Below, piece by piece: positions 1-64,000 of a stretch of DNA of 64,000 nucleotides. Source of the stretch: a virus. Under the pieces are notes generated by a model. It worked only from the letters and a program-made list of their open reading frames with translations. It was not told the origin of the DNA and searched no databases. Each line of letters opens with the position of its first letter. The stretch's first letter is position 1. The position numbers and the translations under genes are program-made. The stretch is taken from the UHGV virus genome UHGV-0123226. One strand, 5' to 3'.

Positions 1-135
1 CAGTCTGCGTATTCTAAGGCGCCAGTGAGACAAGAGCAGTTACCAAATTGGACTGGAATGCAAGAAGATGTGCCTTTATCAGCTGAAGAATTAGCTGAAT
101 TAGAACGACAAAAACAAGAATTATTAGGAGAGTGA
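1..135 (+). CDS. C-terminal end of an upstream phage early gene (partial; possibly a recombination protein preceding ssb)
   Basis: Open frame from the window edge to a TGA at 133-135, directly upstream of ssb; too short to assign. Confidence 0.35.
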
Positions 136-139
136 CAAT

Positions 140-667
140 ATGATAAACCAAGTTGTGTTAGTTGGACGTTTAACGAAAGATATAGATTTACGCTACACCG
201 CAAGTGGTTCTGCAGTTGGAAGCTTTACTCTTGCTGTGAACCGTAACTTTACAAACCAAAACGGCGAACGAGAAGCGGATTTTATCAACTGTGTAATTTG
301 GCGTAAGCCTGCTGAAACAATGGCTAATTATGCTCGTAAAGGAACATTATTAGGAGTTGTTGGAAGAATTCAAACTCGTAATTATGACAACCAGCAAGGC
401 CAACGTGTCTATCTGACTGAAGTTGTTTGCGAGAGTTTCCAATTATTGGAATCAAAAAGCGCCAACGAGAATAGAAATAGCATTCAGACTTCACAGAATA
501 GCGGTACAAGCGTTCAAAACAATTTCGAGAGTAATTATACCACAAATCAAAACAAAGGCTTAAATCAGCAAAATAACAGCCAACAAATGTCGTTTGGTGG
601 AGATGCGGATCCGTTTGCAGGTGCAGGTAATTCAATCGACATTAGCGATGATGATCTGCCGTTCTAG
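140..667 (+). CDS. ssb: single-stranded DNA-binding protein
   Basis: OB-fold SSB N-terminal motifs ([10 protein letters not shown]...[10 protein letters not shown]), a Gln/Asn-rich linker and the canonical acidic C-terminal tail DDDLPF. Confidence 0.9.
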
Positions 668-679
668 GAGGTTAAAGAA

Positions 680-874
680 ATGAACAGTGTAATTTTTGAA
701 GATATAGCACGTATTCAAGCTGAAAAAAAGCAAAAGCGAAAAGAAATGCTTAAGTTAATGAATGAAAACCCAGACTGGTATAAACATCCCAAAAGCATGG
801 TCTATCGTCAAATTAAATTATTTGGTAAGGATATTGGTGAGCAAACAATGGATAAATCTAAACCAATCAACTAA
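680..874 (+). CDS. hypothetical phage early protein
   Basis: RBS ggagg upstream; basic 64-aa ORF in the early operon. Confidence 0.4.
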   Translation: MNSVIFEDIARIQAEKKQKRKEMLKLMNENPDWYKHPKSMVYRQIKLFGKDIGEQTMDKSKPIN

Positions 875-1028
875 ATTGATAAAGACAAGTTCACCATTCA
901 AGAATATTTGTATTTGCAATGGATTGGTTATTCAGTGAATGCAATCATAGAAGCGTTAGGAATGCCTAGAAGCAAATTCTGGGAATATAAAGCTGAACAT
1001 TTAAATTAGATTTATGAAATGAAAGTGA

Positions 1029-1235
1029 GTGTTCATTTTGCTGGAGATTTATTACACGCCAACATCCGCAATAATTGCGGATGTATTGGCTAAAACATAT
1101 GAAGTCGTTTCTTTAGACAAAGCTAGAAATATTGCGAAGAAATTTAAGGCTAGTTTAAAGCAGAAAACAGACCTTTATGTAATTGAAAGTATTTTGATTG
1201 ATGCTGGTTATAAAAAAGAGCCAGTGAATTTATAA
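1029..1235 (+). CDS. hypothetical phage protein
   Basis: 68-aa ORF; weak evidence. Confidence 0.3.
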   Translation: MFILLEIYYTPTSAIIADVLAKTYEVVSLDKARNIAKKFKASLKQKTDLYVIESILIDAGYKKEPVNL

Positions 1236-1288
1236 GAAAGGAGCGGAGATTTGCGGCCGCATTAAAAAGCTTTTTCTCCTTTGAAATT

Positions 1289-1753
1289 ATGAAAAGAATA
1301 CTTGATGCTTGCTGTGGTAGCAGAATGTTTTGGTTTGATAAGCAAAACGAACAAGTTTTGTTTATGGACAACAGAGAACATTACGAAAAATTAGACAGTG
1401 GGCATGTTATCGATGTTAATCCTAATCTAGTTGCAGATTTTAGAAAGATGCCTTTTGAAGATAACTCGTTTTATCATGTTGTATTTGATCCTCCGCATTT
1501 ATTGAGGTGTGGTAATAACAGCTGGTTGGCTAAAAAATATGGCAAGCTAAACGAGAAAACTTGGAAAGAAGATATACAAAAAGGTTTTCATGAGTGTATG
1601 AGGGTTTCGAAGCCCAATGGGACGTTAGTTTTTAAATGGAACGAGGAACAAATCAAGTTATCTGAAATATTAAGCACAATTGATTGTGAGCCATTGTACG
1701 GCAATAAAAGAGCAAAAACACATTGGTTAGTATTTATGAAAGCGGGTGAATAA
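1289..1753 (+). CDS. putative small SAM-dependent DNA methyltransferase (DPPH motif IV variant)
   Basis: ILDACCGSR, a motif-I-like Gly-rich SAM site, followed by FDPPH, which resembles the (D/N/S)PP(Y/F/H) catalytic motif of N6A/N4C methyltransferases. Small orphan methyltransferases are typical of phage early regions. Confidence 0.4.
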   Translation: MKRILDACCGSRMFWFDKQNEQVLFMDNREHYEKLDSGHVIDVNPNLVADFRKMPFEDNSFYHVVFDPPHLLRCGNNSWLAKKYGKLNEKTWKEDIQKGFHECMRVSKPNGTLVFKWNEEQIKLSEILSTIDCEPLYGNKRAKTHWLVFMKAGE

Positions 1754-2075
1754 GATGAATGAGCAAATAAATTTGCTTGAGTTAGATAATGATAAACTTT
1801 GGCAATTTTATGGGCATTATTGTAATGACGATTGGTCCGCTAAGACAGAGACCGTGAATGGTGATGCTGATATAGTGCTAGGTTTTAGAGTTAAACTATC
1901 GAAAAATGAGCTGAGAAAAATATGCAGAGATGCCATTGAAATAAGCAGAATTAAGTATGGATATTCTGTCAGGTTTTTAACAAATAATGTAAAGAAAGAG
2001 CTGTTCGTTCGTTTTGACAACTACACGACTAGTAAAAAAAGAGATGTCTTTGAACATATAAATTTATATTTTTAA
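1746..2075 (+). CDS. hypothetical phage protein
   Basis: 109-aa ORF, translationally coupled to the upstream gene. Confidence 0.4.
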   Translation: MNKMNEQINLLELDNDKLWQFYGHYCNDDWSAKTETVNGDADIVLGFRVKLSKNELRKICRDAIEISRIKYGYSVRFLTNNVKKELFVRFDNYTTSKKRDVFEHINLYF

Positions 2076-2086
2076 GCGGAAAGCGA

Positions 2087-2503
2087 GTGAAGAAGATGAT
2101 TCCAAAGTTTAGAGCGTGGGATAAGAAATATAAAAAAATGATGAAAGTTAATCAAATTGACTTTGAGAAAAAAACAGTTTGGCTTGAGGCTGATAATGGA
2201 GATCATGAGAATAGGCATACGTTGACACGAGAATTTAAAGATGTGATCCTCATGCAATCAACAGGCTTGAAAGACAAGAACGGCGTTGAAATTTTTGAGG
2301 GTGATATTGTTCAGTATCGAGATGGAGAATATAGCTACCTAGGTATCGTTAAAAGAGACTGTTATCAATTTTTTATCGATGGAATAGAACCAGATGACAA
2401 CTATGATTTTATTGATGTTTCTAATACTTTTGATGGAACTAGTTCTTTAGAAATACTCGGAAATATTCACGAGAACCCGGAGCTATTGGAGGTCGCAGAA
2501 TGA
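2087..2503 (+). CDS. YopX family phage protein
   Basis: N-terminal IPKFRAWDKKYKKM and C-terminal LEILGNIHENPELLE are hallmarks of YopX. Confidence 0.7.
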   Translation: MKKMIPKFRAWDKKYKKMMKVNQIDFEKKTVWLEADNGDHENRHTLTREFKDVILMQSTGLKDKNGVEIFEGDIVQYRDGEYSYLGIVKRDCYQFFIDGIEPDDNYDFIDVSNTFDGTSSLEILGNIHENPELLEVAE

Positions 2504-2657
2504 GCTTTAAAGAAGCTTTCAAAGATGAATATATTGAAATTGACATAAGTAATAACGAAGAAGCAAAAGCTTTCTTTGAAGAAAATGTATATAAAAGGGA
2601 AAGAGAAATATTAAAGAAGTCAGAGGGCTTGTTTAAATGTATTGAGGAGGAAGCGGA

Positions 2658-2918
2658 ATGAGTTATGAAAATTACAAAAATTGTGTTGAAGAGGTAAAAG
2701 ACAAGAACGGTAAAGTAATTAAATATCATGACGTTGTTCGAACGTTACGAGGTGAAATTTTATTAGTCGGTTTTGGAGTAAATCACCATCATAAAACAAA
2801 AGGTTTGAATGCCTTTAATAATTTTATTGGTGCTCATGATTGGTTAGATGTTTACCCAGATGGAGAATTAGAAATCCTAGGAAATGTTGACTTTTTTGGG
2901 AGGGGCAGCGATGAATAA
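2658..2918 (+). CDS. hypothetical protein with a YopX-like C-terminus
   Basis: 86 aa; ELEILGNVDFFG resembles the YopX C-terminal motif. Confidence 0.35.
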   Translation: MSYENYKNCVEEVKDKNGKVIKYHDVVRTLRGEILLVGFGVNHHHKTKGLNAFNNFIGAHDWLDVYPDGELEILGNVDFFGRGSDE

Positions 2919-3483
2919 ACAAGAAAAAGAAGATTTAATTCAAGCGCTCTATGATATCGGAGGCTGCGATGCAGAAGATGAATGGTCAAGAGGTTATGAC
3001 GATGGAGTAAATGCAGCAATTGAGGTCATAAAAGAACTCAAAGTACAGGGAAAAGTCATATTTTCACATGAAGAGAAATTTGTGGCAGATTGGCTTGATG
3101 GTTTAAGAGGCCAAATCAGTAATGTTAAGTTAAATTCTGGTGCTGTTTTCATGACGTTCATCGGCAGACAGTTAGAGCGGTACTATGATGAAGAATACTC
3201 GTTTTTAACTGAAAAAATAGAGAGCTGGCTTACAGTTCCAAAAAATAAAGTAAAACTAATGAGCGCCATTGATAACGGCTACGAAGTCGAGAAAGAACAG
3301 TTGTATAAAGTAGTTATTGACCATAAATATTTAGTGCAACTTTTTAGTGGTAGAACTGATGCTAGACTTGTTGAGTATGAAGAACTAACAAATTGGCACG
3401 ATTCAGCATATAAACTTACTGAATCAGTAATCAAAGCAATTGATGAGCGCTATTGGGTGTTTGCTGTGAAGGTGGAGGGATAA
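2884..3483 (+). CDS. hypothetical phage protein
   Basis: 199-aa ORF with RBS; no recognisable motif. Confidence 0.5.
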   Translation: MLTFLGGAAMNKQEKEDLIQALYDIGGCDAEDEWSRGYDDGVNAAIEVIKELKVQGKVIFSHEEKFVADWLDGLRGQISNVKLNSGAVFMTFIGRQLERYYDEEYSFLTEKIESWLTVPKNKVKLMSAIDNGYEVEKEQLYKVVIDHKYLVQLFSGRTDARLVEYEELTNWHDSAYKLTESVIKAIDERYWVFAVKVEG

Positions 3484-3486
3484 TAA

Positions 3487-3687
3487 ATGGAAAAATCAAA
3501 AAGTTTGATCATATGGCTACCGACTGGTGAAACAATGAAGTTTGAAGATGTTAGGCATGTTGAAACAGTTACAACTGATTTAGAATGGGATGTTTTAAAA
3601 TTTAATTATCTAGGTATTTCAACTGGAGTAAGACGAAATGTAGTATTTGAAATGAGTAAATTAATGGGATGGGCATTGGAAGAATAA
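3487..3687 (+). CDS. hypothetical phage protein
   Basis: 66-aa ORF directly after the preceding gene. Confidence 0.4.
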   Translation: MEKSKSLIIWLPTGETMKFEDVRHVETVTTDLEWDVLKFNYLGISTGVRRNVVFEMSKLMGWALEE

Positions 3688-3705
3688 TAAATGATAGTAT
3701 AAAAA

Positions 3706-3731
3706 AACTACCTAGTTTCCGCTAGGTAGTT
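3706..3731 (+). repeat. stem-loop 1 with TTTCCGC loop (AACTACCTAG-tttccg-CTAGGTAGTT, perfect 10-bp stem)
   Basis: Perfect inverted repeat read directly from the sequence. Confidence 0.7.
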
Positions 3732-3867
3732 CTGTAAGAAATAATATTAAGTTTATTTTTTATAGTATTTTTATACCAAACCCATTATAAAAAATCAAGT
3801 ATAAAAAAGCCAACCGACCACTGGTTGACTAAAACCATATTAGTGATGAATATTCTACCAGATAAAT

Positions 3868-3893
3868 AGCCAGTCGTTTTCCGCCGACTGGCT
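3868..3893 (+). repeat. stem-loop 2 with TTTTCCGC loop (AGCCAGTCG-ttttccgc-CGACTGGCT, 9-bp stem)
   Basis: Perfect inverted repeat; same loop core as stem-loops 1 and 3 with an unrelated stem. Confidence 0.7.
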
Positions 3894-3998
3894 GAGAAGT
3901 GAATAACTATTGGAATATTATTCTTAATATAATTAATATCATAAGTAATGGTTAAATAGCAAAGAATAAGCTTTCATTTGTATATTTGCATAAATTAA

Positions 3999-4030
3999 AG
4001 GAGTTACTCAGTTTCCGCTAAGTAACTCCT
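3999..4030 (+). repeat. stem-loop 3 with TTTCCGC loop (AGGAGTTAC..tttccgc..GTAACTCCT)
   Basis: 9-bp stem plus partial extension; shares the loop core with stem-loops 1 and 2. Confidence 0.65.
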
Positions 4031-4083
4031 AATGATGGTATGTTTCACATAAAATATTATACCATATAGGAGGAGTCAAGGCT

Positions 4084-4575
4084 ATGACGTTGGTACCAGA
4101 AATAGATTACAAAAAAACAAAAGATAAAGTTCGTAGATTATTAAAAAATTGTCGAAGCCTACAACGAATGAGTGGTGTAAAAGTACATTTGCAATCTCCT
4201 ATATTATCTGATATGCCGCGACACCATAGTAACAGAAATAATGCTGAGGAAAGTATGGTTCATTTATTTAGATACACGTCTAAGTTATCAATAGAGGCAG
4301 CTAGACAACGTAGAGAGCAAGTCAGAGCGATAGAGCATACGTTAAAATCGTTGCCTGATGTCTCGAGAGAAATATTATACTATTCATATTGTGTACCGAA
4401 TCCATACAGCATGGCTAAGTTGAGTAGAACAATAAAAGTATATCGTGAAAACGAGTTTGGCCAAGTGGAAGAAATAAGCTATAGCATTAAAAATATTGAA
4501 AAGCTGAAAGACAATGCGTTAATTGAATTTGCGGAAGCCTACCATTACGAAAATTTGATAGTTCAAAAAAATTAG
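4084..4575 (+). CDS. arpU: ArpU-family phage late-gene transcriptional regulator
   Basis: 163 aa. Lies between the early genes and the packaging genes, the usual position of ArpU or RinA. Sequence features typical of ArpU-family proteins (LLKNCRSLQRM, REILYYSYC). Confidence 0.65.
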   Translation: MTLVPEIDYKKTKDKVRRLLKNCRSLQRMSGVKVHLQSPILSDMPRHHSNRNNAEESMVHLFRYTSKLSIEAARQRREQVRAIEHTLKSLPDVSREILYYSYCVPNPYSMAKLSRTIKVYRENEFGQVEEISYSIKNIEKLKDNALIEFAEAYHYENLIVQKN

Positions 4576-4736
4576 GGTTTTTTTAGGGATTATTTAGGGT
4601 TTTTAACTCGAAATCCGTTGTATTATGGTAGTATCAAAAGTCAAAGAAATGGACACAGTACACACTTTCTCGTTTAGTCACCGTTCACTTTGTCTTTCGA
4701 TGGTCACTTGCAGACTTACGTTCTCAATAAAATGAA

Positions 4737-4762
4737 GTGAGGTGAATAACCTCCTCTTTTTT
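4737..4762 (+). terminator. weak rho-independent terminator downstream of arpU
   Basis: GAGG..CCTCCTC followed by TTTTTT. Confidence 0.35.
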
Positions 4763-5167
4763 CTACAGGTTTGCAAGGGACACAAATAGTTGCTAGGGAT
4801 GCAGTAGTAACTACCTGATTCATACTAGTCGAGGTTAGGTATATTGCTCTATCCCATCATATGACGATAAGAACATTAACCAGATCTCTGCGGCAGCTGC
4901 TTACGCACGAGAGCAATTCCTAAACTCATAGAGTAGCAGCTAGGTACGTTTAGGATAAACTTAATCAATTGTTTTTGCTGGTGTTTGATTGATTGGTCAC
5001 TGTGGTGGAATATAGACCTTACAAGGTGCAAATCCTTGCCAGTGACATAATCATTTTAGCCGTGAAAGTCTGCGAAAGCTACATCCTGAAGGGAAAACAT
5101 TCTGACGAGAGTGTGTAAAGGTTAATTTGATTTATTAGCAATTGCTAGAAGGTCGCTCCTTCTGGTT

Positions 5168-5240
5168 TGGCGTGTAGCATTGTGGTAATGCAACTGATTA
5201 CGTGTGAGATAAGATGCGGGTTCGAATCCTGTCACGCCAA
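5168..5240 (+). ncRNA. tRNA-like element (acceptor stem, D-arm and canonical T-arm GGTTCGAATCC; no anticodon stem foldable by hand)
   Basis: GGCGTG/CACGCC acceptor pairing, T8, D-stem GCAT/ATGC with a GG loop, and a T-arm GCGGG-TTCGAAT-CCTGT. No 5-bp anticodon stem and no encoded CCA. Followed by a GTAGC-ata-GCTAC hairpin and a T-run. Confidence 0.3.
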
Positions 5241-5360
5241 TAGGTAGCATAGCTACTTAAATAAATTAGGAAACGTCAATAGATGTTTCTATCCTTCACG
5301 AGAGGCATCCACTTGCTGGGTGTCTCTTTTTATACATAAAATTACATAGGAGGTGAGGTC

Positions 5361-6134
5361 ATGGCAAAGTACACAGAGTGGCTGACTGACGAAGGGTTAA
5401 TTAAAATCGAAGGGTGGGCGCGAGATGGCCTCATCGATAAGCAGATAGCCCAAAATATCGGGGTAGCTTATTCAACTTTCAGAGAATGGGTAAAAAAATT
5501 TCCAGCACTTTCGGCATCCTTAAAAAGAGGAAAAGAAGTTGTTGATAGACAAGTTGAAAATGCTTTGTTTAAAAGTGCTATAGGATACGAATACACTGAA
5601 ATTACTAAAGAAAGAATGGCAGATAACGGGCAAAAGAAACGACATAATGGTGAATCATCTTTGACAGAAGAAGAGTGGGAAACAGCACTTGCTTATTTTA
5701 ATTACAGTTGTGCATATTGTGGTAATTCAGATGAGATGACTAAAGACCATCTTGACCCATTAAAAAATGGCGGCGAGTTGACTTTTTCAAATGTAGTTCC
5801 TGCATGTCGTTCTTGTAATTCAAGCAAAAAGGATCATCAATGGCTTTCGTGGTATCAAAACCAAGACTTTTACGACAGATACAAAGCAAATAAAATCACT
5901 GATTATATATCATTCGTGTTAAGCTTTCCGAAAAAAGAAGAAAACACAGAGCTAGTTGTTACAAAAGAAATAACTAAATTGGTAGCCCCTAATCCAACTG
6001 CGGCTATTTTCTGGTTAAAAAACAGAAAACCAGACAAATGGAGAGATCGAAGAGAAACCGAGGTTTCAGGATTGCTTAATATTTCCGATGCAGCAGTCGA
6101 AATCGAGCAATTTTTCGAGGATGATTCTACATGA
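5361..6134 (+). CDS. terS: terminase small subunit with an embedded HNH endonuclease domain
   Basis: N-terminal HTH region (MAKYTEWLTDEGLIKIEGWARDGL...STFREWVKK) and C-terminal AIFWLKNRKPDKWRDRRE are typical of TerS. A roughly 100-aa insert carries CAYCGN..DHLDPLKNGG..PACRSCNSSK, an HNH zinc-finger nuclease motif. Overlaps the terL start. Confidence 0.7.
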   Translation: MAKYTEWLTDEGLIKIEGWARDGLIDKQIAQNIGVAYSTFREWVKKFPALSASLKRGKEVVDRQVENALFKSAIGYEYTEITKERMADNGQKKRHNGESSLTEEEWETALAYFNYSCAYCGNSDEMTKDHLDPLKNGGELTFSNVVPACRSCNSSKKDHQWLSWYQNQDFYDRYKANKITDYISFVLSFPKKEENTELVVTKEITKLVAPNPTAAIFWLKNRKPDKWRDRRETEVSGLLNISDAAVEIEQFFEDDST

Positions 6135-7423
6135 GCCCTAAAAAGCGAAAATATTTGAACTTAATCAAAACGAACCCGGTAATTTTTGGAAATTTAGTTG
6201 GGTTTACCGACTTAGCAGAACTGCACAATGATTGGTTAAAGTCTTTTTTGTTCGAGAAAGACGATCAAACACTATTGGCTCATCGTGGCTCATTTAAAAC
6301 AACTACATTGGCGATTGCTATTGCATTGTTGATGGTTCTTTTTCCCAATAAAAATATTATCTTCTTACGTAAGACCGATACAGACGTCGTAGAGATTATT
6401 TTACAAGTGGCTAAGGTTTTATCTAGCAAATACTTTAAAACGCTTGTATTTGCATTATATGGTGTTGAATTGGTGCTTTTGAAAGAGACTACAACAGAAA
6501 TAGATACCAACTTAAAAACATCTACCCGGGGAACATCTCAATTACTTGGTATGGGGATTTATGCTTCATTAACAGGTAAACACGCGGATATCGTTATCAC
6601 TGATGATATTGTTAACATTAAAGACCGAGTAAGTCGTGCTGAACGAGAGAGGACGAAACTTCAGTATCAAGAATTGCAGAATGTTAAAAATCGCGGTGGT
6701 CGTTTTATTAACACAGGTACACCATGGCACAAAGAAGACGCTATATCTAAAATGCCTAACGTTAAGAAATTCGATTGTTACGAAACAGGATTAATTGACA
6801 AAGAACAACGTCAAGCATTGCAACAAGCGATGACACCATCATTATTTGCGGCAAACTATGAGCTAAAACATATCGCTGACAGTGAATCGCTATTTACTGC
6901 GCCAACCTATACCGACAGCATTAATCTTATTTATAACGGTGTAGCACACGTCGATGCGGCTTATGGTGGCGATGACAGCACAGCCTTTACCATCTTCAAA
7001 GAACAAAAGGATGGAACAATTATTGGATATGGTAGAAAGTGGCAGAAACATGTGGATGATTGCTTGCCTGAAATTTTGCGACTGCATCAACACTACCAGG
7101 CAGGAACTTTCCACACAGAAACGAACGGAGACAAAGGGTACTTAGCTAAGAATTTACGTGAGTGCGGTCAGTTTGTTACTGAATATCATGAATCTATGAA
7201 TAAATTTATTAAAATATCTACTTATTTGCGTAAGTACTGGCACTTGATTATTTGGTTAGAAGATACAGATAAAGAGTACATTGCCGAAATTTTGGACTAT
7301 ACAGAAAATGCAGAACATGACGATGCACCAGACAGCGCGGCCAGTCTCCTTAGGACCTTAAGCTTGAAGAATCCACAATCATTAGAGGAACGTATGGACG
7401 CTGCCAAGTTCTTCTTTGGATAA
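6131..7423 (+). CDS. terL: terminase large subunit
   Basis: 430 aa. Walker-A-like region (AHRGSFKTT), an ATPase plus RNaseH-like nuclease arrangement, and a position between terS and portal. Confidence 0.85.
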   Translation: MSPKKRKYLNLIKTNPVIFGNLVGFTDLAELHNDWLKSFLFEKDDQTLLAHRGSFKTTTLAIAIALLMVLFPNKNIIFLRKTDTDVVEIILQVAKVLSSKYFKTLVFALYGVELVLLKETTTEIDTNLKTSTRGTSQLLGMGIYASLTGKHADIVITDDIVNIKDRVSRAERERTKLQYQELQNVKNRGGRFINTGTPWHKEDAISKMPNVKKFDCYETGLIDKEQRQALQQAMTPSLFAANYELKHIADSESLFTAPTYTDSINLIYNGVAHVDAAYGGDDSTAFTIFKEQKDGTIIGYGRKWQKHVDDCLPEILRLHQHYQAGTFHTETNGDKGYLAKNLRECGQFVTEYHESMNKFIKISTYLRKYWHLIIWLEDTDKEYIAEILDYTENAEHDDAPDSAASLLRTLSLKNPQSLEERMDAAKFFFG

Positions 7424-8999
7424 AGAAAGGGATGAAAAAGTGAATAAAAAGAATGAAGTAACGTTTTTAAGAAATCACAGGTATCATAAAAATGCGAATG
7501 CGGTTTTTAGAATGGCACAGGAAGATTTTGAAAGCCTAGAATTTGATAGTGAAACATGGATTACTCAACTAAAAAGATTTGTTAATCGACATCTTGCTGA
7601 ACAAGTGCCACGTTTAAAAGAGCTTAAACGCTATTACTTAGCAGATAATAACATCAAATATCGTCCTCCAAAAACTGATGAATACGCTGCCGACAATAGA
7701 ATAGCAAGTGATTTTGCTAGATATATCACTATTTTTGAGCAAGGCTATATGTTGGGACAGCCGGTCCAGTACAAAAATGAAAATGATGAACTGCAAGAAA
7801 AAATCGATGACTTCAATAAGCAAAACAACGAAGCCTATCACAACGTACTTATCAAAACCGATTTGTCAATCTATGGCAGAGCCTACGAGTTGGAAACAAT
7901 TGCTTTACAAGATGAACAAGCGTTTGTAAAACTAGTTAAATTAAACCCAGAGCAGACATTCATTGTATATGATGATACGACTGACAGTAATTCTTTATTT
8001 GGTGTTTATTATTATTCAATAGATTATGGCGATGGGGTGCGTAAGGATTTTATAAACGTTTATACATCTGACATGTTATACATCTATGTCAATGACAACC
8101 AGAATAAAAAGGGATTGACATTATTAGACTTTGAAGATTATGCGTTTAATGGCGTACCTATTAATGAATTCGCAAATAATGAAGACCGTACAGGTGCATA
8201 CGAACCTGTTTTAGATTCAATTGATGCTTATGATTTGTCTCAATCTGAGTTAGCTAATTATCAGCAGGACACAATGGACGCTATTTTGCTTATCAAAGGA
8301 AATCCATACACAGGGACTGCTCAAAATGACTTAGATGAAGATGGTAATATTGTTCCTAATTCACGGTTAGCTGTTTCTTTAGCTTTCAAAAAAGCACGAA
8401 TAATGATTTTAGATGATAATCCAAATCCAAACGGATCAGAACCTGATGCAAAATATCTCATAAAAGAATATGACTCAGAAGGTGCAGAGACTTATAAGAA
8501 AAGATTGGTTAATGATATTTTACGATTTACTTTTACACCAGATACATTGGATGCCAATTTCAGTGGTACACAATCAGGTGAGAGTATGAAATACAAGTTA
8601 ATGGCTGCGGATAATCGGCGGGTTATGCAACAGCGCTTATTTGAAAAAGGTTTGATGAGACGATTGCGCCTAGCTATTAATATTTGGCAAATAAAAGGGA
8701 ACGATTCAACAGCTTACAATGATATTAATAATACGAATATTATATTTACTGCGAATGTTCCTAAATCAGATAACGAGATTGTTTCATTAGCTAGTCAATT
8801 AGTTGGACAAGTTTCAGATGAAACACTATTTGAAATATTGTCTACAGTAACGGGTGTCAATCCCGATGTCGAACTAAAACGTATTAAGGAAGAAACAAAT
8901 GATAAGCCAGAACCACGAAGGCCTGAAGTGAATAAGAATGAAATGGGGAATGAAGACGATGAACGAGAAGCAGCTAAAAGAATTAATGAAGATGAATGA
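7416..8999 (+). CDS. portal protein (SPP1 gp6-like)
   Basis: 527 aa, immediately after terL, with an acidic C-terminus; the size and position fit a portal. Confidence 0.8.
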   Translation: MDKERDEKVNKKNEVTFLRNHRYHKNANAVFRMAQEDFESLEFDSETWITQLKRFVNRHLAEQVPRLKELKRYYLADNNIKYRPPKTDEYAADNRIASDFARYITIFEQGYMLGQPVQYKNENDELQEKIDDFNKQNNEAYHNVLIKTDLSIYGRAYELETIALQDEQAFVKLVKLNPEQTFIVYDDTTDSNSLFGVYYYSIDYGDGVRKDFINVYTSDMLYIYVNDNQNKKGLTLLDFEDYAFNGVPINEFANNEDRTGAYEPVLDSIDAYDLSQSELANYQQDTMDAILLIKGNPYTGTAQNDLDEDGNIVPNSRLAVSLAFKKARIMILDDNPNPNGSEPDAKYLIKEYDSEGAETYKKRLVNDILRFTFTPDTLDANFSGTQSGESMKYKLMAADNRRVMQQRLFEKGLMRRLRLAINIWQIKGNDSTAYNDINNTNIIFTANVPKSDNEIVSLASQLVGQVSDETLFEILSTVTGVNPDVELKRIKEETNDKPEPRRPEVNKNEMGNEDDEREAAKRINEDE

Positions 9000-9162
9000 G
9001 AATAATCAAACACTTGAAGCTACATTTTTCGAAACGCAAAGAAGTTTAGAATTTATTGCTAAGCAAGGGAAATATCTTTTTGATAAATGTTTAGATGAGG
9101 GGTTTAATGAAAATCAGGCTTTAAGATTCACTATTGGCATTCTGACTGGCGTTTCAAATTAA
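8938..9162 (+). CDS. hypothetical small protein
   Basis: 74-aa ORF between portal and the morphogenesis gene. Confidence 0.3.
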   Translation: MKWGMKTMNEKQLKELMKMNENNQTLEATFFETQRSLEFIAKQGKYLFDKCLDEGFNENQALRFTIGILTGVSN

Positions 9163-9174
9163 GGGGCTGATTGA

Positions 9175-10077
9175 ATGACTTCACAGCAATATTGGATAAA
9201 GCGTATGGATGAAATCATGGCTTACGTTGATAAAACGGATTTAGATTTCTTCGATGAATTACAATCTATATACACAGAAAATCGCCAGAGCATCCAGAAA
9301 GAGATTTATAAATTTTATGCTCAGTATGCTAAAGAAAATAAAATCTCTATGCAAGAAGCAAAAAAACGGCTCATGAGGGAGGACTTAAGTGATTATCGAG
9401 AGAATGCTAAAAAATATTTCAAAGCGGCTAAAAAAGACCCGGAATTATTGAAACGCTTAAATGAACAATATAGAGCCGGAAAAGTCACTCGATTAGAGGC
9501 ATTACAGCTAGACTTGCTTTATCAATTAGGTGTGATGCGCGGTGATCTTGAACAATCATTTAATGACTATTTGAAAGAAGTCGCGAAGTACGCATATAGA
9601 AAAATATCTGGTGGAAATTCTGCGAGTACTTTAAATCTACCTGCCTTAGAACAATTAGTGAATACTCCATTCAATGGAAAAAACTATTCGCAAAGCATTT
9701 GGGGAAATGTAGATGATTTAGCTAATGACTTGAGGAATACTTTAGTTAAAGGATTTGTTAGAGGATTGGGTCCTGCTGAAATGGCAAGGGAGTTAAGGAA
9801 AAAATACAATGTAGCGCGTTCAAGAGCTGAAGCGATCATTCGTACAGACGGAACGAATATTATCAATAATGCTACGGCAAAACGCTATATAGATGCTGGT
9901 TTCACTGAATATGAATACCTTGCTCATATTGACAATCGCACTACTGAAATATGCAAAGGTCTAAACGGTGACGTCTTTAAATTAGCAGATTTTCAACCTG
10001 GTCTAAATGCACCACCGATGCACGTGAATTGTCGAAGTACGATCGTTCCAAGTAAAAAAGAATTGAGGGATGTTTAA
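9175..10077 (+). CDS. head morphogenesis / minor capsid protein (SPP1 gp7 family)
   Basis: C-terminal FQPGLNAPPMHVNCRSTIVP matches the conserved gp7/Mu-F-like motif; it follows the portal. Confidence 0.75.
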   Translation: MTSQQYWIKRMDEIMAYVDKTDLDFFDELQSIYTENRQSIQKEIYKFYAQYAKENKISMQEAKKRLMREDLSDYRENAKKYFKAAKKDPELLKRLNEQYRAGKVTRLEALQLDLLYQLGVMRGDLEQSFNDYLKEVAKYAYRKISGGNSASTLNLPALEQLVNTPFNGKNYSQSIWGNVDDLANDLRNTLVKGFVRGLGPAEMARELRKKYNVARSRAEAIIRTDGTNIINNATAKRYIDAGFTEYEYLAHIDNRTTEICKGLNGDVFKLADFQPGLNAPPMHVNCRSTIVPSKKELRDV

Positions 10078-10276
10078 AATGTTGCTAAGATTTATTGCTT
10101 TAATTATTGGCATGCCTTTCTTAGGGTTTTCACTAGCAATAACGATTATGCTGATTAAGACAGGAATTCATTACGAACAAAAAGAAGTACCACCAGATCC
10201 ATATGATTACCTTGACTCTGATTATGAAGAGCATTTGAGAAAGGAAAATAGTAATGAAAGAAAAAGCAAAAGTTAA
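10070..10276 (+). CDS. small membrane protein
   Basis: One hydrophobic helix (FIALIIGMPFLGFSLAITIMLI) and an acidic C-terminus. Confidence 0.35.
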   Translation: MFKMLLRFIALIIGMPFLGFSLAITIMLIKTGIHYEQKEVPPDPYDYLDSDYEEHLRKENSNERKSKS

Positions 10277-10601
10277 TGTGTTAGGCGTAGAATACACCAT
10301 TTATACAGAAGTAACTGAAGAAGATAAATCTTATATGAAAGGGAACGACGGTATTGCTGATTTTACGACAAAAGAAATATTTATTGCACCATTATACGAA
10401 GATGATCCGTATTGTATGAAGGACATGAAAGTCTATGAAAATCGTACGATTCGCCATGAAATTATCCATGCTATTTTATTTGAATCGGGATTAGACAATA
10501 ACGCAGAATGGCCAAGAAATGAAGAAATCGTTGATTGGATTGCTATTCAGTTTCCTAAATTATTAAACATTTACAAAGAATTAGAAGTTGAGTCGTTTTA
10601 A
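10254..10601 (+). CDS. small HExxH-motif protein (possible metallopeptidase)
   Basis: HEIIHAILFESG contains a zincin-like HExxH motif; unusual within a head module. Confidence 0.4.
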   Translation: MKEKAKVNVLGVEYTIYTEVTEEDKSYMKGNDGIADFTTKEIFIAPLYEDDPYCMKDMKVYENRTIRHEIIHAILFESGLDNNAEWPRNEEIVDWIAIQFPKLLNIYKELEVESF

Positions 10602-10679
10602 ACGGCTTTTTATTTTGTCCAGGCGTGGATGACAAAAAAAGCTACGGAAATGAGCAAGCATTGATTCTCAATAAAAGCT

Positions 10680-11339
10680 ATGGAAGGAGAAAGTCAAATG
10701 AAAACATGTAATTTATTACCAATGCAATTACAATTTTTTGCTGCAGATAATGGAAATGGTTCAGGTGGAGGAGATAATCATCAGCAACAAAATGAAGACG
10801 AACAAAAATCATTGAATCTCGATGAACTAGATGAAGAACAGCTGACTTCAATTAAAGAAAAGTTCGGATTAAAAGACGATAAAGATGTTGATGAGATTAT
10901 CAAAAGTAAAAAATCACGTTGGCAAAAAGATTTAGAAGAACAAAAGAATGAAGCCGCTCGTTTAGCGAAACTTTCAGAAAAAGAGCGACAACAAGCTATT
11001 CTTGATAAAGAAAAAGAAGAGTTTGAAAAACAAAAGGCTGAGTTCCAAAAACAGCAACTGTTCGTTGAAAAAGGAAATCAGTTAAAATCAGAAGGTATGC
11101 CTTCTGATTTTGCCCATAGAATTACCGGAGAAACAGCTGAAGAAATTCTAGAAGATGTAAAGGCATTTCGTGATGAATGGGATAAAGCTGTAGAAGCAAA
11201 GGTGAACGAGCGCCTTGCTAGCAAAAATAAGACACGAGTAGGCAATAATGGTGGTCAAATGACTAAAGCAGAAATTATGCAAATTAAAGACTCTAAAGAG
11301 CGTCAAAGAATGATTGCTCAAAATAGAGATTTATTCTAG
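10680..11339 (+). CDS. scaffolding protein
   Basis: Highly charged coiled-coil E/K-rich protein immediately upstream of the major capsid gene, with an N-terminal LQFFAA leader. Confidence 0.65.
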   Translation: MEGESQMKTCNLLPMQLQFFAADNGNGSGGGDNHQQQNEDEQKSLNLDELDEEQLTSIKEKFGLKDDKDVDEIIKSKKSRWQKDLEEQKNEAARLAKLSEKERQQAILDKEKEEFEKQKAEFQKQQLFVEKGNQLKSEGMPSDFAHRITGETAEEILEDVKAFRDEWDKAVEAKVNERLASKNKTRVGNNGGQMTKAEIMQIKDSKERQRMIAQNRDLF

Positions 11340-11351
11340 GAGGAATAACTT

Positions 11352-12329
11352 ATGAAAAATATGTCAAAAACTAATAAAGAACGTTTATTAAAAATGGATT
11401 TGCAACTATTCGCGGCAGAACCAGACCTTACAAAAATGGATGATTTAGGGGAAATTAAATCAATTGATTTTGTGAATCGTTTTGAGAAAGGCATCAAAGA
11501 ATTATTAGAGTTATTAGGTGTAACACGGTTAGAACCTTTATCTAAAGATATGAAAATTCAAATGTACAAATGGACAACGTCATTAAAAGATGGAAATGTT
11601 GCGGAAGGCGATGATATTCCTTTATCCAAAGTAACTCGAGCTAAAGGAAAATCATTTACAGTAACATTTAATAAATGGCGCCGTGCAGTAACTGCTGAAG
11701 CAATTGCTCGTCATGGAGCATCTATTGCGATTGATCAATCTGACGAAAAATTATTGCGCCAAATTCAAGGTGGAATTAAAACGCAATTTGTTAATTTTTT
11801 AGGGACAGCTCCTACTAAAATTCCAGCTGAAGGGTTACAAAAAGCGTTAGCACAATCATGGGGGAAACTAAGTACATTCGAAGAGTTTGATGGTGCTCAA
11901 TTTGTTTCCTTTGTAAATCCTATGGATGTAGCAACCTACTTAGGGGATACAAAAGTCTTAGCAGATGCATCTAATGTATTTGGTATGACCTTATTGAAAA
12001 ACTTTCTAGGTGCAACAAACGTTATTGTATTAAACGCAATTCCAGAAGGAAAGGTTTATTCTACCGCCGTTGACAATATCGTATTAGCATACTTGGATAT
12101 GAAGGCATCAGATTTAGGTGATATTTTTGTGGACTTCGTTGATGAAACTGGTTTTATTTCAGCGACTCGTGGACGTACTCTACGAAATGCAACATTTGAA
12201 TCATTGTTTATGAATGCTTTAACATTATTCCCTGAAATTCCAGAAGGTGTAGTAGAAGCAACAATTAGTGGTGAAACAACAACGACAACGACAAAACCAA
12301 CAACAACGACTACTACGACACAAGGGTAA
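11352..12329 (+). CDS. major capsid protein (with Thr-rich C-terminal tail TTTTTTKPTTTTTTTQG)
   Basis: 325 aa, follows the scaffold, carries an N-terminal LQLFAA leader; size and position fit a non-HK97-protease capsid module. Confidence 0.75.
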   Translation: MKNMSKTNKERLLKMDLQLFAAEPDLTKMDDLGEIKSIDFVNRFEKGIKELLELLGVTRLEPLSKDMKIQMYKWTTSLKDGNVAEGDDIPLSKVTRAKGKSFTVTFNKWRRAVTAEAIARHGASIAIDQSDEKLLRQIQGGIKTQFVNFLGTAPTKIPAEGLQKALAQSWGKLSTFEEFDGAQFVSFVNPMDVATYLGDTKVLADASNVFGMTLLKNFLGATNVIVLNAIPEGKVYSTAVDNIVLAYLDMKASDLGDIFVDFVDETGFISATRGRTLRNATFESLFMNALTLFPEIPEGVVEATISGETTTTTTKPTTTTTTTQG

Positions 12330-12343
12330 AGTAGGTTTCTAAT

Positions 12344-12727
12344 ATGGAAAATATAGAAAATGAATATGGTAATCGTCTGAAGGAAATCAAAGTTTTGTTA
12401 GGCATTTCTGACGAGCTCCAAGATGAATTGTTAACGTTAGTGATTCAAGACAGTGAAGAACGTATTTTATCTGTCTTGAATCAATATGCTCAAAAAAATG
12501 GAACAGATAAGTACGATGCTGTACCTGATAGTTTGAACTATATATTGAGAGATGTATCAATTAAACGTTTCAACAAAAGAAATAGTGAAGGGACAAGTTC
12601 TGACAGCGAAGAAGGTCGTTCTTTTACTTGGGAAAAGAGTTATTTGGATGAATATTTGAACATTTTAGACGAGTATACCAAGCCTGAAATTAGAGCTGGT
12701 AAAGGAATTGCGAGGTTTTTACCATGA
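12344..12727 (+). CDS. head-tail connector protein (gp6-like)
   Basis: 127-aa acidic protein directly after the capsid gene. Confidence 0.5.
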   Translation: MENIENEYGNRLKEIKVLLGISDELQDELLTLVIQDSEERILSVLNQYAQKNGTDKYDAVPDSLNYILRDVSIKRFNKRNSEGTSSDSEEGRSFTWEKSYLDEYLNILDEYTKPEIRAGKGIARFLP

Positions 12728-13002
12728 TTTATAACCATCGTTGTAAAATAGTCAAGAATATTACTACTGAAGGGTATTTAGGAGAAGAAGCCATTTCAAA
12801 AGAAGTTAGAACAGTACCTTGTAGTATCCATAATATTTCTTTTGATGAACAAATATCTTTCTTTGGAAAATACAATAAGAACGCACTTAAAGTTCATTTA
12901 CAGGGATATTTCTTCTTTGATGAAATTAATATAGACGGTATTTCTAAAAATATTTTTGATGTTAAGTTTCATCGCAATTCAACAGTTGTGATATTAACAT
13001 GA
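12724..13002 (+). CDS. head closure / head-tail adaptor protein
   Basis: 92 aa, overlapping start, position in the connector cluster. Confidence 0.45.
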   Translation: MIYNHRCKIVKNITTEGYLGEEAISKEVRTVPCSIHNISFDEQISFFGKYNKNALKVHLQGYFFFDEINIDGISKNIFDVKFHRNSTVVILT

Positions 13003-13346
13003 GCAAAGTTATTCAAATTGTTGGACTGAAGGCATTTGTTCGGGGTGTTAAGAAGCAAACAGAAAAAACAGAACAGTCTATTCATAAAGAGCTACAAAAA
13101 TCAGGATTTAGAGTTGAGAAAAGGGCTAAACAATTAGCACCGGTAGATACTGGATGGTTAAGAAGCAATATATATTCATATATGATGAGCAGAATGTGTG
13201 TAAGTATAGACTCGCCTGCTAACTATTCAATTTTCATCGAAGAAGGAACACGTTTCATGGCTGCTCAACCTTTCTTGTATCCTGCTGTAAAAGAAGAATA
13301 TCCAACATTAATGAAGAATTTACAAAAGATAGTTGGAGGTAAATGA
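12999..13346 (+). CDS. HK97 gp10-like tail completion protein
   Basis: LAPVDTGWLRSNI motif is characteristic of the gp10 family. Confidence 0.6.
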   Translation: MSKVIQIVGLKAFVRGVKKQTEKTEQSIHKELQKSGFRVEKRAKQLAPVDTGWLRSNIYSYMMSRMCVSIDSPANYSIFIEEGTRFMAAQPFLYPAVKEEYPTLMKNLQKIVGGK

Positions 13347-13704
13347 AGTGGAACATGCCCCAAATACTAAATTTTTAAAAGAGATTTCTGAAAAATTAAA
13401 TAAAACGGGAATCCCTATTTACTATAAACTTCCAGGGCCAGAAATTATTGAGCCTTTTTATGTTATTGGCAATCACTTTGACGATGATACAAAAAGTGCA
13501 AAATTTGGTGCTGCAATAGTGAACACTGATTTACAAATAGATTTATTTTATCCAGTAAATAGTAGAGCAAAAGTCGAAGATGTAATATATCAAACCAAAT
13601 CTGCTCTACGTACAAAGAAAATTAGTACAAATATTAGACCTGATAACACTATTGGCAGAGAAGTTTATCATGTCGTATTTAAAATATCTGATTATATTTT
13701 TTAG
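13333..13704 (+). CDS. tail terminator-like structural protein
   Basis: 123 aa, positioned immediately before the major tail protein. Confidence 0.4.
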   Translation: MEVNEVEHAPNTKFLKEISEKLNKTGIPIYYKLPGPEIIEPFYVIGNHFDDDTKSAKFGAAIVNTDLQIDLFYPVNSRAKVEDVIYQTKSALRTKKISTNIRPDNTIGREVYHVVFKISDYIF

Positions 13705-13715
13705 GAGGAATTCAT

Positions 13716-14345
13716 ATGCCAGAAACAGTAAATAACGGAATTAAAAAATTCCAAGGAACACCTATTAGAGGAAACCGTGTTTGGTACTTTATTCAAAGCA
13801 CACAAGTACCAATTGGATCTCCAGCTCTCTTGCCTGCGTTTCAAACAGATGGTACTACAACTATCGGCGGTGACAACATCGATGAACAAACAAAAATGGG
13901 GCGTATCATTTTAAAGTCAACTGATGAACATAGTATTGAATTGACACAATACTTTGCTCCCGATGATGAATCAATTGATGTTATTGAAGAAGCCAAAAAG
14001 AATGGACATTCTGTTAAAGTATGGCGAGTTGTTGTTGACGATACTCTTGCAACAGAAGAAGGCGCCGGAACTAAAGCTTATCCAGCTAAATTTGGTTATG
14101 GTATCCCTGACGAATTAGAATATGCTGAAGGAGAAGATTTAGTTGAAATTAGCTACACACTAAATATTGTAGGGAAATTGCAAGACGGAACATTTCCTTT
14201 ATCAGACGAAGACGTTGCAATGGTCGAAAGTTTGTATCAATTCCAACGCCCAGGAGAAACTACTGGTGATTATAGCAATATTGATAATGGAACAACAACC
14301 ACCACTACAAGACCTACAACAACCACAACGACAACTCAAGGGTAA
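13716..14345 (+). CDS. major tail (tube) protein (with Thr-rich C-terminal tail TTTTTTRPTTTTTTTQG)
   Basis: 209 aa with a strong RBS; precedes the chaperone and tape measure genes. Confidence 0.65.
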   Translation: MPETVNNGIKKFQGTPIRGNRVWYFIQSTQVPIGSPALLPAFQTDGTTTIGGDNIDEQTKMGRIILKSTDEHSIELTQYFAPDDESIDVIEEAKKNGHSVKVWRVVVDDTLATEEGAGTKAYPAKFGYGIPDELEYAEGEDLVEISYTLNIVGKLQDGTFPLSDEDVAMVESLYQFQRPGETTGDYSNIDNGTTTTTTRPTTTTTTTQG

Positions 14346-14350
14346 TTAAA

Positions 14351-15259
14351 ATGAAATACCTATTATGTCAGCCTGCGATTCAAAGATTTAAATGGGAATT
14401 AGAAGTGTGTCTTACTAACTTAAAAAAAGTAGGAATTGAAGACATCGTATTGCTCTTTTCGAAACATGATCCATCAATTCCTGTGTATTTTAAAGAAGAG
14501 TATGGTGTAACAGTGCATACTTATGAGGATAATCGAAGGGATAAAAGCTATATCCCTTCGATTAAACCTTATTTGTGGTGGCAATATTTAAAAGAAGACC
14601 CTAGTAGGGAAAAAGAAACATACTTCTATATGGACTCAGATGTGATTTTTAGAGAACTGATTAATTTCAACAAGTTTAATTTGAAAGAGGATGTTTGGTA
14701 CTGTTCAGATTGTAATGGCTACTTAAATATTGATTATATACGTAGCTGCAAAAATGGAGACAAAATATTGCAGGAGATGTCCGGTATAGTTGGTGTCAAT
14801 CTTGAATCACTTGAAACAATTAATAGTAATTCAGGTGGGGCTCAATGGGTTATAACCAATCCGAAAAAAGAATATTGGGAAAAGGTTTATTGTGATTCAA
14901 TACGTTTATTCAAGTATTTAAATTACCAAGACAGTAATATTCAAATTTGGACTGCGGAAATGTGGGCTCAATTATGGAATATGTTAGTTTTTAACATAGG
15001 CCCGAAAATCGATGAAGAATTAAATTTTTGCTGGCCAACTGATCCAGTCAATAAATGGTACGAAACAAAAATATTACACAATGCAGGTGTAACTGAAAAA
15101 GATAAAGATTTATTTTTTAAAGGAAAATATGTTAATACTAGTCCTTTTGAAGATAGGTTAGATAATATGGCTAAAGATAAAGCAACTATAAAATATATAG
15201 AAGCTATAAAAATGGCTAAAACAGGAGGAAATAATATATGTCATTTGCAGTTAAATTAA
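14351..15259 (+). CDS. putative GT-A-type glycosyltransferase (DxD motif) inserted in the tail module
   Basis: 302 aa. ETYFYMDSDVIF at about residue 95 (a DXD motif) is preceded by a hydrophobic beta-strand-like IVLLFSKHD. Inserted between the major tail protein and the chaperone, where no gene normally sits. Confidence 0.4.
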   Translation: MKYLLCQPAIQRFKWELEVCLTNLKKVGIEDIVLLFSKHDPSIPVYFKEEYGVTVHTYEDNRRDKSYIPSIKPYLWWQYLKEDPSREKETYFYMDSDVIFRELINFNKFNLKEDVWYCSDCNGYLNIDYIRSCKNGDKILQEMSGIVGVNLESLETINSNSGGAQWVITNPKKEYWEKVYCDSIRLFKYLNYQDSNIQIWTAEMWAQLWNMLVFNIGPKIDEELNFCWPTDPVNKWYETKILHNAGVTEKDKDLFFKGKYVNTSPFEDRLDNMAKDKATIKYIEAIKMAKTGGNNICHLQLN

Positions 15260-15714
15260 AAGAGAAACAATTAGAAATTAAGTTTAATTATGGAATGTTA
15301 TTTAAAGCTAATAAAAAGCTAGGTACAAAAGATGCTCAAGGTAACTCACAAAATGATGGCGCAGGTGTTCTTTTTGTAAAAGTTCTAGAAGAAGATGATG
15401 ATGCGCTTTTTGATATTATCAAGCTGGCTTCAAAAGATAAAGTAACAGATGAAGACATTGCGAAGTCTGTTCAGGATTTTGTGGAAACTTTTGAAGATGA
15501 AGAAGAAGGATACAGCATGGTATTTGAAACACTTAAACAAGAAATGTTGGATTCTGGTTTTTTCGTGAAGAAATTGAAGAAATATATCAACAATCTAGAG
15601 AAAGCAGCAGATTACTTGAAGAGCCAACAACCGACCGAAGAGATTCAAAATCCAGAGCAACAAGCAAAAGCGGTCAAAGATTTAGCAGATCGAATCAAGA
15701 AAGAAATCTCATAG
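15238..15714 (+). CDS. tail assembly chaperone (gpG-like)
   Basis: 158 aa, acidic, immediately upstream of the tape measure gene. Confidence 0.55.
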   Translation: MSFAVKLKEKQLEIKFNYGMLFKANKKLGTKDAQGNSQNDGAGVLFVKVLEEDDDALFDIIKLASKDKVTDEDIAKSVQDFVETFEDEEEGYSMVFETLKQEMLDSGFFVKKLKKYINNLEKAADYLKSQQPTEEIQNPEQQAKAVKDLADRIKKEIS

Positions 15715-16028
15715 TGAATTGTGCTAGGCAAGGATTAGTGGATATTCCATTAATTATGTCTTGTTATAAGTGGGAGTTAGAAGCGATTTTAGAAGGATTA
15801 GCTTTGAAAAGTGTAGATGAACAAGAACAAAAAGCCCATTATGCGTTTACTTTAAGATATGTTTTGAATGCAAAGAAGCCAAAAATAAAAAAAGTATTTG
15901 ATAAAGAAAAAATTGAACGCAAAATAAAATCTATTTTTGCTACGACAAACGAAAAGGAAGAAACATACAATCGTGTGGAAAAGGCAAAAGAAGTGATGAA
16001 CTATTTCAAAAATAAAAAGTGGAGGTGA
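15714..16028 (+). CDS. probable gpT-like extension of the chaperone (-1 frame relative to 15238..15714)
   Basis: ORF in the -1 frame that abuts the chaperone stop and ends just before the tape measure gene; no canonical slippery site identified. Confidence 0.35.
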   Translation: MNCARQGLVDIPLIMSCYKWELEAILEGLALKSVDEQEQKAHYAFTLRYVLNAKKPKIKKVFDKEKIERKIKSIFATTNEKEETYNRVEKAKEVMNYFKNKKWR

Positions 16029-16032
16029 GTAA

Positions 16033-19000
16033 ATGGCTTTTGAAGGTGCTATTAACGCTGTTATCGGTGCTGATTTGTCGCAATATAATGCTGCAATGAA
16101 TAAAGTTTCATCTATAGCGAATAAAACTATGAATGATGTTGCTAACATATTACAAAGCGGATCTATGAGTACTACTCAAAAAGTCGGTCAAATTATGAGT
16201 AAGTTAGCTGATCCGATGCTAAATAGCGTTTCTAAAGTTTTACCACAAACTGTTGCATTATTTGAAAAAGCTGGCGGCGGTATTCAACGTGTAATTGCTG
16301 GAATCGGTGAAAAAATACCACAACCAATTAAAAAAGGGATGTCTGCTGCCAAGAATGCGGTTGTAAGTTCAGCTAAAGAAATGGGAGCTGGACTATCACA
16401 ACAAACATCAATAATTGGTAAAGCATTTTCGACAGTTGCTTCTAAAATACCACAGCCTTTTAAAAGTGCATTTAAAGCTGTTGGATCAAGTGCTAGTGAA
16501 ATAAGTTCAAAAATTACTACTTTAGGAACTAATATAGGTTCGAAGTTAACTAGTGCGTTTAATAGCGCTGGGTCAAAAGCGTCTAACGCACTAAATAAGA
16601 TGGTTTCAGGAACCAATAAAGCAGGATCAGCAACAGATGATTTAGTAAAAAAAATCATAGGTATTGGTGCAGCATACGCGGTAGCTCAAAAAGGTATATC
16701 AGCACTCTCTGGTGGATTTAAAGAAATTATAGGTGACTTGAACCAAGGCTCAGCTACATGGAAAACTTTCAATGCTAATATGGAAAATATTGGTAAAGGA
16801 AAAGATGAAATAGCATCTGTAAAAAAAGAGCTACAAGACTTTGCCACTAAAACAATTTATTCTGCTTCTGAAATGGCTACTACATATAGTCAATTAGCAG
16901 CTGTAGGAATAAAAAATACTGACAAATTGGTTATGGGGTTTGGTGGATTAGCTGCGGCAGCTGAAAATCCGACACAAGCGATGACAACGCTAAGCCAACA
17001 AGCTACACAAATGGCTGCAAAACCGATGGTTCAATGGCAAGATTTTAAATTGATGTTAGAACAAACTCCTGCAGGTATTGCAGCTGTTGCTAAAACTATG
17101 GGTATGTCAACCTCTGAAATGGTGACTGCGGTTCAAGATGGAAAAATTGCTACTCAAGATTTCTTTGATGCAATAACTAAAACTGGTACAAATGAAACGT
17201 TTTCAAAAATGGCTACCGAATATAAAACTGTCGGTCAAGCAATGGATGGCTTAAAGGAAACAATCACCAATAAATTACAGCCTGCTTTTGATCAGCTATC
17301 TCAAGTAGGGATAGAAGCAGTCAGCAAATTAACAGATAAAATTGGTGATTTTAATATGGATAAAATATCTGCAGCAGTAGATGTTGCTACAAATGTTTTA
17401 AGCCATTTTATCAATGGTACTGATTTGTCTAAAAAAAGTATTGATGCTTTAAAAGGTGCTATCCAAGGACTATTACCTATAGCTGCAGTACTGGGAAGCG
17501 CGTTAGTAGTCAGTAAAGCAGCTCCTGCAATTGCATCTCTTTCAAGCGGATTTTCAGCATTTTCAGGAGTATTAGGAGGTATGGTAAGCGGACCGTTCAA
17601 AATGTTTAGTTCTGGATTAACAGGTTTGATAGGTTTAATTCCTAAAATAGGAAGTAGCTTATCCATGGCAAGTTCTGTTGGGATGGGAGCCTTAGGTGGC
17701 ATGACTTCTGCAATGGGAACTATCATGCAAGTGGCTTTATCAGCTATAGGACCTGCAGCTATATTAGGGTTAGTTATAGCTGGATTGGGATTAATAAATA
17801 ATCAATTTGGAGCACAAATTGACCAATTATTAAACACAGTAACTACAAAAGGACCAGAAATTATCACTAATCTTGTTAATGGTATTACCTCACAATTGCC
17901 ACAACTTATGCAAAGTGGCACTGAATTAATTGCTAAACTAGCTAGTGCTATATCTACAATGATTCCAATAATCATAGATTCAGGTATGAAAATTATTGGA
18001 AGTCTTGTACAAGGTGTGGGGCAAAATGCACCGTCTCTTATAAATTCAGCGTTAGAAGTTATTACTTCATTTTTGAGCTCCATAGCAAGTGCATTGCCTG
18101 AATTATTAAAAATGGGAATGGAACTTTTGCTGAATATAGTTAAAGGAATCATTCAAAATATACCAAAAATAGTTGAATCAGTGAAAAAAATCTTGGATTC
18201 GTTTGTTAATTCTGTAATGGAAAATCTACCTCAAATTATAGATACGGGTATTCAGATTCTTCAGAATTTAATTGATGGTCTTACTCAATTATTGCCACAA
18301 ATTTTACCTGTCGCATTAAACGCGATTCTAACATTAATCCAAGGTTTAATGGATAATATACCTAAGCTTTTAGATGGAGCAGTCCAAATTATAAATTCAT
18401 TATGTAATTTTATTGTAGAAAACTTACCTATGATTCTAGACGCAGCAATGCAAATTATTATGGCCTTGGTTAATGGTATTGTTGAGAATTTGCCAAACAT
18501 CGTTTCTTCGGGAATACAAATCATTATGACGTTGATTGGCACGGTAATCCAGATGCTACCACAAATTATTGCTGCTGGGTGGGATATTATTAAAGCTCTT
18601 GCTGGTGCTATTTTAGAGGCTATTCCTAATGTTTTAAAAGGAGCTTGGGATGGTATTAAAAATGGGTTTTCAAATTTATGGAACACAATAACGGGTAAGT
18701 CATCTGAAACAAGCTCAAAAGTATCAAATGATGCTACTACTACTGCTACAAATTTGAGTTCATCTTATGGACAAGCAAGTTCAAATGTTGCTAATTCAAT
18801 GAACAACATGAATTTAAATGTAGGTAATTTGAGTACACAAGCCTCAAACAATGCAATTAATGCTTCTAATGCAGCTAAAGATGGTACGTCTTCAAACTAT
18901 AATCTACTAGCTACAAATGTATCAGGAACGATGAATAACCTTAATAGTGTAGTAAGTTCAAATTCAACTAAAGCAGCAAATGCTGCAACAAAAGAGTCTA

Positions 19001-19947
19001 ATAGTGCACTAAATGGTGTCTCTAGTGACTATAATAGTATTTTATCTAATGTTAATCAGGCTACCTCTGGTACTGCGAATGCTGTTGGCACTAATATGAA
19101 TCAAGCTACCCAACAAGCTTCTAGTGCCTCTAACCAAATGTTTCAAAATGTATCAAATAATACACAAAATATTAATAATAAATCTTCGCAAGACATTTCA
19201 CAGATGTCAAACAATGTAACGAAGTCCATGAACTCAATGAAGTCAAATGTGACAGGTACAATGAATAGTGTTGTTAGTACTATTAACGGGGGATTCAGTA
19301 GGATAAATTCTGCAAATACTCAAGCATTCAATTCAATGGCAAATAATGTTCAAAATGGTATGAATAGAATGAATAGTGCCGTTATGAATAGCATGAATTC
19401 AATGACAAGCATAATGATTTCTTCCACGAGTCGAATAAACTCCATTTTTAGTGGATTGACTTCAACGCTTTCTAATATCGGTTATAATGCAGGTATAGGT
19501 TTGAGAAATGGTTTAGCAAATTCTGCGGGTTCTATTTACGCAACTGCTAGTAATATAGCTAGTAACGTAGCCCGTACTATGAGGAAAGCACTGGATATTC
19601 ATTCGCCATCACGTGTTACCGATAAAATTGGGGGATTTGTTGGGATGGGTTTAGTTAACGGCATGTCAAGAATGCAAAAGCAAGTTGATAGACAAGCGTT
19701 AGCATATGCAACATCAATAAAATCACAAGAATATGAAGCAAATTCTGTTTTAACGGCGGATACTAGAAATGTCTCTAATAAGCTTTCTTCATCTATGAAT
19801 GAATTAAGCGAAGAAGTTAAAACTAGTCAATTACAAGAACCAGTATTTGAAGTTCATACCGAACTTGTTGGAGATAAAATATACACAATTGTTAAACAAA
19901 AAGAAGCAAGAAATCAAAATAAAGTTAATTTGGTTAACAAGAAATAG
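16033..19947 (+). CDS. tail tape measure protein
   Basis: 1304 aa, Ala/Gly-rich with hydrophobic segments and a long Asn/Ser-rich C-terminal region, in the canonical position. Confidence 0.9.
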   Translation: MAFEGAINAVIGADLSQYNAAMNKVSSIANKTMNDVANILQSGSMSTTQKVGQIMSKLADPMLNSVSKVLPQTVALFEKAGGGIQRVIAGIGEKIPQPIKKGMSAAKNAVVSSAKEMGAGLSQQTSIIGKAFSTVASKIPQPFKSAFKAVGSSASEISSKITTLGTNIGSKLTSAFNSAGSKASNALNKMVSGTNKAGSATDDLVKKIIGIGAAYAVAQKGISALSGGFKEIIGDLNQGSATWKTFNANMENIGKGKDEIASVKKELQDFATKTIYSASEMATTYSQLAAVGIKNTDKLVMGFGGLAAAAENPTQAMTTLSQQATQMAAKPMVQWQDFKLMLEQTPAGIAAVAKTMGMSTSEMVTAVQDGKIATQDFFDAITKTGTNETFSKMATEYKTVGQAMDGLKETITNKLQPAFDQLSQVGIEAVSKLTDKIGDFNMDKISAAVDVATNVLSHFINGTDLSKKSIDALKGAIQGLLPIAAVLGSALVVSKAAPAIASLSSGFSAFSGVLGGMVSGPFKMFSSGLTGLIGLIPKIGSSLSMASSVGMGALGGMTSAMGTIMQVALSAIGPAAILGLVIAGLGLINNQFGAQIDQLLNTVTTKGPEIITNLVNGITSQLPQLMQSGTELIAKLASAISTMIPIIIDSGMKIIGSLVQGVGQNAPSLINSALEVITSFLSSIASALPELLKMGMELLLNIVKGIIQNIPKIVESVKKILDSFVNSVMENLPQIIDTGIQILQNLIDGLTQLLPQILPVALNAILTLIQGLMDNIPKLLDGAVQIINSLCNFIVENLPMILDAAMQIIMALVNGIVENLPNIVSSGIQIIMTLIGTVIQMLPQIIAAGWDIIKALAGAILEAIPNVLKGAWDGIKNGFSNLWNTITGKSSETSSKVSNDATTTATNLSSSYGQASSNVANSMNNMNLNVGNLSTQASNNAINASNAAKDGTSSNYNLLATNVSGTMNNLNSVVSSNSTKAANAATKESNSALNGVSSDYNSILSNVNQATSGTANAVGTNMNQATQQASSASNQMFQNVSNNTQNINNKSSQDISQMSNNVTKSMNSMKSNVTGTMNSVVSTINGGFSRINSANTQAFNSMANNVQNGMNRMNSAVMNSMNSMTSIMISSTSRINSIFSGLTSTLSNIGYNAGIGLRNGLANSAGSIYATASNIASNVARTMRKALDIHSPSRVTDKIGGFVGMGLVNGMSRMQKQVDRQALAYATSIKSQEYEANSVLTADTRNVSNKLSSSMNELSEEVKTSQLQEPVFEVHTELVGDKIYTIVKQKEARNQNKVNLVNKK

Positions 19948-19958
19948 AGGAGGACACT

Positions 19959-20813
19959 ATGGACTTAAAAATAGAAAAGGAAAACTTATCTACAAGGATG
20001 TCCTCCCTAGGTGTCCTTGTGATAGATATTAATTCCACTAATTCTATTGTTGAAATTAATACTAAAAAAATAGACGGAACTAACCGAAGTCTATTTTTGG
20101 GAGCCACTCATAGTGAGAAAAAAATCACTGTGAGTGGTTATTATTATGTAGAAAATGAACTTCAAGATGAGTACATGAAAGATAAATTGAATGGTACTTT
20201 TGCAGACACAGAACCATTTTATATAACTAAAATGTATACTAATCAAAGCTTATATGGTTATGAGCGACCTGGAGAAAAGCAAGGTTTCGATATGTTGAGA
20301 GTTGATAAGCAACGTCAATATCATTATAGATATAAAGTGTTATTAGACGGAGAAATCAATTATGATTTTCAAGGCTTTAGTGATGTAGGCCTTCTATACG
20401 AAGTATCACTAACATTTAAGACGGTAGATTTACCATTTGGAATTACCATCCCTGATGATATAGAAATAACAAATTCTAAAATGATTGAATATCGCGGTAC
20501 TGTTCCTTGCAGTCAATTAGAATGGCCATGGAAAGTGCAAATTATTGCAAAAAAAAATTTAGGGGCTGAATTTAAATTATCTATTGATGAACGAGAGTTT
20601 AAGTATGTTGGTAAAAGAAATATTTTATCCGGCGATAAATTTTTGTTAGAAGGAACATCTTTCACTCTTAATGGTTTAAATATTAATGATCAGACAAATA
20701 TTGAATATTTTATTTTAAAGCCAAATGAGGTTGGTTTTATACCGTTTTCTACATCTTTTAACATTGGTGAAGTAGAAATAAATATATTGAATAAAGTTGA
20801 CTTATATAGATAA
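19959..20813 (+). CDS. distal tail protein (Dit)
   Basis: 284 aa directly after the tape measure gene. Confidence 0.65.
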   Translation: MDLKIEKENLSTRMSSLGVLVIDINSTNSIVEINTKKIDGTNRSLFLGATHSEKKITVSGYYYVENELQDEYMKDKLNGTFADTEPFYITKMYTNQSLYGYERPGEKQGFDMLRVDKQRQYHYRYKVLLDGEINYDFQGFSDVGLLYEVSLTFKTVDLPFGITIPDDIEITNSKMIEYRGTVPCSQLEWPWKVQIIAKKNLGAEFKLSIDEREFKYVGKRNILSGDKFLLEGTSFTLNGLNINDQTNIEYFILKPNEVGFIPFSTSFNIGEVEINILNKVDLYR

Positions 20814-20823
20814 GGAGTAAGTA

Positions 20824-22947
20824 GTGATGGTTCAATTCATAGATACAGATGGAAATACTTTTATTGCATTGGCAGATATATCTTTCGTTAGAAGCCTAAA
20901 TGGTGAAAAATCAATTAGCGGTACTATATATACTAATAATGATGTCCTTCACAGAATAGACAGAGGTTGGCAAGTAGAATTTGAAAATGAAAAATACTAT
21001 TTAACTTATGCCATGCCAACTGATTATGGAAATAATATTACTGTTGAATTTGATGCCATACATGAATTTTTCTTTAGAATGGGTAAATCATGCGTGTATG
21101 ATACTTTAAACGGTTCAAATACTGCAAAAGCTTATCTAGATTTTATTTTTAAAAACAGTGGTTTTACTTATTCACTAGCTGCTACTATACCAGCATTCGA
21201 AAAAGAAAATTTTGGAATGAAAAATAGATTAGCGTTATTTAATGACTTTATAAATAGTACTAACACTGAGTTTCAAATTATTGGTAATAACCTTTACATC
21301 GTTGACAAGATAGGCAGTGATTTATCAACGATTGTTCGTAAAGGTTTTAATATGCAAGAGTTAGGGTTAGAGCACAATATAAGTGATTTTGTTACGTATG
21401 CGAAAGGATTTGGGGCGTACAAAGACCCAAATGATGTTACTAAAGGAAGATTAATAGTTGAATATACCAGCCCATTAGCGGAAATTTATGGGAAGCTTGA
21501 GGCGGACCCAATTGTTGACGAACGCTATACTAAAGAAGATAGTTTTCTTGAACATTTAAAGGAAATTGTTGAATCTTCTTATAGTATCTCTGTTAATTTA
21601 ACCGTAGAAGATTTGAGAAAAGTCGGGTATCAATATGGGTTGCCTGAACCAGGAGATTACATTATGGCTGTTAATGAACAGTTAGGTTTTCAACAAAAAA
21701 TAAGAATTGTTGGAGTAACTGAGAATTTTAATGTTACTGGGGATTTAATTGAAAATAATATAACATGTAATTCACTAAACTTAGTTGATAAGAAGAACCA
21801 AGCTGATGCTAGTAACGCTCAATCATGGTCAGATATATCTAACGGAATAAAGCCTATTCCAAATGAATGGTTAACAGCAGCAATCCAGCAAGCAACTTCC
21901 GATTTAATCAATTCACAAACGGAAGTGAAATATGCCAAGACAGGTATTCTTGCCATTGATAAGAATGACTCAAATAAAATAGTTATATTAAACTCTGCGG
22001 GTATCGGAATTTCAACGGATGGGGGGAAAAGCTTCGAGAATGCAATAACTGCTAACGGAATAAACGCCTCTGCTATAAATACTGGAATTTTAAAAGCGAT
22101 AGCTATTGAAGGTGTAACAATTTCAGGTTCAGTTATTACATCCATCGGAAAAGACTTTTCTTTAAAAGAGGACAATGGGGCAATAACTTGGACGCGAAAT
22201 AGTGATGGAAAAGAAATATTTAAATTTTACACTACTTTAATTAATCAAAAAGAAGGAAATGTTAGATTAGATGTTTCAGACGAAGGTTCTTTTACGATAT
22301 TTAATAAAAAGCTTAATAAGGCATTTCTAACATTTTTTGGCGCAACAAATAATATGTCAGGATCTGCAAACTTAGATAACTTTTATGTTGTTGGTAATGG
22401 TCATAGTTTGAATTTTGCACCTGGGAGCTTTGGTTATTCTTCTACAGCTAGTAATAGTCCTAGTTTAAATGTGAGTAGCAATGGTTTTAGTATAGGGAAT
22501 AATGATACTAAAGTATTAGGATCATCTGGAGGAAGGATTAGTATATCCGCTACTTCTACAAGCTTCACAGGAAATCTTAGTGTTACTGGTTCCAAAAACT
22601 CTCTTGTGGATACACTGTCATACGGTCATCGACTGTTAAACGCCTACGAAACGCCAGAATATTATTTTGCTGACTATGGTAAAGCAATTACAGATTCTGA
22701 TGGTGAAATAAAAATAGATATTGAACCTATTTTTTTAGAAACGGTGAATACTGAAAGTGAAAATTATCATGTTATGTTAACTCCTTATAGTAAAGGAAAT
22801 ATATGGGTAGAAGAAACTAAAGAAAAATATTTTGTAGTCAAAAGCGACCCAGCGCTAATAGAATTTAGTTGGAACCTTGTTGCGTATCGAAAAGGTTATG
22901 AAGAGGTTAGACTGACACAACAAAAAGAGGAGGGTTATGAAACATGA
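20824..22947 (+). CDS. tail-associated protein (Tal-like)
   Basis: 707 aa following Dit. Confidence 0.65.
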   Translation: MMVQFIDTDGNTFIALADISFVRSLNGEKSISGTIYTNNDVLHRIDRGWQVEFENEKYYLTYAMPTDYGNNITVEFDAIHEFFFRMGKSCVYDTLNGSNTAKAYLDFIFKNSGFTYSLAATIPAFEKENFGMKNRLALFNDFINSTNTEFQIIGNNLYIVDKIGSDLSTIVRKGFNMQELGLEHNISDFVTYAKGFGAYKDPNDVTKGRLIVEYTSPLAEIYGKLEADPIVDERYTKEDSFLEHLKEIVESSYSISVNLTVEDLRKVGYQYGLPEPGDYIMAVNEQLGFQQKIRIVGVTENFNVTGDLIENNITCNSLNLVDKKNQADASNAQSWSDISNGIKPIPNEWLTAAIQQATSDLINSQTEVKYAKTGILAIDKNDSNKIVILNSAGIGISTDGGKSFENAITANGINASAINTGILKAIAIEGVTISGSVITSIGKDFSLKEDNGAITWTRNSDGKEIFKFYTTLINQKEGNVRLDVSDEGSFTIFNKKLNKAFLTFFGATNNMSGSANLDNFYVVGNGHSLNFAPGSFGYSSTASNSPSLNVSSNGFSIGNNDTKVLGSSGGRISISATSTSFTGNLSVTGSKNSLVDTLSYGHRLLNAYETPEYYFADYGKAITDSDGEIKIDIEPIFLETVNTESENYHVMLTPYSKGNIWVEETKEKYFVVKSDPALIEFSWNLVAYRKGYEEVRLTQQKEEGYET

Positions 22948-24416
22948 GCGATTTATTAAGATTTGATCTTTCAAAAAATTCTATCGGGCGACCAATTGTT
23001 TATGGTCGAGTCGGAGACGGAGAAAGTTTTTCAATGAGGGTTCAAATATTTAAAGATGGAGCTCCCTTTGACTTGACTGACTGGGTAGCTACTTTTGAAG
23101 GCGTAACTCATGAAGAAAGAACAAAAGTTTTTGATTCTGATGGAATAGAGATCACAAATGGAAAAAACGGGGAATTTACCTATACTTTCCCCAATATGGC
23201 ATTTGCTGTAGCTGGTTCATATGAACTAGCATATTTTTCTTTCATGAAGGATGACAAGAGAGAATCTACTGATGATTTTGAGATTACGGTTTATGGAAAT
23301 GCTGACATTGATGCAGAAGAAGCAAAAACTATAATTACTGAATACAACAAATTAGTTAAAGCTTTAAATGAAACTTATCAATCTGCATTAGAAAAAATAG
23401 ATACTGATTATGATGCAGTTGTTAAGCGAATTGAAACAATAAAAACAGAAATGAATACATTACAAACGCAAGTTGATAAAATAGTAAGTGATGCAGAAGG
23501 CCGTATTTCAAAGGTGGCTACAGATAGTGAAAACAAGATTAATCAGGCAGGAAAAACTGTAGAGACAAATATTACAGCAATTGGAAAAACAGTTACTGAT
23601 GCTATGAATGCAGCATTAGAAGAATTGCGAGCAGCAGACTTTTATACACGAACAGAATCAGATTCTCGTTATGTAAGTAAAACAGAGATGGAGAACGGAT
23701 CATTAGTTGCTAAAAAAACTGTGATTAAGGCGCAGGACTGGGATGAAATTTTAGACAAAGGAATTTACACCGTCTTCGGTGCTTCTGGCGCAAACCGGCC
23801 TTATTCGGGTGCAGTTTATGGTGCTTTAGTTGTATATGCAGATAATACATTCATCAATCAAACTTATATTTATAAAGGCGAAACGTATATTAGGAGTAGA
23901 CAAGGTAGTCCTGCTACTTGGACAACTTGGAACAAAATGATTGTTGATAATGGACAGTTTGACAAATTTGTATATAAACAATCAGGTTCTCCAGATACAA
24001 ATGTGGTAAGTCAACTTGAAGTAACGTGTATAAGGATTGGAAATGTTGTTACATGTCATATGCGTGTGAATGTGACAAAAGTTGATGTTGAACCGAAAAA
24101 TAATGTCTTGTTACAAATTCCAGAAGGATTCAGGGCTACTTATAACACTGGTGGTGAAGATATAGGGGCAATCTGGAATATCCCATTTACCGTTAACTCA
24201 ACTGCCCAACCTAGTGGCCAAAAAATAGTGAAAATGCATCTTGAACCAGGCAACGGGCTTTACCCAAATCGAGTGACCTTGATGTCAGGACAAACAGGGA
24301 ATCAATATGCAACTTGTACATGGACGACGGATGATCCATATCCAAAAATAGGAAAAGTTGGACTTGGTACTGTAGTTAAACTAACTGCTAAGAGTGATGG
24401 TTCATTTAGTTTGTAA
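22944..24416 (+). CDS. receptor-binding / tail fiber protein
   Basis: 490 aa with a central coiled-coil segment and a beta-rich C-terminus; last structural gene before lysis. Confidence 0.5.
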   Translation: MSDLLRFDLSKNSIGRPIVYGRVGDGESFSMRVQIFKDGAPFDLTDWVATFEGVTHEERTKVFDSDGIEITNGKNGEFTYTFPNMAFAVAGSYELAYFSFMKDDKRESTDDFEITVYGNADIDAEEAKTIITEYNKLVKALNETYQSALEKIDTDYDAVVKRIETIKTEMNTLQTQVDKIVSDAEGRISKVATDSENKINQAGKTVETNITAIGKTVTDAMNAALEELRAADFYTRTESDSRYVSKTEMENGSLVAKKTVIKAQDWDEILDKGIYTVFGASGANRPYSGAVYGALVVYADNTFINQTYIYKGETYIRSRQGSPATWTTWNKMIVDNGQFDKFVYKQSGSPDTNVVSQLEVTCIRIGNVVTCHMRVNVTKVDVEPKNNVLLQIPEGFRATYNTGGEDIGAIWNIPFTVNSTAQPSGQKIVKMHLEPGNGLYPNRVTLMSGQTGNQYATCTWTTDDPYPKIGKVGLGTVVKLTAKSDGSFSL

Positions 24417-24483
24417 CATATAAATTAATTTTATAAAAATCGTTTAGCAATAGCTAAGCATTTTTTATTTTGGGGGAATAATT

Positions 24484-24705
24484 TTGTCTAATGAAATAGT
24501 TGTTGCTGTAATAGGATTAGTAGGCAGTACAGTTGGTGCATTTATTGGAGTTGTAGCTAGTGCCAATTTGACAGCTTACAGGATTGAACAGCTAGAAAAG
24601 AAAGTAGAAAAACATAATGGGGTAATTGAAAGAACCTTTAAATTAGAAGGTCGAATGCAAGAAGCGGAACATGACATAATAGAATTGAAAGGAGCAAAAA
24701 AATGA
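24484..24705 (+). CDS. small membrane coiled-coil protein (holin-associated)
   Basis: N-terminal TM helix (VVAVIGLVGSTVGAFIGVVA) followed by a coiled coil; adjacent to the holin. Confidence 0.4.
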   Translation: MSNEIVVAVIGLVGSTVGAFIGVVASANLTAYRIEQLEKKVEKHNGVIERTFKLEGRMQEAEHDIIELKGAKK

Positions 24706-24905
24706 TTCTACCAGATAAGTATTATAAAATCATCAAATGGGGAGTACTAACCGTGCTTCCTGCTAGTTCTGTTTTAGTAGCAACTTTAGGCAAAGCCTAC
24801 GGTTGGCAACAAACAGATATGGTTGTTTTAACTATCAATGCTATTGCAACTTTTTTAGGAGTAGTAACAGGCGTGTCAGCATACAATTTAAAAGACAAGG
24901 AGTAA
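24702..24905 (+). CDS. holin
   Basis: 67 aa with two TM segments and a charged C-terminus; immediately precedes the endolysin. Confidence 0.7.
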
Positions 24906-24909
24906 ACGA

Positions 24910-26211
24910 ATGAAAAAGAAAATTTTAGTAGGAGCGCTTGTCGCTCTATTTTTTATGCCTTTAAATGTATTAGCTGCAAGAGGCGATCAAGGTGTGGATT
25001 GGGCGATTTATCAAGGTGAACAAGGTCGCTTTGGCTATGCACATGATAAATTTACTATCGCTCAAATTGGCGGCTACAATGCTAGCGGTATTTATGAACA
25101 ATACACATATAAAACGCAAGTGGCAAGTGCTATTGCCCAAGGTAAACGTGCGCATACCTATATTTGGTATGACACTTGGGGAAACATGGACATTGCGAAA
25201 ACAACAATGGATTACTTTTTGCCACGTATTCAAACGCCTAAAAATTCCATCGTTGCATTAGATTTTGAACATGGAGCGTTGGCTAGTGTTCCAGATGGAT
25301 ATGGAGGATATGTAAGTTCAGATGCCGAAAAAGCAGCAAATACAGAGACAATTTTGTACGGTATGCGCAGAATCAAACAGGCTGGCTATACTCCAATGTA
25401 TTACAGCTATAAGCCATTTACACTAAATCATGTAAACTATCAACAAATCATCAAAGAGTTTCCTAACTCTTTATGGATTGCTGCGTATCCTATTGATGGT
25501 GTGTCACCAAATCCATTGTATGCTTATTTCCCAAGCATGGATGGTATTGGCATTTGGCAATTCACATCCGCTTATATTGCAGGTGGTTTAGATGGTAACG
25601 TAGATTTAACAGGAATTACGGATAGTGGTTATACAGATACAAATAAACCAGAAACGGATACGCCAGCAACAGATGCAGGCGAAGAAATTGAAAAAATACC
25701 TAATTCTGATGTTAAAGTTGGCGATACCGTCAAAGTGAAATTTAGTGTTGATGCTTGGGCAACTGGCGAAGCTATTCCAGATTGGGTTAAAGGAAACAGT
25801 TATAAAGTGCAAGAAGCAACTGGAAGCAGAGTATTGCTAGAAGGCATTTTGTCATGGATTAGCAAAGGTGATATTGAACTATTACCAGATGCAACAGTTG
25901 TCCCTGATAAGCAACCAGAAACAACACATATAGTTCAACATGGCGAAACATTATCAAGCATTGCTTACCAATACGGTACCGATTATCAAACTTTAGCTTC
26001 GTTAAATGGATTGGCTAATCCAAACCTTATTTACCCTGGACAAGTTTTGAAAGTAAATGGATCAGCAACAAGTAATGTTTACACAGTCCAGTTGGGTGAT
26101 AATTTATCAAGTATAGCGGCTAAACTTGGCACGACTTATCAAACATTGGCAGCTTTAAACGAATTAGCAAATCCTAACTTGATTTATCCGGGTCAAACGT
26201 TGAACTATTAA
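24910..26211 (+). CDS. endolysin: signal peptide + GH25 muramidase + 2x LysM
   Basis: N-terminal Sec-like signal ([22 protein letters not shown]), a GH25 core ([16 protein letters not shown]) and two C-terminal LysM repeats ([13 protein letters not shown]..., [13 protein letters not shown]...). Confidence 0.9.
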
Positions 26212-26226
26212 GAAATAAGTAAAAGG

Positions 26227-26259
26227 CCTACTTCTCTTTGTGAGAGGTAGGTCTTTTTT
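26227..26259 (+). terminator. rho-independent terminator after the endolysin
   Basis: 10-bp stem CCTACTTCTC/GAGAGGTAGG followed by TCTTTTTTC. Confidence 0.75.
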
Positions 26260-26306
26260 CATTTATACTAATATATACATATCATTGAATGCTAAAAAAT
26301 TAAAAT

Positions 26307-26340
26307 TTGTCTTAAGTAAATTTTCAAGTTATGGTATACT
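26307..26340 (+). promoter_or_regulatory. promoter with extended -10 (TGgTATACT) for the membrane-protein gene
   Basis: TGGTATACT at 26332-26340, about 30 nt upstream of the RBS gggaaggag and a TTG start. Confidence 0.4.
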
Positions 26341-26371
26341 TTGCTGGTGAATATGGGAAGGAGCATAAAAT

Positions 26372-27742
26372 TTGAAGAAACATTCTAGGAAAATAAAAAA
26401 TAATAAAGAACTAACTTTACTGATTATAGGAATTTGGATTGTTTTTTTTCTTTTTAATATGTATATGCCGACAGTGAGAGCTGATGACTTAGTTTACGTA
26501 AATAGATTAGATAAATTAGGATATTTGGGTGCTTCAATAGAACATTATAAAACATGGAGTTCAAGAGTTATTATTGAATTATTCTTGATGTTTTTTTCTA
26601 AACACCTTATGTTATGGAAATTATTAAATTCAACGATAATGACAGGTTCTATAGTATTGCTTTGCAAATATGTTTTCAACAAGTTATATTCTAAAAATTT
26701 GCTACTAGTTTTTTCTATATTTTGTCTAATTCCTTTAACAATAATGGGGGAAACTGGTTGGATCGCTACTACGTTAAATTACCAATGGCCAGTAGCTTTT
26801 GGTTTGCTAGCTTTTTACCCTTTTTTTCAAGTGTTAAGCGGTAAAGAAATAAGCAAAAAAATATATTGTATAAGTATTCCTTTATTAATATTCTCTGCTA
26901 ACCAAGAGCAAGTTAACGTATGCTTTTTTGTTTTAACTAGTCTAGTAAGTTTGTATTTATTATTTAGAAGAAATTATAATTATAAGTTATCGGCGCTTTC
27001 CATAATAAGTTTAGTGGAATTATTTTTTTCTTTGACGGCCCCAGGGAACACATTGCGGGCTGCTCATGAAATTAATAAATGGTTTCCTGAATACAAAAAA
27101 TTTAACTTTGTGAATAAATTAGACCTTGGTATATCATCATTTGGAAAACCGTTTTTTTTAGACACGAATATTTTATTTTTATTACTCTTTTTTATATTAT
27201 TCTTTCTATCTTATAAGAAATGTCAGAACTATTATATACGTATATTAACCGCATTGCCGCTTTTTCTAAATTTGATTACTTTTTTCGGAAACACAATGGG
27301 ACAAAGTTTTACTTATGTCAATGGAAATAAAAGATCAATGATTTGGAATAGCAACAATCTGGGGAATATCTTTACAAGATTTGGAACTAAACTATCAATT
27401 TATCACCCTGGAACTTGGGTAGCTACTTTTATAGTTTTGGGATTATTATTATGTTTAATTATAGGAATTTATATAAGTTTTGATGATAAAAAATCTGCTG
27501 TTTTTTTAGTAGTGTTAATGATGATGGGTTTTTGTTCAAGATTAATTATGGGTTTTTCTCCTACTGTTTGGGCTTCAGGTATGCGAACGTACTATATACT
27601 TTTTATTGTCGTCGCTATAATAGTGTTAAAGGGAATTAACGAGATGAAGAAAAACATGAGCTTGCAAAAGAAAGAACTATTATCATTTAGTTTAACTTTA
27701 TTAGGTATCTGCACCTTAGTGTTAACGGTGCTGAATAGATAA
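26372..27742 (+). CDS. polytopic integral membrane protein (10 or more TM helices), AT-rich moron
   Basis: 456 aa, strongly hydrophobic throughout, lower GC than the flanking phage genes, own promoter and terminator. Lies between the prophage 1 lysis genes and the prophage 2 integrase. Confidence 0.6.
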   Translation: MKKHSRKIKNNKELTLLIIGIWIVFFLFNMYMPTVRADDLVYVNRLDKLGYLGASIEHYKTWSSRVIIELFLMFFSKHLMLWKLLNSTIMTGSIVLLCKYVFNKLYSKNLLLVFSIFCLIPLTIMGETGWIATTLNYQWPVAFGLLAFYPFFQVLSGKEISKKIYCISIPLLIFSANQEQVNVCFFVLTSLVSLYLLFRRNYNYKLSALSIISLVELFFSLTAPGNTLRAAHEINKWFPEYKKFNFVNKLDLGISSFGKPFFLDTNILFLLLFFILFFLSYKKCQNYYIRILTALPLFLNLITFFGNTMGQSFTYVNGNKRSMIWNSNNLGNIFTRFGTKLSIYHPGTWVATFIVLGLLLCLIIGIYISFDDKKSAVFLVVLMMMGFCSRLIMGFSPTVWASGMRTYYILFIVVAIIVLKGINEMKKNMSLQKKELLSFSLTLLGICTLVLTVLNR

Positions 27743-27748
27743 ATTAAA

Positions 27749-27788
27749 AGCTCTACTTCTCAATCACGGGAAGTAGAGCTTTTTTTTG
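27749..27788 (+). terminator. rho-independent terminator
   Basis: AGCTCTACTTC...GAAGTAGAGCT stem followed by a T8 run. Confidence 0.8.
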
Positions 27789-27982
27789 TTTATTCGGTAT
27801 GATTTATATATCTATTCGCTTGCCTTTTTTAATTTTTTGATGTAGATTTTATCTTGTTGTTATAGTCTATTTTGCTAATTTGAATTAAAATAATATTACG
27901 CAAACCCTTGTGAGTTCTAGTCTGTCTAAATATGGTGTTGCAGAAAAATTACACCGTGAAACTAAATAATTTATTTGAATAT

Positions 27983-28025
27983 AGCCTAGAATCCTTGCTT
28001 TATAAGGGTTCTAGGCTCTTTTTTT
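27983..28025 (+). terminator. orphan rho-independent terminator in the inter-prophage junction
   Basis: AGCCTAGAA..TTCTAGGCT stem followed by a T7 run; no upstream ORF. Confidence 0.5.
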
Positions 28026-28071
28026 GTTGTTAGGAATTTACTGATTTAGTTATTGATGTAGATTTGCTATT

Positions 28072-29253
28072 TTAAAAATTTACATAGCTACTGAAAGCAT
28101 CTGTTGCTTCTTTAGTAACTTCATCAGAAACATGAGTGTAAGTATCCATAGTTATTTGTAAAGAAGAATGTCCTAAACGTTCTTGGATTATTTTAGACCT
28201 AACATTATCTGATTCGAATAATAATGTTGCGTGGGTATGCCGAAAACCATGACAACCAATAGAATGTAAGTTAGCCTTTTCTGCCAATCTTTTGGAACGT
28301 TGGTAAATGTCTTGACTTCGGAACATGGTACCATCAATTTTTGTAAAAATGAGTTGTGTTTTAAACCCACCTTTTTTCATTAAAGCTTCACGCTGTCTAA
28401 GTTTCCATTTTTTTAAGATATAAGCAGTCTTGTCATCAAAAGAAATTTTACGAATAGAATTGGGAGTTTTAGGATCGTTTATAGTCAATCCATTTGTACT
28501 GATAGCAGTAGTTTTATTTATATTAACTACCTGCTTTTTTAAATCAATATCATTCCAATTCAATGCTAAAGCTTCACCAACACGTATACCAGTAAAAGAA
28601 AGTAAGCGAAAAATAGCACAGTCTAAGTCAGCATAGTATTTTAGAACTAAACTTTCTTCTTTGGCTTGATTGGCAATACTATCAGCTGTATTTAAGAAAT
28701 GTTCCAGTTCGTCTTTTGTATAGAACTTTCTTTTTGTATTCTTTTCTATTTTCTTTAGCGAACTAGGCTTAGTTATTTTCTTAAATGGGTTTGAATCTAT
28801 TATTTCTAAACCAACAGCATAGTCACAAACACGAGAAGCATAACTCAAAAGTACTTTTCCCATTTCATTCTTTTTATACCATTCATTAACAGATTTTTGC
28901 ACGATCTTGACTGTTAAACGCTCAAGTCGCATTTTCCCAAATGTGGGTAAAATGTGTTTTTTCATACGTCGTTCAGTAGCTATGAATGTGGATTCCCTAA
29001 CTGTTTTTTTGTATTCGTCCAACCACATATAATAAACTTCTTCAAAAGTGGTTAAACGAGTATGCTCGTTAGCTAGGTTTCCATTATCAAAATCTAATTT
29101 TTTTTGATTAAGCTTGAGCTGTGCTTCTTTTTTTGTATTACAGTTTCTGATAGTGACATTAATTTGTTTTCCAGTTAAATAATCTACGCCTAAATAGGCA
29201 GTTACTTTCCAGTATTTTTTTCCTTTTTTTGTATATTGTTTAAAAGTTGCCAT
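28072..29253 (-). CDS. int: tyrosine recombinase (phage integrase)
   Basis: 393 aa; C-terminal catalytic region with HGFRHTHATLL and the LGHSSLQITMDTYTH motif containing the catalytic Tyr. Confidence 0.9.
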   Translation of the reverse strand: MATFKQYTKKGKKYWKVTAYLGVDYLTGKQINVTIRNCNTKKEAQLKLNQKKLDFDNGNLANEHTRLTTFEEVYYMWLDEYKKTVRESTFIATERRMKKHILPTFGKMRLERLTVKIVQKSVNEWYKKNEMGKVLLSYASRVCDYAVGLEIIDSNPFKKITKPSSLKKIEKNTKRKFYTKDELEHFLNTADSIANQAKEESLVLKYYADLDCAIFRLLSFTGIRVGEALALNWNDIDLKKQVVNINKTTAISTNGLTINDPKTPNSIRKISFDDKTAYILKKWKLRQREALMKKGGFKTQLIFTKIDGTMFRSQDIYQRSKRLAEKANLHSIGCHGFRHTHATLLFESDNVRSKIIQERLGHSSLQITMDTYTHVSDEVTKEATDAFSSYVNF

Positions 29254-29374
29254 TGTTTATCCTTTCCACTTGGGCAAGCGAATAGAAGGAATGACAAATT
29301 TCTAGCACCTCCTTATTAGATTTTAAAGCCCCTAGCATGAATCGAACACGCTAGAACTCACCAGAGAGGGGGAT

Positions 29375-30247
29375 TTATACTTCAATTAAATGGCTACCAT
29401 CTGTTGGAGTTAACAATGCTTTTATCCCTTCATACAAACTCAAACAAAATGGAATTGCTGTCCAATAAAAAATAAAATATAGTAATCCTCTTTTAAATTT
29501 TTTAGCATAAAACCAATGAATTCCAAACATACCCAAGAATATTGCTAGTATCGAAAATATAAATTTATTTACTATAACTTTATTAGTAAATGAGTTAGCT
29601 TCATTGTTCAAATTACTTATATTTTCTTCTTTCTCTAAGAATTGACTAATTTCAACTTTAATATAAAATTTTCCAAATCCTTCTTTTATTATTGTTTCAA
29701 CTTCAGTCGGTTCATTTAAAATAATTCCTGAATTTTTTGGTATATATCCTATCTTTCCACTTCTATTAATTTTTGCATTTTTTGGAGTAGGATGATTAGA
29801 ATATACAGCTATAGCATTGGGATCATACTTATTATCAGGCTCTGGAACTAATGTTAAATTAAGATTGTGATAATGGTAACCGTACGTATTCCAAGTTTCT
29901 CCATTATCTTTTAAAACGTTTCTTAAAATTCGTTCAGCATCTGTATATTGAGTTCCTACTACTTCTACAATATAAGAGTTATTTGATTCATAGTTTTTGT
30001 TATTAACGTCATAATTAGTTTTATAATTCTCTTTATTTGAATTATTTATAGATGATAAAGGATTAACTCCGAAAGTAGTTTTATTGTAAATTTTGTTATA
30101 TGCTGCTTTTTTTGGATCTTTAATCCAACCAGTTCCTTTTTTACCATAACCAGGTATCGTTGCTTTTTTAATAGATCTTTTGGCTTTACCTGTTGTTCTA
30201 GCTTTGATAGATTTTTTTATGCTTGGTTTTCTTGGTCCTATTTTCAT
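29375..30247 (-). CDS. HIRAN-domain protein with Lys-rich N-terminus and C-terminal TM2-domain membrane anchor
   Basis: VVGTQY...LTLVPEPDNKYDPNAIAVY...GKIGYIP matches the HIRAN signature. C-terminal LAIFLGMFGIHWFYAKKFKRGLLYFIFYW matches the TM2 domain (GxxGxHxFY). N-terminal PRKPSIKKSIKARTTGKAKRSIKK is basic and low-complexity. Confidence 0.6.
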   Translation of the reverse strand: MKIGPRKPSIKKSIKARTTGKAKRSIKKATIPGYGKKGTGWIKDPKKAAYNKIYNKTTFGVNPLSSINNSNKENYKTNYDVNNKNYESNNSYIVEVVGTQYTDAERILRNVLKDNGETWNTYGYHYHNLNLTLVPEPDNKYDPNAIAVYSNHPTPKNAKINRSGKIGYIPKNSGIILNEPTEVETIIKEGFGKFYIKVEISQFLEKEENISNLNNEANSFTNKVIVNKFIFSILAIFLGMFGIHWFYAKKFKRGLLYFIFYWTAIPFCLSLYEGIKALLTPTDGSHLIEV

Positions 30248-30262
30248 TTTTATCCCTTCCTT

Positions 30263-30910
30263 CTATAAGCCCATTTTTACATAACTAATTAATTTTGTTG
30301 AATCATAGTTATATCTATATTGATTAATAGCTGATCTAGCTAAGCATGGATTTAATAAAAATATTTTTGTTAAAAAATCATATAGCCTTACGTATAGTGC
30401 TGCAGCACTCATTTCAAATTCTTCGCAAATTTGACGGAAAGACATTCGTTTTCTTAAACATTCTTTCAATGCTTCATTGTTTATTAAAGCAAGGGATGCA
30501 AATATATTAGCTCTTATTTCTTTTGGTTCATCTTCGCTAGTGTATCCTTTTCCAGTAATTAAATCTGAAAAACTTTGAGACTTGCATTCCTTATTCATAT
30601 CAAAAAAATAATGTGCAGATTCATGAAGTATTGAGAAATTTTGCCTTCCTTTAACCATTGTTGAATTGTAGGAAATTCCGCATTTATCGTGAAATCTTAT
30701 TATGTTTCCTGAAAATATTTTTCTTGAAACATCACCGAAACTATAGGGAATTATGTCAACATTTTCTACGTCAATCATATAATCTTTGTAGTGTTTCCAT
30801 CTTAACTCTTTTAATTCAATTCCATAGTAATTGGCAACTTTTTCAATAATAATATATGTCTGGTCATGATATTCAAAATAAGTATCGTAGTCTAAATACA
30901 TAGGGGTCAT
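30263..30910 (-). CDS. ImmA/IrrE-family zinc metallopeptidase
   Basis: HESAHYFFD (HExxH) and a gene order paired with the XRE repressor. Confidence 0.8.
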   Translation of the reverse strand: MTPMYLDYDTYFEYHDQTYIIIEKVANYYGIELKELRWKHYKDYMIDVENVDIIPYSFGDVSRKIFSGNIIRFHDKCGISYNSTMVKGRQNFSILHESAHYFFDMNKECKSQSFSDLITGKGYTSEDEPKEIRANIFASLALINNEALKECLRKRMSFRQICEEFEMSAAALYVRLYDFLTKIFLLNPCLARSAINQYRYNYDSTKLISYVKMGL

Positions 30911-30914
30911 CCAA

Positions 30915-31256
30915 TCATTTGTTTTTAAGTCTTGATTTCATGAATTCCAAGTACTCTTTTAATTCTTCCCTGAGCTGATCTTTTTCGGATTCGGTTAAAT
31001 CTTCTGTATTTACACGGAAGAAAGTTGTAATTTCATCTTCCTCTAAGCTGTCAGAATTTGGATTTTCAGTACGACCTAGTAGATAATCGGTAGTTACATC
31101 AAAATATTCAGCAACTTTTTCTAAGGTTTCTGCTTTAGGACTACTTTTTTTCCATGAATATATTGAGTTACGACTTAAATTCAATTTTTCTGCTAAATCA
31201 AATACGGACAATCCTTGTTTTTTTGCTAGATACGAAATCCTTTCAAATAAGGTCAT
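30915..31256 (-). CDS. XRE-family HTH repressor (CI-like)
   Basis: N-terminal HTH (QGLSVFDLAEKLNLSRNSIYSWKK); transcribed divergently from a cro-like gene. Confidence 0.85.
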   Translation of the reverse strand: MTLFERISYLAKKQGLSVFDLAEKLNLSRNSIYSWKKSSPKAETLEKVAEYFDVTTDYLLGRTENPNSDSLEEDEITTFFRVNTEDLTESEKDQLREELKEYLEFMKSRLKNK

Positions 31257-31290
31257 TTTAGCATATTCTCCTTTGTTGAACAGTTATTTA

Positions 31291-31496
31291 ATACAAAACT
31301 TTTAACTTTTTTGTTTACAAATTAAAAGTTTTGTATTATCCTGTTCTTGTAAGTTATTTAGATAGAAAAAAGCAAATTAAAAACACTACCTTTAAAGCAT
31401 TAAGTTTGGCGACCGAGTGCAAAATAAAGGCTTTACTATGTTTTTTTCTATACACCGATAGTACAAAACTTTTAACTTTGTGTCAATAGTTTTGTA
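31291..31496. promoter_or_regulatory. genetic-switch operator region: four copies of TACAAAACTTTTAA (two direct, two inverted)
   Basis: Sites at 31292-31305, 31322-31335 (inverted), 31462-31475 and 31488-31496 (inverted, partial), between the divergent repressor and cro-like genes. Confidence 0.6.
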
Positions 31497-31549
31497 GTTT
31501 ATTTTCTATCTAATTGACTTACTAAATACTAAAGAAAGGAGCATCGAAA

Positions 31550-31741
31550 ATGCCAGATACATCAGTAAGCCGCCAAAAAATTCGTGATTACTTTGAAAGT
31601 AAGGGGATTTCTTTAGTCACTGTAGCAACATATTTTAACATTCCAAAACAGGACTTAAACGATTATCTTTCTGGAAAAAATCAAAGTAAAAAGGCTCACG
31701 AAACACTAACGGCTATTATTGAATACTACAAAATCAGATAG
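31550..31741 (+). CDS. Cro-like small DNA-binding protein
   Basis: 63-aa first gene of the rightward early operon, opposite the repressor. Confidence 0.5.
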   Translation: MPDTSVSRQKIRDYFESKGISLVTVATYFNIPKQDLNDYLSGKNQSKKAHETLTAIIEYYKIR

Positions 31742-31744
31742 GAG

Positions 31745-32023
31745 GTGATAGTAATGGAAGTGATTTTAACTCCAGAAAATGAAGCTTCTCTAAGAGATTT
31801 TGTACACGGAATTATTGTTGATGAAATAGAAAAAGCACGAAGAGATACCGCAGTTGATAAGCGAGTCTTAAATCAAACAGAGATTGCAAAATATTTCAAT
31901 GTTTCCACAACAACAATAAGGGAATGGGAGAAGCTAGGGCTTCCGCATGGATCAGTAAGTAAACAAGGGAAGTTCTACGACAAAGAAGAGTGTCGCAGAT
32001 GGCTTCTATCACAAAAAAGATAA
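31745..32023 (+). CDS. excisionase-like HTH protein
   Basis: LNQTEIAKYFNVSTTTIREWEKLGLPHG, a MerR/Xis-type helix-turn-helix. Confidence 0.45.
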   Translation: MIVMEVILTPENEASLRDFVHGIIVDEIEKARRDTAVDKRVLNQTEIAKYFNVSTTTIREWEKLGLPHGSVSKQGKFYDKEECRRWLLSQKR

Positions 32024-32026
32024 ATC

Positions 32027-32260
32027 TTGGGCAAGCGAAATTTAAGGAGGTTTTACAAAATGATTATTTGCTACAAAGGCGAAGATTTAAAAGTGCAAGA
32101 GACTTGTAGCACCTATGACAACATTTCAGTTGTGTTGTTTAAAGGGCAAAAACGAGTGTATAACCATCGAACGAATGAAATTGTTGGCGGCGATGAACGC
32201 TTGCCAGAAGCAAAAGCAATTCGAAATTTTAACGGTTCTGTGATGGTATTAGGGAGGTGA
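32027..32260 (+). CDS. hypothetical phage protein
   Basis: 77-aa ORF with RBS aaggagg. Confidence 0.4.
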   Translation: MGKRNLRRFYKMIICYKGEDLKVQETCSTYDNISVVLFKGQKRVYNHRTNEIVGGDERLPEAKAIRNFNGSVMVLGR

Positions 32261-32472
32261 AAGCAATGAAAAAAGTTTATCAATCTCGTTTACTCGGAGC
32301 GTTCCTCGTTTTGGCTATATTTGGCGCTGTATTAGCGTTAAGCACTAATATAGGTTGGTTAGTGGCTATAGCAGGCAGTGCCAGTCTTACGTGGTTTGCG
32401 TATGACACAGAGGTCAAGTGGGATTTATACGAAAAATCTATAGGAAGGAGAAAAAACTATGTTAACAGCTAA
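32257..32472 (+). CDS. small two-TM membrane protein
   Basis: Two hydrophobic helices (LLGAFLVLAIFGAVLAL, GWLVAIAGSASLTWFAY). Confidence 0.4.
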   Translation: MKAMKKVYQSRLLGAFLVLAIFGAVLALSTNIGWLVAIAGSASLTWFAYDTEVKWDLYEKSIGRRKNYVNS

Positions 32473-32653
32473 TGAAGCTTTTTTAGTACGTGAAGCAGTA
32501 CGAGAAAAGATTGAAACGTTAAGAGATGCAGTACGTCACGAAAGTGCAAAGCATCCGACAATGCAAGACCTCCGCACGCTAAAGCATTTTCAAGCAGAAC
32601 TAGAACGTTACGAAGTTGCTTATCAAAAAATGCTCAATGAAGTGGGGTGCTAG
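32459..32653 (+). CDS. hypothetical phage protein
   Basis: 64-aa ORF, overlapping start. Confidence 0.35.
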   Translation: MLTANEAFLVREAVREKIETLRDAVRHESAKHPTMQDLRTLKHFQAELERYEVAYQKMLNEVGC

Positions 32654-32763
32654 TTGATGATTGCTGTATTGAAACAAAAAGAGCCTACCTCGTCCGCCAA
32701 CGAAGTAAGCTGCTAAACAAAAAATATACAAGTAAATAATAACACGGAAAGTAGGAATTTAAA

Positions 32764-33456
32764 ATGAAAAACTATTATCACGTAAAAACACAAGAAGCAT
32801 ACGATAGCTTAATGACTATTTTGGAAACGCTAGGGTATAGCTGGATTACTGGCAATAAGCCAACAAAAATTGATATTTTTCATATGCTTGGAGCGGCAAC
32901 AGTTATAGAGGTAGACGGAAAGAAAAAGAAATTAAAGTATATGGAAACTCATACCTTTAAACAAATTATCGAAATTGACGGTGTAAGCTTGATTGAATGG
33001 CCAGCAGTTGCTTCAAAAGAGAAAATTGAAGTCTCAAAAGAATTTGATGAATGGGTTCAGAAAAGTAAAGAAGCACATATTGATTATAAAAGTTGGTGTA
33101 TTTGGCAAATTAATAAGATGGGATGGGGTCACTGGTTGGAAGATCCTATTACAGATGAAATGTTGTTTGCTTCGGAAGGCTCCAAGTGGACGAAAGAAGT
33201 AGAAGAAAACAAAGAACTGCATACACGTGCGATTCTTGATGGTTACACAGTAAAAAAAGAACCAATGTATGAAATTCCCTTACCGTACACGGTAAATGCT
33301 ACGGAAAAACAGCAATATTTATCTTACGACACTGAAAAGAATCATTTTGTTTGTGCAGCAAAATCAGACAAGCTAAAACATCACTTCACAGAAAAAGAAC
33401 TAAAAGAAAAAGTACCTGAATTTTATCGGGAATTGGCGGTGAAAGTTGATGAGTAA
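32764..33456 (+). CDS. hypothetical phage protein
   Basis: 230-aa ORF with RBS. Confidence 0.5.
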   Translation: MKNYYHVKTQEAYDSLMTILETLGYSWITGNKPTKIDIFHMLGAATVIEVDGKKKKLKYMETHTFKQIIEIDGVSLIEWPAVASKEKIEVSKEFDEWVQKSKEAHIDYKSWCIWQINKMGWGHWLEDPITDEMLFASEGSKWTKEVEENKELHTRAILDGYTVKKEPMYEIPLPYTVNATEKQQYLSYDTEKNHFVCAAKSDKLKHHFTEKELKEKVPEFYRELAVKVDE

Positions 33457-33664
33457 TAAAAAGATAATACTTCCTGACTTTTTAACATTGAAGCAAAAAG
33501 AGCAGATATTAAAAGCATATAAACAGGGAAACCCAATCATTGTGAAAGGTGCGCAAGGGCCTACGGGAAAAACAACACTTATTAATTGCCTTAGAAAACA
33601 GGGAATTCAAGCATTTGAAGCGTGGGAATGTTTAACCATAACGTTAAATGATTTTATTGAATGA
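33446..33664 (+). CDS. small P-loop-motif protein
   Basis: GAQGPTGKTT is Walker-A-like, in a 72-aa ORF. Confidence 0.35.
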   Translation: MMSNKKIILPDFLTLKQKEQILKAYKQGNPIIVKGAQGPTGKTTLINCLRKQGIQAFEAWECLTITLNDFIE

Positions 33665-33954
33665 GTGGACCAGAAAAGAAAGTTGAAAACCAGATAAAAA
33701 AATATCTCGATTCTTTAGGTGCCTATTATTTAAAAGTGCATGGTTCTATGTATCAACCAGCAGGAACACCTGATGTTTTGGCTTGTGTTAATGGCCATTT
33801 TGTTGCTATTGAAGTAAAGCGGCCAAGTGGTGGGGTTGTCAGTGCATTACAAAAAAGCAAGCTGAAAAGAATCGAACAAGCAGGAGGGATAAGTATTGTC
33901 GCAAGAAGTGTGGACGATGTATCCACAATGCTCAAGCAAAGCAATGTTATATAA
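33661..33954 (+). CDS. VRR-NUC domain nuclease
   Basis: DVLACVNGHFVAIEVKRP is the PD-(D/E)xK motif arrangement of the VRR-NUC family. Confidence 0.75.
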   Translation: MSGPEKKVENQIKKYLDSLGAYYLKVHGSMYQPAGTPDVLACVNGHFVAIEVKRPSGGVVSALQKSKLKRIEQAGGISIVARSVDDVSTMLKQSNVI

Positions 33955-35158
33955 CTTTCAAAAGAAAATAATTGATTCAATCGATGCCAATTATCTATTA
34001 GCAATGGATACAGGAACAGGAAAAACAATCACTGCAATTCATCAATATTTGAAATATAGCAGAGGAGAACCAATTTTAATTGTTGCTCCACCGCAGAAAA
34101 TCAAAGAAGGCGGATGGCGAAGAGATATACAGGCCGTGTGTGATTTCTACAAAATTGAAATTTCATTTACTGAACTAAGTTATGGAAAATTAACAGATAG
34201 TTACAAACTGTATAAAGGGTGGTTTGTCATTTTTGACGAAGCACATTATATCAAAAATCCAACTTCACAACGTGGTAAAGCAGCTGCAAAACTAACAAAA
34301 CAATCCAGTCATTTTCTTCTTTTAACAGCAACGCCAGCTAGTAACGGCTGGGAAGATACGTACAACTATTTCATCATGTTTGGTTATTTCAAATCAAAAA
34401 AAGAAATGAATGACCAGCATGCAAAATGGGGAACAATGTATCTTGGTACACGACGAGTACCTAAAATTGAAGGCTGGATTCATGAAGAAAAATTGTATTC
34501 AAAATATGATTCTTTCACTATTTCAATATCGAAAGATGAAGCATTAGATTTGCCGCCATTGATTTTTGAAGATGTGAAATTCAAAAAGAGTAAAGAGTAT
34601 ATGACTGTGGCCAAAGATAGGGTACTAGGTGATGAAGAATATGATACACCATCTAAATTGGCTCATGGGTTGAGATACTATGCGAACCAAAAAGACAAAT
34701 TAGACTATGCCCAAATGCTTTGTGAAGGTACAGAAAACAACATCATTATCTTCTATTACTATCAAAAAGAAATTGAAGCATTGAAAGAAAAAATTAAAAA
34801 TAAAACATTTTTTGAAGTAAACGGCAAGCACTCTAATTTACCACCAAAGCAGTCTTGGAAATCATTGAAGAATAGTGTCACTTTTGTTCAATATATGGCT
34901 GGTAGCGCAGGAATTGAACTTCAATACGCGAATACAGTTATTTTCTATACACCAACTTATTCTTATCAAGATTATAGTCAAGCGCTGGGCCGAGCTTATC
35001 GTAATGGCCAAACTAAGAAAGTAACGGTTTATCGTTTTATAACACAACAGACAATTGAACAAGCCGTTTACCAAGCCTTAGAAAACAAAGAAGATTTTTC
35101 AGAAGAATTGTATATGACTACAAGAGTGGGAAGTGAAGGAAGAATAGATGGAAGATAA
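33896..35158 (+). CDS. SNF2-family helicase / DNA-dependent ATPase
   Basis: Motif I (DTGTGKT), motif II (FDEAHYIKN), LLLTATP, and C-terminal helicase motifs (QALGRAYRNGQ). The true start is probably an internal Met near 33947. Confidence 0.85.
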   Translation: MSQEVWTMYPQCSSKAMLYNFQKKIIDSIDANYLLAMDTGTGKTITAIHQYLKYSRGEPILIVAPPQKIKEGGWRRDIQAVCDFYKIEISFTELSYGKLTDSYKLYKGWFVIFDEAHYIKNPTSQRGKAAAKLTKQSSHFLLLTATPASNGWEDTYNYFIMFGYFKSKKEMNDQHAKWGTMYLGTRRVPKIEGWIHEEKLYSKYDSFTISISKDEALDLPPLIFEDVKFKKSKEYMTVAKDRVLGDEEYDTPSKLAHGLRYYANQKDKLDYAQMLCEGTENNIIIFYYYQKEIEALKEKIKNKTFFEVNGKHSNLPPKQSWKSLKNSVTFVQYMAGSAGIELQYANTVIFYTPTYSYQDYSQALGRAYRNGQTKKVTVYRFITQQTIEQAVYQALENKEDFSEELYMTTRVGSEGRIDGR

Positions 35159-35390
35159 AACAAATTGGTTAGAAATCAAATTAACTTTTTTTAAGTCTAC
35201 AGGAAAATTTTATTCGGAAGAATTAGTGCTTATTCCAAATAAATTATCTCTGTATGATCGAAGAAAGTTTTTAGAAGAATATATAGAAAGCATTGATGGT
35301 AATGAAGTGTTCACATATGTTTCATTAGATTCAAGCGTAATTGGATATCCCTATATGCGTTGTGCAAAAAAAGATTGGTATGAAGATTAA
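35148..35390 (+). CDS. hypothetical phage protein
   Basis: 80-aa ORF. Confidence 0.4.
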   Translation: MEDKTNWLEIKLTFFKSTGKFYSEELVLIPNKLSLYDRRKFLEEYIESIDGNEVFTYVSLDSSVIGYPYMRCAKKDWYED

Positions 35391-35401
35391 ATTGTGAGGG
35401 G

Positions 35402-35596
35402 ATGGTAAAAATGATGGATTTAAAAGAAGTATCAACAGAAGAGTTATTAAAAGAACTAAAAAAAAGGAAAGAAATTCAATCTTATCAATGTGGTATTTAT
35501 CAAGAGTACATGATTACTTTGATGAAAAAATATGACCACAAGTTGATTGAACTTCCATCCCAATTTGAAACTTTAATTTTTATTTCTCCAAACTAA
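35402..35596 (+). CDS. hypothetical phage protein
   Basis: 64-aa ORF. Confidence 0.35.
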   Translation: MVKMMDLKEVSTEELLKELKKRKEIQSYQCGIYQEYMITLMKKYDHKLIELPSQFETLIFISPN

Positions 35597-35839
35597 TTCG
35601 TTGTTAACATAAGTAACTAAATTTTCATCAAGAGAATAGTATAAATATGCATTTTCAGCAGTAGAAATTGCAGCAGTTGATGCTCTCTTACTACTTAAAT
35701 ACTCTGTAATATCTTCAACACTATTAATCTTGTTGGGAAAATCTTTATCAGATAGAACATCTCTGGCTAAATCTCCAATTGGATGATCTACACTTTCAAA
35801 AGTTTTTAACCATTTTTTGAATGTCAAAATAATCACCAC
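35573..35839 (-). CDS. YozE-like (SAM-like fold) small protein, opposite orientation to surrounding genes
   Basis: FKKWLKTFESVDHPIGDLARDVLSDKDFPNKINSVEDITEYL resembles YozE family proteins. Confidence 0.4.
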   Translation of the reverse strand: MVIILTFKKWLKTFESVDHPIGDLARDVLSDKDFPNKINSVEDITEYLSSKRASTAAISTAENAYLYYSLDENLVTYVNNELVWRNKN

Positions 35840-35882
35840 CTTTTAAATTAAATAATAACACAATAAAGACAGGAGGAATAAC

Positions 35883-36794
35883 ATGTTTGGTGTGCAAAAG
35901 CAAGATAAAAATGTAACTGAAAAACGTACACAATATGTTGGTGGCTCAGATGTACCAGTTATTCTTGGCCTTTCGAAATATAAAACACAATTTGAATTGG
36001 CCAAAGAAAAAGCCGGCATTGTAGTACCAGAACAAATTAGCAATCCGTATATAAATTTTGGTAACAAAATGGAGCCTGCTATACGTGAGTACATTAATAC
36101 CATGAATAGCTTAAATTTTCATCCAGAAACATTTATAGATAAGGATGACTATATTCGTTCAAATGTTGATGGTATTGATAACGAAAATAAAATTTTATTG
36201 GAAATTAAAACACATGGAACAAAACCAACAATTGCTGTTTATGAAGCTCAAATGCAACTTTATTTCTACCAAACAGGGTGCGATTATGGCTGGTTGGCCA
36301 TGTATCAAAGACCAACAGATTTTGATTTAGAATTTGATTCTTCACTATTGAAAATAAAAGAAGTTGAACGCGACGAAGGACAAATTGAAAAGATTCTGGA
36401 TTCAATCGAAACTTTTTGGATTCGTGTGGAATACTTAAAAGAAAAACCTGATATGACTGAAACTGAATATTATTCTATCGGGAATGATGTAAATAAATTA
36501 GTTGCACGTGTAGAACGCTTTGAACTTGAAATGTTGGACTTTAACAAGAAAATTAAACAATTAAAAGAACAACAAAAAGAGTTCCGTGAGCTTCTTTACC
36601 AAAAAATGGAAGAACAAGATATTAAAAGTATTGATACTGGCGACATTGTGATTACTCGTATTTTACCAACTATTCGTGAATCAGTTGATAGTACAACATT
36701 AAAAAAAGAAAAGCCTGATATTTACAACAAGTATTTAAAAAAATCACCAGTTAAAGGTTTTATAAAAATTACAGAAAGTAAAGGGGAAAAATAA
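35883..36794 (+). CDS. YqaJ-like viral recombinase exonuclease
   Basis: YVGGSDVPVILGLSKY N-terminal motif of the YqaJ / lambda-Exo-like PD-(D/E)xK exonucleases, with a C-terminal coiled coil. Confidence 0.7.
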   Translation: MFGVQKQDKNVTEKRTQYVGGSDVPVILGLSKYKTQFELAKEKAGIVVPEQISNPYINFGNKMEPAIREYINTMNSLNFHPETFIDKDDYIRSNVDGIDNENKILLEIKTHGTKPTIAVYEAQMQLYFYQTGCDYGWLAMYQRPTDFDLEFDSSLLKIKEVERDEGQIEKILDSIETFWIRVEYLKEKPDMTETEYYSIGNDVNKLVARVERFELEMLDFNKKIKQLKEQQKEFRELLYQKMEEQDIKSIDTGDIVITRILPTIRESVDSTTLKKEKPDIYNKYLKKSPVKGFIKITESKGEK

Positions 36795-36795
36795 C

Positions 36796-37014
36796 ATGAT
36801 TAGAAAATTACAAAATACACGAAAATTTTATGCTACTACACGGAAAGAAGCCGAAGAAGAAATTCAAAAAATTATTGATGAAACCGAAGGATCAGTGATT
36901 AAACAAAACATTGTTTCTAAAAACCATAAAGATTTTGGTGATTACTATGAAGCACAAGTGACCGAAGAATTTGCACGTAGCAAAGAAATTGTTGAAGGAG
37001 GATTTTTAGCATGA
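36796..37014 (+). CDS. hypothetical phage protein
   Basis: 72-aa ORF. Confidence 0.35.
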   Translation: MIRKLQNTRKFYATTRKEAEEEIQKIIDETEGSVIKQNIVSKNHKDFGDYYEAQVTEEFARSKEIVEGGFLA

Positions 37015-37928
37015 GTATTTTACCACCAAACAAACCACAAACTCCAAAAGATACACCACGTAATTATTTTATCTGGGGGCCTACTATGGGTGGGAAATCT
37101 TTTCTAGCTTCACAATTTCCAAACCCAGTTATTTTTAACACTGATGGAAATGCAGAAGCAAACACTGTGCCATCCGTTCAGCTTAGAAATATTAAAGATT
37201 CAAACGGAAAGATTAAACGTTCAGTGATTGATCAGCTAGATAAATTAATTACTGCGTTACAGACTGAAAAACACACTTACGAAACAGTGGTTCTTGATGT
37301 AATTGACGATATTGTAGTAATGATAGAGCAATATATCTGTGACAAAGAAGATGTTGAAACTTTAGGTGATATTCCATACGGAAAAGGGTACGCAGCATTT
37401 ACTAACATTTTTCAACAGCTGGTCATTGAATTGAAATCATTACCAATGAATGTTATCTACATTTCAAGAAATGCGACAAAACTTGAAGGGACTACAGAAA
37501 TTGAGATTCCCTCATTGAAAGAAAAACATCAAAATATTGTAAATGGTAATTGTGACTTATCTATTCAATGTAAAAAAGTTGGAAAGAATTATATTCGAGT
37601 AGCAAAAGCACGTCGCAAAGACTATATGCGTGATCAAGTTGATGATGACACCATTCTAGGAATTTTAGATACTATCACTGGAGTTTTTGGACGAACAGCA
37701 AAAACAACGAAGAAAAAGCAAGATGAAATCGTTAAGCAATTAGAGCAAAACGAAGATGTCTTGAAATCAGCAGAAGATACACCCAGTGAAAAAGCAACTG
37801 ATGAAGTTAGTGAAACTAAGCCAACTAAACAAAAGGCAAAAGCGACAGCACCAGTTAATCAAGCGGCATCTAAAGTGGAACCAGCAAAAACAGCGAGTGT
37901 TCAACGCCGTATCAAACCAAAAATTTAA
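37011..37928 (+). CDS. RecA-like/AAA ATPase (Sak4-like recombination partner of the exonuclease)
   Basis: Walker A (YFIWGPTMGGKSFLA) and Walker-B-like (VVLDVIDD) motifs. Confidence 0.5.
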   Translation: MSILPPNKPQTPKDTPRNYFIWGPTMGGKSFLASQFPNPVIFNTDGNAEANTVPSVQLRNIKDSNGKIKRSVIDQLDKLITALQTEKHTYETVVLDVIDDIVVMIEQYICDKEDVETLGDIPYGKGYAAFTNIFQQLVIELKSLPMNVIYISRNATKLEGTTEIEIPSLKEKHQNIVNGNCDLSIQCKKVGKNYIRVAKARRKDYMRDQVDDDTILGILDTITGVFGRTAKTTKKKQDEIVKQLEQNEDVLKSAEDTPSEKATDEVSETKPTKQKAKATAPVNQAASKVEPAKTASVQRRIKPKI

Positions 37929-37978
37929 AAGACAACAAAAAAATAAAACTAAAAATATATTGAAAAGAGGAATTTAAC

Positions 37979-38491
37979 ATGGGATTAAAAGATTTAGCAA
38001 GTGAAGTATTAGCAGGATTCGATCCAAAAACAGACAATCCAAATGCAGGAGATTTTGATGGACTTCCTGATGGTGAATATGATGTAACGTTGGGAAATGT
38101 AGAGCATAAAATTTTCAATAGTGGCTGGGAAGCTTTGTCTTTCACAAATGAAGTCACTATTGGTGAAGCTGCAGGACGAAAGGAATTTATTAACTTAGGT
38201 TTTGATGAAAATGCAGTAAAACCATTTATTTTAAATAAAAACATCAAATTAGTAGGGAAACTGGCAAGCGTTGTTGGTTTGCAATTGACTGATGATGATT
38301 GGGAAGATGAAGAAACACTTGCCGCAGCTTTTCAAGATGTAATCGGTAGTCAATATATTTTAGTGATTACCTCATCACCAAATAAAAAAGACCCATCAAA
38401 ACCATATAAAAATTATGATTTTGTTGCGTATGAAGATGAATCAGAAGCCGATGATGTGTCTGTTATTTCTGATGAAGAAATTCCATTTTAA
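37979..38491 (+). CDS. acidic protein with SSB-like C-terminal tip (…SDEEIPF)
   Basis: 170 aa, very acidic; the C-terminus mimics the SSB DDDIPF protein-interaction tail; follows the exonuclease/ATPase pair. Confidence 0.35.
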   Translation: MGLKDLASEVLAGFDPKTDNPNAGDFDGLPDGEYDVTLGNVEHKIFNSGWEALSFTNEVTIGEAAGRKEFINLGFDENAVKPFILNKNIKLVGKLASVVGLQLTDDDWEDEETLAAAFQDVIGSQYILVITSSPNKKDPSKPYKNYDFVAYEDESEADDVSVISDEEIPF

Positions 38492-38515
38492 AAATTAGGA
38501 AAGAAGGATTTTATT

Positions 38516-39326
38516 ATGAGCGAAAACAAATTAGTTGGTTTAGGAATTGGTGCAGTAGTTGTATTAGGTTTAGGGACAGTAGGAGCGTTTAAATTCTTTG
38601 AAAAAATTGATAATGGCTATGTAGGTGTCCGCTACTCAATGAATGGCGGTGTCCGTGATGAAGTACTTACGCAAGGGGTAAAATTTGTAGGACTTGATAA
38701 AGTTACTCAATATCCAATTCGTTTACAAACGATCCAAGCAAAAGATGTTTCAGTTTCAACATCTGATGGTAAAAAAAACAACGGTAAATATTAAATATGA
38801 TTACAAAATCGATGCAACAAAAGCTGCAAAAATGTACAAAGAATTTGGCAATATTACCAGTGAAGATATTGAAAAAGGCTGGCTAAAATCAAAGCTACAG
38901 AAAGAAGCTCGTGAAGTTTATTCAAAATATAGCTTGCTTAGTGTCTTATCAGGCGATTCTTCAAAAGTGGAAGCTGCTTTATTGGAAAACTTTTCTAAAG
39001 CTGTAGAAAGCAAAGGTTTTGAAGTAGAAGATGTCACAGTGGGTGTACCAGAAGTAGATACTGACACACAAAAATCGATTGATGCGATTATCCGAGCTGG
39101 TCAAGAAAATGAAAAAGCAAAATTAGATGCTGAGACAGCAAAAACGCAAGCAGACAGTGAAGCATATAAGAAAACTAAAGCAGCCGAAGCAGAGGCAGAA
39201 GCGAACAAAAAAGTAGCTGAATCAGTAACAGATGAATTGATTCGCTATACAGAAGCGCAAGCACGACAAAAACATGGCTGGGTTACAACAAATGGAGCCA
39301 ATACAGTAGTTAAAGAAGGAAACTAA
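38516..39326 (+). pseudogene. SPFH/band-7 (prohibitin-like) membrane protein gene interrupted by a frameshift in an A8 tract (38771-38778)
   Basis: The N-terminal ORF (TM helix plus the start of the SPFH domain) ends right after AAAAAAAA. The downstream frame continues the SPFH domain (KKTTVNIKYDYKIDATKAAKMY...). An A7 tract would give a single ORF of about 270 aa. Confidence 0.6.
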
Positions 39327-39471
39327 AATGGCGTTTTTTCTAATTAAGATATTTATTGCTTTAGGAATAGTAGTCACGTTAGGGATAACGTGGCTGCTCT
39401 TAAAGCCATTTATAAGTGATAAAAAAGACGATGAGGATCGTTGGGATAATTTTTAGAAAGGGGCTTGGCCA

Positions 39472-41034
39472 ATGTTTACTTTTTACTGGTTATACCAAAA
39501 TAAAAATGATTGGCTGGCAGTTTTCAAAACAGATAACATGTATACTATCGCAAATGACAGAGAGAGCCTAACACAGGCTCTTTCATCTGTCACTTATCTT
39601 GTTAGCTATGGTAATCATCGTGGAACAGATAAATTTTTGGCCAAAATTTTAACTGATGGAAAAAGTTCATTTTTACAAAAACAGCTTTGTATTGATTTAA
39701 GCCAAGAAGCCAGAAATTGCACTATTGAAGAAATAGCGTTTAATTTACGTATGGATATTTCAGCGCAAACGTTAGAGGAATTTTGCAAGAAGCGAATTGA
39801 CGTATGCGAAAAGATTTTTGAAGAACGTGAAGAATATTTAGAAACAAAATTCGAGATAGTGAAAGAATTTGATTTATCGCCACGATCTGTGACAAAAACA
39901 CGTGCAAATTTAGCTGCAGAAATTTTACAAGCTAAGAAAATGCCGAAGCGCCCAAATATTTTATTTTTTGATATTGATAAAAATGTACCTAAGCATGAAC
40001 TACCTGACCGCGTGTTAAATTTCTATGAATCAATAAAAAATAATTATAAGAATACGCTAGAGGAAAAACTCAAAACGGAAAAGTTCAAAATGACATTAGC
40101 AGGGTTAACGCATATATATGGTTTTGGTGGGTTGCATGCAGCAAAAGAAAAATACAAAGGAAAAGGACATTTTTTACTTATAGATGTGAAGCAGTTCTTT
40201 CCAACTATTATTTTGAATAATAATTTTCTAAGTAGAAGTATAAAAAATCCTAGTGCTTTTTCTGATTTGTACGATAAAAAGGTTCAGACAGAAAAACTAA
40301 CTTACAAGACGTTAATTAACGCAGTGAATGGTTCAATGAATAATCCTTATTCAGCTATGTATGATCCACAAAAGTTTTTTTCAGTAACAGTTAGTGGTCA
40401 ATTAATCATTACGCATTTGATTTTGGTTTTGGAACACTTTGTTGAAGAATTAATTCAAACTAACACTGACGGCATTCTTGTAAAGATAAATCCAATCATG
40501 GAGCCGCTGATTCGGGATTTATTAAATCGTTGGTGTGAACAATTACATGTGACTGTGTCTGTCACATCAATAAAACAAGTATGGCAAAAAGCAGTTAATG
40601 ATTATGTGTTCCAAACAACTGATGGTGATTTTATTCGTAAAGGAATATTTGCACCACCTACTTATTTATCTAATAATATGCCAATTGTCAGTGCTGGTGT
40701 GTTTGCAAATGTAGTTGCTAACATCAAACCACAAGATTTTGTTATCCAGCAATTCAAAAATGGCGACATTGAAGATTTTTATTATATTGGTAAATTACAA
40801 GGCGATTTTGAACACATCGAACAAAGAGTAAATCAAACGTACAAACGAATGAATAATACTGTGTGTGGAATTGCAACCACGAACAAAAAATACGGTGGTG
40901 TTTTTCAAGTAAAAAAAGACTTACATTCAAAACTACCAGGTTCGCCAGATAAATTTTTATCTTCAAGTATAGCTACAAAAAAAGATATTGATGTTCAGTG
41001 GTATATTAACCAAATTGAAAAAAATATTTTCTAA
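39472..41034 (+). CDS. compact family-B-like DNA polymerase (motif A/B/C-like elements, no obvious exonuclease domain)
   Basis: LIDVKQFFPTII resembles PolB motif A (DxxSLYPSI), KTLINAVNGS resembles motif B (KxxxNSxYG), and QTNTDGILV resembles motif C (YGDTDS). Directly upstream of the primase-helicase. Confidence 0.35.
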   Translation: MFTFYWLYQNKNDWLAVFKTDNMYTIANDRESLTQALSSVTYLVSYGNHRGTDKFLAKILTDGKSSFLQKQLCIDLSQEARNCTIEEIAFNLRMDISAQTLEEFCKKRIDVCEKIFEEREEYLETKFEIVKEFDLSPRSVTKTRANLAAEILQAKKMPKRPNILFFDIDKNVPKHELPDRVLNFYESIKNNYKNTLEEKLKTEKFKMTLAGLTHIYGFGGLHAAKEKYKGKGHFLLIDVKQFFPTIILNNNFLSRSIKNPSAFSDLYDKKVQTEKLTYKTLINAVNGSMNNPYSAMYDPQKFFSVTVSGQLIITHLILVLEHFVEELIQTNTDGILVKINPIMEPLIRDLLNRWCEQLHVTVSVTSIKQVWQKAVNDYVFQTTDGDFIRKGIFAPPTYLSNNMPIVSAGVFANVVANIKPQDFVIQQFKNGDIEDFYYIGKLQGDFEHIEQRVNQTYKRMNNTVCGIATTNKKYGGVFQVKKDLHSKLPGSPDKFLSSSIATKKDIDVQWYINQIEKNIF

Positions 41035-41052
41035 GGCAGGTGAAAAAATAGT

Positions 41053-42906
41053 GTGTTAAATTTTATAAAATTAAGCCCAGGCGAGAAAAAGCCAGACCAA
41101 AAAAGTTTGGATGATTTCTATACTGATTTATCAAAATTAGATAACGCAGCTATTTTGTTAAACAAAGAAACAGTTGTTGTTGATTTTGATGAGTTCCCAG
41201 AAATTGGCCGTAAAATATTAGAAAAATATCCAACTATGGCTTTTGAAACCAAACGTGGTATTCACCTTTACTATAAACGACCTGTCCAAATCAATGGCCA
41301 TAAAATTTTATTAAAAAACTGGACCAAGAAATTAACGGTTTCAGGTGCGCTAGTTGATTACAAAACAGGCAATAAATCAACAGCAACAATTAAACAAAAT
41401 GGCCAACTTAGAAAAATGCATGGCACATTTGAAATGTTTGATGATCTGCCTACTTTGCCACTCGAATTATTGCCAGTGAAAGTTAAAAATGTACTTGCTG
41501 GCATGAAAGAAGGAGCAAGAAACAGTTCGCTCTATTCTCATTTGATGACAGTTCGTGAAATGTACGAACTTGATTACGATACATTAATGAAAATAGCTGA
41601 ATTTATTAATAATGATGTCTATGCAGAATCACTGCCAGCTACTGATATTCATGCATTGGTTAATTCGGTGAATGAGAAAGAAATTCGCGAACAGTTATAT
41701 CTTGATCCAAAAGACATGATTATAACGAGTGAAGCGTTGGCTAAAGAATTTCAGGTGAAGTTTTTCAATGGTTCTATTTTTCATAAAGAAGATAATTATT
41801 GGATTAACGACCAAAACAAGCTACTACGAAAAATTGATAAGCGCATAAAACTACTGCCAGCAAAATGGAAACAAATTTTAGACTTGTTAAAAATTAAAGG
41901 TGAATTGATCGAAGCTACAGATTTTCCCATTCAGTTTAGAAATAATTTCATGTTAGACGGTGCTGAAATTATTCCAATGTCAACTAAGGAATTTACGCCT
42001 TTCTTTTTAGATGTTGATTACGATCCAGATGCATATGATAAAACTGTTGATGAATTTCTGAACTTTCTCGTTTCAGATAAGAAAGATTTACGCATAATCG
42101 TTGAAGAGTTGCTTGGTCATATTTTAATGACTGCAGGTTTTCCGCATAAAGTATTTTTCTTGGTTGGCTCATCTGGGGCAAATGGAAAATCCACTTTTTT
42201 AGAAATGCTTAATTCATTTATTGGGGATTTAGGTTTAAACCTAGCATTAGAGCAATTCAATGACCAAACGTCTGTGATGGAATTAGAAGGTAAGCTTGTA
42301 AACATCGGAGATGATATTGATGCTGGCTATATGGAAAAATCGATGAATTTTAAAACATTGGCATCAGGAAACACTATTATGGTTCGTCCGATTTATTCCA
42401 AGCCATATAAATTAAAGAATAAAGCAACGTTAATTTTCACAGCAAACGAAATGCCAACGTTTAAAGATAAATCAGGTGGGATTGCTCGTCGTGTGGTGAT
42501 TATTCCATGTGAAAACAAAGTCAAAAAAGCAGACCCAAAAATTGACGAAAAATTATCGTCTGATAACGCGAAGTCTTACTTATTAAATCTTGCTTTAAAA
42601 GCTATGGAACGGATTATTAACAATGGCGGCCAACTTTCCTCTTCTGAAACTGTCGCGAAAGTCACAGAAGAATATTTTGTTGAAAGTGATTCTATTTTAA
42701 CGTTTATTCATCAATGTGGGATTGACGAGAATATGACAACAAAAGGTGTTTATGACGAATACTTGAAAACTTGTGAGGAATCTGGAAGTAAGCCATATAC
42801 ACAAACAAAATTTACGCAACGTCTTAAATCTTTGGGATATGAGAAAGCACAACGAAGAATGATGGGAAAAAAATATTACTATTATAAATTTAATGAAATA
42901 GAGTAA
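41053..42906 (+). CDS. primase-helicase: N-terminal Prim-Pol domain plus D5/P4-type SF3 helicase
   Basis: N-terminal bifunctional primase/polymerase-like region and a C-terminal Walker A (LVGSSGANGKSTF) P4/D5-type NTPase. Confidence 0.8.
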   Translation: MLNFIKLSPGEKKPDQKSLDDFYTDLSKLDNAAILLNKETVVVDFDEFPEIGRKILEKYPTMAFETKRGIHLYYKRPVQINGHKILLKNWTKKLTVSGALVDYKTGNKSTATIKQNGQLRKMHGTFEMFDDLPTLPLELLPVKVKNVLAGMKEGARNSSLYSHLMTVREMYELDYDTLMKIAEFINNDVYAESLPATDIHALVNSVNEKEIREQLYLDPKDMIITSEALAKEFQVKFFNGSIFHKEDNYWINDQNKLLRKIDKRIKLLPAKWKQILDLLKIKGELIEATDFPIQFRNNFMLDGAEIIPMSTKEFTPFFLDVDYDPDAYDKTVDEFLNFLVSDKKDLRIIVEELLGHILMTAGFPHKVFFLVGSSGANGKSTFLEMLNSFIGDLGLNLALEQFNDQTSVMELEGKLVNIGDDIDAGYMEKSMNFKTLASGNTIMVRPIYSKPYKLKNKATLIFTANEMPTFKDKSGGIARRVVIIPCENKVKKADPKIDEKLSSDNAKSYLLNLALKAMERIINNGGQLSSSETVAKVTEEYFVESDSILTFIHQCGIDENMTTKGVYDEYLKTCEESGSKPYTQTKFTQRLKSLGYEKAQRRMMGKKYYYYKFNEIE

Positions 42907-42907
42907 A

Positions 42908-43184
42908 AGCCCTACTTTTCGTAAAAAGCCCCACTTTGTCCCTACTTTTTTTACAAAAGTAGGGCTCGTGAAAACCATTGGTGTTATTGGTTTTATATAC
43001 TATTGTCCCTACTATCCCTACTTTTTTTATTACTTAAAGAAAAAAAAGAAGAATAATAGTATATATATTATATATAAGATAATCAAAAAAGTGAGGCTTC
43101 TGGGGCTTACAAGCTAAAACCATTGAGAGAGTAAGGTTTTGTATGTCCCTACTTTTAAAATAAAAGTGGGGACAAAGTAGGGAC
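42908..43184. repeat. cluster of 7 or more direct and inverted copies of (G/T)CCCTACTTT / AAAGTAGGG(A/C) (iteron-like; candidate origin or regulator binding array)
   Basis: Copies at 42908-42919, 42928-42937 (variant CCCCACTTT), 42938-42952, 42955-42968 (inverted), 43004-43026 (two tandem), 43145-43156 and 43161-43184 (two inverted). Confidence 0.7.
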
Positions 43185-43215
43185 AGCCACACTTTTTAGA
43201 ATAAGGGGTGAGAAG

Positions 43216-43635
43216 TTGAAAGACGAAACAAAAAAGAAAAAATATTTTCTTAAACGTTATCGAAACTATCTTACAAGGATCAATCGATTAGAAGAGCAGC
43301 TTGTTTCTGTAAATGAACGTTTGGTAGGTTTACAGTCAAAAGTAATGTCTGATATGCCTAGTGGAGGTTTACCAATAACAAAAGATGATTTATTGGAAAA
43401 GAAAGAAGAGCTACAGCATAGAATTGATACTTTAACAAACACATCTAAAAAAGTCAGACGAGAAATTTTAGATTGTATTGATACGCTTGATGATTTTCGC
43501 TTTGCTGAAATACTTGAAGCATATTTTATTGAAATAAAAACACTAGAAGAAATTGCGGAAGAGAAGCATTATTCAATAAGACATTGTGGTTTTCTATATG
43601 CTAAAGCTTTAGAAACAATCAATGTTAATGAGTAA
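43216..43635 (+). CDS. putative late-gene transcriptional activator (ArpU/RinA/DUF1492-like position and size)
   Basis: 139 aa between the replication and packaging modules, with a C-terminal HTH-like segment; assigned mainly by position. Confidence 0.35.
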   Translation: MKDETKKKKYFLKRYRNYLTRINRLEEQLVSVNERLVGLQSKVMSDMPSGGLPITKDDLLEKKEELQHRIDTLTNTSKKVRREILDCIDTLDDFRFAEILEAYFIEIKTLEEIAEEKHYSIRHCGFLYAKALETINVNE

Positions 43636-43792
43636 AATACTTCATTTTTATAGCATTTTTAGTTCATTTTTATAACACTTTTATCTCATGTTTATATCTA
43701 TAAAAATGAGGTACTATGATATTGTCAAAAAATATCAAAGACGGCAGCTATTCATTTAGTTGTCGTCTTTTCATTTTGAAAGGAGATAAACA

Positions 43793-44194
43793 ATGCGTGT
43801 ATTAATTAGAAGTTCAGCATCTGGTACAGAGTATTGGGATACCGAAGAAAAAAGAAATGTGTTTGTACCTAAAGGTCAAGAACCTGATTTTGAAGTTACT
43901 GAAAATCCTGAATCAATGCTAAGTAAAGAAGCTGATTTACATATTGGTGGTTTACCAATTACTGTAGGAAATGTAACGGTTGATACTGATGGAATTAAAG
44001 GTGAACGATTATTAACAACTGCAAGTGCTGATGATGAAGAACAAGATGAACTTGTTCCGTCTGATGAATCTGTTGTATTAGAAGAAATGAATGTAAAAGA
44101 ATTGCGTGAATATGCAAAACGAAAAGGTATTGAGATTCCAAGTGCTGCACGTGCAAAAGGTGACATTCTCAATATTATTAAAGAATCTGAATAA
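43793..44194 (+). CDS. hypothetical protein with C-terminal Rho-N/SAP-like motif
   Basis: MNVKELREYAKRKGIEIPSAARAKGDILNII resembles the Rho N-terminal helix-extended-helix fold. Confidence 0.3.
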   Translation: MRVLIRSSASGTEYWDTEEKRNVFVPKGQEPDFEVTENPESMLSKEADLHIGGLPITVGNVTVDTDGIKGERLLTTASADDEEQDELVPSDESVVLEEMNVKELREYAKRKGIEIPSAARAKGDILNIIKESE

Positions 44195-44568
44195 TGCGCT
44201 ATTGTCAGTTTGAAGGTTGCTCTAATACAACAGAAAAAGGGGCTTATTGTTCCGAACATGCTAGGAAGTCTAGAAAAAAGAAAAAACCAAGCAATGTTTA
44301 TCATCATGACAACAAATCATTTTATCGAACAAAAGCATGGCAAGATGTCGCTGACTTTGTCTATGAAAGAGAAAACGGCTGTTGTCAAAGGTGTGGTCGT
44401 TTTGTGTTTGGAAGGCAAGCACATCGGCATCATATAATACCAATCAAGAAGAACGAAATGCTCAAACTTGATCCAAACAATATTCGTTTATTGTGTCCAA
44501 AGTGTCATGTGATTGAGGAAAATGAAGCGGATGAGAAAAAAGTTTTTCCATCTTATTTTAAAAAATGA
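44194..44568 (+). CDS. HNH endonuclease (packaging-associated)
   Basis: CxxC...HHIIP...N...CxxCH zinc-finger HNH motif, immediately upstream of terS. Confidence 0.85.
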   Translation: MRYCQFEGCSNTTEKGAYCSEHARKSRKKKKPSNVYHHDNKSFYRTKAWQDVADFVYERENGCCQRCGRFVFGRQAHRHHIIPIKKNEMLKLDPNNIRLLCPKCHVIEENEADEKKVFPSYFKK

Positions 44569-44625
44569 AGCCCCCCTATCAAATTTGATTCAAAATTTTT
44601 GTCGGGGGATAGGGTAGGGGGCAGT
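44569..44625. promoter_or_regulatory. candidate cos site: GC-rich imperfect inverted repeat CCCCCCTATC ... GGGGGATAGGGTAGGGGGC
   Basis: Abrupt G/C runs in otherwise AT-rich DNA, located between HNH and terS as in cos-type Firmicute siphoviruses. Confidence 0.4.
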
Positions 44626-44678
44626 CACGCGTGTCGTTAGGTCAAAAATTTTAAAAATAAAAGGGGGGTGTATAAAAA

Positions 44679-45131
44679 ATGACCACAAAAGCGCAACGCA
44701 AAGCGATTATTGATGAAAAAGTTAATCACGAAAAAACGCGAATTTTAGAAATTATGCGCAAGTCTGATTTATACACTATTACTCTTGATCCATTGATTGA
44801 ATCATACTTGGATATTTTTGAAGTTTACCAATACAAATACATGCTGTGGAAAGAAAAAGGATTTCCCGAAACCCAAAAAACAACAAACAAGGCTGGAGCT
44901 ACTAACAATAGCAAGCATCCACTAGCGCAACAAGTCGAAGTTTGGGCCGATAAAAAAATGAAAGCATTGGATTTATTAGGATTGACCAATAAGTCAAAAA
45001 CAGGCAGACAAATTACTGGTGGTTCAACAGCTAGAGCAGATGAAGAAATGAAACGGCCAGAAGAAAAGCCTGTAGATGAATTGGCAGAACATCGGAAAAA
45101 ATGGCGTAAAAAGGCAGGGAATGAAACATGA
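44679..45131 (+). CDS. terS: terminase small subunit (P27 family-like)
   Basis: 150 aa, basic, overlapping the terL start, preceded by HNH. Confidence 0.7.
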   Translation: MTTKAQRKAIIDEKVNHEKTRILEIMRKSDLYTITLDPLIESYLDIFEVYQYKYMLWKEKGFPETQKTTNKAGATNNSKHPLAQQVEVWADKKMKALDLLGLTNKSKTGRQITGGSTARADEEMKRPEEKPVDELAEHRKKWRKKAGNET

Positions 45132-46855
45132 TTGAACCTGGTGTAAATTATGCTGATTTATTTGCGAAAGAAGTTCGAAAGCATTCTAAGAAATATCCAA
45201 AAACGGTTCGTTTAGCAATAGATCGTTGGTATCGATGGAAGAAACGAAAAGATATTTGGTTTGATGTTGATCGTGCAAATGAAATGATGGACTGGGTAGA
45301 ATCTTTTATTGTTCATACAAAAGGCGATATGGTAGGTAAACCATTTATTTTAGAGCCATGGGAAAAATTCATTTATTCTTGGATTTATGGCTGGGTAAAA
45401 GAAAATGAAAAAGGGCAAGTAGTCCGTGTTACTCGTGAGGCATACGTACAAATACCAAAGAAAAATGGGAAAACATTAATAGCCGTAGGGGCGTTGGGGT
45501 ATGCTATGTATGGCGAAGGTGCCTTATCTGTCGATTGCTATGCATGTGCTTCTGATTTTGCGCAAGCTCAGTATGCTGCTAAGCCTTTTGCCGCTACTAT
45601 ACTAAATAATCCAGTGCTATTAGATGGGACTAAAATATTTAAAGGTCCAAAAGGCACCGTTTCAAGTATTACGTATGACTATTTACATGGAGATATGGCT
45701 TATACAAATAAGTTTATTGTTCAGACAAAAAACATTGATAACATAGAAGGTTCCAATCCATATTTTGTTTTAAATGATGAGCTGCATAAACAAGAGAAAA
45801 TGGAGCAGTACGATAACTTTAAATCTGCACAAATTTCATTGCCACAGCCGTTAATGTTTAATATTTCTACAGCTGGTAAAGGAAGTAGTTCGGTTGGTAT
45901 TCGTGTTTATAAAGAAGCAAAAGAAGTCTTGAAGCGTGATGATAATGATTCAAACTTTGTTTTGATTTATGAACCAAATAAAGGATACGATTGGACAGAT
46001 AAAAAAGTTTGGGAAATGTGCAATCCTAACTGGGGAATATCTGTTGATTTGTCTGCTTTAGAATCAGCCTTTAAAACTGCGCAACGTTCCGCTCACTCGA
46101 AAGCTGAATTTTTAACGAAGCATTTAGATGTGTTTGTGAATGGTGCAGATAATTTCTTTGAACAAGATCAAGTGGAACCGTGTTTGGTTCCCACAAATGA
46201 ATTAGGAAACTTAAGTGGGGAGCCTTGTTGGATTGGTTTGGACTTATCTAAAAGCCGAGATTTAACTTGCGTATCATTAAATTTTCCTACATGGGATGCC
46301 GAAGGAAGAGCGATACTCAAAGTAAAACAATTATATTTTATTCCTAGTGAAAATATTGATTTTCGAGAAAAGGAAGATAATGTGCCGTATTCTGAATTAG
46401 CAGAACAAGGATTTGTTGAATTTTGTGATGGTAAGTTAATTGACCAAGAACAAATATTTCATTTTATTGAAGATTGCATGGATTTTTATGATGTTCAACA
46501 AGTCAATTATGATCCAGCAATGAGTGACCGATTAGTTGAAAAATTGGAAAATTTAGGCTTGGAATGTGTGCAAGTTGATCAGTACGCAAGAGTATTGAAC
46601 TCGCCGCTTGAAGATGCCGAGCGATTATTTTATGAGCAAAGGATTATGTTTGATAATCCTTTATTTTTGTATTGCGCTTTAAATGTGGTTGTCAAAATGG
46701 ATTTTCAAGGTCGTAAAGTACCAAGTAAAAACCAGTCAAAGAAAAAGATCGATGGATTTGTTGCTTTTCTTTGTGCGCATAAGGAAACAATGGATCAAAT
46801 GATTGATGTAAACGAAGATGATATGGATGAATATTTAGATTCTATCTATCGATAA
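45128..46855 (+). CDS. terL: terminase large subunit
   Basis: 575 aa, with ATPase and nuclease domains, in the canonical position. Confidence 0.9.
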   Translation: MIEPGVNYADLFAKEVRKHSKKYPKTVRLAIDRWYRWKKRKDIWFDVDRANEMMDWVESFIVHTKGDMVGKPFILEPWEKFIYSWIYGWVKENEKGQVVRVTREAYVQIPKKNGKTLIAVGALGYAMYGEGALSVDCYACASDFAQAQYAAKPFAATILNNPVLLDGTKIFKGPKGTVSSITYDYLHGDMAYTNKFIVQTKNIDNIEGSNPYFVLNDELHKQEKMEQYDNFKSAQISLPQPLMFNISTAGKGSSSVGIRVYKEAKEVLKRDDNDSNFVLIYEPNKGYDWTDKKVWEMCNPNWGISVDLSALESAFKTAQRSAHSKAEFLTKHLDVFVNGADNFFEQDQVEPCLVPTNELGNLSGEPCWIGLDLSKSRDLTCVSLNFPTWDAEGRAILKVKQLYFIPSENIDFREKEDNVPYSELAEQGFVEFCDGKLIDQEQIFHFIEDCMDFYDVQQVNYDPAMSDRLVEKLENLGLECVQVDQYARVLNSPLEDAERLFYEQRIMFDNPLFLYCALNVVVKMDFQGRKVPSKNQSKKKIDGFVAFLCAHKETMDQMIDVNEDDMDEYLDSIYR

Positions 46856-46873
46856 TAGAAAGGCGGTGAGATT

Positions 46874-48100
46874 TTGAAGCTAAGAGATAGACTTTCAAAT
46901 GCAGTATATGGATTTTTGGAAAAGCGTGGCTGGATTGAAGATATTTATGGCAATGTAACAAGATATTCACAACGTTTTGTTAACGATTCTTCTATTATGG
47001 AATCGTCTGATGTTTATGAATTGGTACAAGATATTTCTAATCAAGTTGCACTAGCAGAGCCAGTAGTAATTGGCCCTGATGGCGAAGAAGTCAAAAACCA
47101 TTTCTTGCTAAACATATTGAAAAATCCTAATGATTATTTAACTGGTTTTGAATTTGCAAAGCTTGAAACAAATACATTGTTAATCAATGGAGAAGCTTTT
47201 CCTATTACAGATAATGACCAGTTACATTTAGGATATGGTGTTCAAACGAAATTAGATGATCGTTTGATTGAAAAATTTTCAATGAATGGCCAACCAATAC
47301 CAGGGAGTATGATTCGTCATATAAAAAATATTGGTGTGGATTCCTTAAAAGGTGCTGGAATTATTGATCTTGCAAAAAGCACGCTAGAAGGTGTTTTAAG
47401 TGCTGAAAAGGTTTTGACAGAAAAATATAAGAAAGGCGGCTTGCTCGCTTTCTTGTTAAAGCTGGATGCGCATATCAATCCAAATAACAGCGCTCAACAA
47501 AAGATAGTAAAAGCTATTTTAAATCAGTTGGAAGAAACGCAAGATAATGATAGTCATTCAGTTAAAATGATTCCTTTGGGTAAAGGATACTCAATTGATA
47601 CTTTAAAAAGCCCAATTGATGATGCAGCTATTCTTAATTATTTGGGTGTTTACAAAAAAGACCTAGGAAAATTTTTAGGAATAGATGTAAATACTTATCA
47701 AGCATTAATGAGAACAGATATTGAAAAAGCAATGATGTATCTGCACAACAAAGCAATTAAACCAATATTAAAAAATAAGAGCGAGCATTACTCGGCTCTT
47801 TTTTTTGTGCCTAATTCTGGTTATCGAGTGGAATGGAAAATTAATATTTTGGACTTTGTACCTTATTCCACCAAAACAAATATTGGGTACAACATTGTTC
47901 GAACTGGTATTACCAGTCCTGATAATGTGGCAGAAATGCTTGGTTTTCCTAGACAAAATACTAAAGCAACACAAGCCGTCTATATTTCAAATGATTTAAC
48001 GGAAATCGGCAAAAAGAATGCTACCGATAATTCATTGACAACAGAGGATGACTTGAAGGGAGGTGGTAAGAATGAAGAAACAGGAAATTCGGACATTTGA
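46874..48100 (+). CDS. portal protein (HK97 family)
   Basis: 408 aa, following terL. Confidence 0.8.
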   Translation: MKLRDRLSNAVYGFLEKRGWIEDIYGNVTRYSQRFVNDSSIMESSDVYELVQDISNQVALAEPVVIGPDGEEVKNHFLLNILKNPNDYLTGFEFAKLETNTLLINGEAFPITDNDQLHLGYGVQTKLDDRLIEKFSMNGQPIPGSMIRHIKNIGVDSLKGAGIIDLAKSTLEGVLSAEKVLTEKYKKGGLLAFLLKLDAHINPNNSAQQKIVKAILNQLEETQDNDSHSVKMIPLGKGYSIDTLKSPIDDAAILNYLGVYKKDLGKFLGIDVNTYQALMRTDIEKAMMYLHNKAIKPILKNKSEHYSALFFVPNSGYRVEWKINILDFVPYSTKTNIGYNIVRTGITSPDNVAEMLGFPRQNTKATQAVYISNDLTEIGKKNATDNSLTTEDDLKGGGKNEETGNSDI

Positions 48101-48644
48101 CATCACAAACCTTAAAACAAGAAGCGAAGAAGATAGTCAAACACAGATTGTTACTGGCTATGCGGCGGTGTTTAATAGTCCAACAGAATTATGGGAAGGC
48201 CTAAATGAAGTGATTAAGCCTGGAGCTTTCAGTCGTGCTTTGTCAAATTCTGATGTTCGTTGTTTATTCGATCATGACTGGGGCAAAGTATTAGGGCGCA
48301 CAAGAAGTGGAACTTTGAAACTTGAAGAAGATGATAAGGGACTACGATTTGAAGTTGAGTTGCCCAATACAACTGTTGCCAATGACTTGATTCAATCAAT
48401 GTCACGTGGGGACATTAATCAGTGTAGCTTTGGTTTTTATCCAACGGAAGAAACTTGGGATTATAGTTCAGACCCAGTTTTAAGAACTATCCATGAAGTC
48501 GAATTGTATGAAGTTTCTATTGTTTCTTTGCCTGCTTACGAAGATACAGAAGCAGCACTAGCAAGAAACAAACAAGAAATGAAGCAAGATATTAAAACTA
48601 GAAAAAAATTAATTGAAAAAATTAAAACAGCGCTTGAAGCGTAG
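48063..48644 (+). CDS. prohead protease (HK97 family)
   Basis: 193 aa between portal and capsid. Confidence 0.75.
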   Translation: MVRMKKQEIRTFDITNLKTRSEEDSQTQIVTGYAAVFNSPTELWEGLNEVIKPGAFSRALSNSDVRCLFDHDWGKVLGRTRSGTLKLEEDDKGLRFEVELPNTTVANDLIQSMSRGDINQCSFGFYPTEETWDYSSDPVLRTIHEVELYEVSIVSLPAYEDTEAALARNKQEMKQDIKTRKKLIEKIKTALEA

Positions 48645-48656
48645 GAGGAATTTATT

Positions 48657-50021
48657 ATGAACAAAGAATTATTGCGTCAATTACAAGCTCGTCACGAGAA
48701 ACGATTAAGTGATTTACAAGGCAAAATTGAATCTGGAGAAGTGCGTGAAGCAGATTTAGATTCAGTTAATGAAGAAATTGATGGTTTAATCGATGAATTA
48801 AAAGCCATTAAAGCTGAATTAGGGGATGATAATTCAGAATCTGGTGACGGTAAAGGCGATGATGGAACCGCTAAATCCGATAATAATGATGATGAAAATA
48901 AAGAAGATCGTGAAAAAGATACGAACGAAAATAACAATGATAAAAACGAAGAAAATCGTGGCGGCATGATTAGTCAAGAACAGCGTGATGGCTTGTTACG
49001 CACAATTCATGAAGGAATGGAGGCTAGAAATGCGATGTCTAATGAACAACGTGAAAAACAAATTCGTAAAGCATTTGCTGATTTTGTTATTGGTAATATT
49101 TCAGAAAGTGAAGCACGTTCATTAGGTATTGAAACAGGCAATGGTTCAGTGACAGTACCAGAAGTGATTGCATCCGAAGTGATTTCTTATGCTCAAGAAG
49201 AAAACTTATTGCGTAAATACGGAACGGTGATTCGCACGGCTGGCGATGTGAAGTATCCAATTCTTGTGAAAAAAGCAGAGGCTAATGTAAACAAAAAAGA
49301 ACGTACGACAGATATTGCTGAAACAGCGATTCAATTTGACGAAATTTTACTTGATCCAGCAGAATTTGATGCATTGGCAACTGTAACGAAAAAACTATTA
49401 AAAATGTCTGGTGTGCCAGTAGAAGATATTGTTGTAGAAGAATTGAAAAAAGCATATGTTCGCAAAGAAATTAATTATATGTTTAATGGCGACGATGCAG
49501 GAAATGAAAACCCAGGAGCTTTAGCTAAAAAAGCTGTTGCATTTGAAAAACCTGTAGATTTAACAGCTGCAGGTGCTGGTCAAAAATTATATGATGCATT
49601 GATTGAATTTAAAAATACACCAGTAACAGAAGTAATGAAAAAAGGTCGTTTTATTATTAATCGTGCAGCTTTAACTGCTATTGAAAAAATGAAAACAGAT
49701 GATGGATTCCCATTGTTACGACCATTCACGCAAGCAGAAGGTGGTATTGGTTATCAATTAGTTGGTTATCCAGTTGATTGGACCGATGCAGCAGATAAAA
49801 AAGGTGAACCAGATACACCAGTATTATATTTTGGTGATTTTTCTGCTTTCAAAATTCAAGAAGTTATTGGAGCGTTAGAAATTCAAAAATTGGTTGAAAA
49901 ATTCTCTGGAAAAAATCAAGTTGGGTTCCAAATTTACAACTTGTTAGATGGCCAATTAGTTTACTCACCATTCGAGCCAGCTGTTTATCGTTATGAAATT
50001 ACAAAACCAGTAGGTGGTTAA
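48657..50021 (+). CDS. major capsid protein (HK97 fold) with N-terminal delta/scaffold domain
   Basis: 454 aa, N-terminal coiled-coil and acidic region followed by the capsid domain. Confidence 0.85.
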   Translation: MNKELLRQLQARHEKRLSDLQGKIESGEVREADLDSVNEEIDGLIDELKAIKAELGDDNSESGDGKGDDGTAKSDNNDDENKEDREKDTNENNNDKNEENRGGMISQEQRDGLLRTIHEGMEARNAMSNEQREKQIRKAFADFVIGNISESEARSLGIETGNGSVTVPEVIASEVISYAQEENLLRKYGTVIRTAGDVKYPILVKKAEANVNKKERTTDIAETAIQFDEILLDPAEFDALATVTKKLLKMSGVPVEDIVVEELKKAYVRKEINYMFNGDDAGNENPGALAKKAVAFEKPVDLTAAGAGQKLYDALIEFKNTPVTEVMKKGRFIINRAALTAIEKMKTDDGFPLLRPFTQAEGGIGYQLVGYPVDWTDAADKKGEPDTPVLYFGDFSAFKIQEVIGALEIQKLVEKFSGKNQVGFQIYNLLDGQLVYSPFEPAVYRYEITKPVGG

Positions 50022-50304
50022 TGTGAATAACGAAGCTGAAACATTATCTTTAGAAGAAAAATTCAAAGCACATATTCATTTTGAAGAGGGGATGGATGAT
50101 TCCATGCTCTCTTTTTATTTAAATATGGCAAAAAATTATGTAAAAACTGCAACTGGAGGGCAAGAAGAATATTTAATTTTGATGGTTGCTGGTATTGCTT
50201 ATGAATATCGTGTTTCAGAAGATGAATTAGATAAGGCGTTGAATGCGATCACGCCATTTATCATCCAAGGAGTGATTCAACATGCCGAAGAGGCAGACGA
50301 ATAG
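50014..50304 (+). CDS. head-tail connector (gp6-like)
   Basis: 96 aa; assigned by position. Confidence 0.55.
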   Translation: MVNVNNEAETLSLEEKFKAHIHFEEGMDDSMLSFYLNMAKNYVKTATGGQEEYLILMVAGIAYEYRVSEDELDKALNAITPFIIQGVIQHAEEADE

Positions 50305-50608
50305 GTTTCGTTGGAAAGCAGACTTACTAAATGTAAAAGAAGAAACAGATTCGAACGATAAAGTAGTTACAACCTATAAACTTAACAGGCTTTTATGGTA
50401 CGAAGATATTGGAGTAACTGCACAAGAAAAATATCTTTCACAGCAAGCCAAAACAGACGTTGTCAGACGGATTAAAGTGAGATTGGATAAATCTATCACA
50501 GAAAAGTTTAGCGCTGTTAGAATCGATTCTGTGACCTATAAAATCACTCGTATTTACACAAATATGGATAAACGAGAAATGGAGTTGAGTTTGGCTTATG
50601 TTGACTGA
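50282..50608 (+). CDS. head closure protein
   Basis: 108 aa; assigned by position. Confidence 0.5.
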   Translation: MPKRQTNRFRWKADLLNVKEETDSNDKVVTTYKLNRLLWYEDIGVTAQEKYLSQQAKTDVVRRIKVRLDKSITEKFSAVRIDSVTYKITRIYTNMDKREMELSLAYVD

Positions 50609-50930
50609 TTTTGAAACATTCAGAAAATCATTAATTGATTCAGGTTATAAATTCTTTCGTGATAAAGCACCGAGTGAAACAGCTTATCCATACCTAGTTT
50701 ATTCCTATTTTGCTGAGAATCAAAAGTGGGCTTCTAATACGTTTATCGCTACTAAAGCATTGTATCAAGTGTCGCTTTTTACCGATGGTACCGAAAAAGA
50801 TTTGAAACCATTAAAAAACAGTTTTAAGTTAAACGGTGTTCATTTCAATGGATTTAGTTCAATTCAAGGTGATGAGAATGACGATACCATTACTAATTTT
50901 TACACTGAGGTGTCGGTGTATGGAGAATAA
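50598..50930 (+). CDS. tail/neck structural protein
   Basis: 110 aa; assigned by position. Confidence 0.4.
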   Translation: MLTDFETFRKSLIDSGYKFFRDKAPSETAYPYLVYSYFAENQKWASNTFIATKALYQVSLFTDGTEKDLKPLKNSFKLNGVHFNGFSSIQGDENDDTITNFYTEVSVYGE

Positions 50931-51276
50931 CGGTTTTTCGGATATGAGTGATTATTTAGGAAATATAGCCAAAGTGACAGAAGAAGTAACACAACAATCA
51001 TTAGAAGAAGCTGCAACGTTTTATTTAAATAAACTTCTACCAAAAGTTCCCAAATCACTTTTAAAGAAAGAACATATGCGGGACCACATAAAAATCGAAA
51101 TGACAACCGAAGGCGTGGAAGTTTTCTTTGAAAACACAAAATTTTATTGGCGCTTTGCAGAAAACGGAACGACAAAACAACGAGCGCAAAATTTTGCAAG
51201 TGGTACTTTTGAACAATACAAAAATCAAATTGAGTCAATCATGACTAAAAAAATTATGAATGAATTGAAAGGGTGA
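50921..51276 (+). CDS. HK97 gp10-like / tail completion protein
   Basis: Start chosen at the internal Met after the upstream stop; the listed ORF 50836..51276 overlaps the previous gene. Confidence 0.4.
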
Positions 51277-51926
51277 ATAGTGTGGCAACTATTGAAAACA
51301 AAGATAAACAATTATTGTATCCAATCGGCGTAGATGACTTATTCATTGCGATGTGGACACAGCCAGAAACTGTAACATCAGCACCAGTATTTGATACTGA
51401 AATTTGGCGGTTACCAAATATTGTAAAACTAGGAATTAAAGGGAACGGAACCACTAAGGAAAAATGGGCATCAAACAAATTGTTCACTCGCGTGAGTCGT
51501 GAAACGCAACATGAATTGTCGTTGACACACGTGTCATTCCCAGTTGCTCTGTGGGATCAAATGAAAGGCATGGCCAGCAAAAATGGTGTTGCCTTTTCAA
51601 AATCGACACCGAAAGAGATGCCCTACTTTGCATTAGGTGCGATTGGCCCATTATCCAATGGTGAAAAGAGCGCCTTTTGGTATCCGAAGGTGCAAATTTC
51701 AATTGCAACAGAACATGAGCTAGAGACGACAACGGAAGATATTGACGTGAAAGATATCTCATTAACAATGACTGCAACTGGTCTTTTAATGAATGATGTT
51801 ATTAAATCTGATTATAATTCTGTTCGTTCTACAGTTACCGATATGACGGTTGAAAAATTCATGAGTGAAGTCATCTATGACGAAGCACAACTTGAAACGG
51901 CACCACCAACAGGAGGAACTGAATAA
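51273..51926 (+). CDS. major tail protein
   Basis: 217 aa preceding the chaperone and tape measure genes. Confidence 0.7.
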   Translation: MNSVATIENKDKQLLYPIGVDDLFIAMWTQPETVTSAPVFDTEIWRLPNIVKLGIKGNGTTKEKWASNKLFTRVSRETQHELSLTHVSFPVALWDQMKGMASKNGVAFSKSTPKEMPYFALGAIGPLSNGEKSAFWYPKVQISIATEHELETTTEDIDVKDISLTMTATGLLMNDVIKSDYNSVRSTVTDMTVEKFMSEVIYDEAQLETAPPTGGTE

Positions 51927-52354
51927 TGGCGAAGTTACGTGATTTAGTAAATGTTGATGTTAATGTTGATTATATTGATATTCAAGGCGAAAAAATCCCA
52001 ATCATGTTTTCAATGAGTGCGCTGGATTTTATTCAGGAAGCTTATGGAAAACCATACCCTGTTTTTGAACGTGATCTAAACAATATGTTGAAGCAAGGAA
52101 AAGTGCTGTTAACAGGTAATGAACTAAAACTTATTCGTTCGTTAATGTATGGAATGGTAAGAGCAGGAGGTACTGAATGCACGATTAAAGAATTGGAAGG
52201 GGCCATTGCAATCAATGAAATTGTCAGTGCTTATGAAACAGTAATGGGTGTTTTCATGAATGGAAACTTTCAGCAAAAAGATTTAGAAACGGTAAAAAAG
52301 CAACCGAAAAATCGAAACAACCACAACCGAAATCACAAGAAACGGAAGAATTAG
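51926..52354 (+). CDS. tail assembly chaperone (gpG)
   Basis: 142 aa, acidic N-terminus and basic C-terminus. Confidence 0.7.
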   Translation: MAKLRDLVNVDVNVDYIDIQGEKIPIMFSMSALDFIQEAYGKPYPVFERDLNNMLKQGKVLLTGNELKLIRSLMYGMVRAGGTECTIKELEGAIAINEIVSAYETVMGVFMNGNFQQKDLETVKKQPKNRNNHNRNHKKRKN

Positions 52355-52548
52355 AAGTACCTTGGGATTTTTATTTAAATGTAGCAATGGACTTGTTTGG
52401 TTGGGATGTAAATTTTTTTATGAACTGTACGCCAAATTTTTGGTTAAAGCAGTTCATTTTTTATTTGCGTAGAAATAATCCTGATGCGTTCGAGTTTGAA
52501 CAGAATGATAGGATTTATACGATGGATCAAACACCATTTTTTAATTAG
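51926..52548 (+). CDS. tail assembly chaperone G-T fusion by -1 programmed ribosomal frameshift at A AAA AAG (52294-52300)
   Basis: The canonical slippery heptamer lies in-frame as gtA AAA AAG. The -1 frame is open to 52548 and encodes the gpT-like ...LEVPWDFYLNVAMDLFGWDVNFF... Confidence 0.6.
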
Positions 52549-52563
52549 AAAGTAGGTGAGAAT

Positions 52564-54918
52564 TTGGCAAAGCATGAATCAGATGTTGTTTTACGATTTA
52601 AAATGGATGGACAGGTACAATATGCACAAACTATAAAAGAAATTAATCAAGTGATGAATACCGCAGCAAAAGAGTACAAGGCTCATATTTCAGCATTAGG
52701 GAATGATGCTACTGCAACCCAAAAATTAGTAGCTCAACAAAAAAAGCTACAAGTGCAAACAGAAGCAGCTGAAAAACGTACAAAAATGTTACGAAAAGAG
52801 TATGAGGAATCGGTAAAAGCAACTGGTGAAAATTCAAAAGAAAGTAAAAAATTATATGATCGTTTGCTACAAGCCGAAACTGCCGAAAATAATTTAAAAA
52901 ATGCGTTGGACAAAACCAATAAGGAACTTAAAGAGCAAGAAAAAGCTTCAAAATTTGCTGCAGATAATATAAAAAAAATAGGCGAAGCTGGCGAAAAAAT
53001 TAAAGGAGTAGGTACTAAAATAACTGCAGGTGTGACAGTACCTATCATGGCAATAGGTGGTTTTGCTACTAAGCAAGCAATAGAAGTAGAAACACAATTT
53101 GCTAAAGTTTCTACTCTTTTAGATTCAAGTCAAGTTGATTTTCAAAAATATAAAAATGAAATTGCAAAAACTGCAACAGAAATGGGTGTGTCCTTTGAAG
53201 AATATTCTGAATCAGTTTATTCAGCTATATCAGCATCAGTTGATCAAGCTGATGCTGTTAATTTTGTGGGTGATGCAGTTAAATTGGCTAAGGGTGGTTT
53301 TACTGAAACTGCAACTGCGGTAGATTTATTAACAACAACGATTAATGCATATAATTTAAAAGCTACTGATGCAGGAAAAATTTCGGATTATTTAATTTCT
53401 ACTCAAAATTTAGGTAAAACAACTGTAAATGAGTTAGCTTCATCTATGGGGAAAGTAATTCCAATAGCTAATGCTAATAATGTAGGGATGAATGAATTAT
53501 CAACTGCTTATGCTGTTATGACAAAAAATGGTATTGCTACAGCAGAAACTGGAACTATGGTAAAAGCCATGTTAAATGAGTTAGGAAAAACTGGTAGTCA
53601 AGCTGATAAAGCTTTGAAAGAGATTGCAGGAAAATCATTTAAACAATTAATGGATGAAGGGAATAATTTATCTGATGTTCTTAATTTGATGAATGAACAT
53701 GCTCATAAGAATGGTTTAGCATTAAATGATATGTTTGGATCTGTTGAAGCAGGAACTGCAGCACTAACACTTTCAAAAGGTGAGGGTTCTGAATACAATG
53801 AAATTTTAAAACAAATTAATGATTCAGCAGGTGCTACTCAAGAAGCTTTTGATAAAATGGATGATACACCAGCACGAAAAATGGAAAAGGCGCAACTAAG
53901 AATTGCTGATGCAATGCGACAAGTTGGGGAAGTTGTGATACCTATAGTAGCTGATATTGCAGAAAAAGTTTCTCAATTTGTAACTGCATTTTCAAATTGG
54001 TTTGGTTCATTAGATGAAGGTTCAAAACAAACAATATTAATGATAGCTGGTGTTGTTGCTGCTATCGGTCCAGTATTAGTAGTTTTAGGAACACTTGCTA
54101 GTTCCATTAGTAGTTTGATTCCAGTTATTGCTTTTATTGCGTCGCCAATTGGTTTAGTAATTGCGGCGGTTGCCGCTTGGGTAGCTGCAATCGTAGTTGC
54201 ATATAATAAAATCGGTTGGTTTAGGGATTTTATCAATACCTCCTTTAAAGTAATTAAAGATATTGTGGTTGGGGTATTCAATGTTTTGAAAGATACGACA
54301 AAATCTACTTTTGATTTCATCACAGGCTTTATTGGTGGCGCCATGGATGGGGCTGCAAAAATTATTGGCGATTACGTAAATGCAATTAAGCGTATTTTTG
54401 GCGGTATCGTTGATTTTGTAACGGGAGTATTTACTGGAGACTGGTCAAGAGCGTGGCAAGGTGTTGTTGATATTTTTGGTGGTATTTTTGAAGGTATCGC
54501 TGCAGTAGCTAAAGCTCCAATCAATGCCATGATTACGTTAATCAATGGATTTATTGGTGGATTAAACAATATAAAAATACCTAAATGGGTGCCAGGAATT
54601 GGCGGTAAAGGATTTCATATTGGAAAAATTCCTTATTTAGCAGAAGGTGGAACGATTCTAAATGGTCAAGCCATTGTTGGTGAAGCTGGTCCTGAACTAT
54701 TAACCGCTAAAAACGGCAAGACAACAGTAACTCCATTGTCACCAGAAGAAAAAGCTCGTGGAATTGGTGGTGCTTTGAAAGGTGGCAACACTATTGAGCA
54801 ACATGTTCATATTGGCCAAGTAGATGCAAATAATCCGAGTGAGTTAGATCGAATGAATCGCAAGCTTTATAAAGCAAGTGCGCAAGCTTTCTATGACTTA
54901 GGAGGTGTTCCAACGTGA
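52564..54918 (+). CDS. tail tape measure protein
   Basis: 784 aa, coiled-coil N-terminus and a hydrophobic Gly/Ala/Ile-rich C-terminal half. Confidence 0.9.
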   Translation: MAKHESDVVLRFKMDGQVQYAQTIKEINQVMNTAAKEYKAHISALGNDATATQKLVAQQKKLQVQTEAAEKRTKMLRKEYEESVKATGENSKESKKLYDRLLQAETAENNLKNALDKTNKELKEQEKASKFAADNIKKIGEAGEKIKGVGTKITAGVTVPIMAIGGFATKQAIEVETQFAKVSTLLDSSQVDFQKYKNEIAKTATEMGVSFEEYSESVYSAISASVDQADAVNFVGDAVKLAKGGFTETATAVDLLTTTINAYNLKATDAGKISDYLISTQNLGKTTVNELASSMGKVIPIANANNVGMNELSTAYAVMTKNGIATAETGTMVKAMLNELGKTGSQADKALKEIAGKSFKQLMDEGNNLSDVLNLMNEHAHKNGLALNDMFGSVEAGTAALTLSKGEGSEYNEILKQINDSAGATQEAFDKMDDTPARKMEKAQLRIADAMRQVGEVVIPIVADIAEKVSQFVTAFSNWFGSLDEGSKQTILMIAGVVAAIGPVLVVLGTLASSISSLIPVIAFIASPIGLVIAAVAAWVAAIVVAYNKIGWFRDFINTSFKVIKDIVVGVFNVLKDTTKSTFDFITGFIGGAMDGAAKIIGDYVNAIKRIFGGIVDFVTGVFTGDWSRAWQGVVDIFGGIFEGIAAVAKAPINAMITLINGFIGGLNNIKIPKWVPGIGGKGFHIGKIPYLAEGGTILNGQAIVGEAGPELLTAKNGKTTVTPLSPEEKARGIGGALKGGNTIEQHVHIGQVDANNPSELDRMNRKLYKASAQAFYDLGGVPT

Positions 54919-55628
54919 TTTTTATGAATCCTGATGAACCCAATTTCATTTGGAAAGATTTGAATGCAGTTCGTGATATGGGGTGTATTATCGAAAATGA
55001 GCTGTCAGAGGTTTTACCAAATAAACGATATGAAACGTATTCGATTATCGGAAGAAGTGGTGAATTTAATGAAACGTTCAATGATTATGAATCCTTTGAT
55101 TATGAAATTGAAGATGTAACTATTCCATATGAAAATTTAGCGGCAGCCAAAAGATGGTTAACTGGTAAAAGTAAACTTATTACTCACAATGATGAAGATA
55201 AATATTTAGATGCTATTTGTACAATGAGTAAACCAAGTTCATTCAAAAATGAATGGGGTGTTTTTTATACCTTTAACATTGAATTTAGATGTCAACCGTT
55301 TAAAAGAAAAGTAAACGAACAACCAAAAGTGATTAAAACAAAATCAATTGAAATTACTGATCACGGTGATGAAAATGCTTTTCCTTATATCGAAATTAAT
55401 TCAAAAGGTGGCGATATTACGTTAAATATTGGTAGTAACTCACTAACGATTTTGCGTACACAATCAGGAATCGTCACTATTGATAACGAAAAAGGAAAAG
55501 TAATACAAGAAGGGCTACCATTGTTTACTCGTGGTAGTTGGATAAAAACGAATCCTGGTCAAAATACATTAAATATATCAGGAAATTTCACAGAAGCTAA
55601 GTTTTGGAATAGGAGCGCGTATTTATGA
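54915..55628 (+). CDS. distal tail protein (Dit)
   Basis: 237 aa after the tape measure gene. Confidence 0.65.
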   Translation: MIFMNPDEPNFIWKDLNAVRDMGCIIENELSEVLPNKRYETYSIIGRSGEFNETFNDYESFDYEIEDVTIPYENLAAAKRWLTGKSKLITHNDEDKYLDAICTMSKPSSFKNEWGVFYTFNIEFRCQPFKRKVNEQPKVIKTKSIEITDHGDENAFPYIEINSKGGDITLNIGSNSLTILRTQSGIVTIDNEKGKVIQEGLPLFTRGSWIKTNPGQNTLNISGNFTEAKFWNRSAYL

Positions 55629-58423
55629 CACAAAATTTTATTTATGCATATACGGCTATTCCTGAAAATTTAAATGATAACGGAATGGCTTTGCCAGATT
55701 GGCAAGATTTACCAGAAATTAACCGTGTGTTAAATGGTGCGTATCGATTCTATGGTAACTATGCAAGAGATGGCCAATATCGCTCGTACTTAAAAAAGGG
55801 AAACTTTTTAAAGGCACAAGTTGAAGATGGGTCATATCAATATTTTGAGATTTACAATATTAAAAAAAATCTGCAGTCAGTTTCAGTGACAGCAAGACAC
55901 ATTGGTTTTATGGCAAATAAGAATTTCATTATTAATTCATTTACTGCCAACGGAAATGGCACGCAAATCATGAACAATTTAAAAGCTGCATTAACGTTTA
56001 AGCAACGGTTTAGTTATTTGTCGAATGTCGGTACTACACATCAATTTACAGCAAAACAAGTAGGTCCAATCGATGCAATTATTGGTTCTAACAATGGCAA
56101 CCAAAATTTAACAGGTGTTACTGGTGGAGAATTAGAGATGGATAACTTTAATTTGAAACTGGTTAAACAAATTGGATCGGACAATGGCTTTAGAATTGAT
56201 TTTGGGGTTAATTTGGAAGCTATAGATGAGGACTTTGACGACGAATCAATTATAAATAGTCTCTTTCTTATCGGTGGCGTGCCAGACAATGATTATGACC
56301 AAGATAAAGAGCCAATCACGTATGGATTTTTAGAAATTGCTGGTGTAAATGATAGTAACCGAAGAATTGGAAAACGTGAAAATTCGGAATGTAAAACAGT
56401 TGATGAGCTTAAAAAATGGGGCCAGTCATTGTTTGATAAAGACCGTATTCATGAACCGAAAGTAACGCACACTATTAGCATGGTAGCATTAGAACACACC
56501 TTGGAATATGAAGACATGTACGAAGAGCTTTCTTCTTTGCATTTTGGTGATGTAGTACACGTGCGAGCAAAAGAAGTCGATATTGAAGTAACGGAGCGCA
56601 TGGTGGAATATACTTGGTTTCCGACTTTAGGTAAATTTAAAAATATTGTTTTGGGGAATGATTTATCACTTTACACCTCAACAGTAAATAATCAAACTCA
56701 AGAGCTAAAACAAAAAATTGATAATCGGACAGAAACATTAGTACAAAATGTTTTAAATGCAACGGCATGGATTACTGGAAACAGTGGTGGACATGTCGTT
56801 TTTCGTCCAGAAAAAGCCCCGTCTGAAATTCTTATCATGGACAAAAACAAAGTAGCTACTGCAAAACGTGTGTGGCGCTGGAACTTAAATGGTTTGGGTT
56901 ATTCCTCCAACGGCGTGAATGGTCCGTTCGAACTTGCTATGACTTCTAAGGGAGAAATCGTTGCTGATTTTATTAAAGTGGGCATTATTAACGCGAATGT
57001 TTTACAAACAAGCTTTAATAATGCAACAGGCGATGTACTAAAATTAGTAGCTGGTGCTTTGCAAATTTGGAACAATAAGAAAAAAATCATGGAATTGACT
57101 AAAAAAGGGATGGAATTTTGGAATGGCTCTAGTCATATTGGGACAATTGGTACGAAAGGAAATCCTTTTCCTGATTTAAGAGATGAAAACGGAAATCCAG
57201 TTATAAAAGATGGTAACTCACTTCTCATAACTGGTGATGATCCAAAGACCAACGTTATTGGTTTTTCTAATAAAAAAGGTACTGGAATAGCTATTGCAGG
57301 GGGACAGCAATTTCATTTGGGAAATGATTTTTATTTTATTGGAATAGATGGTCAGGATAGTACGATTCACGCTAAAAAGTTATTTTTAAATGGCAAAGAA
57401 GTTATACCTGGTCAAAATGGTGGTGGCGGTTCTGGAGCTGGTACAGGTGGTTATCCATCCGAAGTTACAAGCGATGCAGATAAATTTGCTTGGGACTTAT
57501 GGAGTTACCTATTAGCTAACGGATACAGCAAAGCAGCTGCTGCAGGTATCCTTGGAAATGTACAAGGAGAAGTTGGTCCAAGTATGAACCCAGATACCGA
57601 GCAAATAGGCGGTCCAGCTTACGGATGGGTTCAATGGGATGGTTCAGCGTATCCATTGGTAGGCGCCCCAACTTGGAATGGTCGAGAATATGTACAACGC
57701 TTAATCGCAGCTGCAGGTATCAAACAAGACTATAGGACGTCATTAGCTCAAGCTCAATTAATTAATTGGTGTATGTTCAATGGGCAATGGTTAGGACAAG
57801 TAAGTCCATTAACAGTTGATGAATTTAAAGTTGTTAGCTCGCCTAAAACCGCTGCTTATGCGTTTGAATTAAACTTTGAACGTCCAGCTGCAGCGCACCC
57901 AGAAAGACAAACCTATGCACAAGCATGGTATGACAAATTCAAAGATTTGAAAGCTTCTACTGCAACAGGAAAAGCTGGGATAGAACATTTGGAGACCTTA
58001 ATGGGCAAATGGCTTGGTAATGGGCAATGTTATGCCGTTCCAGCCGAATATTCTGGTTTTATGGGCGGCTGTGGTTTAGGCGCAGGAACAATTTATGGCT
58101 TTTCGCATGTAATTGGTGATACATCATCTGCTGCAGATATTGGTGAATCATATGATTGGAATGCGGTAGGTTGGCGAGTAATCCAAAATCCAACGTATCA
58201 AGATTTAGTTGTAGGAGCGATTGTCAATATTAAACGAGGTGGCCAATGGGGAACAGGTTGGACAGTAGACCCAACATATGGACACACGGGCGTGATTTAC
58301 GGATTAAGTAACGGACGTATCCAAACCATAGAACAGAACGCCGAGCAAGGGCAAATTGTTGCAAAATATGATCGATTATATTTTGCTAATTCTATTCAAT
58401 CGATTGTTATTCCACCAAAATAA
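55625..58423 (+). CDS. tail-associated lysin (Tal) with lysozyme-like and CHAP peptidoglycan hydrolase domains
   Basis: Structural N-terminus, a GGGGSGAGTGG linker, a phage-lysozyme-like region (AAAGILGNVQGE), then a CHAP-like Cys/His region (GQCYAV...GHTGVIYG). Confidence 0.7.
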   Translation: MTQNFIYAYTAIPENLNDNGMALPDWQDLPEINRVLNGAYRFYGNYARDGQYRSYLKKGNFLKAQVEDGSYQYFEIYNIKKNLQSVSVTARHIGFMANKNFIINSFTANGNGTQIMNNLKAALTFKQRFSYLSNVGTTHQFTAKQVGPIDAIIGSNNGNQNLTGVTGGELEMDNFNLKLVKQIGSDNGFRIDFGVNLEAIDEDFDDESIINSLFLIGGVPDNDYDQDKEPITYGFLEIAGVNDSNRRIGKRENSECKTVDELKKWGQSLFDKDRIHEPKVTHTISMVALEHTLEYEDMYEELSSLHFGDVVHVRAKEVDIEVTERMVEYTWFPTLGKFKNIVLGNDLSLYTSTVNNQTQELKQKIDNRTETLVQNVLNATAWITGNSGGHVVFRPEKAPSEILIMDKNKVATAKRVWRWNLNGLGYSSNGVNGPFELAMTSKGEIVADFIKVGIINANVLQTSFNNATGDVLKLVAGALQIWNNKKKIMELTKKGMEFWNGSSHIGTIGTKGNPFPDLRDENGNPVIKDGNSLLITGDDPKTNVIGFSNKKGTGIAIAGGQQFHLGNDFYFIGIDGQDSTIHAKKLFLNGKEVIPGQNGGGGSGAGTGGYPSEVTSDADKFAWDLWSYLLANGYSKAAAAGILGNVQGEVGPSMNPDTEQIGGPAYGWVQWDGSAYPLVGAPTWNGREYVQRLIAAAGIKQDYRTSLAQAQLINWCMFNGQWLGQVSPLTVDEFKVVSSPKTAAYAFELNFERPAAAHPERQTYAQAWYDKFKDLKASTATGKAGIEHLETLMGKWLGNGQCYAVPAEYSGFMGGCGLGAGTIYGFSHVIGDTSSAADIGESYDWNAVGWRVIQNPTYQDLVVGAIVNIKRGGQWGTGWTVDPTYGHTGVIYGLSNGRIQTIEQNAEQGQIVAKYDRLYFANSIQSIVIPPK

Positions 58424-58441
58424 CGAAAGGAGGATTTTTCA

Positions 58442-59350
58442 ATGGTTAAATGGCAAGCAACGCTAAGTACAACCGAACCATACAATTACATTGGGATTCA
58501 GAATGTACGACAAGGAAATCGAAACACAGAAGTTTTAGAAGCCATACTAGTTGAAAATGCTTTGCCACTTGATTTAACAGGTTGCGAAGTTTTTTTTGAA
58601 TCGGTTATTGATAATAAATATCCGATTCAACGTTCAGCAAAAATTGTGAATGCCAAAAAAGGGATTATTCAGTATACCTTTGATGAATATTCTATGCAGT
58701 CGTTACACAGACAAGAAGCATATTTCAGTATTCATAAAGGTGATAACCTGATTGGTGCAACGCAAAACTTTTCTTACTTTGTAGTGAATGCTGCTTCTAA
58801 AACAGAAGGTGAAATGGGGTCATATTGGCAGTCAATCGAGGATTTGATAGCTGATATGACTGCTTTTATTAATGAAAACAAGGGCGATTTCACAGCGTGG
58901 ATGAACGCTAGAAAAGAAGAGTTTGAAAAATGGCGTAAAAATCAACAAGATACTTTTGAAGCTTGGCGAAACGGCCAAGAATCAGATTATCTAATGTGGT
59001 TTGAATCAATTAAGGATATTTTAAAAACTGTTGATCCAGGTGGCACAATGTTAGCTGAATTAATGGATGCACGTGTAGATATTCAAGGAGTACGTCATAA
59101 TTCACTTTCTGAGCGTTTATTGGCTGATATGAACTATTTGTATCATCGGTTAGAGGAACGGCTATACACTATCAAATACGGTAATGTAAACACGTTAGAA
59201 ATTTTAGAGGATGATTCATTTTCTAAGAATCATGAAGTTGAAGTATTGGGAACAGTTAATCATCCAATTGAAGAAGGGGCGTTAATTATAGCGACAGTTG
59301 ATGATTCAAAACAAAATGTTTTTACGATTGAAGGTGTAGACAATGGTTGA
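58442..59350 (+). CDS. baseplate / receptor-binding-module protein
   Basis: 302 aa; assigned by position. Confidence 0.4.
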   Translation: MVKWQATLSTTEPYNYIGIQNVRQGNRNTEVLEAILVENALPLDLTGCEVFFESVIDNKYPIQRSAKIVNAKKGIIQYTFDEYSMQSLHRQEAYFSIHKGDNLIGATQNFSYFVVNAASKTEGEMGSYWQSIEDLIADMTAFINENKGDFTAWMNARKEEFEKWRKNQQDTFEAWRNGQESDYLMWFESIKDILKTVDPGGTMLAELMDARVDIQGVRHNSLSERLLADMNYLYHRLEERLYTIKYGNVNTLEILEDDSFSKNHEVEVLGTVNHPIEEGALIIATVDDSKQNVFTIEGVDNG

Positions 59351-59660
59351 TGCTAAAAGAATGATGGAAACTGATGAAAATGGGATTAAACGTCAGTTTT
59401 TTCCTATTACACATTTTTCAGCAATCGTTGGTTTATCAGAGATAATGAGCGGACAGACAAAAGTTTTATCTGTTAACGGAAAAAATGGAGCAGTGATTAT
59501 TACGCGTGCAGACTTAGATTTACCTAGCGATGGGATTATGATTTCTCAAGAAGAATATGAAAAGTTCAAAATAATTTTAACTGATTATGAAACTGGAAAA
59601 TTAGGTGGTTCTGGTGTTGAGTTTGAAAAAGTAAAAGGAGATGAAGAAATAAATGCCTGA
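59343..59660 (+). CDS. tail fiber-associated protein
   Basis: 105 aa. Confidence 0.35.
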   Translation: MVDAKRMMETDENGIKRQFFPITHFSAIVGLSEIMSGQTKVLSVNGKNGAVIITRADLDLPSDGIMISQEEYEKFKIILTDYETGKLGGSGVEFEKVKGDEEINA

Positions 59661-59970
59661 TTTATATGTAGTGAAAAAAGACGGCGTAGCTATTGATGTA
59701 CAAACTAGTACAGCTGGCGTTGTTGGATTAAATGAATTTGTTGATGGAAAAATTAGTGGTGCTGAAGCAGGCACTGTGTCGTCTGTAAATGGTCATACAG
59801 GTGAAGTTATTTTAACTGCTTCTGATGTAAAAGCACTGCCAGACACAACTGTTATTCCAACGCTTCCTAGCAATGCAACTTCTGAAAAAGACGGTTTAAT
59901 GTCTAAAACGGATAAAGCAAAATTGGATGCATTACCTGTTTTTACATTTGAAAAGGTAGGTGAAGCGTAA
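59653..59970 (+). CDS. tail fiber-associated protein with GLMSKTDKAKLD fiber-repeat motif
   Basis: 105 aa. Confidence 0.35.
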   Translation: MPDLYVVKKDGVAIDVQTSTAGVVGLNEFVDGKISGAEAGTVSSVNGHTGEVILTASDVKALPDTTVIPTLPSNATSEKDGLMSKTDKAKLDALPVFTFEKVGEA

Positions 59971-60521
59971 TGGCAGATATCGTTCAGCTAAAAGAAAATG
60001 GTGTTGTAAAGTATATGAAAACACATGCAGATGCTATTGACGGCGTGGAAGGAAAATTAGTAAAGGCCTTTGGAAATGAGACTGTTTTAGGGACAAAGAA
60101 TTTTCAAGATGGGATTCAAATCGGCGGTAAATCTGTATCGGTTAATGCAAAACCGACCTATGAGGTGGTGAAAGACTACTGGGATGGCACTGGAGCTTAT
60201 TTGACAGAATCTCAATCAGTAACAATTTCAAATAGCAGCAATGTGGATGAAATTGTTTTGATTTTCTCGCGTTACAACGATAACGGTGGCGGTATTGTTC
60301 ACTCAATACCAGTTACTCCGAATATTACGAAATTAAAATACGAACTACCAGCAGTTGCATGGGTAGGTTCTGCTTCAGCAGACCCAACAATAGCGTATAA
60401 AAAAATATCTATTTCTAAATCTGGTACATCTTTAGTGATTACAGGAGATACTGCAAACACATTAAATGAAGCAAATAAAAAAATTGTTTTTAGAGAAATC
60501 GGCGTTATGCGTCGTAAATAG
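59970..60521 (+). CDS. putative receptor-binding / fiber tip protein
   Basis: 183 aa, beta-rich. Confidence 0.35.
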   Translation: MADIVQLKENGVVKYMKTHADAIDGVEGKLVKAFGNETVLGTKNFQDGIQIGGKSVSVNAKPTYEVVKDYWDGTGAYLTESQSVTISNSSNVDEIVLIFSRYNDNGGGIVHSIPVTPNITKLKYELPAVAWVGSASADPTIAYKKISISKSGTSLVITGDTANTLNEANKKIVFREIGVMRRK

Positions 60522-60523
60522 GA

Positions 60524-60910
60524 GTGGATAATAAAATGAAAAAAATATATAAAGTAATCTACCCAGTAGGATTTCAAATTTTCGAAGTTCAAGATGATTA
60601 TGTTGTAGCATTACCATTTGTAGAGGAGAAACCACTAGAAAATTTAGTGAATGAACAATCTCAATTTTATAACTTTTCAGAACAGAAATGGGAAGAAGCA
60701 GTGACACAGGATTATACAAAAAAATTGAATTTGTTAGAAAATCTTGCGAGTGCCTTAGAAGATTCAAACAGTGAGTTAAAACAAGCAAATGAAAAGCTAA
60801 CTGCTAAAGCAGAATCACTTGCACAAATCAATTCTAAGACGATGCTTACTTCGCTTCAAAATACAAAAGAAATTGATGCGATAAAAGAACAAATCGGAGG
60901 TGCAAAATAA
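60524..60910 (+). CDS. hypothetical coiled-coil protein
   Basis: 128 aa. Confidence 0.35.
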   Translation: MDNKMKKIYKVIYPVGFQIFEVQDDYVVALPFVEEKPLENLVNEQSQFYNFSEQKWEEAVTQDYTKKLNLLENLASALEDSNSELKQANEKLTAKAESLAQINSKTMLTSLQNTKEIDAIKEQIGGAK

Positions 60911-61081
60911 TGTATTCATATGATGACATTAAACTGATGTATGATTGGGGGCTATTTACTCCAGAGCAGGTTGCAGAATTTGTGCCTAGTTGTATTACAG
61001 AAGATGAATTTACTAAAATGACAGGAGAACCGTTTAGCGAAAGCTAGACGGTTTTATTGTAAGAGGGATGGAGACGATAAC

Positions 61082-61315
61082 TTGAAAGATGAGCCTTTAA
61101 TTGAAATCGTCGATCGTTTGGCACGGATTGAAACAAAGTTGGATAATCATGAACAATTAAGAGAGAAAGCAGACATAGCACTCTCAATGGCCAAAAACAA
61201 TGAAGGCGATATTGCGGAAATAAAAGAGAATCAAAAGTGGACGTGGCGGACAATTGCAGGAATTGGTGTTTCTGTTGCTGTTTATTTAATCACGAAATAC
61301 TTAGGAGGAATTTAG
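61082..61315 (+). CDS. XhlA-family membrane protein (lysis-associated)
   Basis: Coiled coil followed by a C-terminal TM helix (TIAGIGVSVAVYLITKYL). Confidence 0.5.
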   Translation: MKDEPLIEIVDRLARIETKLDNHEQLREKADIALSMAKNNEGDIAEIKENQKWTWRTIAGIGVSVAVYLITKYLGGI

Positions 61316-61317
61316 AA

Positions 61318-61521
61318 ATGATACTACCAGACAAGTATTACAAAATAATTAAATGGGGAGTACTTACTGTACTTCCAGCTAGTTCTGTTTTAGTTTCTGC
61401 TCTTGGCGACCTATATGGGTGGATCGGCGCAGATAAAGCAGTGTTAACTATTAATGCTGTGTCAGCATTTTTAGGAGTAGTAACAGGTGTATCAGCATAT
61501 AATTTAAAAGACAAGGAGTAA
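61318..61521 (+). CDS. holin (near-identical to 24702..24905)
   Basis: Start at the Met following RBS ggaggaa; the listed 61237 start is an upstream extension without an RBS. Confidence 0.7.
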
Positions 61522-61525
61522 ACGA

Positions 61526-62827
61526 ATGAAAAACAAAATTTTAGTAGGAGCGATAGTCGCTCTATTTTTTATGCCTTTGAATGTATTTGCTGAAAAAGGT
61601 GACCAAGGCGTTGACTGGGCTATTTATCAGGGGGAACAAGGTCGTTTTGGCTACGCACATGATAAATTCGCTATTGCCCAGATTGGTGGCTACAATGCTA
61701 GCGGTATTTATGAACAATACACATATAAAACGCAAGTAGCAAGTGCTATTGCCCAAGGTAAACGTGCGCATACCTATATTTGGTATGACACTTGGGGAAA
61801 CATGGACATTGCGAAAACAACAATGGATTACTTTTTGCCACGTATTCAAACGCCTAAAAATTCCATCGTTGCATTAGATTTTGAACATGGAGCGTTGGCT
61901 AGTGTTCCAGATGGATATGGAGGATATGTAAGTTCAGATGCCGAAAAAGCAGCAAATACAGAGACAATTTTGTACGGTATGCGCAGAATCAAACAGGCTG
62001 GCTATACTCCAATGTATTACAGCTATAAGCCATTTACACTAAATCATGTAAACTATCAACAAATCATCAAAGAGTTTCCTAACTCTTTATGGATTGCTGC
62101 GTATCCTATTGATGGTGTGTCACCAAATCCATTGTATGCTTATTTCCCAAGCATGGATGGTATTGGCATTTGGCAATTCACATCCGCTTATATTACTGGT
62201 GGGTTAGATGGTAACGTAGACTTAACAGGTATTACTGATAATGGCTACACAGATACCAATAAGCCAGAAACGGACACGCCAGCAACAGATGCAGGTGAAG
62301 AAATCGAAAAAACACCGAATTCTGATGTTAAAGTTGGCGATACGGTCAAAGTGAAATTTAACGTAGATGCTTGGGCAACAGGCGAAGCTATTCCAGATTG
62401 GGTAAAAGGAAACAGCTATAAAGTACAAGAAGTAACTGGAAGCAGAGTATTGTTAGAAGGTATCCTGTCATGGATTAGCAAAGGCGATATTGAATTATTG
62501 CCAGATGCAACAGCTGTTCCTGATAAACAACCAGAATCTACTCACGTAGTTCAATATGGTGAAACATTATCCAGCATTGCGTATCAATATGGAACAGACT
62601 ATCAAATCTTAGCTTCGCTAAATGGATTGTCTAATCCTAATTTGATTTACCCTGGCCAAGTTTTAAAAGTCAATGGATCAGCAGTAAGCAACGCTTATAC
62701 AGTCCAATATGGTGATAATTTATCAAGTATTGCGGCTAAACTTGGCACGACTTATCAAGCTTTAGCACAACGGAACGGATTAGCTAATCCTAACTTAATT
62801 TATCCTGGTCAAACATTGAACTATTGA
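61526..62827 (+). CDS. endolysin: signal peptide + GH25 + 2x LysM (near-identical to 24910..26211)
   Basis: Same architecture as the prophage 1 lysin, with long stretches of identical nucleotides. Confidence 0.9.
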
Positions 62828-62867
62828 TAGTTCTAATGTTAAAATAAGAATACACTTATTAAGTTTC

Positions 62868-62899
62868 TCTTAAGCCACCTCCCCCAAGGTGGCTCTTTT
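62868..62899 (+). terminator. rho-independent terminator after endolysin 2
   Basis: GCCACC-tcccccaa-GGTGGC stem followed by a T6 run. Confidence 0.7.
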
Positions 62900-63083
62900 T
62901 TGTTATTTAATTAAAATTAACAAATATGATAACCAGCTTATGATTAGGCATATTTACGTGTTTGTAAGTGAAAAAAACTTCTTAAACTTGTTTTAATGCC
63001 GTTTTCCAAAGGGGTGTATGCTATATTTTTATTGCATATAATGTAGCTAAATGTTATATTATAAGTGTTAAGGAGGGGCTAGT

Positions 63084-63539
63084 ATGAATAAAAAATATAG
63101 TATTTTTGAAATAGCTGATTGGTTTTTGAATAAAGAGTCAATGACTCCTAAAAAGTTACAAAAACTTTGTTACTATGCACAAGCGTGGAACAATGCACTT
63201 TTAGATGACAGCATAATAGATGATTCTGAATTTCAGGCTTGGGCGCATGGACCTGTTTCTCCAGAATTGTATAATAAATATAGAGAATATAGATGGAATT
63301 CTATTCCTAAATGTACTTCACCTGCTGCAATAGATAATCAAACTGTGGATGTTCTAGAATCAGTTTGGATTACTTATGGTGATAAGTCAGCAAATGAGCT
63401 TGAAGCATTGACTCATACAGAATTACCTTGGAAACAAGCAAGATTAAGAGCTGGGGTTTCAGAAGGAGATAGTTGTAGGGAAAAAATATCTACAGAAGAC
63501 ATGGCTAATTATTATAAAAGTGTATATGTAGGTGACTAA
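63084..63539 (+). CDS. Panacea-domain (DUF4065) antitoxin-like protein
   Basis: PKKLQKLCYYAQAWNNALL and GPVSPELY match Panacea/SocA-like antitoxin domains. Confidence 0.55.
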   Translation: MNKKYSIFEIADWFLNKESMTPKKLQKLCYYAQAWNNALLDDSIIDDSEFQAWAHGPVSPELYNKYREYRWNSIPKCTSPAAIDNQTVDVLESVWITYGDKSANELEALTHTELPWKQARLRAGVSEGDSCREKISTEDMANYYKSVYVGD

Positions 63540-63542
63540 TAG

Positions 63543-63932
63543 TTGGCGAAGAAATTAACAAGAGATGTAGTTGTAGAAAATGGCTCTTTTTTAGATAGAA
63601 AATCAATGAAATTTCGATTTTGTATTCAAGAGTGTTTGGACAATAAATACTGCTTCAAAAAAATGGATAAAGGTTCTTTGAAAGAATTAGATAAATTTAT
63701 AGCTGAAACAGCAGGAAAAAATTTATCAATTACAGAGGTCGATAAATTATTTTTGCGGACCAAAGGCCGAGGAAGTAATTATGAAGAAGTTGAAATTAAT
63801 GGGATCAAAAGAGAAGTTTATCATTATGGCAAAGACCAAAATCCATTTAGGGTATTTGGTTATTATAATGAAGACGGGTATTTAGTGATATACAGGATTG
63901 ATCCAAAACATAAGTCTCATAAATGCAAATAG
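63543..63932 (+). CDS. putative toxin partner (RelE/HigB-like C-terminal signature)
   Basis: FRVFGYYNEDGYLVIYRIDPKHKSHK resembles the RelE/ParE-fold C-terminus; TTG start 4 nt after the upstream stop. Confidence 0.3.
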   Translation: MAKKLTRDVVVENGSFLDRKSMKFRFCIQECLDNKYCFKKMDKGSLKELDKFIAETAGKNLSITEVDKLFLRTKGRGSNYEEVEINGIKREVYHYGKDQNPFRVFGYYNEDGYLVIYRIDPKHKSHKCK

Positions 63933-63936
63933 TAAT

Positions 63937-63970
63937 TTATTAATACCTCTTATTATTTAAGAGGTATTTT
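63937..63970 (+). terminator. rho-independent terminator
   Basis: TACCTCTTA-ttattt-AAGAGGTA stem followed by TTTTTTC. Confidence 0.7.
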
Positions 63971-63974
63971 TTCA

Positions 63975-64000
63975 GGACCATTAGCTCAGTTGGTTAGAGC
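63975..64000 (+). tRNA. 5' part of a tRNA gene (truncated by the window end; isotype not determinable)
   Basis: GGACCATTAGCTCAGTTGGTTAGAGC is a canonical tRNA 5' acceptor strand with D-arm (TAGCTCAGTTGGTTAGAGC). Confidence 0.6.

What the first reader, a model, noticed from the sequence alone, without database searches (positions are those of the whole stretch)
29375..30247. Membrane-anchored HIRAN-domain protein (Lys-rich N-terminus + HIRAN + TM2 anchor) at the integrase/repressor moron site: candidate DNA-end-sensing superinfection exclusion or defence protein
The 290-aa minus-strand ORF sits between int and the ImmA/CI pair, the classic position of prophage-encoded exclusion and defence genes. 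Its middle region carries a clear HIRAN signature (VVGTQY...LTLVPEPDNKYDPNAIAVY...GKIGYIP); HIRAN domains bind 3' ssDNA ends. The N-terminus is a basic, low-complexity K-rich segment. The C-terminus is an unmistakable TM2 domain membrane anchor (LAIFLGMFGIHWFYAKKFKRGLLYFIFYW). A membrane-tethered DNA-end-binding module fits a protein that intercepts the incoming linear phage genome during injection. I do not know of a characterised defence or Sie system with this architecture.
Basis: partly seen in the sequence, partly recalled or inferred. Interest (0 to 1): 0.8.

Follow-up and report, generated by a model that had tools for sequence, protein, structure and literature searches.

The report
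Membrane-tethered HIRAN protein of Enterococcus prophage
An Enterococcus prophage carries, between its repressor genes and its integrase, a real but functionally untested gene for a DNA-end-binding (HIRAN) domain tied to the membrane, preceded by a highly conserved, undescribed 62-residue module shared by more than a thousand prophage protein families.

Summary

One correction: the Lys-rich N-terminus is not low complexity. It is a strongly conserved about 62-aa module found in 1252 cluster representatives, with no Pfam or PDB match. It is fused to very diverse partners, nearly always with transmembrane segments.

The defence or exclusion reading is plausible but untested:
- The slot is a cargo hotspot. 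A 91.5%-identical regulatory module in phage SEsuP-1 carries two lipoproteins there.
- Sister proteins tether a HIRAN domain or a DEDD 3'-5' exonuclease to the membrane.
- No known defence model matches.
- A stand-alone N-module (Dub35A orf4) gave no phage resistance when cloned.
- The topology is ambiguous.

Transmembrane HIRAN proteins in lysogeny modules have already been noticed and named: thaL in pneumococcal prophages (2025), with no function assigned. This is a permuted Enterococcus variant of that uncharacterised kind.

The parts
29375..30247 (-). Complete ORF X, 290 aa plus stop codon: N-module, linker, HIRAN, linker, TM2 hairpin, short tail
   Evidence: A 100% identical protein, P0001, is present in the public collection.
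30062..30247 (-). Conserved basic N-terminal module (aa 1-62; 19 K+R, net charge +18); no family assigned
   Evidence: It hits PHROGs 10934, 3374, 29766 and 4721, all of unknown function. It is found in 1252 cluster representatives. It has 16 invariant positions across 149 sequences. It has no Pfam or PDB match. It is modelled as helices at pLDDT 72-89.
29981..30061 (-). Asn/Ser/Lys-rich flexible linker (aa 63-89)
   Evidence: pLDDT is below 50 in both models, and the segment is variable in alignment A1.
29633..29980 (-). HIRAN domain (aa 90-205), including the conserved PEPDNxYDxNAI and GKIGY(I/L)P motifs
29411..29569 (-). TM2 domain (aa 227-279): two hydrophobic helices joined by the basic loop AKKFKRG
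   Evidence: Pfam 38.8 bits. Helices 228-248 and 253-279. Loop charge is +2 to +4 in all 17 homologues.
30254..30263 (-). Ribosome-binding site (GAAGGAAGGG) in the 15-nt gap after the immA stop, which implies co-transcription with cI-immA
   Evidence: Sequence read directly. No terminator-like site was found between immA and X.
30263..30910 (-). ImmA/IrrE-type metalloprotease (Peptidase_M78), the upstream operon partner
30915..31256 (-). CI-like HTH_3 repressor, first gene of the lysogeny operon
   Evidence: A promoter-like site, TTGACA-17-TACTAT, lies at 31486-31458.
28072..29253 (-). Tyrosine integrase, downstream neighbour; marks the left end of the right-hand prophage

Best explanation
X is an accessory ('moron') gene of an Enterococcus prophage. 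It is transcribed in the lysogen together with the repressor and ImmA. The protein is held at the cytoplasmic membrane by its C-terminal TM2 hairpin, and the basic N-module and the HIRAN domain face the cytoplasm. There the HIRAN pocket captures free 3'-OH DNA ends that appear next to the membrane. These are most plausibly the ends of a superinfecting phage genome as it is injected, and possibly incoming single strands from transformation or conjugation. Capture prevents the incoming DNA from circularising, replicating or recombining. In short, it would be an entry-point exclusion or defence function that protects the lysogen and its prophage. Shown here: the gene, its domains, its fold, its operon position, the conservation of that position, and cargo exchange at the slot. 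Inferred: expression, topology, DNA-end binding, and any effect on phages.
For: - Domains and fold are confirmed.
- The HIRAN motif N139-x-Y141-D142-x-N-A-I aligns with HLTF N91-P-Y93-D94-K-N-A-I (the HLTF sequence and the role of D94 in 3'-OH contact are recalled from memory). N139 is invariant and D142 nearly invariant in 17 homologues.
- The order HTH, Peptidase_M78, X, integrase is kept in E. faecium (six distinct contigs) and in E. ratti and E. durans. A HIRAN-TM2 form without the N-module sits between an S24-type repressor and an integrase.
- The slot is an exchange hotspot that elsewhere holds lipoproteins, an annotated Abi gene, or Sfi21 orf203 'immunity region'.
- Membrane tethering of 3'-end-directed modules recurs independently:
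  - pneumococcal N-module, TM hairpin, HIRAN, with basic flanks on both sides of the hairpin, which indicates N-in/C-in;
  - clostridial N-module, TM, HIRAN, TPR;
  - six TM segments followed by HIRAN (P0048);
  - N-module, TM hairpin, DEDD RNase_T exonuclease.
- Net charge of +18 in the first 62 residues and no signal peptide argue for an N-terminus inside the cell.
Against: - No phenotype is known for any member.
- No PADLOC model matches beyond a weak partial hit to a candidate HIRAN protein.
- The stand-alone N-module of lactococcal phage Dub35A (orf4) gave no resistance to any tested phage when cloned.
- In all 17 HIRAN-TM2 homologues the loop between the two TM2 helices is basic (+2 to +4) and the flanks are neutral or acidic. 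By the local positive-inside rule this would put HIRAN outside the cell.
- Other genes at the equivalent slot in pneumococcal prophages (szaL, spaL) affect prophage activation rather than exclusion.
- The Pfam match covers only the first 57 of 96 HIRAN profile positions. Foldseek against the PDB found nothing significant.
Confidence: 0.35

Rival explanations
1. X is a single-protein abortive-infection sensor and effector. HIRAN detects 3' DNA ends generated by phage replication or recombination, or by host-DNA breakdown. It then switches the TM2 hairpin into an oligomeric, membrane-permeabilising state that kills the infected lysogen before phage release. In this reading TM2 is the effector, not an anchor.
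For: The membrane hairpin is the element shared by the minimal forms. N-module plus TM hairpin makes a 149-aa protein in IPP16. HIRAN plus TM2 alone makes proteins of 200-230 aa. The TM2 segment is the most conserved part of the HIRAN-TM2 family, with invariant G239, G242, W245, Y247 and A248, which is more than an inert anchor would need. Sensor domains fused to two TM helices are a common layout of defence effectors (general knowledge). The slot also hosts an annotated Abi gene in IPP16.
Against: There is no evidence of toxicity or pore formation for any bacterial TM2 protein, and the function of TM2 is unknown. The protein would be made constitutively from the repressor operon, with no antitoxin-like partner. 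No PADLOC effector model matches.
Confidence: 0.2
2. X serves the prophage's own life cycle rather than exclusion. It senses ssDNA or 3' ends at the membrane, arising from DNA uptake, competence or damage. It then modulates induction, lysis timing, or protection of the prophage from deletion by incoming homologous DNA ('chromosomal curing').
For: In pneumococcal prophages the genes at the same slot (szaL, spaL) changed the response to mitomycin C and competence peptide and changed the release of phage DNA. The HIRAN gene thaL was listed as part of that lysogeny module (PMC12637031). A close pneumococcal counterpart shares the N-module at 70% identity. Transforming ssDNA enters Gram-positive cells 3' end first (recalled from the literature), which would suit a membrane-tethered 3'-end binder.
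Against: thaL itself was not tested. MM1 ORF1, a zinc-ribbon membrane protein at the slot of an attMM1 phage and possibly SpaL-like, lacks the N-module, so homology of SzaL or SpaL with X is not established. Enterococci are not known to be naturally transformable (general knowledge). Nothing links HIRAN to the ImmA or CI switch.
Confidence: 0.2
3. The HIRAN domain (together with the N-module) is extracytoplasmic. If so, the protein acts on the cell surface, for example by binding extracellular or incoming DNA in the wall zone. Alternatively the domain is used for protein binding, and the protein is a lysogenic-conversion factor unrelated to DNA ends.
For: The TM2 loop is consistently basic and its flanks are acidic or neutral in all 17 homologues. 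Eukaryotic TM2D proteins have an N-out, loop-in topology (recalled). Other N-module proteins carry domains that look extracellular, such as Thr-rich linkers followed by an Ada-like Zn module (P0114). HIRAN has been proposed to act as an antitoxin-type protein partner in HipA-like systems.
Against: There is no signal peptide. The first 62 residues have a net charge of +18, and 226 residues would have to cross the membrane as an N-tail. The pneumococcal and exonuclease relatives have strongly basic flanks on both sides of their hairpins, which places the N-module and the cargo domain inside the cell.
Confidence: 0.1

Closest known systems
[quoted passage not shown]
   Same: It occupies the same slot, immediately after the repressor (and ImmA) genes and before int. 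It has the same N-terminal module, 70% identical over 64 aa. It has a HIRAN domain and a membrane hairpin. It is of unknown function.
   Different: The domain order is permuted: N-module, TM hairpin, HIRAN in ThaL against N-module, HIRAN, TM2 here. The pneumococcal hairpin is not a TM2 domain. The HIRAN domains are only distantly alike, 42% over 31 aa. Whether the phiARI and IPP proteins are the published ThaL of phiRMV8 is inferred from the description, not from the sequence.
Superinfection-exclusion genes of Gram-positive temperate phages at the int/repressor slot (Sfi21 orf203; lactococcal Sie2009; TP-J34 Ltp)
   Same: Genomic position and orientation match: Sfi21 has int, orf203, metalloprotease, cI. 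All are membrane-associated and expressed in the lysogen (PMC7693887).
   Different: There is no sequence similarity to orf203. Sie2009 is described as having a hydrophobic N-terminus, unlike the basic N-module. None of them has a HIRAN or TM2 domain. Their known or presumed action is from the outer face of the membrane. Sie2009 and Ltp were not compared by sequence here.
HLTF/Rad5-type HIRAN domains and bacterial stand-alone HIRAN proteins (PDB 4xzg, 3k2y)
   Different: There is no fused SNF2 helicase or RING domain. Here the domain is membrane-tethered and has a roughly 20-residue helical insert (aa 103-123). The prophage does encode a separate SNF2-type helicase at 33896-35158, but in the replication module, and no link to X has been shown.
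PADLOC candidate PDC-M03 and HipA-like kinase/HIRAN (HipI) gene pairs
   Same: Both contain a HIRAN domain and are predicted, not proven, to be defence-associated.
   Different: There is only a 35-position partial match at E 0.0017. X has no kinase partner. Those proteins have no membrane segment.
N-module proteins of temperate Bacillota phages (PHROGs 10934, 3374, 29766, 4721; SM1 gp2, phiEf11, PhiS63 gp22, Dub35A orf4)
   Same: They share the 62-aa N-terminal module at 55-86% identity and sit at the same lysogeny-module position in most records.
   Different: The C-terminal parts are unrelated. In the 150 best representatives found with the N-module alone, only 6 have HIRAN, 10 have TM2, and 1 has both.

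Membership tests
HIRAN domain (Pfam PF08797) | Profile match above the curated gathering score | tested here: met
   33.1 bits against a cut-off of 24.7, E 5e-8, although only profile positions 3-57 of 96 are matched.
HIRAN domain (Pfam PF08797) | HIRAN beta-barrel-like fold | tested here: met
HIRAN domain (Pfam PF08797) | Conserved 3'-end pocket residues (Asn/Tyr/Asp of the NxYDxNAI motif) | tested here: inconclusive
   N139, Y141 and D142 align with HLTF N91, Y93 and D94, and N139 and D142 are conserved in 17 homologues. However, the HLTF sequence and the residue roles were recalled from memory. Y141 is His in some homologues, and HLTF R71 is not conserved.
HIRAN domain (Pfam PF08797) | Binding of free 3'-OH single-stranded DNA ends | not testable with these tools
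   This needs EMSA or fluorescence anisotropy with purified aa 88-206.
TM2 domain (Pfam PF05154) | Profile match above the gathering score, and two helices joined by a short loop | tested here: met
   38.8 bits against a cut-off of 27.9, covering profile positions 4-51 of 51. Helices 228-248 and 253-279.
ThaL-type lysogeny-module HIRAN membrane proteins | Encoded in the lysogeny module between the regulator genes and int | tested here: met
   The window order is cI, immA, X, int. The same order is seen in phiARI0285-2 and IPP45.
ThaL-type lysogeny-module HIRAN membrane proteins | HIRAN domain plus transmembrane segment(s) in one polypeptide | tested here: met
ThaL-type lysogeny-module HIRAN membrane proteins | Collinear homology over the whole length | tested here: not met
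   Only the N-module is collinear (70% identity). HIRAN and the membrane part are in the opposite order, and the pneumococcal hairpin is not TM2.
Known anti-phage defence systems (PADLOC-DB 2.0) | Significant match to a model of a validated system | tested here: not met
   The only hit is PDC-M03B, a candidate, at E 0.0017 and 15.9 bits over aa 130-172.
Superinfection exclusion proteins (Sie2009, Sfi21 orf203, Ltp) | Sequence homology to a characterised Sie protein | tested here: not met
   There is no similarity to Sfi21 orf203. Sie2009 and Ltp were not compared by sequence.
Superinfection exclusion proteins (Sie2009, Sfi21 orf203, Ltp) | Blocks DNA entry of heterologous phages without affecting adsorption | not testable with these tools
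   This needs plaque, adsorption and DNA-injection assays.
N-module family (PHROG 10934/3374/29766/4721) | Conserved N-terminal module with the invariant R6 P8 A16 R17 T18 T19 R24 P32 Y34 G35 G38 G40 P45 Y50 N51 Y54 | tested here: met
   PHROG E-values are 6e-32 to 5e-25. All the invariant residues are present in X.

The most novel reading that the evidence does not exclude
The 62-aa basic N-module would define a large, undescribed superfamily of membrane proteins encoded in the lysogeny modules of Bacillota prophages and other mobile elements. Each would have a constant cytoplasmic module, a membrane hairpin, and a polymorphic cargo domain. A subset carries 3'-end-directed cargo (HIRAN here, a DEDD 3'-5' exonuclease elsewhere). 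That subset would constitute a new class of defence that inspects or destroys DNA at its point of entry on the inner face of the membrane. X would be its Enterococcus representative.
Probability: 0.2. Interest if true: 0.8.

Novelty: new variant of a known kind. Interest (0 to 1): 0.5.

Why it matters
If X acts on DNA ends at the membrane, it would be a one-gene, prophage-borne barrier to incoming DNA in enterococci. Phage therapy and horizontal gene transfer are both clinically important in these bacteria. It would also be the first functional assignment for bacterial membrane-tethered HIRAN proteins and for a bacterial TM2 domain.

Independently of that, the N-module is one of the most conserved features of lysogeny modules across Streptococcus, Enterococcus, Lactococcus, Lactobacillus, Paenibacillus and Clostridium phages, yet it has no family entry, no structure and no function. 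Working out its partner would explain more than a thousand protein families at once.

Tried and rejected
- Profile searches of PDB sequences found nothing, both with the full-length alignment and with the N-module alignment.
- Pfam on 25 N-modules at E up to 10 gave only noise. NCBIfam gave only noise.
- Rfam and promoter/terminator scans of 27.0-32.5 kb found no RNA element or terminator that bears on the gene.
- A search for att-type direct repeats (exact 14-mers) between the int-proximal region and the rest of the window found none.
- I considered whether Sfi21 orf203, a known positional analogue, is homologous. It is not.
MM1 ORF1 at the equivalent slot lacks it, so I do not transfer their phenotypes to X.
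- Literature searches for HIRAN with TM2, prophage or anti-phage found no functional study. Many of the hits were the surname Hirano.
- The afdb50 structure library was unavailable.
- I rejected the idea that the short HIRAN-TM2 forms are mis-called truncations. In L004 the upstream ORF is an S24-type repressor C-terminus, with no N-module in any frame.

Full report
**1. What is there**

The minus-strand ORF 29375-30247 is real. It has an ATG start and a GAAGGAAGGG ribosome-binding site, and it begins 15 nt after the stop codon of the upstream gene. Its 290-aa product scores above Pfam's curated thresholds for two families:
- TM2: 38.8 bits against a cut-off of 27.9, aa 227-275.
- HIRAN: 33.1 bits against a cut-off of 24.7, aa 91-172.

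An AlphaFold2 model built on 17 homologues gives aa 90-205 a pLDDT of about 86-91.
- Foldseek against viral models returns 'HIRAN domain' proteins at probability 0.99-1.0.
- The motif PEPDN139-K-Y141-D142-P-N-A-I lines up with HLTF N91-P-Y93-D94-K-N-A-I (the HLTF sequence and the role of D94 in 3'-OH recognition are from memory). N139 is invariant and D142 nearly invariant in the family.
- Two helices, 228-248 and 253-279, form the TM2 hairpin.

**2. Context**

The neighbours, all on the minus strand, are an HTH_3 repressor (30915-31256), a Peptidase_M78/ImmA protein (30263-30910), X, and a tyrosine integrase (28072-29253).
- A promoter-like site lies upstream of the repressor, and no terminator-like site separates immA from X. 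X is therefore most likely part of the lysogeny transcript. This is an inference.
- The DNA is from Enterococcus. The flanks are 92-98% identical to E. faecalis phage records.
- The order HTH, M78, X, int is kept for the 70%-identical E. faecium protein P0004 on six distinct contigs, and in E. ratti and E. durans.
- Among one genome per species of 185,579 species, only four Enterococcus species carry a HIRAN-TM2 relative.
- The window itself contains two different prophages head to tail. The left one ends with a GH25/LysM lysin (24910-26211) and a DUF6056 membrane protein. The right one starts at this integrase and ends with a 90%-identical lysin at 61526-62827.

**3. The N-terminus is a conserved module, not low complexity**

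- Residues 1-62 hit four PHROGs of unknown function at E 6e-32 to 5e-25.
- A full HMMER scan of 1.84 billion cluster representatives, using aa 1-64 alone, found 1252 proteins at E<=1e-3 and 786 at E<=1e-10. The module sits at the extreme N-terminus in nearly all of the 150 listed.
- Those representatives are at most 50% identical overall, yet the module stays 65-92% identical, so the rest of each protein is essentially unrelated.
- Across 149 members, 16 positions are invariant: R6 P8 A16 R17 T18 T19 R24 P32 Y34 G35 G38 G40 P45 Y50 N51 Y54.
- With this deeper alignment AlphaFold models helices 10-30, 39-43 and 45-57 at pLDDT 72-89. With nine sequences covering this region it had been modelled as disordered.
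- There is no Pfam, NCBIfam or PDB counterpart.
- tblastn finds the module in 96 phage records: Streptococcus 47, Paenibacillus 21, Enterococcus 6, Lactococcus 5, plus Clostridium, Lactobacillus and others. In most records that start at the integrase it lies 1-3 kb from the record start, that is, beside the integrase.

**4. Architectures in the family**

In nearly all members the module is followed, after a basic linker, by one or two hydrophobic segments and then by variable sequence.

Pfam domains found among 149 members (most members have none):

| Domain | Members |
|---|---|
| HIRAN | 22 |
| TM2 | 19 |
| TPR | 5 |
| zinc ribbons | 4 |
| Ada-type Zn module | 3 |
| RNase_T exonuclease | 1 |
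| TerB_N | 1 |

This set is enriched for relatives of the query. Among the 150 representatives found with the module alone, HIRAN occurs in 6, TM2 in 10, and both in only one, the Enterococcus family.

Informative relatives:
- Pneumococcal 'HIRAN domain protein' (phiARI0285-2, IPP45). The order is N-module, hairpin LVFMFLGAIFLFLFPPLGFFLFITGFITYIIG flanked by basic stretches on both sides, then HIRAN. It is encoded after the repressor (and ImmA) genes and before int.
- P0144. The order is N-module, hairpin, complete DEDD RNase_T 3'-5' exonuclease. It lies in a small integrative element next to a Schlafen/AlbA-type ATPase gene.
- Clostridial proteins of about 500 aa with the order N-module, TM, HIRAN, TPR.
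- P0048, with six TM segments followed by a HIRAN of the same subfamily as X.
- IPP16, with the N-module plus hairpin only (149 aa), followed by an annotated Abi gene.
- Dub35A orf4, a stand-alone 66-aa N-module.
- HIRAN-TM2 proteins of 200-230 aa without the module, 51-59% identical to X. One sits between an S24-type repressor and an integrase.

HIRAN has therefore been joined to membrane segments several times in different orders. A second 3'-end-directed enzyme has been placed on the same scaffold.

**5. The slot is a cargo hotspot**

- Phage SEsuP-1 shares the immA-cI region at 91.5% nucleotide identity, but carries two lipoprotein genes between immA and int instead of X.
- Sfi21 has the same order, int, orf203, metalloprotease, cI, with orf203 annotated 'immunity region'. 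It is not homologous to X.
- The lactococcal literature describes Sie genes at this position (PMC7693887).

**6. What is already known**

- Pneumococcal phage records have annotated a 'HIRAN domain protein' here for years.
[quoted passage not shown] They did not test it.
- The unrelated-looking slot genes szaL and spaL changed the response to mitomycin C and to competence peptide, and changed phage release (PMC12637031). I could not obtain those sequences. MM1 ORF1 at the same slot is a TM plus zinc-ribbon protein without the N-module, so their phenotypes cannot be transferred to X.
- The one cloned N-module gene, Dub35A orf4, alone or with orf5, did not alter sensitivity of L. lactis 3107 to any tested phage.
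- PADLOC gives only a weak partial match to candidate PDC-M03B. HIRAN/HipA-like pairs are predicted, not proven, to be defence genes.
- No paper in the library links HIRAN with TM2 or assigns a function to a membrane HIRAN protein. The function of bacterial TM2 is unknown.

**7. Topology caveat**

- The first 62 residues carry 19 K+R (net charge +18) and there is no signal peptide. In the pneumococcal and exonuclease relatives both flanks of the hairpin are strongly basic. All of this places the N-module and the cargo domain in the cytoplasm.
- In all 17 HIRAN-TM2 proteins, however, the loop between the TM2 helices is basic (+2 to +4) and its flanks are neutral or acidic. Taken locally, that predicts the opposite orientation.
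- I favour a cytoplasmic HIRAN, at roughly 3 to 1, but this must be measured.

**8. Mechanism**

- Best-supported reading (confidence 0.35): X is a lysogen-expressed accessory protein that holds a 3'-end-binding HIRAN domain on the inner face of the membrane. There it acts on DNA that is entering the cell, giving exclusion of or defence against superinfecting phage, and possibly against other incoming DNA.
- Rivals:
  - an abortive-infection sensor and effector in which TM2 is the killing module (0.2);
  - a modulator of the prophage's own induction, lysis or stability (0.2);
  - an extracytoplasmic or non-DNA role (0.1).
- The remainder is unassigned.
- None of these explains what the invariant N-module does. 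That is the main unexplained observation.

**9. Verdict**

X is a permuted, Enterococcus-specific variant of an already noticed but uncharacterised kind, the lysogeny-module transmembrane HIRAN proteins. It sits inside a much larger undescribed N-module superfamily. Interest is moderate (0.5).

Noticed in passing
window 30062-30247 (aa 1-62 of X); also L001 3001-3192, L006 2501-2692, L017 2601-2801: This is a 62-aa basic N-terminal module with 16 invariant residues. It occurs in 1252 cluster representatives and 96 phage records across Bacillota. It is fused to unrelated C-terminal parts or stands alone (Dub35A orf4). It has no Pfam, NCBIfam or PDB counterpart, and its function is unknown.
   Followed up: partly
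window 1-27800 versus 28072-64000: Two different prophages lie head to tail. Their GH25+LysM lysins, 24910-26211 and 61526-62827 (both 433 aa), are 90% identical over 1512 nt. No att-type exact repeat of 14 nt or more was found between the int-proximal region and the rest of the window.
   Followed up: partly
window 26372-27742 (+): A 456-aa polytopic membrane protein of family DUF6056 (TTG start) follows the left prophage's lysin and is itself followed by two strong terminator-like hairpins (27746-27783, 27983-28017). It could be a lysogenic-conversion gene at the prophage's right end.
   Followed up: no
window 63084-63539 and 63543-63932 (+): A SocA/Panacea antitoxin-domain ORF (151 aa) is followed immediately by a 129-aa ORF with no Pfam match, downstream of the right prophage's lysin. 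They may form a PanA-type toxin-antitoxin pair at a second cargo slot.
   Followed up: no
window 33896-35158 (+): The same prophage encodes an SNF2-family helicase in its replication module. In eukaryotes HIRAN is fused to SNF2 helicases (HLTF/Rad5). No link between the two phage genes was examined.
   Followed up: no
L050 (Enterococcus phage SEsuP-1) 1356-2563: The immA-cI region is 91.5% identical to the window's, but the slot occupied by X holds two lipoprotein genes, one with a C-terminal LysM domain. This is a clear case of cargo exchange at the slot.
   Followed up: yes
L008 4377-5444 (metagenomic contig) = P0144: P0144 has the N-module, a TM hairpin and a complete RNase_T (DEDD) 3'-5' exonuclease. 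It lies in a small integrative element with a PemK toxin, an integrase and NikA-like genes, next to a Schlafen/AlbA_2-HATPase_c_4 gene. It is thus a membrane-tethered exonuclease on the same scaffold as X.
   Followed up: partly
window 5167-5241 (+): A tRNA-Arg (anticodon ACG) gene lies inside the left prophage.
   Followed up: no
L001 3906-4008: In pneumococcal phage phiARI0285-2 the record annotates a ctRNA_pT181-type antisense RNA overlapping the 3' end of the HIRAN gene. Nothing comparable was found in the window: Rfam at E<=1 over 27000-32500 gave only sub-threshold noise.
   Followed up: partly
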